Source: Okamejei kenojei (Eukaryota). Taken from it: a DNA stretch of 64,000 bases. Shown in pieces: positions 1 to 64,000 of this stretch. Within the stretch, counting starts at the first letter, position 1. Each line of letters starts with the position of its first letter. The stretch lies in NCBI GenBank assembly GCA_035221665.1, contig CM069161.1, positions 868,001 through 932,000 of the forward strand, given 5' to 3'. The notes below the pieces were generated by a model, which was not told the DNA's origin, made no database searches, and saw only the letters and a list, made by a program, of their open reading frames with translations. Made by a program: the position numbers and the translations under genes.

Positions 1-2228
1 TAGCTTCCTCCTCACAGCTAACACTGCCACCCAACTTCGTGTCATCTGCAAACTTGGAGATATTGCCTTCAATTCCCTCATCCAGATCATTAATATATAT
101 TGTAAGTAGCTGGGGTCCCAGCACTGAGCCCTGCGGTACCCCACTAGTCACTGCCTGCCATTGTGAAAAGGACCCGTTTACTCCTACTCTTTGCTTCCTG
201 TTTGCCAGCCCGTTCTCTATCCACATCAATACTGAACCCCTAATGCCGTATGCTTTAAGTTTGTATACTAATCTCTTATGTGGGACCTTGTTGAAAGCCT
301 TCTGGAAGTCCAGATATAACACATCCACTGGTTCTCCCTTATCTACGCTACTAGTTACATTCTCAAAAAATTCCACAAGATTCGTCAGACATGATTTACC
401 TTTGATTTCCAATGATTTCACCACTTTCCAAATGTGCTGCTATCCCATCTTTAATAACTGACTCTAGCAGTTTCCCCACTACCGATGTTAGACTAACTGG
501 TCTGTAATTCCCTGTTTTCTCTCTCCCTCCCTTCTTAAAAAGAGGGGTTACGTTTGCTACCCGCCAATCCTCAGGAACTACTCCAGAATCTAAAGAGTTT
601 TGAAAGAGTATCACTAATGCATCCACTATTTCCTGAGCTACTTCCTTAAGTACTCTGGGATGCAGCCTATCTGGCCCTGGGGATTTATCGGCCTTTAATC
701 CATTCAATTTACCCAACACCACTTCCCAACTAACCTGGATTTCACTCAATTCCTCATTTGACCCGCGGTCCCCTGCTATTTCCGACAGATTATTTATGTC
801 TTCCTTAGTGAAGACGGAACCAAAGTAATTATTCAATTGGTCCGCCATATCCTTGTTCCCCATGATCAACTCACCTGTTTCTGACTGCAAGGGACCTACA
901 TTTGTTTTAACTAATCTCTTTCTCTTCACATATCTATAAACACCTTTGCAGTCAGTTTTTATGTTCCCTGCTAGTTTTCTTTCATAATCTTTCATAATCT
1001 ATTTTTCCTTTCCTAATTAAGCCCTTTTCCTCCTCTGCTGGTCTCTGAATTTCTCCCAGTCCTCTGGAATGCTGCTTTTTCTGGCTACTTTGTACACATC
1101 ATCCTTTGCTTTGATACTATCCCTGATTTCCCTTGTTATCCACGGATGCACTACCTTCCCCGATTTATTATTTTGCCAAACTGGGATGAACAATTTTTGT
1201 AGTTCATCCATGCAGTCTTTAAATGTCTTCGATTGTATATCCACCGTCAACCCTTTTAGAATTAATTGCCAGTCAATCTTGGCCAATTCACGTCTCATAC
1301 CCTCAATGTTACCTTTCTTTAAGTTCAGAACCATTGTTTCTGAATTAACAATGTCACTCTCCATCCTAATGAAGAACTCAACCATATAATGGTCACTCTT
1401 GCCCAAGGGGGCACGTACAACAAGACGGCCAACTACCCCTTCCTCATTACTCAAAACCCAGTCTAAAATAGCCTGCTCTCTCGTTGGTTCCTCTACATGT
1501 TGATTTAGATAACTATCCCGCATACATTCCATAAAATCCTCTTCCTCAGCACCCCTGCCAATTTGATTCACCCAATCTATATGTAGGTTGAAGTCACCCA
1601 TTATAACGGTTTTGCCTTTGTCGCACGCATTTCTAATTTCCTGTTTGATACCATCCCCAACTTCACTGCTACTGTTAGGTGGCCTGTACACAACACCCGC
1701 CAGCGTTTTCTGCCCCTTAGTGTTTCGCAGCTCCACCCATACCGATTCCACATCCTCCAAGCTAATGTCCTTCCTTTCCATTGCGTTAATCTCCTCTCTA
1801 ACCAGCAACGCTACCCCACCTCCTTTTCCTTTCTCTCTATCCCTCCTGAATATTGGATATCCCTGGATGTTCAGCTCCCAGCCTACGTCACCCTGGAGCC
1901 ATGTCTCCGTGATCCCAACTATATCATAATCATTAATAGCTATCTGCACGTTCAACTCGTCCACCTTATTACGAATGCTCCTCGCATTGAGACACAAAGC
2001 CTTCAGGCTTGTCTTTACAACGCACTTACTCCTTATACACTTCTGCTGAAAAGTGGCCCTTTTTGATTTTTGCCCTGGTTTTGTCTGCCTGCCACTTTTA
2101 CTTTTCACCTTGCTACCTATTGCTTCTACCCTCATTTTTCACCCACCTGTCTCTCTGCTCTTGTACCCATCCCCCTGCCACATTAGTTTAAATCCTCCCC
2201 GACAGCACTAGCAAACACTCCCCCAAGA
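1..2228 (-). mobile_element. CR1-clade LINE: end of ORF1 and disrupted ORF2 (APE endonuclease and RT), running off the window edge
   Basis: ORF 1017-2135 has APE motifs (LNARS, GITETW, GGGV, VVYRPP, MGDFN, SDH). ORF 396-995 has KSPGPD and [20 protein letters not shown] lies at about 25-60. Lesions: a frameshift near 1020, a 10-bp duplication at 981-1000 and a deletion of the QHGF region near 405. Confidence 0.92.
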
Positions 2229-3769
2229 ATGTTATCTAAATTGTATTAGTTGTTTAAGTTATGACATCGGATGGACGCTGCATACCAAATCTCATTGTGC
2301 ATATGTGCAATGACAATAATATATTATTATTGTTATTATTATTAATTATACAGCTGTATCACAATGTCCGACGTCTGTCCTCAATCTCCTTCCCAATGAA
2401 CGCAAGTGTGTCAAATGCCTTCACCACTCTGCCCACCCAACTTGCCACTTTCAAGAAACCATGCACCTGTACTCCCAGATCTGTGATCGATAACACACTC
2501 CAGGCCTGTGCCATTTACTGTGCACGTCCTAACTTGGTTTGACATACCAAAGTGCAACACCTCACACTTGTCAGCGTAGCTAATTCAAGGTATCAACTAA
2601 TATCTCTTTTCATTCCATTCTAAATAAAGAACTCTGTTGATTCTGTTTTGACTTGCGTTACATGTATGCTCAGAACAGGTTTTCCCAGACTTCAGCCAGA
2701 GGTGGAGTGGAAGAGATCCAGAGCACGATCTGGTCCTGCAAACCTGGGACTGCACCCGACAGAATCTGGTGCCCATCACCAACACCCCAAAGAGAAAGCT
2801 GTGTGGCATGGGTTGGGCACAGTTCTGTGGCCAGGGGCCAAATCATGAACGTGGACAGTGTTGCTCAACCACAACTGATTTCAATCTTTCCACCATGACT
2901 CTTGGGTTCCTGCTGTCTGCTACAAGCCCCTCCAATGCACACAGAATCCCCAAATACACCCTGCATCTGATAAAGCAACGAGCCCAGGGCCAAAGCAAAG
3001 TCTAATCGCCAGACCCAGTGTTACTTGTGTGGTCTTGCCTGCTGCATGATTTAACTTGGCTGCAGAATAGAGAAGAGCAGCAGGGTGGCTGATAAATACC
3101 ATCAGAAACAACACCAGAGATTACAACACAACATAAAATTACACTAATCTTCCAGTCCAGAAATAATAAACCAGGACTGCTCACACCAGCAGCTGTAACT
3201 AGATCGAGTAAACTGACCACAGGGTCTTCCACTACAGCCTGGTCTGGGACTATTGGCCAATCCTGCACATGGAACCTTGGTGCAAGATAACCATTCCAGA
3301 ACTCCCACGTCAGTGGAGAAACAAAATCATTTGGACGAACTGGAAATTAAAAACAAAAATACCGTGAACTTTAAGGATTTTTCTTTATTTACCTGGCAAA
3401 GCATCGACAAATAACAAAAGTCCCTTCACACAAGACAGCGGACGGGTGCAATTCAGGAGTAAGACTATTCCAAAAGCTAAAATCTACAGATGTGGGATAT
3501 ATAATGAAATAATATATAATATATAATGAAAGAAATATAGAAAATGCTGGACATATAGATCTAGAGGCAGATGCAGTGTGATTAACATGTAATAAAATTA
3601 CAGTTTCAGCTTTTCATAATCATGCGCACACCACTTGTATGGAGAACCCAAAGGTCAAGAGGGAATCTACATTATGTCAGCCAGTGGACACTGGTGGAGC
3701 CCGTGCACTTGGAGGGAGGGGTCTAGAAGTTTGGCTCTTTTAAGAGTTTAGGTGACAAGGATAGGATAA

Positions 3770-5960
3770 AACAGCCCACCCTGGACTTCCACACTGGACC
3801 CCCCACTCTCCACCCTATCTACTTTCCAGCTTCCAACAGTCAAAGAAATAACTAAACTCATCACCAAGTCCAAGAACTCCTCCTGCCTGCTTGATCCCAT
3901 CCCTACTGTCCTGGTTAAATCCTGTCTGCCCTCTATCTCACCCATCATATCGTCCATAATTAACTCCTCCCTATTAACTGCTACTGTCCCTACATCTCTC
4001 AAAACAGCTTCTGACACCCCGATTCTAAAAAATACAGGTTCTGATCCAAACAATCCAAATAACTGCCGCCCCATCTCCAAGCTCCCATTCATCACTAAAC
4101 TTCTGGAAAGGACAGCAGCGACACAACTTCAAGTCCACCTTCAAAACAATAACCTCTATGAACCATTTCAGTCCGGTTTTCGCCACAATCACAGCACTGA
4201 AACAGCCTTGGTAAAAATTACAAATGACCTCCTTCTCGCAGGTGACACGGGCCACTTATCCATCCTGATCCTCCTCGACCTCACTGCAGCCTCTGACACC
4301 ATCTCCTCCTCGACCTCACTGCAGCCTCTGACACCATCTCCCCCTCGACCTCACGGCAGCCTCTGACACCATCTCCTCCTCGACCTCACGGCAGACTCTG
4401 ACACCATCTCCTCCTCGACCTCACGGCAGCCTCTGACACCATCTCCTCCTCGACCTCACGGCAGACTCTGACACCATCTCCTCCTCGACCTCACGGCAGA
4501 CTCTGACACCATCTCCTCCTCGACCTCACGGCAGCCTCTGACACCATCTCCCCCTCGACCTCACGGCAGACTCTGACACCATCTCCCCCTCGACCTCACG
4601 GCACTCTGACACCATCTCCTCCCTCGACCTCACGGCAGCCTCTGACACCATCTCCTCCTCGACCTCACGGCAGACTCTGACACCATCTCCCACCCAATTC
4701 TTCTGGAACGTTTATCTGCCACCGGCATCAACAACAACGCACTACTTTGGTTCAGGTCCTCTCTACACGACAGAAAACAGTTCATCCAGGGAAATAAAGT
4801 CACATCCACAACTGCCACAGTCACCCATGGTGTTCCGCAGGGATCGGTGCTGGGGCCACTGCTTTTTATCATCTATATTCAACCGCTTGGCAATATTCTC
4901 CGTCATTTTGGAATCAATTTTCACTGCTACGACGATGATACACAACGTTACCTCTCCACAAAACCAACACCTCCCTTCCCCCAACTGCCCGCACCACCTG
5001 TCTTCAAGCTATCAGCAACTGGATGTCACTCAACCTTCTAAAACTCAATGGAAATAAAACAGAAATCATGCTAATTGGCTCAAAGTCCACACTCTCCAAA
5101 ACCCACCCGTTCCCATTTCAGTTGATGGCTCACCCATACCCACCGCCTCCCATGTCAAAAGTCTCGGCGTCATTCTGGACAATACACGTTCCTTTGGCCC
5201 CCACATCAGCAATATCACACGCGCTGTATACTTTCATCTCCGCAACTTCTCCAGACTCCGCCCCTCCCTCTCCAAAGACAATACAAAAGTCCTCATCCAC
5301 GCTCTGGTCACATCCCGCATCGATTACTGCAACGCCCTCCTCACTTGCATCGCCAATAAACTTCTTTATCGCCTCCGATGCATTCAGAACTCTGCAGCCC
5401 GGATCATCACCCGCGCCAGATCATCGGACCACATCACACCCATCCTCACTCAGCTCCACTGGCTGCCTGTGCACCAAAGGATTAACTACAAGATTTTACT
5501 GCTGACCTTCAAGCCCTACACCACCTTGCTCCCCAATACCTCTCTGACCTGCTGCTACCATACACTCCTTCCCGGTCACTTCCTTCCTCCTCTGCTGCAA
5601 GTTTAACTGTCCCCACATTTAGACTCAGCACCATGGGTGCCAGAGCCTTCAGCTGCTCTGCCCCACGTCTCTGGAACACTCTGCCACCTCCCATCCGTCA
5701 CCTGGACACTATCCATCAATTCAAATCACAACTCAAAACACACCTGTTTAGATTAGCATACCCGACATAACTGCCACCATGTCCACCCTGATTTTAATGA
5801 CTTAAAATGTTTGTGTATTTTTGCTTTTGTTTTTGTTTTTTGTTTTTTAATCAACTTGATTTTAATATTGATACTGTATTGTGATTTTATGTCCTGTAAG
5901 GTGTCCTTGGGTGTCCAGAAAGGCGCCAGCAAATAAAATGCATTATTATTATTATTATTA
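3770..5960 (+). mobile_element. L2-clade LINE, 5'-truncated and decayed (RT and C-terminal domain), with an (ATT)n tail
   Basis: [56 protein letters not shown] (YADD site), SRIDYCN and LHWLPV; ends aaataaaatgc(att)n. Confidence 0.9.
4271..4689 (+). repeat. 35-bp minisatellite, about 12 copies, inside the L2 RT domain
   Basis: Unit ctcctcgacctcacggcagcctctgacaccatctc starting at 4271, 4306, 4341 and so on, with no spacers. Confidence 0.95.
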
Positions 5961-7132
5961 AAATATTGGTGGTGATCGGTGACAGATTGGGGAGCCTGGT
6001 CTGAGGCAATACTGGGATGGGCAGCGGGCCCAGTGTGGGATTCATGCACGATGCTGATACACTTGGCAGCCATCAGAGTCTGGTGTTACAACAGTGAAAG
6101 CTACCTCCATGGCGTGACCAGTACAATGTGGCCCATGTATTTCTCATTACTCCAGTACAGAGAATCCAGGAGGAACAATCCCATCCGTCTCGGACAGTTG
6201 CAATATCGTAAATTGCTTGTTACCACATATGTAAAATCTAGAACGATACAGCAAAGGCCCTTCAGCCCACTGAGGCCATGCCAGCCATCAGACATACACT
6301 GACACCAATCCAACACTAATCCCACTCTACTGTTCCTCACATTCCCAACAACTGCCCCTTACAGTCCATCACTCATCTACATGTTAGGGACAATTTACAA
6401 TGGTCAATAACCTACTGATGAGTGATATGTGGAGTTTACATGTTTTTCCTGTGATTGTATGGCTTTCCCCAATGTGCTCTGGATTCCTCTTAACATCCCA
6501 AAGACATGAGGCTTGGTAAATTAATTTGACATTATAAATTGTTTTGAATGTGTGGCTGAGGGATAGAATGAGGGGAGAGTTGATGGGAATGTGGCGTGAG
6601 TACAGAATGAGATTAACATAGGATTAGTGTAAACATAGGGTGGTTGATTGACCCATGGTCTCTGCTCTTGTCCTTCAGTTCTACGATTTGCATGGATTCT
6701 GTATGCTGGATTTCGTCCCTACCCAAGATTGTTGGTGCCTCTCTGACACAACGGGATCCGTGAAATGCCGCTTCAAAGGATTTGACATCCATGTGCATCG
6801 TTGTGGTATTTTGAGTTCAGCAGGGAACCAAATTTGTTCCACTGAGGTTGAACATAATGGAAGCAATGCCCTTGGTTCTGGCAGTGAGAATCGTCTCTGG
6901 TACTGTGCACACAATCAGCAACATGCTCCAGGCTGCTGGCGGAGTTGGGACTCCCAGCCTCCCAGGGAGAGCTCATAAAAGTCACGTCGAGATGTCATTG
7001 TTGAGAAACCCATTTCCAGCCAGTCAGTTACACTAGTAACAGTGACAGAGATACAGACCCAAACCCTATTCTCTTACTTCAGTGGAATTGAGGAAGCTAA
7101 AGATAGTGCTGCCCAGCAGGGTCTTGAGTCAG

Positions 7133-7521
7133 GCAGGAGAGGGTGGAGGGAAGGAGGGAGCGTGGGGGAGGGTGGGGGGGAAGGAGGGAGAGGGTGGGGG
7201 AGGAGGGAGGGAGAGGGGTGGGAGGGTGGGGGGGAGGGAGAGGGTGGGGAGGGAGGGAGAGGGTGGGGGGGAGGAGAGAGGGTGGGGGGGAGGAGGGAGG
7301 GGTGGGGGGGGGAAGGAGGGAGAGGGTGGGGGGAGGAGGAGCGGGTGGGGGGAGGAGGAGGGAAGAGGGTGGGGAAGGAGGGAGAGGGTGGGGGGAAGGA
7401 GGGAGAGGGTGGGGGAAGGAGGGAGAGTGTGGGGGAAGGAGGAGAGGTGGGGAGGAGGGAGAGGGTGGGGGAAGGAGGGAGAGGGTGGGGGAAGCAGGGA
7501 GAGGGTGGGGGAAGGAGGGAG
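7133..7521 (+). repeat. Purine/G-rich degenerate ~20-bp tandem repeat (GGGAGAGGGTGGGGGAAGGA)n
   Basis: Read directly from the sequence; it generates the spurious Gly/Pro-rich ORFs in all frames. Confidence 0.9.
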
Positions 7522-8413
7522 AGCCATGGAAGGAGTATGAAGCAGAATAACATCACTACGCTGAGTGCTAAAACAGCAAACAAAATGTGGGGTATGTGAC
7601 ATACAGTGCTAAAGGCAAAGCATTCAGGACATGCAAACATTCAGGGAGGTTGCAGCGAAGTGTAGAGAAAACAAAAGTGAGCATGAATTCCCACCTTTGC
7701 AATATTTCACCCTCTCGCTGTGCAAAAATCTACCTACCTTGTGGCCTTAAAAATACTCAAATTCTCTTCTTCCAGTTAGGAAGAGTTCCAAATACTCTTA
7801 ACCCTCAGAAACAATTTAATCTCATCTATCTTAAATGGGCTGCTCCTTATTTTTAACAGTGGCCTCAGGTCTACATTTGACCATGAATAGAAGCATCCTC
7901 TCCTGTCAAGACCCCTCAGGATATTGTATATCAACCAGGAGTCCTCTCCCTCAACTGAAACCCAAAGGATGAATCTTTGGGCCTACCTTTCTCCATCAAC
8001 CCGTCCATTCCACGTACCAATCTACTGTTTCCAATACATTCACTGCCTTTCTTGAAAAGGAGCACAGATAGTAAGCACCGGATCCCGGTTCACAACTGAT
8101 AGCGCTCTCGGTCCTGGAGTCCAAACTCTTACACACATGTCCAAAATACTTTTGCAAACATACATATTGGGGCTGTGTGCTTGGGTGGGGACCAAGACTT
8201 GATCCCATCTTCACTGGCGATTCTCAAGCATCGAGACACTTGCCTCAACACCAAGGTGTAACAGCGGCAACCAGGGCAACAGTGCAACCTTGCGGAACAG
8301 CTCCTGACCTTCTGTCTGCTCATCTTCTGTCCCAGCTTCCAGGCTCACAATCAGGTTTAACAATTTCAGGTAACTTGCTTCACTTGCCCAGAATCAGGAG
8401 TGGCCAAGTCTGT

Positions 8414-8560
8414 AGGGGCTAGTGGAGTCGAGGGATATGGGGAGAAGGCAGGCACGGGTTATTGATAGTGGACGATCAGCCATGATCACAATGAATGGCG
8501 GTGCTGGCTCAAAGGGCTGAATGGCCTCCTCCTGCACCTATTTTCTAGGTTTCTATGTTT
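8414..8560 (+). mobile_element. CR1 3' end fragment
   Basis: gatcagccatgatcacaatgaatggcggtgctggctc...aatggcctcctcctgcacctattttcta tail shared with the other CR1 copies. Confidence 0.8.
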
Positions 8561-9055
8561 CTGTCACCCAATCTGTAACATTGGCCATGTTATTCTCTCT
8601 CCAGGGTCATTTGTACAGCTCTGCATTTCACCGCTTTTTACATTTCTTTATTATCAAACAAATGATCCCTCCCATCACAACTACATCACTTAATTCACAG
8701 ATTATCACTGCAACCTTGGCCTGTTTGAGAGATACTTTCTTTATCCCAACCAGCCCTCCCAACTAACTTGTTTTCACAGATTCCCTAGTTCTGATGGAGA
8801 GTGTTTGACTGAAACATGAACTCTCCTGCCCTGTCAGTAGATGCTGCCCGACTTGCTGAGTGATTCCAGCATTTTGTGTTTCACATTCAACAACACTTAC
8901 AGTCGCTGGAATTCTGATTAGCATCAGTTTGCGCTGTGACCTCTGGAGGGCACAATTCAGAGAGACAATCAATATTGTAGCACCCGACCGCACAGTGAAT
9001 GAGCAGCTGACCACACTCACCCCAGCTCACCCATGCCCATGCGCCAGGTCCTTAC

Positions 9056-9286
9056 CATCTTTCCTGTAGTACAGCAGTTCTACTTTCACCTCTTCCGACC
9101 CCAGCAGAGCCTGTGCCAGCTGTGCCACAGCACTCTCTGGGGTGGCTGGTCCAGTCAGGAAGTCACAAGTGCCTGGTTTCTGCATGATCTCGACCCGGGA
9201 GTAGCCGAACATTTCACAAAAGCCATCATTGCAGAAGATGATTGCACAGTTTTTCATTCGAACATTGATGATGAGAAACTTCCGAT
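9056..9286 (-). CDS. KCNH6: KCNH6 coding exon 2 (231 nt; PAS domain)
   Basis: Acceptor tctttctctcctag, then (N)[76 protein letters not shown](G), then a GTAAGG donor. In phase with exon 1. The 231-nt length matches ERG exon 2. DFLTGPxTPxSAV and LYYRKD are erg2-like. Confidence 0.93.
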
Positions 9287-9319
9287 CTAGGAGAGAAAGA
9301 ACAGGAATTACACAGAGGT

Positions 9320-9659
9320 TAAGGGCTTGGACACGCTAGAGGCAGGAAACATGTTCCTGATGTTGGGGGAGTCCAGAACCACGGGTCACAGTTTACGAAT
9401 TAGAAGTAAGCCATTTAGAACGGTGACGAGGAAACACTTTTTCTCACAGAGAGTGGTGAGTCTGTGGAATTCTCTGCTTCAGAAGGCGGTGGAGCCAGGT
9501 TCTCTGGATGCTTTCAAGAGAGAGCTAGATAGGACTCTTAAAAATAGTGGAGTCAGGGGATATGGGGTACTGATTGGGGATGATCAGCCATGATCACATT
9601 GAATGGAGGTGCTGGCTCGAAGGGCTGAATGGCCTACTCCTAAACCTATTGCCTATTGT
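9320..9659 (+). mobile_element. CR1 3' fragment with a probable 7-bp TSD (cagaggt)
   Basis: GESRTTGHSL...FFSQRVVSLWNSL ORF2 C-terminus plus 3'UTR; cagaggt at 9313-9319 and 9660-9666. Confidence 0.87.
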
Positions 9660-11049
9660 CAGAGGTCAGAGCAAAGCAATCAACTCCTTCATCTTCTCCC
9701 AATAGTGTTATCAACCCTCCCAGGACTGCCCTGTATTTTCCAGCAACTGAACATCAATCCCTGGATTAAATTACAAATAATACAGTAAAAAAATCAAAAA
9801 AAGTATTAAAATACATTTAATTTGAAACTTACTGTACACACTTATTAATCAGACAAATTCCGAGGTTGGGGAGGATAGCTCCAGCTGCCTAGATTCATTT
9901 GAAGGAAGCTTGATGATATAATATGTCGGGATGTCCCAGAGTCCCTCATCCTCAGCCATACTTGACCATCCCAGTGTAGCAACCTATTGTGAGCACATGG
10001 TTCTCTCTGCTCTCTCCTCTCCTAGTCATCTCACATCTCATTCATCGTCACCTATTTGCAAGTCCTCCAGTCATTTGCAATTAGCTGTTGCATTTGCTGG
10101 CACCACAGCACATGTGTCAGTCACTCCATCTAATCATAGACATTTCTCTTAAATATTGCCTCTTTTTACACAACGGAATAAAAAATCATTTTCAGTCCAT
10201 TTAAAGCTAATCAATGAATAATGAGAATTGATTGCTGCTGCCTCACCTGTTGAGTATTTCCTGCATTTTTTTTAAAGAAAATCTTAATCTTTTCAGAGTT
10301 ATTATTAAAGCAAAATAAAAATGAAATTGCCTCCATTAGACATCACCTTTGCCCTCTTACAGACATAATAGTTTATTCAGTGCGTTGCTCTCAAATGGAC
10401 TGTCGTTTTGTGGCAGACACTTCAGAAATCTGCACTGAATTGGGGGTGCTCCTCTTGGACATGGATTTAATGCACCCTTTGGGTGGAGACCACACATGCA
10501 TAGTTGCTTACTTGTGTGAGGCTGATATCACAAATTGTTTGAGGGGTTAGGACTGGATTTCCCAGCGATGTTAACACAGCAACATTCTAGCAAAATGGTG
10601 AAATCCATTTCATGAGCAAAAGACATGCAGTAGGTTGACTCACAGGGCAGACAGAATCTGACAGCTACAATCTTCAGGACTGGTCCAATGCTGGGGTTGC
10701 TGAGGCACTCTGGACAACAGATATTGAATTCCCCACCTACTGTACATTTTCACCTCTTGCTAGTCTTTGTGCATGAATACTTGAGCACAGGAATAAACAT
10801 ACAACAGTACAGCCCGAGAACAGAACCTTCGGCCCACAATGTCTGGCCATCACTTATCGGCCTGCACATAATCCATATCCCTGCATTCCCTACATATCCA
10901 TATGCCTATCCAAACATCTTTTAAGTGGCACTATGGTATCTGCCTCAACCACCAGCCCTGGCAGCATATTCCAGGCTCTCGTCACCCTTTGTGTAAAAAA
11001 AAGTTACCCTGCACATCTTCTGCCCCTGCAAAAAGTTACCCTGCACTAT

Positions 11050-11267
11050 CTTACACACACTAGGGACAATCTACATTTACACCAAGCCAATTAACCTACA
11101 AACCTGTACGCCTTTGGAGTGTGGGAAGAAACTGAAGATCTCGGAGGAAACCCACACAGGTCAAGTGGGAAAATGTACAAACTCCGTACAGACAGCACCC
11201 GTAGTCAGGATCGAACCCAGGACCCAGATCCCAGACACTGGAAGGCAGCAACTCTACTACTGTGCCA
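11050..11267 (-). mobile_element. HE1-like tRNA-derived V-SINE
   Basis: Reverse complement of the tRNA-like head and the gtgggtttcctccgag...ttcttcccacactccaaag V-domain. Confidence 0.8.
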
Positions 11268-11719
11268 ACTCAAGGAGTGGCCAGAACTGCACTCCAATGC
11301 AGCTACATCATGAATAAAAACAGGTTCCTTCAGCTGGAGTTTTGGAACAATTTCCACAGTGGCCACACCTCCCACGTTATGTAACTAAATGATGCAAGAT
11401 CTTCTCCAATAGGCTCCTTAAAACCTGCACATCATTACAATTTCCTTCATCAGCGAGGACATGGCTTATCCCTACATTTCAGACCCAATTTTCCAAACAA
11501 CTTAATGATGGGCTCTTTGATAAGATGGGGATTAAATGTGTTGCATCAGGCTTGTTGTCACCTCCACAAAGCAGTATTGTTTATTCACGCTGCACTATAA
11601 ACTACCAAATGCAGATCGGTTTATCCATTTGAGCCCCAAACATAAAACTTGCATTCTACGTCTGAATTTCTGAGGTAACGTGTGGCTGCCAAAGCAAAGA
11701 ACAAAGTCATGGGCTACGT

Positions 11720-12010
11720 TGCGTGGAGTTCACATCCTACCACTTCAACCAACTTCCTTGTCATTTTAATACAATCTACTCCTTCCTTTCAACAAGCTCT
11801 CTTCTGGTTTTGTGGCTACTTCGTGAATCATTTGTTCAGCTGCCTGCAAGCATGAACCCCGACTTCCTCTGCCTGCTACCTAGTTCTCCTTCCCACTCGA
11901 TTCCAATCTGAGTTTGCAGAACACTGTACACGACTCTGTGGAAACTTGTTCTGAACAAACGATGCAAGCTCAAAGAACTGCATCTTGTTTTTCAGCTGGG
12001 CACTTTATAT
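11720..12010 (+). mobile_element. Decayed Penelope-like element, GIY-YIG endonuclease remnant
   Basis: About 11960-12007 translates RCKLKELHLVFQLGTL, homologous to KLEEQHLIFRLGTL at 61935-61975 on the minus strand. Confidence 0.55.
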
Positions 12011-12336
12011 GAAGTTACTCACACTAGAATTGTCCGTCACAATTTTCTATTTATATACATCTCATCCAAATCATTTGTTTAATCTGTGTCTCATTGGCCC
12101 TTTTACCTTAACTTTCATTATTTAATATCTCACGTTCCACGCAGCCAGTGAGCGTTGTCACTTCCCCATGCTTGTGTACTTGCAGTAACATGACTCCTGG
12201 ATGCACTAAACGCTACCATTACCCATTATTTTACAACCACTAATCAGGAAGTTCTCCCGGGGAATTGAGAATCACTCAAAAGATGCTAGATATTTAATTT
12301 AACATTAGCCTCATAGCACGTTACCAACTCACAAAA

Positions 12337-12450
12337 GGGTCAGAAGAAGGGTCCCGACCCGAAACGTCACCTATCCCTTTTGTCCAGAGATGCTGCCTGA
12401 CACACTGAGTTACTCCAGCAATTCGTGTCTATCTTTGGTATAATCCACAG
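12337..12450 (+). mobile_element. Penelope-derived terminal repeat fragment with a hammerhead-like motif
   Basis: gggt-cagaaga-agggtcccgaccc-gaaa-cgtc-acct followed by gatgctgcctga...gagttactccagca. Confidence 0.7.
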
Positions 12451-12739
12451 TTTCTATCCATTCTTTCATATTCATTAAAAAAAAGAACTAATTGTTGGAA
12501 ATTGAAAATAATAACAGAAAATGGTAGAAAATTCAGCCAATCAAAGTAGTCTCATGAAGTTCTGACACTTTGCCGATCCAAATCTTTGTCTGGTTTTCTT
12601 TTTACAGATGCCGAGCTTTTCCAGCGTTTCCACTGTTTTTACCTCAATTTACATTTCTTAATGACAAAGGTGGAGAGTCAATCCATTCAATCTTCACTGG
12701 GTGTCAGAAACATCCCATCAATCAGTGCCCCCACTTATT

Positions 12740-12955
12740 CCCCAGCCACATGACAATTCTCCAACCAAAAGAGGCAATTTACAGCGACTGATTAATCGAC
12801 CATCCAAGGCATCTTTGATGTGCGGGAGAAAACGGAGCATCCATGTGGTCACAAGAACTTGCAAACGGGAAACAGACAGCACCAGAGCTCAGTAATGAAC
12901 TAGGGTCTCAGGAGCTATGAGACAGGAGCTCTACCAGCTGTTCTACTGTGCCACC
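12740..12955 (-). mobile_element. Older HE1-like SINE
   Basis: Diverged V-domain and tRNA-like head in reverse complement. Confidence 0.6.
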
Positions 12956-14014
12956 CACACTTTCACAAAATTGCTGTATTTGCATTTTAATAGTCAAAAA
13001 TCACTGCAGAGCTTTAAGCCACTAAATAGCTTAAATACGTTTGAAATGAGATGCAGAGCTACTGAATTTAAATTGTTCCCTTCAAGCTGAAAAATCCCCA
13101 TCCCTGCAGCTGGTAAATTGACTAAATTTAGAAATGTCTCCTTCACTGTCTGCCTCATTTAATTAAAAATCCATTATGTCTTGCCACACCCCCTCTCTCT
13201 CATTAACCAAATTAGATTATAGCTCCTTGTTTCTTTCATTACATCCTGTTTGTTGAGGGAAGGGAATTGTGTTGTCACTGTTATGACTGCATGGGAAGGG
13301 ATCAGTCCATTGAATCAGAACGATCCCATCAATTCCATTTCGACCACTCTATACCCCAGCCCCACAAGTTCAGCTTCCGCGAGTATCATTCCAATTTCCT
13401 TTTGAAATAATCGATGATCCCCTCTTTTCCGAGTCACAGACAGTGTTCCGGGATATTACCACTTCTGAAAAAGGTTCTTTCTTCCAATCCCCTGTATCTC
13501 TCACCCTAAACGTCAAATTCTTCTCCCTGAACTAAACAAACAGCTGACACTTCTGCCAAATCTGCCCTAAACATTTTTCCTCCTTCCATCCCACCTCATC
13601 CCAAGCTTATCTAATGTTAACTTGGAGCAGAAATGCAACATTCCTCGAATTCTTCTGCTAAACCTCTACATCTACGACTGTCACATCCTTCCCGAGATAA
13701 GAGTTTGCCATAACATCTGCTTCTGTGCTCAATACCACATGCTTTGCGAACTACTCACTCAATGTATCCTCCAACTTCAGATTAATACACATAATCCCGT
13801 GTCACTTTATTACAGCACAGCAAAGTGGTGTGGTATTCCATTCCAGGGCATTGGAATTTGTGACAGGCCAACTCTGGTCAAAAAGTGTTGGAGGCAGTAC
13901 ATATGGAAGCTAAGATTATTGATCGCATTGATCAGTGTACAGGTCTTGATACCATGCAACAGAGTGCTGATGGTAGGCTAAGTAAGCACCAGTGTGATTG
14001 CTTAGGGAACCTGT

Positions 14015-14425
14015 TTTTTTTAAAGCAAAAATAAACTTTATTCAAAAATTTTGAATTTATACAAATCGAAAACTGAGCGAAAACTGTTCATACATTCTCA
14101 TTGCTGATGCATTCAATAGTGTATGTTCTCAGTAGTGTGCAAACTCAGTAATGTTCGCACCCTACATGCCACTCACGTGCCCCCCTAGGGTGATAACCCT
14201 TCCCTTGTTTGAGGGGTACTCCCACTGAACTCTGCCACTCAATGCCCAGCAACAGAAGGACCCTAGACTGTGGTTCTCCCCCACATAGCCTTGGCGTTGG
14301 CTGGAAAGGGCCAGTCAGCAACATTACCCGATGGACATCTCGCTGTGCTGCGAGACCAACATGTTTCAGGCAGACCAAAGAGCATCTTTCACCGAGTTGA
14401 TGATCTTCCAACAACATTTCATGTA
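14015..14425 (-). mobile_element. Tx1-like (L1 superfamily) LINE 3' fragment
   Basis: Minus strand reads CCWKIINSVKDALWSA and ANAKAMWGRTTV-stop, then AATAAA and an A-run at 14013-14043. Confidence 0.7.
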
Positions 14426-15267
14426 CTTCTTGCTTATTATTCAGCCGCAACCCTTGCTGTAATCCTGCAAAATTGTGGCAGTTTCCTGCTGAACCGGTCG
14501 ATGCCCGCATCCAGCAAGAACTTGTCAGCAATGGAGGATACTAAGTAAACTTGGATCCATTCCAGTTTACATCATTTATATATAAATCAAGCAGCAGCAG
14601 CCTAGAACGCATTGTGGAACACTGACTACATCGACCAGCCTGACAAACAAACACTTAACGCAGCACACTGCTTTGCCCTCAAGCTATTTTTTTTTCATCT
14701 ATGCTGACACCTCCTATCCTCTCCCGATTTTGTTAACCAGCCTTGCCTAGTATTTTGTTAAACAGTTTTAAAAATCCATTTAGACTGCACCCACTGCATT
14801 CGCTTCAATCTCCTGTGATTTCAAAACATTATGTCAAACACAACCTGATCTTTAAAAAATCTCAGCTGACCTGAATTTTCTCTTGATCAAGAACACAAGC
14901 CACAATCTAAATGATAGGAGGTTCCATGTCCATAGTTACAGGAATGTCATGCTGTTGATGTTAGACTTGTGTGTAAAAGGGCATCACATTTGCAACTTTC
15001 CAACCCTCAGGCACCTCCACTGTAGTGGGGAGATAGGCAGATGTTGAAAGCTCTCCTCCCAACTCCACTTCAGCTCATTGAACAACCCAAGATGCAAGTC
15101 ATCTAACCCATGCAACAAACACATTCCAAACACTTCCTGCCTACCACCTTTCACTTAGCCTCTTACATCTATCATAATCCTTACATCTATCCTATCACTG
15201 TTGCTGATATTTTGTCAGTACCCCTTCCTGGGTAACCATACATACAGCACACTCATTATTCAAGCAA

Positions 15268-15557
15268 GGGGCAGCACAGTGGCACAGTGGTAGAGTTGCT
15301 GCCCTGCAGTGCCACAGACCCGGGTTCAATCCCAGCTCTAGGTGCTGTCTGTATAGAGTTTGTACATTCTTTGTAACCACGTGGGTTTCCTCCGGATGCT
15401 TTGGTTTCCTCCCACATTCCAAAGATGTACACGTTTGAAGGTCAATTGTTTCGGTAAGAAATTGTAAATTGCCCCTAGTGTGTTAACATGCGGGGTGATC
15501 GCTGGTCAGTGCGGACTCAGTGGGTCGTAGGGCCTGTTTCCATGCTGTATTTCTAGA
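15268..15557 (+). mobile_element. HE1-like tRNA-derived V-SINE, near full length
   Basis: Box A (tggcacagtgg), box B (gggttcaatccc), V-domain and the LINE-like tail gggcctgtttccatgctgtat. Confidence 0.85.
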
Positions 15558-15627
15558 GTCCAAAGCCTTAAGAGTCAGCCAATTAATCTCTTCCCTTTTA
15601 CTTTGAGTTTTTGGTTTCATTTGGCAG

Positions 15628-15835
15628 TGAAATCTGTGGAATTCTCTGCAACAGAAGGCAGTGGAGGTCAATTCACTGGATGTTTCCAAGAGAGTTAGAT
15701 TTAGCTCTTAAGGCTAACAGAGTCAAGGGATATGGGGGAAACGCAGGAACAGGGTACTGATTTTGGATGATCATATTGAATGGCAGCACTGGCTCAAAAG
15801 GCCAAATGGCCTACTCCTGCACCTATTTTCTATTT
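15628..15835 (+). mobile_element. CR1 3' end fragment
   Basis: tctgtggaattctctgc...gaaggcagtggagg...aatggcctactcctgcacctattttcta. Confidence 0.8.
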
Positions 15836-15849
15836 TTCAGTTTCCCCCT

Positions 15850-17140
15850 GTCTACTTCATTTCATTCAAGTCCTGTCCTGGTTTGTTCCACCAAAATGTA
15901 ATACCCTGCATTTATCCAAATTAATGTTCCATTTGCCATCAGCCCATTAGACTACATAACCCAGATCCTGCTGTAACCTTAGATAACCATCTTGCTGTCC
16001 ACTATACCATCACATTTAGTGTAATCCACGTACTTACTAACCATGCTTCATACATTCCCATAAAAATGGTTAACATTAATAACAAACTGTGGACCCAACA
16101 CCAGTCCCAGTGGCATACTTGCCACAGGCATGACTGAAATGCAGCCCTTCACGACCACTCTGTTTCTAATCTTCAAGCCAATTCTGCATTTATTTTTTGC
16201 TAGCTTGCCCCAGACTCCATAAGATCTAACTTTCCAGACCAACCTACTGTCTTGTCAAAGACTTTGCTAACATTCACGTAGACCATAGTGAATCTCAATT
16301 CCCCACACACAAAACAATGCTGATTATCCCTAATCAATTTTCCCCTTTACAAATGCATGTCAACTCCCTCTCAGAGTGCCCTCCATTAACTTACCACTGA
16401 TGCAAAGCTCACCAGTCTGTCGTTCCCAAGCTTCTCCCTCACAGCTTTTCTTGAACAGAGGCACAACATTTGTCACCCTCCAGTCTTCCAGGCTCTCACC
16501 TGTGTCTATCAATGATGACAATCTCTGCTTGTGGCCCCATAATTTCTTCCCGAGATTCACACAATGTCCTAGGATATACTTGACTAGGTCCCAACAATTT
16601 TTCTACCTTTATGCATTTTATGACTTCACCTTTTCTTTGATAATGTGGATTATCTTCACGACAGTTACATTCAAAATTCCCCAACATTCATGTCCTTCTC
16701 CACAGCAGATACAAATAAGAAACATTTAATTAACACCTCTGCCATGTCCCATGCTTCCACATATAGACAACCTTGTTGATTTTAAATGGCTCCATTCTCT
16801 CAAATGTTTGTGGAATCTCTTTAGATTCTGCTTTCTCTTCTCTGCTAAAGCTATTGAATGTCCCCTTTTTTGCACTCCTGATTTCACGATCAATTGTGCT
16901 CTTACACCCACTGTACTCGAGGGATTCACACGATCCCCTCAGCCTATCCCTGACACATGCCTCTTTTTTCTTGTTCAAAACCTCAAGAGCACCATCATCC
17001 AAGGTTTCCTACTCCTATCAGCCCTGCTCTTCGCTCTAACAGGAACATGTTGGCCATTAACTCTACTACACATTTATAAACCTCAAGTTTACGAGACATC
17101 CATTTGCCTGCAAACAGCCTCTCGTAATTAACATCTGAAA
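15850..17140 (-). mobile_element. Old decayed CR1 ORF2 fragment
   Basis: Fragmentary frames EDWRVTNVVPLFKK, GLVLGPQF and GPSQVYPRTL. Confidence 0.75.
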
Positions 17141-17509
17141 GTTCCTGTCTTTCCCATCAGGATATAACGAATTTAAGCCAGGGTTTAGCTGGTGAGACTT
17201 CACCATTGCCACTGGTATTCTGGATTAAAACTACCAGGCAAGGACCCTGATAAATGAGTCTAAACATTTCAATTCAAATATTTGGAGTGGCTGAAATTCT
17301 GATGGTGAGGGGTTTACAGTCACTGAGCTTGTTGGAATGTACCAGGTTAAAAGTAGTTCAGGTCACAAGGGGATCATTTTTATTCCCCTTGATGGCCATG
17401 TCCGTGATGAAAGTTCCCATAGTCTCTGTTTAGCTTCACCCACACTTATGTCTTGGATACACCAGGTCAGACAAGGGCCAGCATCATTTCCTTTGGCAAA
17501 AAGCTGTCA

Positions 17510-17720
17510 TGTTTTCACCCAGATAGTTGTGCATCTGTGAAATTCTCTGCCACAGAAAGCAGTGGAAGCCAATTCTCTGGATGTTTTCAAGAGAGAGTTA
17601 GATATAACTCTTAGGGCTAATGGAATCAAGGGATGTGGGGAGAAAGCAGGAATGGGGTACTGATTTTGGATGGTCAGCCATAATTTTATTGGATGATGGT
17701 GCTGGCTGGAAGGGCCAAAT
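17510..17720 (+). mobile_element. CR1 3' end fragment
   Basis: Same 3' consensus as 19557-19935. Confidence 0.75.
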
Positions 17721-19061
17721 GTCATAATACTAAGGCAAGGAGGCATCTTTGAAATGGCCTGTTACATTTCATCTCAATACTTGTTTACCTAACTTTCATC
17801 ACATTAACTGCCCGCTGATTGCTTGCCAGTTGGGGCTTAGCATGGTTCAGTACTGGAGCTTCCGGTCAACTTCCAGGGTGATGCTGCATGTCCAACGTGT
17901 GCTCTGCAGAACACTCCAGCATTGTGTTGTATTAAACAGAGAGCTCACTTGCCCCAATAAAGAGGGATCCTTCTGAAGGTGTTTGTCAGTGTGTCCAAGC
18001 CTTTCAACCAACGCCATGATAAAACAGACTATCCACTTTTCACTTTACTGCCATGGGTGAACTGGCTGTCATACTTCCAACTGTAGCTTTACAATGACTA
18101 CAGTTCCGCTGTAAACTGATTAGGGGCATGCCGATATCATGAGAGGCAATGTTAATACAAACCCAGCTATTTCATGAAACTCTGCTCATAAAGTACAAAA
18201 ACAGTGCGGACAGGTGGCGAGTGCCATGAAAGCTGGACACCGGAAATGGGCAGGTCCGACTCAATGTTGAACAGCACAGAAACAGGCCCTTCAGCCCATC
18301 ACAGGCATGCTCTGCGCTGTACCAATGTGTACCATTCATTTAGTCATTAAGTCCCAGACATTTCTCCAGCTTCAATAGTGCTGCATACTCCATGATATTG
18401 GACAGAATGGCTGCAGAGGATAACACGTCGATGCATTAATGGAGTGTTACTGCTACCAATAGTAAATGACCTCTTCATTTTAAGTACCTCGACCTGAACG
18501 TCACACATTCCTTGTCTCCAGAGATGCTGCCTGACCTGCTGACTTATTCCAGTTTTTTGCATGTACCTCTCCGTCCAGCTGTACTTGTCTACATATTCAG
18601 CAGCTGGATGTTAAGCAGGCGAGGAATACAAAACTAAACCCAGGGGAATGATCCAGCATGAATCTCCAAACGTATACTCAGGAGTAATGATGTTATCAGT
18701 GGGTTTACAATTGCAGTACAGAGAGGTCGAGGAATTTGTTCCTCCTAATCCCCTCCGGCCACAGTCTGCTCACACTGAGAAAGACAATTGCAACCTCAAC
18801 ATTTCCAAATGTTTGTTAAATGCTCAGACGCAGCAGACCTTGAACTATAACTCAGACAGCCCTGCATCTGCACACAGGGCACATTCACAGCTTAGTGACT
18901 CAAAGCAAAACAAAACTATATATAGGATGCATCCTGCTGTACAATCTGAATTTTTATGTTTGTTGGGTTGGTCAGGTGGCAGAGAAATCGGCAATGAGGC
19001 CAACAAACCTTAGCTCAGCTGAACGGAGCACGACCCAAGATCATAGCAGCAAAACAGCCAA

Positions 19062-19356
19062 CACACGGCAACGCAGTGACGCGACATTGGAGCCAAAGGC
19101 CCAGGTTTGATCCTGACTAGGGACGCTGTCTTTACAGAGTTTGTACGTTCTCCTTGTGACCCGCATGGGTTTTCCCCGGGAGCTCTGGTTTCCTCCCACA
19201 CTCCAAAGACGTACAGGTCTGTAGGTAAATTGGCTTGGTAAAATTGTAAATTGTCCCTATTGTGTGTTTCAGTGTTAGTGTGTGGGAATCACTGGTTGGT
19301 GCAGATTGGCGGGCCAAAGGTTCTGATTCTGCGCTGTATCTCTAAACTAAACTAAA
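19062..19356 (+). mobile_element. HE1-like V-SINE with a (TAAAC)n tail
   Basis: ggtttgatcctgact head, V-domain and tctaaactaaactaaa end. Confidence 0.8.
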
Positions 19357-19556
19357 CCTCACCAATCAGGATTAGATGCTCACTTCTGCAGTGTTGGAAC
19401 TTGATCACTTGAGATGAAAGAATTCTCAGCTCCCACTGTGGAACTTTGAATCTGTGATGACAATGCCTCTACCTACTCTTCAGCCTTTTATAATCTTGAA
19501 TATCTATCATATGTTCCCTTGTCTGCTGAGAACAACACCAAAATCATTGTTGTTTC

Positions 19557-19935
19557 TTGTAGAAACATATAATATTATTACGGGATTGGACAAGCTAGAT
19601 GCAGGAAACATGTTCCCGATGTTGGGGGACTTCAGAACCATGGGCCACAGTTTAAGAATATGGGATAGATCATTTAGAACTGAGATGAGGAAATACTTTT
19701 TCACCCAGAGAGTTGTGAATTTGTCAAATTCTCTGCCTCGGAAAGCAATGGAAGCTGATTCACTGGATGCATTCAAAAGAGAGCTAGATAGAGCTCTTAG
19801 GGCTAGCAGAATCAAGGGGTATGGGGAGAAGGCAGGAACGGGGTACTGATTGTGGATGATCAGCCATGATCACATTGAATGGCGGTGCTGGCTCGAAGGG
19901 CCGAATGGCCCACTCCTGCACGTATTTTATATGTT
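19557..19935 (+). mobile_element. CR1 3' fragment (ORF2 C-terminus and 3'UTR)
   Basis: ETYNIITGLDKLDAGNMFPMLG...FFTQRVVNL...AFKRELD...KGYGEKAG. Confidence 0.87.
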
Positions 19936-22900
19936 TACTGAAAGTGCCAAGAAACAAGTACTGAGTCAAAAGCAGCAGCTGATATTGAAGCCCTTGGGAA
20001 CAGCACTGTTGCCAGCAGAGTTCTGGCATCAACATGTGTCAAGCACTCTCCTGTTAAAATGTCACCAAACCATACACCCTCAGCATAAGTAACCCACCAC
20101 TCCAATTTACTAATAGAGTTTATCTATTTCTCAATAACAGTTTGTATAACTCATTTAGTGAGGATAAACAGAGGCAGCGCAGGAATACTATCCAACAACT
20201 TGACAGGATCGCACTAAAAGTGTAGTTAAGGAATAAAGTTTAAAGAGCAGTTAAGGAGGTACGAGGGCAGTGGGTGGCAGCTGGGGGCTGGATTTCAGAG
20301 CAGAGTCACTGACAACACAGCCATTTCATTCGGGCTTGAGCACAATTGCCAAATTTGAGCATAGCATTCTCAGGGAGATACGAGGTTGGAAAGATTGCAG
20401 AGATAGTGCAGCTGAACTAAACCACAGAGTGATTTGAAAACAAGGATGAAAATTTAAAAGGAAACAAGATGATGTGTTACCAGGAGGCAATGGTGACAAA
20501 CAGGCAAAGGAGCGATCGATGAATAAGACTCGGGCAAGGTCACAGGCAATAAAGCTTTGGACGATCTATAGTGGAGATTAGAAAGAGGGATAGCAGCCAG
20601 AATTTAGTTACGCAGACATGGCTCAGGGTAACATGAGAGCTTCAGCAGTGAGCTGGGTCAGGGGCTGAGTAAGTCCAGTTACGAGGTGAATACAGGCTGT
20701 CATAGTAACGTCATTGACACGTCTGAAGCTCAACTGGGATACGATGCCAAAAGTTTGTTGAAGTTTCAGAGCAGTCCTGGAGCCAGGTGGAGTTGATGAT
20801 AGAGATCAGAGACAAATTCATCTGCAGGCCTGCGCTGCTCCTTTAACTATCCAATTGCCCCAGCTTGTCAGACATCGTCTAGTACCTCATCTCCATGGTC
20901 CTGTTTCTCCAAACCTCTAATCCCCTCCAACACTGTAACCGCTCAAGATCTTGACTGTGGATGATCAGCCATGATCACATTGAATGGTGGTGCTGGCTCG
21001 AATGGCCAAATGGCCTACTCCTGCACCTATTGTCTAATCTGAAGAAGTCCCAACTCGAAAGGCCACCCACCTATCCATTCCCTCCCCAGATGCTGTGTGA
21101 CCCATTGAGTTCCTCCTGCACTTTGTGCTTTCCTCAAGATTCCAGCATCTACAGTCGCCTGTCTCTCAAGATCTTACTTTCCCTAAAATTCTGGTCTCTT
21201 GGGCCTTCCAGCTGTCTTCAGATGCGCAGCTCCAGCGTACTGGAATTTCTTCCCATTCTGCCTCTATAATTCTTCCTTTGCCTCGACCTGAAATTTTAAC
21301 TTGAACCTTTTGCTTCCCCCTCCCCTCCCTCGCACCCCCCGCACCCTCTCCCCAGCTGTTGTTTGAACTGATGAATTCTTCCAGTGTTCTGTTTTTGTCC
21401 ATAAAATCTACTCATTTGACCAAGCTTTTGGATTTGTCAGCTAGCGTCTATGTGGCTTTGTGCCAAATTAGACTTACAGAGTTTATTATAGTGACAGGGC
21501 TGTAAATCTTTGGGTTGGCTCAAGTGAGCCAAATTAGTGCGTGTCTGTGAATGATTCAAATTCAGTAAGAGCCACAGCCCAGCCCAACCTGTGCTCGTGA
21601 AACCACAGTAGGATGCTCTGGGCTGGCATTCCCTGAAGTTGCACCCGTCTCAATGGCGGGGGGGAGGGGGGGTCACTGGATCGCAATCATCAGCTGGAAG
21701 TGGGACTGATCATCTCCTCAGCCCTGGCCAATGACTCAGACACTCCACCCCGGCCCCGTCTAACTCCGCGCTGACCCCACTTCACCGGAATTTGTCTCCC
21801 ATCCCACGATCCAATCACCTGAGCCACCGGGATAGGAGCTGGCAAGAATTGAAGTCTCTTCCCGGAAGTTTCAGCTTGTTTTTGGAAGCGAGTTTTGCCT
21901 CTTCTGCTGACAATTCCAGCGCAGCCAGGCTGCTATCCCCAGGTGACACTCCCAGCAGAGATCACAGCAAAGTGCTCTGCAGGTGCTCACTGGGCTACAC
22001 CTCCAAGCCCCGAGACTGTCACCAGGGCAGGGATGCAACACCACATGCAGACGCCACCTCAATGTGCACGCCATCCCGACTCTGATCACCAGCACCCCTG
22101 CACTGTAGCTGGGTCTAAGGTGATACTTTATCCCGGGCAGCCCAGTGGGAAGGTGGTGGCTCACCCACACACTCTCAAGGACAATGGCTGATGACCTGGT
22201 CAGCAATGCCTACTTCTTATGAAGGAATAACAAACATAGCATTCACTTGTCAACTGAGGGGCAGATGGCCGCACTCCAGTCAGCAGATCACAAATTCACA
22301 ACTGGAGCCACTGCCACTGTGCCACCATAGGGCACTGCCCCTCCCATCCCCCATAGTTGGGCATTTCTCAGCCCCCTCCCCAACAGCAGGGATTACTGCT
22401 CACCATTTCCAATTCCCACTTCACAATGATTGTGCTCGTGAAGTACTTAGCTGGCTCTAACATGCTTATGTTATCAGAAGATTGCAAAAAGTGCGACGGA
22501 AATGCGATATTTATATCCCCGGAGACTAATTTGGTGCTGGGAACAAGCCTCAGCAAGGATGAGGATTAGCAGCCGAGTGGCTCACAAGCCATACTGTCCA
22601 AACTCCCATTAACCAGGGAGGAGGGCCATGGCCTTTACAGGTTACACCTCAGAACTTTCTTAATTTGATGAGCGGAGCAAAACGCAAGCACCTTGGTGAA
22701 CACATTGAACAACTGGGAGTTTCTGATGTCACCAAACATGGATATGATTTTTGTCACTGGTTTTAACCCCAGCCTCTTCTTGAACCAGTGCATTTTACCA
22801 GTGCCGGGTCAACAGCTCCCATCACTACTTCACGTGGGAGTAAATCAATTTGGTACTCCCCAGATGAGGTGCGCAGTGGAGAAAACCATTGAGGAATTTA

Positions 22901-23114
22901 ACCATGTGTTTTCCATCAAGAAACTCAAGTAACTGAAGCTGTAGGGATAGGTTCTTCACATACAGGAGTCCTGCCAGAAGAAAGGCAGATAAATGTGAAT
23001 GTAGCCAAGAGATAATGAAACTGTTGTTGAAGTGGTGCTCTAGTTTCAACCATCATCTCCTACAAAGGCATTCACGCTGACCAGGAGTGGTGGGGTGATA
23101 TCAGTTTATATTGG

Positions 23115-23239
23115 GTGTAGACACAAAATGCTGGAGTAGCTCAGCAGGACAGGCAGCATCTCTAGAGAGACGGAATGGGTGACATATCGGGTCGTGACTC
23201 TTCTTCAGGCTTAAACCAGCATCTGCAGTTCTTTCCTAC
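23115..23239 (-). mobile_element. Penelope-derived mini-insertion with a 14-bp TSD
   Basis: tcagtttatattgg at 23101-23114 and 23240-23253; internal inverted junction. Confidence 0.75.
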
Positions 23240-26200
23240 TCAGTTTATATTGGACAATGCTCAGTTTCATTTGGAACTCATCAAGGCAATGCTACATGCA
23301 GCAAAATCAAAACCTCGTTCCCGCATGGGCTGGTAAACAGCAAGGAACTGATGCTGCAAAGAGTCATCAGAGCATTATGCTTCAGAAAATTAACTGGACC
23401 ATCACTAAATACCATGGCCTCAAGAGCAGGTCAGAAGCTGGGTATCCTTCGGTAAGTGACTCGTAAGGTATCGTAAGGTCCTCCCAACATCTACAAAGTC
23501 AAATGTCTACTGGGATAATGTTAGAATGAATGAAGCTCGAACAACATTGGAAAATCTTAACACCATCCAAGACAACATAGTTCACCAGAACAACAGCCCA
23601 TCCAGCACCACCCCTCCATTCATCATTCACTTTCACCATCCAAGGCAGCATAGTTCACCTGAACAGCAGCCCACCCAGCCCCACCCTCCATTCACCATTT
23701 ACTTTCCTCCACTAGCAGTAACTGGGGCTGCAGTATTTACCATCAGCAGTACCTGCTAAGTGAGCTAACTGTACCACCAGGACAGAAACAGCATCACTTG
23801 CATCTTCCCACAAGTTACAGGTACATGCCAGTTTCACTTGAGAAAATACATTTTTGTTCCCCAAGCTTAGGTCGGTCAAAATACAAGAATGTCTGCACCT
23901 GGGTTCAGAACAAACCTCAACATGCACTGTAGCAGTTCAAGGTGGTGCCGGTCAGTGTCTGTGAGCTGGAAGAAATGGGCATTAAAGCATGGATTTTCCA
24001 ATGATTCCACATCCCACAGATGACAATTTCACCATTGGATTCAGTCTGACTGCATTAGGCATCATCATGGATTGCATCCTGCAGGAGTACAACATTGATG
24101 GATGCTGAACTGCCACTGCACTAATAGATAGACAGCTGCTTGAGTATAACAGGTGTCCAGGCCTCGTGTTACAGAATCTATTAAAAATAAGGGGTTGTAA
24201 TTATATGATTAGGCAGAGACAATTGTTTTACGAAAGGCAAGTTCTGTTTCACATGGCAGACAAGACACACAATACTTTGCCCAGTTCGCTAGCAAGGACA
24301 TGCTTTGGCTTAGATACAGCGCGGCACAAATAGACTGATTCACGCATGGCAATATTGACCAGAGGAGAAATTGAGACGGTTTGGTCTGTATCCATCAGAG
24401 CTTAGTATCAAAGGACAATATCGGTGGGTACAGGTGTATCACCAAGTATTGCAAAGCAGAATTGGCTGCAGGCCCAGTGGATCACACGGGGGATCAGGTA
24501 CTGGTGGGTGCCAGTCTGACACTGCAAAAACATTGACATAGTGCACAGACAATCACAGTGAATGAGGCAACTGTGGGGAAATGACCATCACATTGTTAAC
24601 CCTAACATTTCTCGTTGTTTGCTGTACAAATATCTCATTGCAGAAATATTTGCACAGCACCGTTGGGTTCCAATTGACCGCTGTTTAATATTGGATTAAA
24701 CCAAACTAGAGTGTATGCTTGGAGTGAATGGTACTGTGTAAATATATCTGTAATAGTGAGAATATAATAATGAAAATCATTTCTCATTCTTCCAGTGCTA
24801 CAGACCTGGTGCATGTGCCCAACATTTCCAATGTTTATTCCACTGGGTGTGGTCTATCAGTCCACAATGGGGTTACAGCTGCAACATCCTAACCTCTCAA
24901 ACAAGAGACATTAATATTCAAATCTAATGTTACCTCGGGCATTTACAGGATAATGTAAAGAAAAATTGTTAATGGGGAATAATGAAATACACAGATTATA
25001 CAGAAGGAGGAGGACTGGGCTTTTTGGTGCCTTCCCTCAGTGTGAGCGATTCTGCTGTGGGGGGTGTTCATGTTGAATCTTATAGTGTATTGTGTCTTTT
25101 TTTATTTTTTCTTTTACATTGATGTATGGAAATCTGATTTCTTCTCTGTAAAGCACTTTGGCTTCACCGTGATTTGATTTTAAAGAGCTATATAAATAAA
25201 AATTACTTACTTAATTATAATTTAATCTCAAAGGCACCATTAATTAACTACAAATACAGGAGTAACTATAGTCTAATGGGGGTAAGGAATGTAAAGTAAT
25301 TATTAGTGCAAGTAGTGGTAAAATTAATGGGGCTGAAAGCTCTCGTTAGCTTGGGTCCAAAACTATGGAAATAGCACATGGTCTTGCAAAATTCCTTCAA
25401 TTCTCCAATGGGGGCAATAGCAGTGTTTAATAAAGGAGTGAACAAACCGCTGACCAGGCAGCTAGACTGTAGTGGCAAGCATTTAAAACTATATTGAACA
25501 GACATATGAAAGGGAAATTCTGAAAAATTCACATTCTTTTAATGATGACACTAGGAAATTAGTTGCAGGGAAGCAATGAATGCGAATCAGGATGTCCCAA
25601 TGGCATCTAATAGAAGTACAATATATGGGTGGAAGGTGATATAAGAACAGAAGGGGGAATTGGGTAAATTTGGGTATTTTCGACACAATATATACACGTG
25701 GAAGGAACGCTGAACTTTATTGCAGAGAACAATGGTATGGGAAATGTGGTCACCGCCACTAAGAAGAGCTAGACTCGGCTCATCCACAGTGCAAAATCAC
25801 CACATTGATTCCAATGAAGAAAGATTATTATGATCAGATATCCTGACCAAGGAGAATGGTCCTGTAGTTACTGGAGCTTAGAAGAATGTGGAGTCATCTG
25901 ATTAAAAGATTCAGATAGGATGAAGGCAGGATAGTTAGAAGACAGCTTTCACTTTACTCTGACTGGAGTCTACTATGGTGCGCAGGGTCCTTGGCGCTCT
26001 CCATGTCCTGGCCTGTGCGTGATCAGATGTTGATCTAAGAGTTCCTTATGAGCAAAGAATGTTTCTAACTCCATCCCTTAAGATACAAGAGTTACTCCCA
26101 AGAGCTCCATTGGCAGGTCCAGGCACAATGCTGTACAAAGTCTCATCCCAAGGCGCAGGCCTCTGATGGTATACATCTGAATATATAGGGAGCTACAGGT

Positions 26201-27809
26201 CTAGTTTACTGTAGCAGTAGAATTCCTCACTGAAGGGTACAGTCCAGCTATTGCACGGTTCAGGAGTACCAATTTGCTAGCTACAGCTCAGATAGTATAC
26301 ACACTAATACCCCGTAGATACAGGTCTATCATTGAATAACACCCTGATCAAAAACTGGATGGTTGCCTTGAATCGTGGAAGCAATGCAATTTTAGTTCCC
26401 GACACATATTTAATTCATAAAAACAACACTACTTCAAATACCAATATTCTAAAAGCTCTTATTGTAAACGACTGTGACACACTTGGAACTGCTGCGATGC
26501 TACGCAGGGCTGGGAAGTCCCAGATTTCATGCCCACAGCATCCAGCCAGTTTATATCTGAGGCTTAGACCCACTGAGCTCACGCTAGTACAGGCAAGGCA
26601 GTAAAATGTCAGTCACGATCACCATTCAGTGCCTGTCGCTGATATGCAACATGATCAGCCTCCAGTACCCTGAAAGCTGGCTTCCACTCTCTCGTGTCAA
26701 ACCATGTTTGGCTGGTGTCCCAGAGGGAGCTCCTGTATCCTAGGATCCATCAATACCTTTGGGACTAATCAGCGATGCTACAGCTGGCATCCGTGGTAAA
26801 ACTCTTCAGCGCCATGCTGCTCTCTTTATCCTACCGGAGATGTGGGAATACCGACAGCTTCCCACTCCAGCACCCAGAGGCTCACCGTATCATTTCAACT
26901 TCAGGCACCAGACTGTTTTTTAATCTCACTCAGGATATGGATGTCATTGGAAATAAGGTAATACATTGGCACGCATAAGAAATGGGACATTTTCAGATTT
27001 TAAATCTATAACAAGTGAGGTGTCATAAGATTGGAGCCAGGGCCTCAACAATATACAATTAATATTGTAGAAATAAAGAACTGCAAAAGCTGGTTTGTGC
27101 ACAAAAGGACACAGAGTGCTGGAGTAACTCAGCGGGTCATGCAGCATCTCTGGAGAACATGGATAGGTGATGGTTCGAGTCGAGACCCTTTTCAGTCTTC
27201 AGATTGAGGCTTCCATCAATATTGATGGCTCAAAGTGATAGTGTTGAGGGGAAGAATGAGTCAATCAGGATCATACACAATTGTGGAACAGGCTCAAGCA
27301 CTAACTCCGTTTTAATGCCAGACTGGGATGGGGCAGTCGATTTCCTCCCCCACACTCCATATTTCAATACAAGTTATTTCCTTTAACTTGAAGTTTATCT
27401 ATTCATGTGTTAGCTGCGCTTCACAGCACCAGGGACCTAGGACCCATCCCAACTTTGGTGTGGAGTGTGATAGTTCACCCTGCGACAGCGTGGGTTCCCC
27501 TGGTGATTTGTTTCATCATTCAATTGCCGGAGATGTGCTGCTTGGAAGATTCATTAATTGCCCTTGGTCCAGATGGATGATTGGAGAACTGGGGAGCTGG
27601 AAAATGTTATGATGCAGAATAAGTTGCAGGAAAATAAGTGGGGGATTGGGATTACGCAGACATGGCAGAGGGTTGATGGGCTGAATGGCCTTTTATTCTG
27701 TAAAGAAGTATGAGATACAGAAAGCTTGAATCATATAATAATTCAAACATATTAATCTCTTCACATTGATCCCACCATAAGACATGAACCCAATCAGTAG
27801 TTGGCTCTT

Positions 27810-28140
27810 GTACAGATAAACAGCACAGAAATAGGCCCTTCAATCCATTAACTACACACCAAGCAAGCACCTATTTACATTAATCCAATTTTACTTTTCC
27901 CCACATTCCCATCAACTACACCCAAATTCTATACACTATAGACTAGGGAGAATTTAGAGCATCTAATTAGCATTCCAACACATACGTCTTTGGGTGGAAA
28001 CAGGAGAAAATATACAAAGTATACGAAAACTACGCATCAAAGGACGAATGTGAAAACTCCATACAAACGGCACCCGAGCTGAGGACCAATGGCCGACATT
28101 ACTAAGCACTGGCGCTACTAGCCTTGACACTGTGCTACCC
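27810..28140 (-). mobile_element. Older HE1-like SINE
   Basis: acagcacagaaataggccctt tail through to tgacactgtgctaccc head in reverse complement. Confidence 0.6.
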
Positions 28141-29149
28141 TATTTCACCTTCACAGTACCTAACAGATATCAGTGATGCCCCTGCAGAAACGAGCTGGGT
28201 TTTAAAAAAGGTTCCAGGTCTTGTCACTTGAATGTAAATTCCCACCCTACTACACTTATTCTTGTACTCAACTCTGGAACTGGTCCAGAACTCAGGCTGA
28301 TCAGTGCTGGAGTCCTGTGTCTGTGGTGTTGTAAAACCGAGACATTAAACCAGAGATCCCATCAAAGCATCGGGAGCTCACCCACACCTTCCAGCCAAGT
28401 AGGTCTCACTCATTAAACAATATCATTCTGAAGACGGCTCACGACCCCAAAGTCCACTTGTCCATATTCTACAGGGATGTTGCCAGAACGGCTGTGGTAC
28501 TCCAGCACTTTGTGTTTCGTTTTTGTAAATCCGCACCTGCAGTTCCTTATTTCTACTAAAACCAATTAACACAATGGTTGTGAAATGTTAACGTGCTCGC
28601 TGGGTACACTTCTTCCATTAATAACGGAGCTGGTTCAGTGGCAGTGGAGCACTACCTGATACCTTGTTGTGACAAGAGCCACACAGAGAGACCCGTTTGT
28701 AACATCCAAACAGATGCCAGCACTCTGTACAATGCTCCCCGCCTGTAACTCCCGGAGACGCGGGCTGCTCGCCTTCACTACGGAACACAATTTAGTGTCG
28801 GAGGCCCAGTGTGTGGGTGCGGATTCAATGCCCGCCTTCTCACCCAACCAAGTGCATCTTTCCTACGATGCGAAGGGGAAGGAGTGTTGGATTCCCCGCC
28901 GCCACACACTCAGGGGAACAATAGGGAGGGTGGGGTGGCGGCGGCCCCTGGTACGGGGAGGGTGGGGGGAGATCCGACTCCGCACAAAGACCCCCAACCA
29001 CAGCACATAGATCCCCGCGCCCCAGCACACACACCCCGCCACCTCTCCCCCACGACCAGCCTCCATCACCCCCCCCCCCCCCCCACCACAAGCACAGCGC
29101 CAGGGGCTTTAATGCCTCCTCTCCCCCGGCGGGGGGTGATCTCTATCTA

Positions 29150-29880
<731 letters not shown>

Positions 29881-31758
29881 AGATTACTTGTGAAACTCGT
29901 GCTGAATTCCGAGTACATGCTGGACGTGGGTCAAGCAGAGGTCATGCCAACTCCAGCAACGAGCTTAAAGGGGAACAGCCCACATGGGAATAATGGGTGA
30001 CCCTCTTTATGCAAGTGTGCAAACATACAACGCAATAGAGGTTATTTTTCCAGGAGGACAGCATCGCCTAGCGTGTAACTCCAGCACGGATCCAGAGGAG
30101 AGTCTTCACTTCCAGCTGTCCATGTAGACAGCTCCACGTTAGTACTCTATTTCCAAACGACCATGGTTTTTAAGGGGGGGGGGGTGGTTGGAATGTGTCT
30201 ACATATACACGTTTAAAAATAAATTGCTCCACTGCGCTCTTGAGACAGGGATGCTGAGGAACTTTTCCCAACCCATCCGCAGTGACAGCACCACCGGCGC
30301 AGAGTGCAATGTCCTTAGCAATGTTGAGGCCAACAGCGGGGACAGGTACAGATAGTAAGGCTCGAGTCCTACTCGGGTGCCTTCACGCTGCCAGATCAAA
30401 TACTCAGAATATCTACAACAATAATTGAAAACTGCGTGACCCTTGCCAAACAAACGCCCCCCCCGCATGAGATCTCACAAGGTGACCGCGGAATCAACTG
30501 CTATTGTGCCATCAAACACTAACATTAGCGGCGCAGATTAGGTCAGATGCTGCATGAGGCTAGTTATTTCTAACATTCACAAGCAATCTCACGCAAATAC
30601 AAAATCATACAATCATAAATAAATATGAACTATGAATCAGTTAAATAAAAATCAACACAATTCCTACTACATGGTTGGAAAGCTTTCTCTTCCCCACCCA
30701 CACACAATCGGTCTGAAGGAGGGAGAAGGGTCCCGACATAAACCGTCACCTATACATGTTGTGCAGAGATGCTGCCTGATCAGTTGAGTTACTCCAGTAC
30801 TTTGGGTCCTTTCCCCCCTCCCCTGATAAGTATACCACAGGTCAGGCAGGGGTGAAAGCATCTTCTACCCAACCCAACACATCGTTTTAAATCAGTGTTT
30901 ACTCGTTGTGGTCGGATACTGCAGGCCAGGCCACATCTGTTGAAAGAGAAACGGTTGATGTTTCCAGGTCAAAGACTTTTCATCAGAACAAATTAGTTTC
31001 AAGTTGCAGAGAAAGTGTGAAAGGGAAAGTAGGACTAGGGGAATATCTAATAGGGTGGCCTTGGCGTTTCCATCAGGATCAGTATCTGGTTATGGGTTTG
31101 TGAGAGCCATCAGGGAGACAAAGCACCACTAATAGGGGTAAACCTTGCACTTTAATGATCAAGTCCCACAGAAGTTAATATTTGAAGATACTTTGCTGCT
31201 GATTGTTCACTTTGGCTCAACCAATGGTCAGAAGATTCTGCATTCATGTGCATCCCTTCAAAGCCTTCATCTTAAAAATCACATATTTAAAATCAAGATT
31301 CAAAGTTCCCTGAGCTCGCCATGGTCAATGCGTGCATAATGGTTGGCTCAGATTCGTTGAGCTGAAGACCTAGTCTCCATGATATGCATCTACGACAGGA
31401 ATGCAAGCTGTGAAGTGCGGAACGATGTGAAATTCTCAGGTCAGGCCATGTTTCTGGAGAGAGAAAATGTGGTCAATATCACAGATGAATGACCACTGGC
31501 CCGACACAGAGAAAGTGAGTTACCTGACCTTCTGAAATTCAATGCATCCAAAAGATTGAAATATGTACATGGACTATTATCAAATTTCACAACTTTGGGT
31601 AAGATCCTGTTCCTCGCTATAGTCAGGCACAAAGCTAGAAACCGAGTGTGAATTGCTATTTAAAGTGGCAGGAAATTGGAAACTCAAAGTTTTTGGTTTG
31701 TAGATACAGCATTGAAACAGGCCCTTCAACCCACTCTGTCAGTGCCAAACATCGATCA

Positions 31759-31948
31759 ATGTAGGAAGGTACTGCAGATACTGGTTTAAACCAAAGATTG
31801 ACACAAAAAGCTGGAGTAACTCTGGAACAGGCAGCATCTCTGGAGAGAAGGAATGGGTGAATCGGCGACCCGAAATGTCACCCATTCCTTCTCACCAGAG
31901 GTGCTGCCTGTCCTTCTGAGTTACTCCAGCTTTTTGTATCTATCCACG
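31759..31948. mobile_element. Palindromic Penelope-derived mini-element with a 9-bp TSD, nested in an HE1-like SINE
   Basis: catcgatca at 31750-31758 and 31949-31957; arms of about 60 bp are reverse complements of each other. Confidence 0.75.
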
Positions 31949-33529
31949 CATCGATCATCCGTGCACAAGTTCTTTCCTACACACTAGGGACAATGTATAG
32001 ATGCCAATTAACCTCCACATCTTTGGGGTGCCCCTGAGGAGAGAATAGTGGTGTCCACAAAGTGGTCACTCAGCATTTGTTGCTCCAATGTGAAGGAGGC
32101 AACATCGTGAATGCTGAATGGAGCACACCGAGACTGGAAGAAATCAAAGTGAGCAATGGTTGTTTTTTTGTTCAATGTGCTGGAGGAACTTTGCAGGTTA
32201 GAGAGCATCTGTGCCATGAAATGCATGGACAACATTTCAAATCAGGACCCTTATTCAGACTAATGGAGTAAGGAGGGAAAACAACTGAAAAAGAGGAGTA
32301 GCAATGGGACAATGCCCGGCAAGTGATAGGTGGAGATCGTGACAAAGGCATGAGGTGAAATGGAGTCAAAAGGATTCAAGGAAAGGGGAGTGAAGGGATA
32401 TGGGTGGAAGGGAAAACTCAGAGTAGGGACTGTCTCGCCTATCTATGCTTCTCAATTTTATATACTTCTATTATTTCTCCCCTCAGCCTCTGACACTCCA
32501 GTGAAAACAATCCAAGTTTGTCTAACCTCTCCTTATAGCTAATATCCTCTAATCCTAGCAGCATCCTGGTAAACCTCTTCTGCCCCTCTCCAATGCCACC
32601 ACACCCTTACAGTATTGGGATGACCAAAACTGCACACAAACTCCAAATGTGGCCTAACCAAAGTCCTATAAAGCTGCAACATGACTTCCTGACTCTTATA
32701 CTCAATGTCCAGACCTATGTTACGTGAATAAGCGAACCAGTTATCTTTTACCTCCTGCCTACCGATTGCAATGAATAATGCTTTCTAGTCAGCTGCATTA
32801 TGCTGAAGGTAAGAGCAACAACATCCAAAAAGCTGGTCAGTGCGTTCAGGAATAAGTGGAAAATAAAATTATTTAGCCTTTGAATCATAAAAAAAATTCT
32901 GAAATCCATGAAACAATATATCACCACAAGTATAGACATTTCCTTACTTTCCAAAAAATACCTTTCTCATGTTGACTTCAGGGCAGCCATTTTTTAACAT
33001 CTTGCAAAATATAAATCTTTAAACCGCTCTCGATTTGAAAAGCCTTTGTATGATGCCAGCATCCAAAATATCACCTGTCTGCTCCACAGCCAGGTAGCCT
33101 TTCCTGTAACAGAGTGTAACATGTCAAAAGTTTCTCATTAACTCATATCAAGAGTTCCATCACACACTGACTGGAACATTCTGAACTAAAGGTTAAACTT
33201 CAAAACACCTCTGAAGGTAACACAGTTTTTAAAAAAAAGGTGGCTTGCATTACTTAACACATTTCCTAACCTTCAACAGTGAATTAAATACTTTTGAAGC
33301 ATTTTTCACTCGACAGAGTGAAGGTCATTGAACACAGGTCTGGTACCACAGACAGAGGTACCACATTCCCTCAGCATTGCACTGGACAGTATATTCTGCT
33401 TGCACTACTATTGTAGTCCTTCAACCCAAAACATTCTGACCCGGAGGCAACATTCTTTGTTGAGCCAGAGCCCATAACTTAGTTCTCACTTTGATCCCAA
33501 CAATCTCAATGTACCCAGGAAACAATGTG

Positions 33530-34185
33530 GCTTCAAATCAGTGTGAGGTGTTGCATTTTGAGAAGGAAATACCATGGCTTAAAAGTGGCATCACAGGTAG
33601 ATAGGGTAACTTGACCCTCATCTGTCAAGGAACTGAATATAGAAGTTGGGACATTATGTTATAGTTGTAGACATTGGCGAGTCTGCACGTAGTATTGTGT
33701 TCAGTTCTGGCCGCCCTGCCATTGGAACGATGCCATGAAGCTGGAAAGAGTGTAGAGAAGATTTACCAGGATGTTGCCAGGACTCAAGGGCCTGAGCTAC
33801 CGAGAGGAATTGGGTAGACCAGGACTTTATTTCATGGATCACAGGAGACTGAGAGGTGTATGAAATGAGGGGCAGAGATAGGGTAAATGCATATAATCTT
33901 TTTCTCTGGGTAGGTGAATCTACAACCAGAGCCATAGGTTTAGGATGAGAGAAGAATAATGTAAATTTATTTGTCCAACACAATGGATGGTGATTATATG
34001 CAACGAGCTGCCAGAGAAAGTGGTTGAGGCAGATACAGCAACATTAAAGAAACATTTGGACAGGTACATGGATAGAAAAGGTTTTAAGGGGTATGGACAA
34101 CACAAAGGCAAATGGGACGCTTAGATGGGCATCTTGGTCAGCAAGGATGAGTTGGGCTGAAGGGTCTGTTTTTGTGCTGTATGAC
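33530..34185 (+). mobile_element. Old CR1 3' fragment
   Basis: gtgtgaggtgttgcatttt, ctggaaagagtgtagagaagatttaccaggatgttgcc and the gggctgaagggtctgtt tail. Confidence 0.75.
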
Positions 34186-35589
34186 TATTCTAGCCAGTAA
34201 ATCAGATAACAGATACAGCAGTTTCTGCAACTCAGGATTATGAATATTGTAGCTGTCATTATCGACTGGTGATATAGACAAAGTCAAAAAGCCATGGTTG
34301 GTGGGGTAGTTGGCAGGAAACCAATCACTGACACCAACCAGTACACCTCGACACAAAGCACGATCGCTTCTCTGCACTCATCACTGACTGCCCATCTTCA
34401 TTCTGTTCCGTAATTGTAAGCCCTACATGATACTAATAAACCGTTATGCCAAGGGACTTAATGGTCTGCTGGTGTGTAAGACCAAAACAGAAGTGTCAAT
34501 TTTGTAAAGCTGTGATGTTTTTCTTTGTATGAATAAAACAGTAAAAGTCCTTGTTGACAAAACCTAAGGTGTGTTTAACAGAGAAACATTCAATTTATGT
34601 GCACTCAATGCAAAGGGGATCCCAGAGTGACAGCAGCTGTCATCAACAGTCCTATCAAGCACAGCTCAATCACCAACGACCTACTTGCCAATGCTCCGTT
34701 TGGGCTTCACCAGCCCATTTGACTACAGACCTTTGGAATCTGTATTCCCATACGTCACTCGAGTTATAAAAGTGAAAACCATAACCACAATCTCTCTGAC
34801 CGGTACCAAAGGCTCATTGTCGCACCACAGCCAGTGTTGAGAAAGTCCCACAGAGCCTTCTCACCAACCCCATCATACACCAAAGCACCTTCTATGTAGA
34901 CCCTATGTAGAAATTAAGAACTGCAGATGCTGATTAATACACAAATTGCTGGAGTGACTCAGCGGGTCAGGCAGCATCCCTGGAGAACATGGATAGATGA
35001 CGTCTAAGGTTAAGACCCTTCAATTCCCCCCATTTTTATCCACTTCGACTCTCTCGTCCAGTCAGTTGGTTAGTTGAGGTCAATTGAAAAGATTAGTTAT
35101 AAAGAGGGGATAGTCCCCTCTGATGTTCATCCTCCCCTCAAACAGCAGGCCTCAACTACAAAGCAGCCTGCAATTAATAACTGTGACTGTTACAAGTTAT
35201 GATTGTTATCTTAGGATAAACTTATTGAAATAAAATATGCTTGCCCCTCACCTACAAAATAGTGCACCAAGACTGTTGCACCCAGACTGGACGATCACAC
35301 CTGCAGCTGGTGCCTCAGGTATGACCAGCTTTTGGAGCATGAACACGAGCTAAAAGTTACATGCTGAAAATTACATTGATCACACAGTTTTGCAGGTGGT
35401 CACCATATGGAAAGTTGTTCAGATTGACAAATGAATGACAACCAGCAGAAGCGAGATGGGCAGATAATGAAGGAAAATTATTTCCCCGTTGAAAAAAAAA
35501 GTATTGGTGAATATACGACCGAGTCTAGCGAGTGAAGATCTCAGCACCAGGGGCGGTTCAAGCGAACTGGAGGGGAGATGGGGGAGGGG

Positions 35590-36130
35590 GTAATAGCAAC
35601 AGTCCAAGAGTAAGAGACTCAGTAACCAAGGGTATATACAGACAATTCTGCAGTCATAGATGCGAGTCCAGGATATCTTGTAACCTCCCTGATCCCAGAA
35701 TCAAGAATGTCAAGAACTGTTGCAGCACTTTCTAAAGGGAGAGGAGAAACCACCAGTGGTTGTCATTAGCACCAATTTGAACCACAATTTGAGCAAAAGA
35801 GATGAGGTCCAGCAACATGAATTTGGAGAGCTACGGGTAGGTAGCAGGTTAAAGAACAGGACCTTCAAGGTAAGTTCAGTATTTCAGTGCCGTATGCAAG
35901 TGAGTATGGGAGTGGGAGGATTCGTCAGATGAATGAATGGCTAATAGAATGGTGTAGGAGGGAGTTCATTAGATCTCTGGATCACGAGGACAATTTCTGG
36001 GGAAGAGGAACCAGCACATGCTGGATGATTTGCAACTGAACTGGAGCAAGTCCACCATCCTTGCAGGGAGATTTGTCCATGCTGTTTGGGAGAGTCTAAA
36101 CTCATTTGGAAGGGAAATGCACAAAGTAGA
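35590..36130 (+). mobile_element. Decayed CR1 ORF1 (SGNH esterase-like) remnant
   Basis: RDSVTKGIYRQFCSHRCESRISCNLPDPRIKNV and LKGEEKPPVVVISTN resemble the CR1 ORF1 GDS...CLPGARV...VVHIGTND motifs. Confidence 0.6.
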
Positions 36131-37669
36131 TGTACAGTTGGGGGAAGATACATTCTAAGCAGTGAAAATTGGCTGCTTACTTGGAGGGACACAGCCCTAG
36201 TCGGTCTTCACTATAGTTCCTGCAAAAGGTGGTCAAAAACTGCACTCTCTTTTCTGATCGATTTTAACCCTACAACACAATCTGCAACCTTGAAAGTGAT
36301 AAATGTTATTTTCTGTTGTACGGTATCATACAGATCCAGTCTGAAGAATGGTCTCGGCCAAAAACGTCACCCATTCCTCCCCAGAGATGCTGCCTGTCCC
36401 ACTGAGTTACTCCAGCATTTTGTGTCTATCTTCGGTTTAATCCAGCATCTGCACTTCCTTCTTATACATTAGACATATTCAAACAGCTAGCCTTGCGTAT
36501 ACTTTGTCATTTTAACTGTACTTATATCCAAATGTTAAAAAAGCACATATGTGTAGCAAATCTCAAATCTGAGCCAACCATAATGTTAGAAAGATGCTAA
36601 AAGAGTGGGAACCAAGTTTACTGTGTGGGTTACAGCTGCCTATAGACAGGCCCTCTGAGATCATTGTCAGTGACATGCCGTTTTTAATAGCCCGTTGATT
36701 GTGAGCTGCAGACGGTACAAACTAAGCTTTAACCTGGGAATGTGTTTAATTTGTTTTCACACTGCCCAATGGGTTAACTCCTTTTGTGTTATTTTGACTT
36801 GTCTGAGATTTCATTACTTCTTCTCTCACATCCGTGACAAAAGGCTGCAAGTTCAAGATCCGCCTCAGAACCGAGCAATCTGTGCTGTTACTTCAGGCTG
36901 CAATGCTGCATAAGAATTTAAGATGAGGCCCAGCTGCCTTTTTATTTATACATGAACTGGTTTTACAGCCATTTACAAGAGGAATATTTTCTTGTGACCT
37001 GGCACATCAGACCAAGAACTAGCAACACATCTCGTTTTCGGAGAAATGCTGCCTTTATGCATATGACACAAAGGACTGTATTTCAGATGCATTGCTGTTC
37101 CCTACCCTTCACATTCTCTCACTAGGAGTAATGATGTTGTACGAGGATTATCAGACCACCACCATAATGGGAGATTGGCAATTGCAATGGAGTTCAACTT
37201 TGCTAAACTTATCCAATACATTTAATTACTTCTTAATTTAATCACCTCTTGCGATAGTCTTGCCGTTAGCTTCTTAGTCCAAATTCTGGAATGCACCTTC
37301 TCCCTCTAGGATGTTGCTCAACACTCGTCCTCTTGCAGACAACCCAAGACTTACCTTGCAGCACCATGCGCACTCTGCTCGATTAATATTGTGACTTTAA
37401 GCATGTTGCTGTTGCATTTCCTCAATGGATGTAGAGGTCCTTTAATGTTTCCTGAATGACTGTCTAATGGCTGTTAAAATGAGGATTGCTGCTTGGAACT
37501 TTGGACCCTCAAATCCAAGGGCAGAGCTTGTTGTTTGCACACTGCATTGGTGTAGAACAGCTGAAGGAAACTAGTTAAGGTTAGGGCCGGGGCTGTCGCA
37601 CGACCCTGGACTTCAAGATTATTGAACGTGGAAAGAAGAGTGTTGGGGGGGGGTGGGGGTGGGGGGGTA

Positions 37670-39190
37670 GAAATTAGGAGACAGAGGAGGCATAAAATAT
37701 GACTGGCAGACAAGATTGCAGAGAATCACAAAGCCTTCTCCATGTACTTTAGGGGTGAGAGGGTAACCAAGGATAGGGTAGGGCTCATGAGGGACTGAAG
37801 GAGAAATCTGCATGCGAGCCACAGGAAAGAGGCAAGGATTTAAATAAATATTTCTCATCTCTCTTCATTGAGGATATTGTAGATGGAGAATTGGGGGGAG
37901 GGGGGGCATGAAATTCTAGACGATTAGCCAATACCTCCTCCTCTTTAACAATGTCAAAAATAGGTAAATCCCCAGGATCTGATGACATGCATCCGTGCTA
38001 GTGAGGGAGGAGACGCTGGGGCCCAGATGGATATTTAAATGTTTGCTTGCCACTAGCGAGATGCCAGTTAATTAGAAGACAACCTAGAGTGGTACCTTTA
38101 CTTTATTCAAGTGATAAACCAGGTACGTACAGGCTGGTTGAGTCCAATGTCAGTGGTAGGGAAATTATTGGAAAACATCTGAAAGATTGGATTAATGTAC
38201 TCTTGGAAAGACAAGGACTGATGAAACATTACCAGTAGGGCTTTATGCTTGGGAAGTTATGTCTCGAGTTCGATAATGTCATTTTTGGACAAGGTAACTG
38301 AGAAGATTAATGAGGGTAGTACAGTGGACATTATCTACATGGATTTTAGCAAGGCCATTAACATAGTAAGCTGGTTTGGTAGGTTAGATCACATTGGAAC
38401 AGGGGCAAGCTAAAAATGTGGATACAAAATTGGCTTGAAGGTAGGAGACAGGACTGAAAAACTGTAACAAATGTGTGGATTAGTACTGGATCCACTCTAT
38501 TATTATTATTATTATTTATATTAATGATTTAGATGCAAACGTAGGTGGCAAGATTAGCAAGTCGGAAAATGGCACCAATATTAGTGATCTAGTGGACGAT
38601 GAAGGAGGGTGTGCAAAGTTATATTGTGATTTGATCAACTGGGCCAATAGGCTAAGAAATGGCAGATGCAATTTAATTCAGGTAAATGTGAGGTGTTGCA
38701 TTTTGGAAAGTCAAACCAGGATAATAGGACTTACACAATAAATGAGAGGCCCCTGGGAGTGTTGTGGAACAGAAACCTAGGGATGCAGGTACATACTGTA
38801 GCTCCGTAAATATTAACCCAGGTTTACAGGGTAGTAAATAAGTCATTTGGCATGCTTACCTTCATCAGTCAGTCCAAGAACAGGAGTTGGTATATCAAAT
38901 GATAGCAGCGCAAGTCATCGTTAAGGCCATTTGGAGAACATGTATAATATGGTCACCCTGCTAAAGGAGGGATGTTATTAAACTGGAAAGGGTGCAAAAA
39001 AAAATTGGGAAAAGATTACTGGATCTGGATGGTTTAAGTTACAAGAACAAACTGGATCTTTCCCCCCTGGAGTTTATGAGGTTGAGGGGTAACTGTTCAG
39101 GTTTATAACAATGAGCGTAGATACATAATTTCCCCATTCTGCTCCCAGGGCATAGGCTTAAGGTAGAGGAAAGATTTAAAGTGGGACCCA
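37670..39190 (+). mobile_element. Old CR1 ORF2 (RT) fragment
   Basis: KSPGSD, gacattatctacatggattttagcaaggcc (DIIYMDFSKA) and tggcagatgcaatttaat (WQMQFN), with many stops and frameshifts. Confidence 0.8.
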
Positions 39191-42100
39191 CATCAATTCT
39201 TGCTAACTTTTCCCATTGTCCACATAGCTAAATAAATCCTTACAAGGCTTTGTTTTTTTTCTTGCTTGCACTCATTTTTCTTCCTGTTCTTTTATCAATA
39301 CCTTGGCCCCATTTTGCCATATTCTGAAATGTTCTCAATTTGCAGGCTTAGCTTTTTTGGGCAACCTTTCCTTTGATTGTTTATCTTCTCTTAATAGCCA
39401 TGGGAGATTAATTTCTTTCTTTTCCTTAAATGGGATATATTACTTGGAAACTCTGTATTGGCACTTTGAATGTTGGCCATTGCTTGTTTGCGGTCATGCC
39501 TATCAAAGCAGTTTCCCAATCTACTAAAGGCTGCTTGAGTCAGATTTAAGTAACTGGCTTTGGTGGGAATAATGTTAAATAGTGTCAGTCAGAGTGGAAA
39601 CCGGCACAACTTCCCACACCGATCAAGATGCCCCATTTACACTAGTACCACCTGCCTGCATTTGGCTCAGATCCTTCTATACCTTTCCTGTCCAAATGTC
39701 TTAAATGTTGTGATAGTACCTGTCTGAACCACCTCCCGTGGCAGCTCTTTATAAAAATCCTATAATCTTCTGAGCACCAGTTGCTAATGGCCTCTTGACT
39801 GTCAGATCATCATCAGCCATCACCATTCAGCCCTTCAAGGCTACTCCACCATGGCTCATCTTTCACTCTCAACTCTATGATGGTAATACAACAACAGTAC
39901 ACTACTATCTATATATTGGAGGTTATGATTAGTCAAAAGCTCAACTAACCACACGTTTTGTCAGAGGCTGGTGTTGAGAGCAACACTTCACCTGACACCC
40001 CAAACCTTTTCCACCATCTGCAAAATGGTAGCTGGTCCTATCATACCGTTTAAGAGACATTTGGACAGTTTTTGGGAGGGGGGGCGAGATGGAGGATATA
40101 TCCCCCCATTGTTTGAGTTGGGGGATGGCCTGTATTATCCCCCAGTTTATAGACTCGAGCAACAACAGAAAATAATAACTGTGCCACCTTCCCCCCGGTG
40201 ATCAGTGATCGCTCAGCCCCCCCACTTTCAAAAACGTTCCACGGCCCCTGTAATGGGGCATGTTGGTTGGGATGGGCAGGTTGGGCTGAAGGGCCTGTTT
40301 CCACGCTATTTGATTCTATGGTGGCTGCAGGATGCAGTCTGCAAAATACACCGCAGTTATTCACCCACGCGTTTGTGAAGCCACTCACCAAACCTGTGAC
40401 CTCTGTCGCCAAGAAGGACAGGGCAGGAGGTGCAAGGGAACAACACTGCTGCCTTGTATATCAGTGTACCGTATATCAGTGCAGAGTATAGATATTGCGT
40501 GTACAGGAACCCTCCGTGCAACAGCATTGTGGAGACACCTCCACCACAAGACTGCAGCAGCAGGTCAGGCAGCATCATGTACAGTATATGACATGTAGGG
40601 GTGGGCACAACTCATGCTCAGGTCCTAAAAGTGAATAAGAGTGAAGTGGAGCAATAAGGGTCAGTGTGACCCACACCAGCCTCTCGATCGCTCCAGTGAG
40701 ACCACAGGACTAATGTCCAGTCAGTGCGTCAGATGGAAGGGGTCTCACCTTTCCACCGTAGCTATAGACTAGAGAGACCCTGCCCCCCATCCCACCCCTC
40801 CCTCCCAATGAGCCCGGTCCTGGTACCGGTCCCCAACCGACCCTCCCGTCCAGACCCTGGGAGCTGCAGCTGTGACCGGTCACCCACTGTCGTCAGGAGT
40901 CTGGACTGGGGAGCGGAGCCTCGGCAGGACCGGAGCATTAGTGAATCAATCCTCTCACTGCCCACTGATGACCAATCATTCGGTTGAATGGAACTTTACA
41001 GAACAGGGACAAGCCCTTTCGCCCAGCATGTCCGCACTGTGCACAAAACTAGTCTTATCCTCTATTCCCCCCCGTCCGTTCATGTGCCTGTCCAAATGCC
41101 TCTTAAATGTAGATAATTAACTAATCATTCTGATAGTGCATCCCCCATTCTAGTAATTCACCAATCTAATGCAACTCCAGCCTATCAATAAATGCAGGAG
41201 TAACTGACATTGGTTCTACGGTGTATTTTCCAAAGAAGAATTTGCTGAATAGCAATCACGTCACTGCTCGTCTAATGTTGTTCAGGCTATTTTTGCATAA
41301 ATTGGTGCAAAATTAGTCGACTTTCGCAGTATGTTTTTTCTTTGCTGTTAGTGGCTGCCATAGTTACTCTGTTCTGACCTTGCTATATGTTCCAGTGCAG
41401 CCTTTATTATCATGAAGAGATACCCTTGGCTATACCTTCCTTCTTTTACCCAGTTTAGTGAAAGATAAACAACATTGGAAGTGGAAGATTCTGCCTGAGC
41501 ATGAGCGTGGAGGTAGGTTCAAGGTCAACAGCAGAGATTGTTTGGAGTATAGTCAGTGGTAAACGGCATTGAGGGATGATCAGAGGGAATGATTGCACAT
41601 GGATCCTGTAAAGGGTAAAAGAGCAGCAAGCTGATTGGAATGAAATGTGGAGCGGTTGTTACAAGTGAACACAAGAAAGGAATTGCGTTGGGGCAAGAAT
41701 GAGCTGAATTCCGATGGTGCAGTTGCGAGGTGGTGAGGCATTGCGCTGGAAGCTGCTGAATGTGGTCTGAAGCTCGGGCCACATTCTTTCAATTTTAAAG
41801 AGGGACATTGTGTTAACGGATTGAATGCCACACTCTGCCAAGGGGCTTGCAAGATATCTTTAGACAGGTCAGGGCTAAAGTCTGTACTTGTGGCCTATAA
41901 CTGAGGTGATTCATGAACTGTTTGAAATGTATGGGTGACCTTGGAACAGCAGGTGTGAATGGGTAAAAGCCAGTCAACTGTTACAGTACATTGAGATATT
42001 TAGAAAAAGCTGAATACTCTTTCACAAGGTGCTTGCTGAAAAATAATAGGGGTAGATGATGCAAGAAGAATGTATTGGAAGGAACTGCAGATGCTGGTTT

Positions 42101-42363
42101 AAACAAGAAGAATGTGACTAGATATTCAGAATGTTGATGGATGGGCAGGAAATTGGGGGGGGGGGGGGGGTTAGAGTTAGAATATTGATTGCGTGAGTTT
42201 GATAATACACTGGATCTATTTTAAATTTGTCTTTATTCTCTGCATACAGAGATCATTTTGGATTTTAGTATTGGAAACATTCTCTCCATAATCTCCGTTA
42301 ACAGAAATGTAGGAAGTGTTGAAAAATAGCAAGCGTTAGAAAAGACCAGAAAACAGCAAGTTA

Positions 42364-42514
42364 TTGGAATGAGTTGTTAAGTGGCAGGTAATATTCGGTG
42401 TTTAATAAGTGTGGACAACTTTGGCAAAGTTTTTGACAAAACTTCAAAGTTTTCCACACACATTAAACACTGAATATTACCTGCCACTTAACAGCTCAAT
42501 CCAGCTCATTCCAA
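42364..42514. repeat. Long near-perfect inverted repeat (fold-back palindrome)
   Basis: tgttaagtggcaggtaatattcggtgtttaat pairs with attaaacactgaatattacctgccacttaaca, and pairing continues to a ~4-nt loop near 42434-42437. Confidence 0.9.
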
Positions 42515-43097
42515 CTAATGAATTAGCTGTGCAGATCTGGTTGTCCTCGCCCAGAAGATAAGAGAAGTTCGCACAAATAAATAGAAAGACAGATTGAGCA
42601 TTTCACTTCATTGTAATGGGATACAGTACAAACATAGAGAAGTTTTATTTCACTGTTGATGAAACAGATCTAGAATATGGTGTCGAATTTTAGTTTCAAG
42701 TAAGGACATAAGTGCAAGGAAATGATTGAGTTTGGAGGAAAGAGTGATAAACCAGAGTTTTTTCAACGGTGAGAAGAATTGTAAGTGCTAAATAAATGTA
42801 TGACGAGGGATTTGAGTGTTGGAGCGAAACTACAGAAAGTAAGCAATCAGGCTGAAAAAGGACATGAGAAGGAGAGGGAAGAAATGGTGCAGAGAAGATT
42901 TACGAGAATGTTGCCAGGATGCCGAGGGCTTGAGCTGTAAGGAGGTCGGGCAGGCTAGGACTTTATTCCATGGAGCGCAGGAGAATGAGTGGTGCATAAG
43001 ATCATAAGAGGAAGAGATAGTAAATACATATAGTATTTTACCCAGAGTAAGGGTAAGGTGATACATTTACTAGAAGCATAGTAGCTCCCCTCCCCCC

Positions 43098-43520
43098 CCG
43101 GTCACGAATGACCATGGGTGATGCATCCTAGTTTGCAGGTGATGCGTGGTGGGATGCAAGCCTGGGCGATGTCATATGGAGGACAGGCTGTTGCCCGTGC
43201 AGCACGCCCCCCCCCCCCCTCCACGTCGCTGTTCGATCCAAAGGAACAGCAGAACCGTTACAGTTTGGGACCAGCACCGTCGCAGGAGCTGCCAGAGCGA
43301 GGTTGTAGGCAATGAGGAATTGCCTTAGGGGCTCCGACTCCGGATTTTCTTCAGATTTACTCCAGGAGCATGACTGGATATGGCTACAAGGCATGGAGGT
43401 TTTAAATCAAAGTTTTCCCTCTCCTAGATGGACTGCCTTCCCAGGCTGATGAGCCCCATCTGCCCGAGACTCATGGTGGCGGGAACGTCTACCGTCCCGT
43501 GCAGGTCTATAGCACCAGCC
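43098..43520. mobile_element. Probable RTE-related non-autonomous element or RTE 5'UTR fragment
   Basis: CpG-retaining block containing gtttgggaccagcaccgtcgcaggagctgccagagcgagg and tttccctctcctagatggactgccttcccaggctgatgagcccc, which resemble RTE 5' regions as recalled; not database-checked. Confidence 0.45.
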
Positions 43521-44025
43521 CACCGCCCTAGCCCACCGCCCTAGCCCACCGCCCTAGCCCACCGCCCCAGCCCACCGCCCCAGCCCACCGCCCCAGCCCA
43601 CCGCCCCAGCCCACCGCCCCAGCCCACCGCCCCAGCCCACCGCCCCAGCCCACCGCCCTAGCCCACCGCCCCAGCCCACCGCCCCAGCCCACCGCCCCAG
43701 CCCACCGCCCCAGCCCACCGCCCCAGCCCACCGCCCTAGCCCACCGCCCCAGCCCACCGCCCCAGCCCACCGCCCCAGCCCACCGCCCCAGCCCACCGCC
43801 CTAGCCCACCGCCCCAGCCCACCGCCCTAGCCGACCTCCCCAGCCCACCGCCCTAGCCCACCGCCCTAGCCCACCGCCCTAGCCCACCGCCCCAGCCCAC
43901 CGCCCCAGCCCACCGCCCTAGCCCACCGCCCCACCCACCTCCCCAGCCCACCGCCCCAGCCCACCGCCCCAGCCCACCGCCCCAGCCCACCGCCCCAGCC
44001 CACCGCCCTAGCCCACCGCCCTAGC
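43517..44025 (+). repeat. 13-bp GC-rich minisatellite (AGCCCACCGCCC[C/T])n, about 39 copies
   Basis: Read directly from the sequence; two interspersed unit variants. Confidence 0.95.
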
Positions 44026-45036
44026 CGCATGGCTGATGATATTCAGGTCAAAACCCTGCACCAGAACTGTGGATGTAAAGTGGAGAGAGCGGGGGCGATG
44101 GGGTGGGGGAGATGGAGATGGGGTGGGGGAGATGGGGCAGGAGCTGGCAAGCAATAGGTGGATCAAGGTGAGAAGAGATTCATTGGCAGGGAGTTAGCTG
44201 AGGGAGGGAGTAGTGGAGATGGCACCAGACACATTGGGAAGTGATTTATTGGAGACAGTCACAATTAATGGTCATTAAGAGGAGAAACAAGTGAAGTAAG
44301 ACAAGCCAGTAAGGACAAGGACAAATCACGTTTGGGCCATTTGATAGAATTTTTTGATAAAGTAACAGAATTGTTAGGGTTGATGTGGAATGTGTAGACT
44401 TAAAGTACTTTTGATAAGATACCACGTGGTCCCAAACCCAAGCCACAATGTTGTTCGTGTGGTTTGCACGTTGTACCTGAGATGAGGTGGGTTTCTTCCA
44501 GGTGCTCAGGAAGAATGGGGGGCAAGTGAGGAAGTGCCATAGACAACCTTTCCAGCACACCCTGTCGCAAGTGCTGCATATTTAGTCTTCAATAGACAAG
44601 CTCCATTTCAACAGGGATTTGTAAATTGACCAGCTCAAGGCAACTGGACATCCAGCCAGGGGATAAATGACTGGATGTAATCTAGAGATGTGGGCTAATC
44701 CAGCAGACACATTCAAACCCCACCGCGTTATTCTGGGAACCTTCGATGAGAAGGCTGGGTGTCAGTGATGGTGCTCTGGAGTTGTACAGAAGCCATTTGT
44801 CCTCATGTAATCAGGTTTAAGTCTCATGGCTCCTACTTACTGCCTGCCCTCTGACGTAGTTTAACAAACCACTTGAAATTGCTGTTAATAGCCCAAGGCC
44901 CACATCTCCTTCCTGGGGCACAGCGAGTCTCAAATGACACTGGGAACCCAAGAGAATGAAAATCATTCTACAAATGAATCTCACCATTGACATGTTCACA
45001 CAGCCTGCACACACATTCCACTGATTTTCACGGCAT

Positions 45037-45042
45037 TTTATT
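45037..45042 (-). terminator. Probable GFAP polyadenylation signal (AATAAA); 3'UTR about 1.15 kb
   Basis: First minus-strand AATAAA I found after the stop codon, followed by a GU-rich tract (gtggaatgtgtgtgcaggctgtgtg). Confidence 0.6.
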
Positions 45043-46178
45043 GTTACATTTGCATTAGAAAAGCAATCAGACTTTTAGGCAGAGGTGATGTATATAAAGA
45101 ACAGTAACAAGGAGTTAATACGGAAAGTTGTTAGAATAATTGGAGACAAAAAAAAATTAAGGTTTCTTCCGTTGTTACAGTTAAAACAGGTGCTGCCACA
45201 TTCAGTCAGTCAATCTGAGCAGCATTCGCCGTGGTTTGTATATGGTCTATTCTGTTCCTCGTGCTGTCGCTGGAGTTGGTGACATGCAGGTGCTGTGGCA
45301 TCGTGGCTTCTTTAATCTCTCCAGTAAAAGGTAGAGATCTGGCATCCGGGAGTTTGGTGACAGCCTGCAGTTTGTGCAGCAGCAGAGGGTCTCACTGTGT
45401 GCAGGGATATTGCACACTACCTTATTCCCCATGTACAGGGCGTTTGTTGCCTCAGGCTCTATCTGAAGTTTGTAGCAATGACATTGCTGTTGTGGAGAGT
45501 ATGGGAAGGACATTAAAAAAAGAAAAACATTTGCAGATATCATTAATCCAAAATTACTGCAAGAAGTGCTGTCGATGCACAGCAGATGTTGCATCATGTT
45601 CTGCACAGACACCGTGGGCCGAAGGGCCTGCCCTTGTGCTGTACTGTACGTTCTAGGTCAGGAGAAAGCTGGGATTTCACCACATGTAATTCTTCACGTT
45701 CATCAGAACCATGAATGTCAACTACCTGAACTCTCCACAAACACTAACTAGCCTGCTGAGGATTCCCAGTATCAATGAGATGGAGCCCTTGCCCGCTTCT
45801 ACCGGTGACAGAGAGACACCGTCACCTGCCCACTTACTCGAGGAACAGAGAGATGAAGCTCCTGCTCACCTGAATAGGTGCAGAGAGTCACCATCCCATG
45901 CCATGTGCACGGGGGCCAGAGGGATCAAGGCCCTGGTTGCGTATCGGGGTGCCAGAGACACACCACCCTGACCCATATACACAGGGACCAGAGAGATGAA
46001 GGCCCTGCCCACGTACAGGAAATTGTACATGCTGACATGTCACACAATCCCAAGATTCCACTTCCTTTCTCTCCCATCCTACTACGACTGTGGCTGCAAA
46101 GATCTACTCTAGGTGTGTGAGCAAACTACAGTGGGGTTTCCACACTAATCTGTTCTTGCACAGGGCTGGAATGTTCAA

Positions 46179-46220
46179 TTATGCCACTTCCTTGCGTTCT
46201 GCGCTGGACTCATTAATTAT
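46179..46220 (-). CDS. GFAP: GFAP terminal coding exon (42 nt including stop)
   Basis: Long polypyrimidine tract and cccacag acceptor, then IINESSAERKEVA-TAA, compared with human VIKESKQEHKDVM-stop. Not in the ORF track. Confidence 0.9.
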   Translation of the reverse strand: MINESSAERKEVA

Positions 46221-46354
46221 CTGTGGGCAGAGAAAGAAAAACAAAAAGTCAGATCTAATCGTGCCGGACTAACTTGCTAAAAGCTGCCGAGGTGGTGGAT
46301 TGGGGTTGAGGGTTTCAACATGGCCTCCTGAAAACGTTTAAACCCTACAGATCG

Positions 46355-46665
46355 AATTGATTGGAAGATGCAGTCGGAAACTGACCCTTCAGCCCATCGA
46401 GTCCATGCTGAACATCGATCACCTGTTCATGCTAATTCTGTTATCCCAGCTGCACATCAATTCCCTAACAATAGGGGGCAATTTACAGACGCCAATTAAC
46501 TTACAAACCCACATGTCATTGGGGTGCGAGAGGAAACTAGACGACCTGGAGGGTACCCACATGGTCATAGGGACAACTTGCAAACTGCACACAAACAGCA
46601 TCTGAGGTCAGGATCAAACCCGGGTCTCTGGTGCTGTTAAGCTGCAACTCGACCAGTTGCACCAC
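46355..46665 (-). mobile_element. HE1-like SINE in the last GFAP intron
   Basis: V-domain and ggatcaaacccgggtctctggtgctg head in reverse complement. Confidence 0.7.
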
Positions 46666-46825
46666 CCAGGATGTAATTTAACTTTCATATAACCTCATTG
46701 TGATGCCATATAAGACAAGACAGGTACAATCTAACCAACTGATGACACTGGTGATTACCTTCGCACACAACGCCTTATCCATGCCACTTCGAGAGCCTGT
46801 CTTCTGGTTCCAGATTACTCTGGGG

Positions 46826-47012
46826 GACGACAGGCACAAAAGCTGGGGAGAAGGAATGGGTGACGTTTCGGGTTGAGTCAGAACAAGCGTCTCGACCCGA
46901 AACGTCACCCATTCCTTCTCCTCTCCAGAGATGCTGCCTGTCCCGCTGAGTTACCCCAGTATTTTTGCGCCTAGCTTCGGTTTAAACCAGCATCTGCAGT
47001 TCCTTCCTACAC
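46826..47012. mobile_element. Palindromic Penelope-derived mini-element with a 12-bp TSD
   Basis: attactctgggg at 46814-46825 and 47013-47024; gagaaggaatgggtgacgtttcgggt is inverted against acccgaaacgtcacccattccttctc. Confidence 0.8.
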
Positions 47013-47546
47013 ATTACTCTGGGGAAGGCAGCAACATTTGACTAGGTATTAAAGTCTCAGGAGCTCTCTTGGTGGTGTGCCATAGGTTCTCTGGTCAGGA
47101 TTAGGGTAGACGCTGGTATTATGCTAATATTGAACCCACAATCATCAGCAGTCAAAAATACATTATCTACAAATTCTGGTGATATTTGTACAGAACAAGT
47201 TCTTCATATTCTGGGCAGAATTTTGCAATATTTGAATTGATGAAAGGCCTTGGTTAAATATGTCAGCCAGGGCAGAATTATGCCGAGCCAAAATGAGGAT
47301 GATTTGCTGCGATTGCTCTCCTTGAGTTAATATGCTGACTCGAAGGGCCGAATGGCCTACTCCTGCACCTATTGTCTATTGTTGAATTCCTGCAGTGCCC
47401 AGCACACCAGTGAACACCAGCGGGATTGTAACATCAGGAGTGAGGCCAACGCTGGGCAGAGGTGGAGAGATGGGGGCAGCACTAGGGAGGTAGAGATTGG
47501 ATCACTGCCTTATTTAAAGCTGGTGATATTCAATATGTCTACAAAC

Positions 47547-47632
47547 CTGACCATCTCGAGTCTCCACCGTCTTTATCAGAATATTCCTTCTTGCTTGAAC
47601 ATCAGTGGTGCCTTTAGATTCCAGGCTCGTCT
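47547..47632 (-). CDS. GFAP: GFAP exon homologous to exon 8 (86 nt)
   Basis: (E)TSLESKGTTDVQARRNILIKTVETRDGQ with the tail RDG motif; ctgcag acceptor and GTTTGT donor. Confidence 0.93.
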
Positions 47633-47859
47633 CTGCAGTAGCAATTGATAAATCATTAAATCTCAGTGGACAAGCCCGGGAGCAGTAACAAGCATGCACC
47701 AAGGGTCTACCCTAGGGCAAGAGAAGGAGACAATCTGAACTTCAGAAGGATCTGTCAGAAGAGATAAGGGAGCTTTACTTCAAATCTAATCAGCGTTGTT
47801 CCTGCCTTGGGAATGTGTGATGATCCAGTGTTGTGCAGGAAAGAGGTGAGCTCTGTGAC

Positions 47860-48750
47860 CCCCAATGTCCATGCTGACCTTATTGCCTTATCTGCCTCAA
47901 CCCCACTTGCCCACATCAGGACCACATCCTTCTATGCCTTGACTATTTAAGTGTCTGTCTAAATACCTCTTAAACATTGTGACTATACCTAATTCCAGCT
48001 CCGTTATATACTCGATTATAGATCCCATTTAAAATCCTCTCTCTCACCAATGACCTCTTGTTTTTTGATAACCCTACCATGGGAAAAGTTAAGACTCCTA
48101 AATCCTATCCACACCTCCCATAATCTCAAAAACACCCACAAAGGTCACCCGCCTGTCTCCTTTGCCCCAGGGAAAACAAGCCCAGCTAACCAATCTCTAG
48201 AGCTAAAGCCCTCCTACCCAGGCAGCATCTTGGTTGAATCTCCTCTTCACTCTGTCCAGTCAATCACCACCATCTAATAATGTGCTGACCAGAATAGCAC
48301 ACTGTACTACAGGTATGTATGGCCTACCTGTGTTTCATAAAGTTGCAACATGATGTCCCTATTCTTATATTCTCTGGTGTGACCCATGAAGCAAACATGC
48401 CATCTGACTTATTCACCACTATCTACATGTGTGTTTGCTTCCAGGTAAGTATGAACCTGGACCCCAAAGTCCCTGTGTTCATTTACATTCCTCACTGCCC
48501 CACCAGTTATTGTATATATCCTACGCTGATATGACTTTCCAAAATGCATTTGTTGGGGTTAAGTTAGAACTAACAATGCTCTGCATAACATTTCATCTGA
48601 TTTATATCCTGATGTACCTTTAGACTATCTTGGTCACTATCAGCAAGACTATTAACTTTCATGTAATCTGCGAACTGACTAATCATACCTCCTGCATTCA
48701 CATTCAAGGCATTACTAGATATCATAAACAAAAGCTCCCCATCATTGAAT
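47860..48750 (-). mobile_element. Old CR1 3' fragment in GFAP intron 7
   Basis: GGMISQFADYMKV RT remnant and the reverse complement of the CR1 3' region. Confidence 0.7.
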
Positions 48751-48769
48751 GGGTCTGGACGAAGCCTTC

Positions 48770-48925
48770 GCTCAAGAAGGTAGCTAGTACCATCAAAGCC
48801 CACGCAACCCTGGTAATGCTTTCATCTCGCTGCTACCATTGGGATAAAGGTGCAGGAGCAGGAGAAATGTTACCTCAAGTTTTAAAAGCAGTGTCTTCCT
48901 ATAAATCATCACGCTCTTGAATTAC
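48770..48925 (+). mobile_element. Rex1/Babar-like LINE C-terminal remnant
   Basis: KKVASTIKAH...PGNAFISLLPLG with a frameshift, resembling the Rex1 IIKDPHHPGHxLFxLLPSGRR motif. Confidence 0.5.
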
Positions 48926-48979
48926 CCTGCATAACCCAAACCACAGCCCTCCCTCAGCACCAAACAACAGTGGACTTTA

Positions 48980-49260
48980 AAGCCCCTGTCCCACTTAGGA
49001 AACCTGAACGTAAACCTCTGGTGACCTTGCGCCCCACCCAAGGTTTCCGTGAGGTTCCTGGAGGTTTTGGTCACTCTCCCTAATGGTCGAAAGTGGTTTC
49101 CGCGTAGTCGAGGCTTCTTCTATGATCCTGCGATAATTTCAACAAAATCTAAATCGGCCTCGACTCAAAATAGGTTGCCATTTGGTCGAAGCCAGTGGAG
49201 TGGGGTCGCTATTTACTTACAGGCAGTTGACCGACCATTTTGATTGGCTCATTGGAGTTT
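48980..49260 (+). mobile_element. Truncated non-autonomous DNA transposon (PIF/Harbinger-like end)
   Basis: taa followed by agcccctgtcccact resembles a TWA target plus Harbinger-type terminal inverted repeat; the interior is CpG-rich; no matching right end was found. Confidence 0.4.
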
Positions 49261-49299
49261 TGTTAATGTGTCTGTAGAGGTGCTGCAGGAATTTCATTG

Positions 49300-49399
49300 T
49301 TCCAGTCCCAGCGTTCCATGACATTCCAGTCCCCAGCATTCCATGACATTCCAGTCCCAGTATTCCATGACATTCCAGTCCCCAGTATTCCACATGACA
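49300..49399 (+). repeat. 24-25-bp tandem repeat, 4 copies
   Basis: ttccagtccc(c)agcattccatgaca units. Confidence 0.85.
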
Positions 49400-49596
49400 A
49401 GTAAGCACACAGGACCCCTGCTGTACCTGTCCTGGGAACGTGTCATGGTTTAGTGTAAATGCAGATATACTGTGTCCAACCCATGTGTTACCTGCCCTGG
49501 GATGGAAAGCTATTCAGAACATTAGAGTGTCTCTGATATCAAATGACCGGATCCCACAGAAGCGTACGAAGACCAGCTGTTGTTTTGCATGCTTAC

Positions 49597-49640
49597 CTCG
49601 TATGTGGAGAGTGGAGAAACTCTGGACAGGCATTGAAATT
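49597..49640 (-). CDS. GFAP: GFAP exon homologous to exon 7 (44 nt)
   Basis: (R)ISMPVQSFSTLHIR(E), compared with ITIPVQTFSNLQIR in human; ttttgtttacag acceptor and GTAAGC donor. Not in the ORF track. Confidence 0.92.
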
Positions 49641-49891
49641 CTGTAAACAAAAGGAACATTGAACTGTCAGACTGAATGACTGTCACATCCGAGCTCCCTC
49701 ACACTCAGGGACACATCCTGGGGTTTGCAGGGCTGTGGTAGACGGTAGAAACATAGAAAATAGGTGCAGGAGGAGGCCATTAGGCCCTTCGAGCCAGCAC
49801 CGCCATTCATTGTGATCATGGTAGAGGCAAATATGTGACTAACCCAGGAACACGTGCAAATCCCCTCGTAAACATCTGGGAATCACACGAG

Positions 49892-50222
49892 GGCAGAGCA
49901 ATGGTAGAGTTGCTGCCTCACAGCGCCAGAGACCCGCGTTCCATCCTAACTACAGGTGTTGTCTTTGTACCTTCTCCCTGTGATCTCGTGGGTTTTCTCC
50001 GGGCGCTCCGGTTCCATCCCACACTCCAAAGACGTACAGGTGTGAAGGTGTACAGGTGTGTAGGTGTACAGGTGTGTAGGTGTACAGGTGTGTATGTGTA
50101 CAGGTGTGTAGGTTAATTGTCTTCGGTAAAATTGTAAATTGTCCCTAGTGTGTAGAATAGTGTTAGTGCAAGGGGTGATCGCTGGTCGGCACCAAAGGGC
50201 CTGTTTCCACTGTATGTCTAAA
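49892..50222 (+). mobile_element. HE1-like SINE with an internal (AGGTGTAC/AGGTGTGT)n expansion
   Basis: tRNA-like head and V-domain, with an 8-bp-unit expansion at about 50034-50112. Confidence 0.8.
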
Positions 50223-50381
50223 GTTGAAATCTGTCCTGCCTTTCAACATGATCATTGCTAATCTATGCTGGTCTCACCTCCAATTCTATGCCAGTTTTCC
50301 AGGTAATGACAGGCAGAAGGATTAGAGGGAAGAGATATGCATTACTGGTAGAATGGGAATTGTAGAAATCCGCAGCCTTAC

Positions 50382-50602
50382 CTGCTCTCCTCCCCTTCCA
50401 GCAGCTTCCTATAAGTGGCGATCTCGATGTCCAGGGCCAGCTTGACATTGAGCAGGTCCTGGTATGCCTGCAGATGACGAGCCATCTCCTCCTTCAGGTT
50501 CTGGATGTCAGTCTCCATGTGGCTGATGTTGTCCTGGTAATTGTTAGTCTCAAAATTGAAGCGCTCCTCCATCTCACGCAACTGGCGTTCCAATGACTCG
50601 TT
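50382..50602 (-). CDS. GFAP: GFAP exon homologous to exon 6 (221 nt; helix termination motif)
   Basis: [15 protein letters not shown]...[36 protein letters not shown](R). KLALD is GFAP-type. tgacag acceptor and GTAAGG donor. Confidence 0.95.
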
Positions 50603-50978
50603 CTGTCACAAACCAAAACCAGAACAGGACCAAATATCACATCCAGATTCCAGCAATGTGCTCCAGATCCCAGCTCCCTGCACTGGAGTTACTCACGTGT
50701 TACTACTTTATCCACCACATCCCACCATTTCCCTTCCTCTCCACAAAATCCTAGACTATGCTACAGCCACGATGGTCAATGAGGGACTATTCTGAAGCTG
50801 TTATCTTGAGATGTTATTATTGGTATTTAGCAAAGAAAGGCGTTGGACAGGAGCTTGATCCCATGAATGTCCATGTCCGTGCTTGTAATTCCCAGGAGGA
50901 TGAATGCTGCCTGATCCAGAGGTTGAATGTTATATAGTCCAGGTCAGAGAAGTTACCCAGTTAAGTCTGGTTCATGGA

Positions 50979-51364
50979 GGGGGGATCTTATAGAAACATA
51001 TAAAATTATAAAAGGATTGGACAAGCTAGATGCAGGAAAAATGTTCCCAATGTTGGGCGAGTCCAGAACCAGGGGCCAGAGTCTTAGAATAAAGGGGAGG
51101 TCATTTAAGACTGAGGGGAGAAAAAACATTTTCACCCAGTTGTGAATTTGTGGAATTCCCTGCCACAGAGGGCAGTGGAGGCCAAATCACTGGATGGATT
51201 TAAGAGAGAGTTGGATAGAGCTCTAGGGGCTAGTGGAGTCAAGGGATATGGGGGAAGGCAGGCACGGGTTATTGATAGGGGACGATCAGCCATGATCACA
51301 ATGAATGGCGGTGCTGGCTCGAAGGGCCGAATGGCCTCCTCCTGCACCTATTTTCTATGTTTCT
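50979..51364 (+). mobile_element. Young CR1 3' fragment in GFAP intron 5
   Basis: GDLIETYKIIKGLDKLDAGKMFPMLGESRTRG plus 3'UTR; possible atggag TSD. Confidence 0.87.
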
Positions 51365-51611
51365 ATGGAGTTTATAATAGACAAAGCTTTGTGAACTCAG
51401 CCAAGGGGGCTGGGATGAGGAGACGATTGAATTGCCCGATGCTCATAGCAGACACCAGACCAGATTAACCAGAGACCACCGTAATCCTTGAACTTAACAC
51501 ATGTTCTACAGTTGATCCTGGGATTCTGGAAGCAATGTGGAAAGTGTGAATGAAAGAAGTGGTGTTTTGTATTCCTCACTAACCTCGATTCATACTTGGA
51601 AGCACGGAGGT

Positions 51612-51819
51612 GATGTAGAATGCTACAGATGCTGCTTTGTACCAAAGACAGACACAAAGTGTTGGAGTACATCAACGGGTCAGGCAGCATCTCTCGAGAA
51701 ATAGGATCAATGACATTTTGGGTTGGGGTCCTTCTTCGGAAGAAAGGTCCCAACCCAAAACTTTTCTCTAGAGATGCGGCCTGACCCGTTGAGTTACTCC
51801 AGTACTTTGTCTATCTTTG
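51612..51819. mobile_element. Palindromic Penelope-derived mini-element
   Basis: Inverted arms around ccttcttcggaagaaagg; imperfect TSD gca(c/t)ggaggt at 51602 and 51820. Confidence 0.7.
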
Positions 51820-52901
51820 GCATGGAGGTAACGTTAGACTTGTTCCAAATACTGGTTCATATACCTCTGGAGTAATGCATCTACCTCTGGCCAGTACATT
51901 AGCAAGGCTGTGCACTTTGTAGACTGGGTGCAGAGGAGAGGATTTTGGCCGCAGTTAGACTGCCAAAGCTGGAGAAATGAACATTGGGAGATTAGATGGG
52001 GTGGATAGGATAAATAGTGGGTACCTATTCCCATTGGAAATGGGTCAAAGGCCAGGAAGCATAAAGTGCATGGCAAAATATACAGGTGGGATGTCAGGAA
52101 AACAATTGATTAAAGAAAAGTGAATAAGCTCTGAAACTCACTGGCTGCAGGAGTGGTGGAAAAATAGACACAACAAATTGCAAGGTCATATGAAGGAAGC
52201 AATTTGCAAGTCCCTGGGGAAATAGCTGGCACGGAGGCCAAATAGATTGCTCTTCAAAGAGCTGATGGCCCCCTGTGACTTAATGATTCAATTTCTTACA
52301 CATTGAAACTGACAGTTTTTTGAAATATAATTTCCGGATTCAGCCTGTTACCGTTCTTTTGCTGCACGACATCAAACAAGATGCCAGCTGCAGAGGAGAG
52401 CACCGTCTACACCAGTCACATTCAACTTTCCCTGCACAGTTTAGCTCCAGAGCAGTACTCCCTCAGGTCTCCACCAAAATCCCCACCATTTATAATCCTT
52501 TCCCACCTCGCCAGGTCTGTGCAAGGCTTTAATTAGGAATGTTCACAACTGACGATCGATACACAAGGGAAAAAAATTGTTCTCTTCGGCTGAACTAATT
52601 GCAGGACAGAATAATTGGCTGCAAATTGTCATTGCCTCTGCATATTCTCCTGCGGAACTGGATGTGTAGAGGGGAATGCCATGGCAATCAATATCAGAGC
52701 CAATTTAATTGCCCAGTGGTGTCATCCTTTCCAACGAGAAGAGGAATTCTTAACTAGAAGTAGAGGATAAATAGACATTAAATGCTGAGTAACTCAATGG
52801 GTCAGGCAGCATCTCTGGAGAAGAAGAATAGGTGACTTATTTTGTAGGCGACTTCGTTACCTGGAGAGGTCCCCCTGCCCCCGTTCCCAGGGAGAACTCA
52901 C

Positions 52902-53027
52902 CGTGCCCTTCAGACCTTCCAGGTCACACGTCAGGGATTGAATCTGCCTGCGATAGTCGTTCACCTCCTGTTTGGCCTGACGCAGAGCTTCAGCCTGCCG
53001 AGTAGCAGCGTCATTCAGATCGGAGAA
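52902..53027 (-). CDS. GFAP: GFAP exon homologous to exon 5 (126 nt)
   Basis: [42 protein letters not shown], including the conserved LTCDLE cysteine; gtgcag acceptor and GTGAGT donor. Confidence 0.94.
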
Positions 53028-54961
53028 CTGCACACAGAACGGCAAGGTTAGGCGTTACAGCACAGCGGGAACCACAGGACAAGGATAGGGGGCAGGGTGG
53101 TTTCCATTGGCCAGAGCTGAACAGTGGTCCACCTCCCAGCACTCACACATTATACAAAGGATGTGACAGGTTGGAGAGTAGTGGAGGTCCAGGCATTGAA
53201 TACATTCAACACTGAGATAGACTTCTGGACTATAGGGGACTCGAGTGTTATGGGAAGTGGCAGGAAAGTGGAGCAGAAGACAAATCAGACCTTCTGTAGT
53301 ATTAGAACAGGAGGGAGGGGTAGAATGGCCAGCTGTTGACTCCTAGTGATATCCTTCTTTTGCAAATAGGTCTGCAAATTATTCCCAGTTTAAAATCATT
53401 TGATTTTGGAACAATGATTCCCAGCGTGAACCTTGCACAAGGGAATTCTAGCCAGGCTTTCCATTTGACTTCCTGATAGGTAAGTTCAAGCGGTGACCAC
53501 CTGGGAAGAGACTAAAGGGCACCTTCCCTGAACGTACCGGATGCTGAGGCTCAAGCTTCCATCTATCTGCCACTCAAATAAAACCTTGACGTTAAAAATT
53601 AAAGGATCTTTCCCAAAAAAATTCCCAATGCTGCAAATATTGAAATGTTGCTTCACCTGCAGCCTACCCCTTGCTTTTAAACTGTGCCCCTGGGCAGAGC
53701 ATCCTCAGTCAGTGCAAATATCCTTCCTGCATCTAGCCTGTTGGCCTTTTGAGAATTTTGTATGTTTTGATGAAATCGCTCAATCTTTTCAAATGTAAAG
53801 AATATGGTCCACTCCCACTCAATTTCTCATTGGGCAACCAGTCTTGTGAATCTTTAGTGCACTGTCAGGTGGAAAATGCACCCTTTCTGAAATAAGATTA
53901 AAGCTGTACACAATGCACCAGGCGCAGTTTGACGAAGGGTCTATACAACTGAATTACACTTCCTTATCCCTCTTGTGTTCCCCTAATAAAAGGCCACTAT
54001 CCCATTTTCCCTTGCCACTACTTGCTCTACCTTTAGTGACGTGTGAACTGGGACTCCAGGTACTGTTGAACATCACCCAATCTCTCATCATTAAATACAT
54101 TTTGCTTTTATGTTTTGTGCACCAAATTAGAGGACTTCACGCTTTGTAATCCATCTGCCACCTTCTCCCAACTCACTCAGATTGTCCAGCACCCCATGAA
54201 GCCTCTTTCCATCCTCCTCCATACTTACAAAGCCACCTGGTTTAGTGTCAAGAACAAATTTGGAAATATAACCTTGGTTCCTCAGCTAAGCCACTGATAT
54301 GGATCATGAATGGCCAGGACCCAAGCACCGATTCCTACGGTACCGCTCCCATCATGCACTGCTAACCTGAGAACTCGTCCACACTTTGACCATGTTCCAA
54401 GCATCAATCTCCTCTCAAGATTCCCTCATCATCATCCCAAAACATTCAGATGTTCTTCTTGTGTAAGAAGGAGCTGCAGATGCTGGTTTAAACCAAAGAT
54501 AAACACAAAGCCTTCTTCCCACCATTTTCTCCTCCAGCCTTCACCTCCAACATGACTCCCAATTATCTGTCCCACAAGATTCATCTTCCCAATATTTCTG
54601 GCTGATCTTCCCCCATTGCAATGGTGGGAGATTGTGAGGATGGTTCTGTTGTGCCTTTTGCCTGAGATCTCTGGGCAATCATCCATTCCTCCACACTTGA
54701 GGTTTTGGATCCTGCTACCCTTGTGGTTTGCAACTTGGGCTGTTTTGGACTAGGAGGAATTTGGTGGTAATTATTTGTGCATTCACTCATTGTTGTGTGA
54801 TTCTGGCTCACATATGTTGGTAGTTGTGTATTAAAACACTGACTACTCTTACATATAAAACACATTGGGAAGGCCCGTGGTTGTGAAGGACTTTATAAAT
54901 ATAGTCCTTTTCTTGGCAGCAGGGAGGCTTGTGTGTGCCCCCAGGTATGGAGTGTACTTAC

Positions 54962-55123
54962 CTTGGCTTTGTACCACTCCTCTGCCTCCTGCATGTTCTT
55001 GCAGGCAACAGATTCGTACTGGGTGCGAATGTCCTTGAGGGCAGCGGTGAGGTCTGGCTTGGAGACGTCCACCTCAACATGGACCTGCTGCAACTGGTGC
55101 TGCTCCTGCAGCTCCCGAATTTC
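54962..55123 (-). CDS. GFAP: GFAP exon homologous to exon 4 (162 nt)
   Basis: [54 protein letters not shown]; cttcag acceptor and GTAAGT donor. Confidence 0.94.
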
Positions 55124-55262
55124 CTGAAGGATGAAGAAGTGGGAACAGGTCAGACATGCTCTAGAATTCTCAACCACGTACTGGAAAACCCGATCAGACC
55201 TGTAGCCGTGCTTCTGCTCGCTGCAGGCCCACCTCTGGCCTCAGTGACTTGAGTCTCCTTAC

Positions 55263-55358
55263 CTCATCATGGACTTTCTTCAAGAAGTCAATCTCATCCT
55301 GCAAGGAATCGATTTTCCGTTCCAAATCAATCCGAACCAAGGCAGCATCATCAACATC
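55263..55358 (-). CDS. GFAP: GFAP exon homologous to exon 3 (96 nt)
   Basis: [32 protein letters not shown]; cctcag acceptor and GTAAGG donor. Confidence 0.94.
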
Positions 55359-55451
55359 CTGAGGAAATGAGGATGGAGAGCACAGAGTTAGGTACACCAC
55401 AGCATCGGGAATGTTGGGATTTTGAGTAAAAATGAAGTGCTGGAGGAACTT

Positions 55452-55749
55452 TGCATGGTGATGCAGTTACTGTCTTGCAGTGCCAGAGATCCAGGTTCAA
55501 TCCTGACTACGGGTGCTGTCTGTACAGAGTTTGTACATTTTCCCCGTGACTGCGTGGCTTTCTCCTGGATGTTCCAGTTTCCTCCCACGTTCCAAAGTTG
55601 TACAGGTTTGTAGGTTAATTGGCTTCAGTAAAGATTGTAAATTGTCCCTAGTGTGTAGGATAGGCTGGTGTATGGGGGATGCTGGTCAGCGCGGACTTGG
55701 TGGGACGAAGGGGCTGTTTCCATGCTGTATCTCTAAACTAAATTAAACT
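55452..55749 (+). mobile_element. HE1-like SINE inserted into a Penelope-derived terminal fragment
   Basis: Splits gctggaggaact|cagcgggccaggcagcatc; has a V-domain and a taaac tail. Confidence 0.78.
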
Positions 55750-56056
55750 CAGCGGGCCAGGCAGCATCTGCGCGGGGACATTATCAGTCGAGGTTTCGGG
55801 TTGGACCCTTCTTCGGGCTTCATTAATTGCTGTTGCAAAATCATTCATTCAACTTTTACCAATGAGCTGCAAAGTAATTCACAGCTCTGTGCTGCAATGG
55901 TGGACTTTAGGGAGTTGAAACATAACTGAAAGGTTGTGGGTTTAAATCCCACTAAAAGTTTGACTGACAATGTTTTAAAGTGCTGTATCATCCTAGAGTT
56001 GTGCCAATAACTCCCAGGTTTTGTATTCTAGGCCCGAGCTGTTCAAAGCAAAGAAG

Positions 56057-56185
56057 CTGAAGAAGGGTCTCGACCTGAAACGTCACCCATTCCTTCTCTC
56101 CACAGATGCTGCCTGTCCCGCTGAGTTACTCCAGCTTTTTATGTCTGTCTTCGGTTTAAACCAGCATCTACAGTTCCTTCCTACA
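56057..56185 (+). ncRNA. Minimal type I hammerhead-ribozyme-like motif in a Penelope-derived terminal repeat
   Basis: CTGAAGA-A-GGGTC-TC-GACCT-GAAA-CG-TC at 56057-56084: CUGAnGA core, helix II, GAAA, palindromic ACGU and a UH site. Activity is not demonstrated. Confidence 0.6.
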
Positions 56186-56831
56186 CACTTCTTTCATTAC
56201 TCAATCTTCTTGAGTTACCTACATTTCATTGTACATGCCCTGCACTTATTGGAACACCTTAAATTACACCACCTCTCACTTATTAAGATTAAATTCCCTC
56301 TGTAATTGCTCTATCCAATTTACCAGTTGATCATTCTCATACTGTAACCTGACTACCAACTGTTCCTCACAAGATGAATTGAGCACTGACTCATACAGCA
56401 TGGGAATAGAATACTCATCTCCCTACAGACCAGTGGACACCCATTCATGTTAATCCCATCTTCCGGCACCTGGTCCCCTGGCCTTCTAGGCCAAGGTGAT
56501 TTGAGTCTCAACCCTTTGTTGTGTTAAAGCAACCAGTAGTCATATCTTTGAACATTTAAACACTGCTTTTGACAAATAGGATGTAGTGGATCATGTCTTT
56601 GGGCATCAGGAGGGTGTGCTTTCTGCAAAGAGCAGCTTCCAGCCAGTTCATTCTCCTATCCAGGTGCCCCATTAATGACCCTGGGCATTATCCCCGACAC
56701 TGCCCTACACATTGGATTAACACGCACAGATTCCAATTCTGCTCCGCCACTCGCCCAACTCATTCCCAGTCCTTCCTCAGCGCCGCGACATGCGGTTTTA
56801 TCCAAGGAGACTCCCGTCCACCATTTCGCAC

Positions 56832-56892
56832 CTGTTTATATGCGGCCAGGTTGTTCTCAGCTTCAGTGCGGAGAGTCATCTCATCTTGTAAC
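56832..56892 (-). CDS. GFAP: GFAP exon homologous to mammalian exon 2 (61 nt)
   Basis: (R)LQDEMTLRTEAENNLAAYKQ; ctacag acceptor and GTGCGA donor; canonical 61-nt type III intermediate filament exon. Confidence 0.93.
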
Positions 56893-57196
56893 CTGTAGGT
56901 CAGAATTTAAAGGTGAATGCCTTTGTTCAGTCCGTTAAAGAGTGAGAAGTTTGCTGACAACTGCAACAGTTTAGGCTTTAAAAGAAGAGCATGTCAACTC
57001 TCAAAGCCTCCAGGCTTCCAACCAGATGCTCATCTCTTATATATAATCTTCCTTCTAAGAGTTACTAACCCGGAATCCCTATATTTTCAGATAGGGTGGA
57101 GATCAGGATGTCCTATCCTAGAGAGCTGTGTCTATGCTACCCGGATGCCCCCCCCCATACATTGGGTGGCTCCTACCTGGGACAGGTGGGCCATAC

Positions 57197-57604
57197 CTCT
57201 GTTTCAGGTTGTTGTGGTCATCCAGCAGGCTGTCCCTCTCGATCTCCAGGCGAGCCTTGGCGCTGTTCAGCTGGTCCATCTGCTGCCGCAGTTCCCTGAT
57301 CTCGTCCAGGTACATCTCCCCTAGCCGGCTGGGCTCCTTCCCCTTGATCTGGTTGAGCTCGGTGGCCAGGACCTGGTTCTGGTTCTCCAGGAAGCGCACC
57401 TTCTCGATGTAACTGGCAAAGCGGTCGTTCAGCTCCATCATCTCAAACTTCTCGTTGGTTCGAGTCTCCTTGAACTCTGCGTTGAGGGCATCCGACAGGG
57501 AGAAGTTGAGCTTCTCCTGGTACATCCCTGCAACTTTAGTTGGGTAGTTAACGTGTTGTTTCATTCGGACCACAGAGCTTCTGGAGGAGACTGGTAGAGT
57601 AGAC
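57197..57604 (-). CDS. GFAP: Glial fibrillary acidic protein, first located coding exon (C-terminal part of head, coil 1A, start of coil 1B; 408 nt)
   Basis: ...[47 protein letters not shown]...[10 protein letters not shown]...[28 protein letters not shown] is the GFAP coil-1A signature. Donor AG|GTATGG at 57196. The 5' boundary is taken at the acceptor tttactttcttgcacag (57605) and is less certain than the rest. Confidence 0.9.
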
Positions 57605-58735
57605 CTGTGCAAGAAAGTAAACTCACCAATCAACAAACGTTTGTTTAATTTTAACTCTTCCCTCACCTCTGGTATAATTGTATTGGCATCCCAAATGTAC
57701 ATAGCAGAGATCGCCAGGCTGCTAATAACTTGACCATGCTTCTCCAAATCGTGCACATTACTGTCACATCCATCCTAATGTATAGTGCCCAGATTGGACT
57801 GTGGCGGTCCCTGGGCATTAAGCCACTCCTTGGGTCATCTCCCTCGGCTATTGAGGGACAGGGGCATTGGTCTGCCATGGGGTTTCCCGAGGTCCTTCTC
57901 GGGGGTGTGTGTGTGTTCTCGCTGTGACATTAAAAACTACTGTTGAGCCTGCCTGACGTCTGGCTTTTTCCCGACCTCATCCAGGCCGCTACAGAACACT
58001 ATATACACTGGTTTGACCACAGCTAAAATGTCATCATGCTCTTGAATTATTTGGCATTGTTAAAAGCCCAGTATGCTTTATTTCAAATGCTTCTTAACAT
58101 GTACTTTCAATGAATCATATGAAGGCGGCTGAATGTTCATTCTTTTAACCCCTTTAGAATCGTGCTCTCTGTTTTATATTGGCTCTTCTTAATCTTCATA
58201 CCACAATCACATTTCCCAGCAATTACTTACATCTGCCTTCCAAATGCCCATTTCACTAGGCTGTCCCCATAGTCCTGTTATCTTTCTTCAATGAATAACT
58301 TTACATTTCTCCCATTATGCACCATCCTGGCGTCCACTGTGGCCTTATCATGTGGCTTGGTGCTGCTTCTGATGCACCTCTTACTGCGGTGAACCAGGGA
58401 ACCAAGCATTCACTGCACATAAATGCACAGAAACTGTGTAGGAATGAATTGTAGATGCCGGTTTACACCAAAGATAGACGAAAAAACAAGGAGTAACTCA
58501 GCGGGTCAGGCAACATCTCTGGAGAAAAGGAATAGGTGGCATTTTGGGTTGAGACTCCTCTTCACATTCTCACAGAGCTACATCCAAGCATCAGCCATGT
58601 GATTACATTGTCCTCAAACACAGAAAGCCTCATGTAACAATGTTTGACATGCCCTTTTATCAAAATCCTTTTGAAAATCTAGGTAACTACATTCACCAAT
58701 TACTCTCATCAACACAGAGAGATATATCTGCAAAT

Positions 58736-59455
58736 TGACAATAGACAATGGAGAATAGGTGCAGGAGTAGGCCATTCGGCCCTTTGAGCCAGCACTGCCA
58801 TTCAATGTGATCATGGCTGATCATCCCCAATCAGTACCCCGTTTCTGCCTTCTCCCCATATTTCCTGACTCCGCTATTTTTAAGAGCCTTATCTAGCTCT
58901 CTTGAAAGCATCCAGAGGACCTGCCTCCACCGCCCTCCGAGGCAGAGAATTCCATAGACTCACCACTCTGAGAAAAAGTGTTTTCTCGTCTCTGTTCTAA
59001 ATGGCTTACCCCTTATTCTTATACTGTGGCCCCTGGTTCTGGACTCCCCCAACATCGGGAACACGTTTCCTGCCTCTAGCGTGTCCAAGCCCTTAACAAT
59101 CTTATACGTTTCAATGAGATCCCCTCTCATCCTAAACTCCAGAGTGTACAAGCCCAGCATATGGCAGTCCCGCCATCCCAGGAATTAACCTACGCTGCAC
59201 TCCCTCAATAGCAAAAATGTTCTTACTCAAATTAGGGGACAAAAACTGCACACAATACTCCAGGTGTGGTCTCACTAGGGCCCTGTACAACTGCAGAAGG
59301 ACCTCTTTGCTCCTATATTCGATTCCTCTTGTTATAAAGGCCAACATGCCATTCGCTTTCTTCACTGCCTGCTGTACCTGCATGCTTACTTTCATAGACT
59401 GATGTACAAGGGCCCCCAGATCCCGTTGTACTTCCCCTTTTCCCAACCTGACGCC
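58736..59455 (-). mobile_element. Young CR1 3' fragment (about 720 bp)
   Basis: QRDLG...QQAVKKANGMLAFITRGIEYRSKEVLLQLYRALVRPHLEYCVQF and GLYTLE...GDLIETYKI, plus 3'UTR. Confidence 0.9.
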
Positions 59456-61539
59456 AATTGCTCAATTAACAAATTACCAATGGACCTTCATGAAATCATG
59501 GGGCCTCTGGACAAGCAGATGATGATTTTCTGAACATTCTTCGACTATGTACTTATTGATCTTCTCGGCCACTGGTGTTAAGCTAATTGGTCTGCAGATT
59601 CTCATTTTCTCTCTGCATCCTTTCACGATCACAGTGTTACATTTACTGTGATAGATGTGGTGTCCCAATGGAATACACTCGCATCATCCTACAAAACATG
59701 CCCCAATGGGATTGCTCCAATTATTGCAGCACAAGATAGTGGGATGGATAATGACACACTGCAAGATGTCTCCCTTTCGATATGTAGTGCCTGCATTGTT
59801 ACAGAACCTCATCCCAAACACTGCATGGTTTGTAGTCATCTGCAATTATTTAAACATTTTCATTTGCAGCCAGCCATAGATTATACACTCGATGCATTGC
59901 ACAAAATGTCCCTTTTGAAGTAAAAATAATCAGTTGCCTACAGATCCAATTACACAGTACTCACTAGTGACGGACAACTTTATTTCTTCCATAGTGAAAC
60001 ACCCGAACCAATAATCTGGGGCCATTTTGTTACACTCTGCAATAGTCAACGAGAAACGTTATTTGGAAGGCAGGTTTGGGGCTGATATACGTGGGGTAAT
60101 TCATTCCCAGACCACTCTTCATATACCAGGCTGCTCAAGGTGCTCAGCTTTGTACATTTCCCAGGCAATTAGGTCCTTCAAAAGCTACACTTGTCTGGGA
60201 CCTCCGACAGGCAAGTTCTTTACATTCCATATCCTCACCAAAGGACTAATCCAGCCAACACCTGACGGCCCCCAGATACTCTGAACTCACAGTAGGCTAT
60301 CCTGAAGCCTCTTCACCACACCCCAAGGCCCAGTCCTCAACTCTCAGATCAGATGCTTCAACCTCCAAATATCACCTGGCCCTGGTACGGCAAAATACCT
60401 CTTCTCACACATCCCTCACCACCATCCCCACTCCTCATCTTGAGTACCTGCATCTGATTCCTCTCCTTCTGCCCAAAGGCTAACCCAAGGTACTGCCCAA
60501 ACACCAATGGCCACCAGCCATGTCAGCCCCTTCACCATATCCGGGTGACAGAATCTCCATTCCATTGTACTCCAGGTCTTCTGAAGTGGGGGGGGGGGGG
60601 GGGGCACCTTCTGAACAGAGGGGCAACAACTGTCACTTTCTTTTGTGTACCTTTTAGAGTTTGACGGACATGCTAGACCAACATGTTCTGTGTCAACATC
60701 TGGTCCAAAATCAACCTGCCATCGTCTGCTGTACTCCTCCAAGATAAATATATCCGTCTACATTGGCAAGAGAGACCAGTACACAATATTCCAACCCACT
60801 GCTTTGTTTTTGCTCTAGATTCCAATTCCACAGCCTTGAGTCTCCATGATATTCCAGCTACAATCTCAGCAGGGTTTTATATCATTGGAGTAAATGGGTG
60901 AGATGAGCCACGCCAACAGAATGTCTTTTACCCAAGGGTTCAGATTCTCGTTTGTTCCGTTTACTGGCAGAGAGGTGACTCGTCAGAGATTTGTGAGTCC
61001 TCAACATGATGTCAAAACCCCGGGTTAATAAAGCCATTATGGCATCAAATCAAACAAGGAAACCTTCTGGTGATCACTTTGGAGACCTTTGAACTATCTT
61101 TAATCAGGCTTTTTCTTGCACTGAATGATGTGCCCTTTGGCCTATATGTGTACTGTAATCATGTATGGTCTTTACGTTGACGGGATGGCAAGCGACAAAA
61201 AAGCTTTTCACTGTACACGTGACAATACGAAACTAAACTAAGAGTAAATGATATCCCACCTGACCTGGTCCTCCCCAATTTATCTGTTGCATTAAAGTAT
61301 TGGTATCACCCTTCATGTTATTGTGCAGTGTTATTACACATTGAATGGCAGCTACGGGACTCTTACACCAGCCATCCATTCCACAAGTGGCCAACCAGCC
61401 ACATCACAAATTTATGCTGCCACAACTCAAAACTGCACAACATAGCATTGCATGCCACAGCACCAAAACAGGCCCTGCAGCCCACTGTCCCACCTGACCA
61501 TCAACAGCCTATTTACGCTATGCCCCCCTCCCCAAAAAA

Positions 61540-61641
61540 CCACACACTGCTGGAATAACTCAGCAGGTCAGGCAGCATGTTTGGACAATATGGATCGGTG
61601 ACATTTCAGGTCAGTGCCCTTCTTCAGACTGATTGTGGGAG

Positions 61642-61673
<32 letters not shown>

Positions 61674-62244
61674 GAGGAAAGTTAGAAGAAAGGAGGGACA
61701 GGACAAAACCTGGCAATAATATGTGGACACAGGTGAGGGGGAGTCATCCTCTATTGTGAAGCTAGAGGAAGGAATATAGGTGGAAGGAGAGTTGGACGAG
61801 ATAAATATGTGCGGGTCTAGGTGGGGCACAGGGAAGGGGAGGGGGGTTTAATAAGGAGCAGAAAGAAGGGGGAGGTGGGGAGGGGGCATGCATCTGAAAT
61901 TGGAAAATTCAATGTTCAAATCATTAGGCTGTAAGGTACCCAAACGGAATATGAGGTGCTGTTCCTCCAGTTTGAATAGGGCCTCACTTTAGCAATGGAG
62001 TCCTTGTCCTGGACCTCCCCAACATCGGGAACAATCTTCCTGCATCTAGCCTGTCCAACCTCTTAAGAATTTTGTAAGTTTCTATAAGATCCCCTCTCAA
62101 TCTCCTAAATTCTAGAGAGTATAAACCGAGTCTATCCAGTCTTTCTTCATAAGACAGTCCTGACATCCCAGGAAGCCACATCGGGAACAACAGATGTCGT
62201 AGATGAGGTTAGAGGAGCTACACGTAAAACTCTCTTTTTGCACC
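61540..62244 (-). mobile_element. Penelope-like element 3' region (GIY-YIG remnant, spacer, hammerhead motif, terminus), interrupted by a CR1 fragment at about 62003-62190
   Basis: Minus strand: SFTCSSSNLIYDIC (62191-62232), KLEEQHLIFRLGTLQPNDLNIEFSNF (61897-61974) and CTGAAGAAGGGCACTGACCTGAAATGTC (61627-61600). Confidence 0.75.
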
Positions 62245-62632
62245 ATTCCCAGTTTATTTTCCCCACATTCCCATCAACTCTCCCCAGGTTCTGCCAGCTA
62301 TCCATACACGGGATAATTTATAAGTGGCCAATTATCCTACCAACTACCACATCCTTGGGATATGGGAGGAAGCCGGAGCACCCGAGAAAAACCCCTGAGG
62401 GAGTGACAGGAAGAATGTGCAAACTCCACACAGACAGCACTGGAGGTTGGGACTGAACCAGCTTTCAGTTTAGTTTATTGTCACGTGTACCGAGGTGTAG
62501 TGAAAAGCTTTTTGTTGCGTGCTAACCAGTCAGCAGAAACACAATACATGATTACAATCAGTCCAAAACAGTGTTTGGATATATGATAAGGGAATAACTC
62601 GAGCTCTAGGCAGTCGCTCTATTAGCTGCACC
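62245..62632 (-). mobile_element. HE1-like SINE interrupted by a Rex/Babar-type 3' tail (about 62466-62600)
   Basis: V-domain in reverse complement, with an inserted gtttagtttattgtcacgtgtaccgaggtgtagtgaaaagc block. A related tail lies at about 61095-61240 on the plus strand. Confidence 0.55.
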
Positions 62633-63145
62633 ATACCTGTTCCTCTACCATTGTCAGTGCTCATTAGAAATACTCATTAGTGCTCATTAGACATTAGAAA
62701 TGCATCACCCAACAAAGCGTCATATTTTTTGCAGTCTTTCTAACAAGAACGATTGACAAAAGTTAAAGTTCCCAGCCCATGGGAGTTCATGAATTGTCGC
62801 AGAGAAGATTGTGAAGGCGGGTGGGGGAGTGTACTGGAGACAGCAGCACATTGATTCTTACATTAACTCTGTGTCCACAGACACCAGAAGCTGCTGCCAG
62901 CTTTAGTCTAATCAGTGCTCTGAATGTCACATCCTAAATCGCAACACAATAAATTAGATAGACCTGCACATGTTGAACTCAGCAAGAGAGCTCGAAAGAA
63001 CTCAGCCCAGCTGAGCCAACGTATTACAGAGACTGGCTCAGAAAAGGGAGCACTTTCTAATGGGATATACAGTTTCTGTACTGTGTAGACAGTACTGCAG
63101 TTACTGCCCCCAAGTGGAGTGTAGACAGTGTTACAGTCACAGACC

Positions 63146-63348
63146 CCAGTGTAGTGTGTACACACACTGTGGTCCAGTCACAGCTTCCAGTGTGGTGTGT
63201 ACACGCACTGTGGTCCAGTCACTCCTCCAGTGTAGTGTGTACACGCACTGTGGTCCAGTCACTCCCCCAGTGTAGTGTGTACACGCACTGCGGTCCAGTC
63301 ACTCCCCCTGTGTAGTGTGTACACGCACTGTGGTCCAGTCACAGCTTC
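63146..63348 (+). repeat. 40-bp minisatellite, 5 copies
   Basis: ccagtgtagtgtgtacacgcactgtggtccagtcactcc(t/c) with period 40 (63191, 63231, 63271, 63311). Confidence 0.92.
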
Positions 63349-64000
63349 ATGTCCACACTTAGTGTCCACACACTGCAGTACAGCAATTGCCTGATTTCCA
63401 ATCCATACTCAAATGCTCTGTCACGCAGCTATTGGAGAGTTTACAGTGTGCACCTGTAAATGGCCTGCTGTCTGTACGTCTGATTGTAATGCATAAACAA
63501 AGCACCCCGACGGGCCGTACTCTCACAACACGCCCTACCCTCCCCCTCCCCAGGAAACGACTGGACATTTAATCCTCACCCCCACTCTGCCATGCGATAA
63601 GATCATGACTGATCTCCTCCCTTAGTAGTACTTTCCTGGCACTGGATCCATACCCTTGCTCCCCTGTCTATGGCTCTGCAGTGAATCTGCTTAAGGACTG
63701 AGACCTCACTGTCCCGGGTGAAGATACATCTGTACATCCTGAAAGGGCAACACTTCATTTTGACTCTGTGACCCCTGGCTTTAAACAGGCCAGGGAAGGG
63801 AAATGTGAACTCTCCACCTCTCCTCTCAAGCCCCAGAGAAGATATTTTGCATTTCATTAAAGACCACCCCTTTACTCTTCTACAGGTCCACACTGCATAA
63901 TCTGTCATGATAGGAAACCATCTTCCATCTTAGAAACCTACCTGTTAAATGTCTGATGTACTCACCTGTCATAACTATATCCCTATGTACATCAGTTGAT

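Follow-up and report, generated by a model that had tools for sequence, protein, structure and literature searches.

A short repeat that recurs throughout 64,000 nucleotides of the skate Okamejei kenojei genome (contig CM069161.1; this whole stretch is called the window below) begins with a motif resembling the core of a minimal hammerhead ribozyme. This raises the question of what the repeat is, where its motif comes from, and whether its copies could cleave RNA. The reading favoured here, held at a probability of roughly 0.8, is that the repeat forms the 3′ end, or pseudo-LTR, of a Penelope-like element (PLE) with an endonuclease, and that the window copies are short insertions, or stubs, likely copied from uncut RNA and predicted not to cleave. 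The features concerned are collected in Table 1.

Copies in the window and the element behind them

Four copies had been singled out as the best ones in the original prediction (56057, 61600-61627, 12341 and 36341), and all four are present at these positions. The roughly 20 fragments counted by eye become 26 in a single-sequence nhmmer search and 28 with an iterated profile. Moreover, a 28-nt pattern allowing up to three mismatches has three matches in the window against none in 100 shuffles. Among the 28 fragments, only the 56057 copy holds an exact intact core, with a predicted cut site after 56084. Its helix II had been drawn as 5 bp with a 2-nt loop, which cannot fold; the actual helix is 4 bp with a 4-nt loop. 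Its closing pair, G10.1-C11.1, is turned into G-U (11.1 reads U, as in the old subfamily described below), and helix I is absent, the G before C3 facing the A after C17. The region folds with a z-score of -0.44, and no target-site duplication is evident at this copy. At 12341, the change of U4 to A and the 4-bp helix I (GGGT) are both confirmed, the helix being no trait of any subfamily but probably junction sequence. The 61627 copy has a broken fourth helix II pair and lacks the ACGU palindrome, and 36341 has lost G12. Thus none of the four supposedly best copies is a complete ribozyme, and the window copies are likely inactive.

Table 1. Positions of the repeat copies and related features. 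Coordinates refer to the window unless a locus is named.
Feature	Position	Strand	Context and details
Solo pseudo-LTR stub of the Penelope-like element, subfamily A, with 3′ "tail" extension	56057..56187	+	Intron 1 of type III intermediate-filament gene, antisense
Minimal hammerhead core	56057..56084	+	C3-A9, one extra A, helix II 56065-56076, GAAA, ACGU palindrome, GUC triplet
Solo stub, U4 changed to A	12341..12448	+	Inside ERG-type KCNH gene, antisense
Solo stub, G12 lost	36341..36470	+	Between KCNH and intermediate-filament genes
Pyrimidine-rich 3′ UTR and hammerhead core (61600-61627), 3′ end of a 5′-truncated PLE	61534..61891	-	Behind endonuclease remnant
Broken C-terminal GIY-YIG endonuclease remnant, same element class, split by unrelated insertion	61892..62237	-	tblastn to L113 residues 1091-1196, E 1.7e-10
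Head-to-head insertion: short inverted arm and full stub, 12-bp direct repeat at flanks	46844..47013
Head-to-head insertion, 14-bp direct repeat at flanks	23119..23245
Head-to-head stub pair	31760..31985
Head-to-head stub pair	51623..51822		In intermediate-filament gene intron
Older-subfamily copy (U at N7, longer helix I)	8790..8903	+
Older-subfamily copy	30919..30987	-
Direct repeats of L113	L113:2351-3247 and 6305-7202		Cores at 3153 and 7108, one in each
Loci of the second PLE family	L076:3612-3675; L077:158-4149		G000:C43, ~10-35 kb from contig start

Two host genes, both on the minus strand, accompany these copies. One is an ERG-type KCNH gene (PAS exon 9030-9335, first exon at 29557), whose best solved-structure matches are KCNH2 and KCNH7; the other is a type III intermediate-filament gene with exons from 57774 to about 47500, including 57121-57774 and 55197-55466, which we take to be GFAP-like. 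The copies had been described as scattered through the introns of two neural genes. This holds in part, as 16 of the 28 fragments lie within the coding spans of these genes (10 antisense, 6 sense) but the other 12 do not, including 36341 and 61627. The 56057 and 12341 copies are antisense to host pre-mRNAs; in the case of 56057, placed in intron 1, the host pre-mRNA therefore carries the complement of that copy. The KCNH gene also contains, at 3770-5038 (+), fragments of another reverse-transcriptase element with RVT_1 matches.

The parent element was traced by walking upstream from the stubs; a genome search with the Pfam GIY-YIG model gave mainly another PLE family. In two of 30 close genomic copies (L010 and L015), the sequence upstream of the repeat is a pyrimidine-rich UTR, preceded in turn by the end of a GIY-YIG frame. 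In the full-length copy L113, a 1197-aa open frame with reverse-transcriptase (RT) and GIY-YIG domains lies between two core-bearing repeats of 898 nt that are 99.8% identical. Its Pfam matches (RVT_1 at E 5e-6, GIY-YIG at E 0.004) are both below the Pfam curated cut-offs, and its translation contains a CX4CX2C linker and CCHH cysteines. Direct repeats at 99-100% identity also occur in L114 (495 nt), L117 (179 nt) and L119 (583 nt). The L113 protein has 435 homologs at E<=1e-20, most among those listed having RT domains; the closest named homolog among the matches listed is a bamboo-shark protein with 69% identity, a finding consistent with a cartilaginous fish.

The window copies can be connected to this element directly. 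Over 128 nt, the 56057 copy has 93.75% identity with the 3′ end of locus L031, which continues upstream into the end of a GIY-YIG frame; the copy's identity with both repeats of L113 is 81-85%. Being nearer to L031, it is a member of an older sister subfamily. About 270 nt separate the 61627 copy from the broken endonuclease end (62237-61892) that precedes it. The suggested connection with PLEs is thus borne out by the L113 frame between core-bearing repeats as well as by the endonuclease remnant inside the window. This remnant is itself split by an unrelated insertion at 62005-62165 (-), presumably LINE-derived. As regards the young subfamily, all 90 of its 90 scored copies are 93-100% identical at the protein level over about 470 aa, and three copies have open frames of 1190-1197 aa, which indicates recent activity.

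The scale of the family was estimated from 80 stretches of 10 kb (800 kb in all), placed by a fixed grid along the 44 largest contigs. This sample contains 354 fragments, amounting to 4.1% of its bases, against none in the reversed control. Extrapolation from these 80 stretches of the 44 largest contigs gives about 1.2 million fragments genome-wide (bootstrap 1.03-1.41 million). The exact intact-core pattern has 93,123 matches in the genome and none in the control; 22 intact cores occur in the sample, where 27 were expected, and 15 of these 22 keep a 2-bp helix I. These figures, together with the bamboo-shark homolog, agree with the proposal of a very high-copy chondrichthyan family. As for its description as a ribozyme-bearing family, the PLE minimal hammerhead is indeed there, but the copies are better called dead-on-arrival PLE ends than a ribozyme family in their own right.

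Descent and decay of the hammerhead motif

The motif very likely descends from a hammerhead. Clustering of 522 anchored copies resolves five readable subfamilies, and the CUGAnGA/GAAA core anticipated for the consensus is constant across all of them. The subfamily consensuses and L113 share CUGANGA, GAAA and the NUH triplet, with one nucleotide after A9 and the G10.1-C11.1 pair, position 11.1 being U in the old subfamily. The differences between subfamilies fall at N7, H17, loop II and the wobble positions of helix II. Helix I is longer in the old subfamily (4-5 bp) than in the young ones (2 bp), and its two strands differ between them in a matching way. The ACGU palindrome (15.1-16.1) is present in L113 and in the 56057 copy, and CpG decay has removed it in many others. 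A minimal type I hammerhead with an extra A after A9 and an ACGU palindrome, as had been proposed, corresponds to the PLE traits given in the available part of PMC4209133.

A different origin, as a chance look-alike or a mere promoter element with no hammerhead descent, is exceedingly improbable. It would account for the lack of an Rfam match, for folding z-scores that are not significant in the window copy and the L113 regions folded, and for the absence of two-sided helix II changes among subfamily consensuses, where changes are one-sided only. Against it, the motif agrees with all listed positions of the published PLE consensus and occupies the same place in both L113 repeats. In addition, the same core recurs in a second PLE family of this genome, where helices I and III are full and three of the four helix II pairs differ on both sides. 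The Rfam search that had been suggested yielded no hammerhead in the window at E<=5, nor in six loci at E<=10, and this null is uninformative because the complete hammerhead at L076, from the second family, was also missed. Two-sided helix II differences of the kind looked for occur between the two families, and covariation within this one is weak. Among 11 aligned copies, 87.9% of cells are paired versus 81.7% after shuffling, and the single two-sided change is found in the G12-less 36341 copy.

The second family is notable for its own structure. It forms tandem arrays of about 6.3 kb, many near contig ends (C43, C17, C11, C21), and has a separate 597-aa ORF1 overlapping a 759-aa RT and GIY-YIG frame. 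ORF1 gave no Pfam match, and from its motif its C-terminus presumably corresponds to an SGNH esterase. The amino-acid identity with the skate stub element is 31%. Its type I hammerhead is complete, with helices I, II and III of 8, 4 and 5 bp, and that of L076, at 3612-3675, might cleave as a monomer, the predicted minimum-energy fold being different.

Descent from a hammerhead does not imply that the dispersed copies are maintained as ribozymes. Non-CpG core sites are mismatched in 123 of 1541 cases (8.0%) and matched non-core sites in 370 of 5021 (7.4%), and G12 is changed in 78 of 270 dispersed copies, similar to other CpG guanines. Contrary to the expected conservation of the core, dispersed cores therefore decay like other sites. 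A descriptor that requires, besides the core, a helix II of 4 bp and a helix I of 2 bp retrieves 23 copies from the 800-kb sample, versus 0 in the reversed and 0-1 in the shuffled sequence, but none in the window. Helix II has a probability of at most 0.01 in the ensemble predicted for the 5′ region of L113, since the core, including GAAA, is occupied there by a competing hairpin and by pairing with the unit's 3′ end.

These results bear on the idea that dispersed copies are active ribozymes which cut host pre-mRNAs or form retrozyme-like circles, either as monomers or as dimers. The abundance of exact cores, the 2-bp helix I retained in most sampled ones, subfamily differences confined to free positions (N7, H17, loop II) along with a two-sided difference in helix I, and the existence of natural tandem cores would all suit such activity. 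The idea is nevertheless very improbable in view of the neutral decay, the failure of every window copy to match the descriptor, the competing hairpin of L113, and the antisense position of 56057 and 12341 relative to host transcripts. Furthermore, in the portions available of the published studies, monomers of minimal hammerheads were uncleaved and dimers weak (PMC4209133), and only one of nine frog dimers was cleaved (bioRxiv 2026.07.22.740005). The natural tandem is L313 (G000:C1:2018411-2018521), in which two intact cores stand 44 nt apart on the minus strand, at 2018411-2018482, together with an inverted arm, inserted in a GATA/GACA microsatellite; it is a candidate for dimer cleavage. 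If even a small share of the roughly 93,000 intact cores did cleave with the help of a protein, this would have a bearing on how intact pre-mRNAs remain in these fish.

Where the stubs begin and end

The geometry of the insertions gives information on how the stubs were made. Alignments start at model positions 1-5 in 208 of 354 fragments, a number that includes copies continuing upstream; near the cut site (positions 27-33) there are only 8 starts. For closer inspection 135 copies were anchored on C3, and 219 were omitted for having no clean core start or flank; both the anchoring and the alignment starts are biased toward copies with a recognisable core. The anchored set comprises 65 solo copies, 22 with an inverted arm, 16 matching the upstream UTR, 26 with other pyrimidine-rich sequence upstream, and 6 tandem or other copies. 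In the solo and inverted-arm copies, the sequence adjoining C3 does not match the upstream element. Base by base, the 65 solos agree with the element at 0.86 for T at -1, 0.66 for G, 0.57 for A and 0.35 for C at -4, and are at background from -5. Since the stubs contain the whole uncut core, their 5′ ends were not made by cleavage. Most short copies begin at one spot, which is likely the start of the element RNA.

Other properties of the insertions recall PLE mobilisation. Exact duplications of 8-16 bp flank 19 of the 65 solo copies, compared with 22 of 1279 mismatched control pairs, and lie 0-7 nt from C3 in 15 of the 19. The 3′ ends form two groups, at model positions 86-104 (140 of 354) and 121-130 (132), with 45 in between. 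Among the 98 adjacent fragment pairs in the sample, 54 are head-to-head, 29 tandem and 15 tail-to-tail. The two groups of 3′ ends correspond to the tail, and the head-to-head pairs to the inverted arms, that have been published as marks of PLEs. Downstream of the hammerhead, the subfamilies examined keep a long stem (L113:3200-3275; window 56105-56170), and the two 3′-end hotspots fall inside it and just past it. This stem is possibly a protein-binding or RT-start structure.

Whether the 5′ edge marks a transcription start is judged at about even odds. The edge matches the initiator consensus given in the accessible part of PMC5580651. Contigs from two other organisms, compared over L113:2560-3900, have loose ends at the same edge; contigs in all four public runs cover this region, although contigs cannot show starts and most of their "RNA" labels are guessed. 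A DPE-like spacing is seen in the young subfamily, but the shift of this element by 2 nt in the old one weakens its reading as a DPE. A cap-derived G at -4 is not evident (6 of 26). Among 30 copies that include the ORF start, 4 begin within -5..+6 of C3, 22 extend from 104 to >1300 nt upstream and 4 begin downstream, so that run-off from the start site is not the sole route.

The same edge admits two further explanations. In the first, the stubs would propagate themselves as a SINE-like non-autonomous family, transcribed from an internal Pol II promoter and copied again in trans by the PLE protein; each stub would carry an initiator at its 5′ edge and a downstream element overlapping the hammerhead. 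The sharp edge common to the subfamilies, its fit to the initiator consensus, the loose contig ends, the internal promoter of Penelope described in the part of PMC2377424 at hand, and a depth profile in which stubs far outnumber ORF-bearing copies are all compatible with this scheme. It is still unlikely, as both subfamily A and the young subfamily include copies that extend into the end of the ORF, and many stubs are without part of the initiator.

In the second, the edge would be a 3′ splice site, the pseudo-LTR intron ending at the AG before helix I, and the stubs would derive from splicing intermediates or spliced RNA. A pyrimidine tract and YAG do stand directly before the core in all subfamilies, and the intron end of D. 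virilis Penelope maps to the 5′ end of helix I, according to the available text of PMC4209133. On the other hand, solo copies share no upstream exon, their target-site duplications mostly lie next to C3 as given above, and the branch-point-like motif is just 1-4 nt from the AG in young subfamilies. Neither was a GT..AG joint found among the 15 joints listed of 274, which come from contigs only, in related organisms, with RNA status mostly guessed. Splicing is, on this evidence, decidedly unlikely as the source of the edge.

The interpretation of the stubs as run-off products may tentatively be extended into a full scheme. The PLE protein would nick host DNA and begin cDNA synthesis within the RNA itself, using either of two sites that lie about 90-100 or 125-130 nt beyond the core; internal starts of this kind have been shown in vitro for the anole element. 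Starting on the 5′ copy of the repeat, within the 5′ UTR, and running off at the RNA 5′ end a few bases before C3, it would produce stubs of 100-130 bp, and priming on both strands would give head-to-head forms. The hammerhead of the parent element would act, if at all, as a weak motif assisted by dimerisation or by protein, and it does not determine where the stubs end. A bolder reading, given less than even odds, takes the stubs as such run-off products with initiator, ribozyme and RT-start hairpin overlaid in one 130-nt module, in a genome whose roughly 93,000 intact cores and around a million stubs would represent the largest hammerhead-motif load found in print or here. If this is true, the stub ends show to the base where the PLE transcript begins and where both RT start sites lie, and also that the hammerhead stays uncut while the element is mobilised.

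Relation to known systems

Outside Repbase, Dfam and supplements, which may list it, no description of this skate family was found in the literature, and the main text of two skate genome papers mentions neither "Penelope" nor "ribozyme". The class to which it belongs is nonetheless well established. According to the portions available of Cervera and De la Pena (2014, PMC4209133), the extra nucleotide after A9, the ACGU palindrome, the idea of dimers and solo copies from truncated PLEs are all published for PLE minimal hammerheads. The skate motif agrees with them in CUGANGA and the one added nucleotide, in G10.1-C11.1, GAAA and the NUH triplet, and in having ACGU where helix III would be; like them, it is found in each repeat of a full element and, for the most part, in solo copies left by truncated ones. 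Helix II is short in the skate (4 bp, compared with 7-8 in the S. mansoni families of that article), and helix I of the young subfamilies has 2 bp, as in Drosophila, Culex and Oikopleura, most listed helices having 3-5. The skate count of intact cores is about ten times the 9,000 reported there for Xenopus, which was obtained by a different search. The portion of its supplement that was searched contains no cartilaginous fish.

Among elements with an endonuclease (EN+ PLEs), the skate element resembles the Neptune/Nematis type, as presented in the accessible part of Craig et al. (2021, bioRxiv 2021.04.23.441226). Common features include a single frame with RT and C-terminal GIY-YIG, a CX2-5CxxC linker, CCHH cysteines, partial tandem pseudo-LTRs, inverted 5′-truncated arms and a 30-40-bp tail. 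L113 contains both the linker zinc finger and the CCHH motifs, the likeness to this clade being one of motifs and layout. The skate protein differs in its length of about 1200 aa with a long proline-rich N-terminal part, and the stubs in occupying an estimated 4% or so of the genome. The role of PLE hammerheads is stated to be an open question in the same source.

The closest mechanistic parallel is the Poseidon element PAc of Anolis carolinensis (Frangieh et al. 2024), for which the available part of PMC11167929 describes a PLE protein that nicks and extends both strands and starts reverse transcription at two internal sites defining the tail. Hammerhead mutants leave insertion unaffected there, uncut RNA being the main template, and the protein assists hammerhead cleavage. 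The skate element presumably resembles PAc in its two internal RT start sites and tail, dispensable hammerhead, uncut template, and nicking and extension of both strands; protein-assisted cleavage, shown for PAc, would be putative in the skate. PAc represents a different PLE clade, and its ORF starts inside the hammerhead, unlike that of the skate element, where the first ATG lies about 160 nt downstream. The skate contributes a very large natural sample in which the cut site is hardly ever the starting point of an insertion and the starts instead cluster immediately 5′ of the core; this agrees with the lone in vitro study and gives a sharp prediction of the RNA start.

The stubs also share several traits with animal non-LTR retrozymes, which are PLE-derived, hammerhead-bearing and non-coding, and PLE-type hammerhead repeats are reported in one cartilaginous fish genome in the portion available of the same work (bioRxiv 10.64898/2026.07.22.740005). 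Retrozymes, however, are tandem arrays with a hammerhead in each unit, whereas skate stubs are mostly single or head-to-head. All window copies are of these two kinds, same-strand neighbours make up only the minority of sample pairs given above, and one two-core tandem was seen elsewhere. Overall, the PLE minimal hammerhead is an already known class, which this skate family joins; as the link between the ribozyme and PLEs is published, what is useful here is the scale of the family and the geometry of its insertions.
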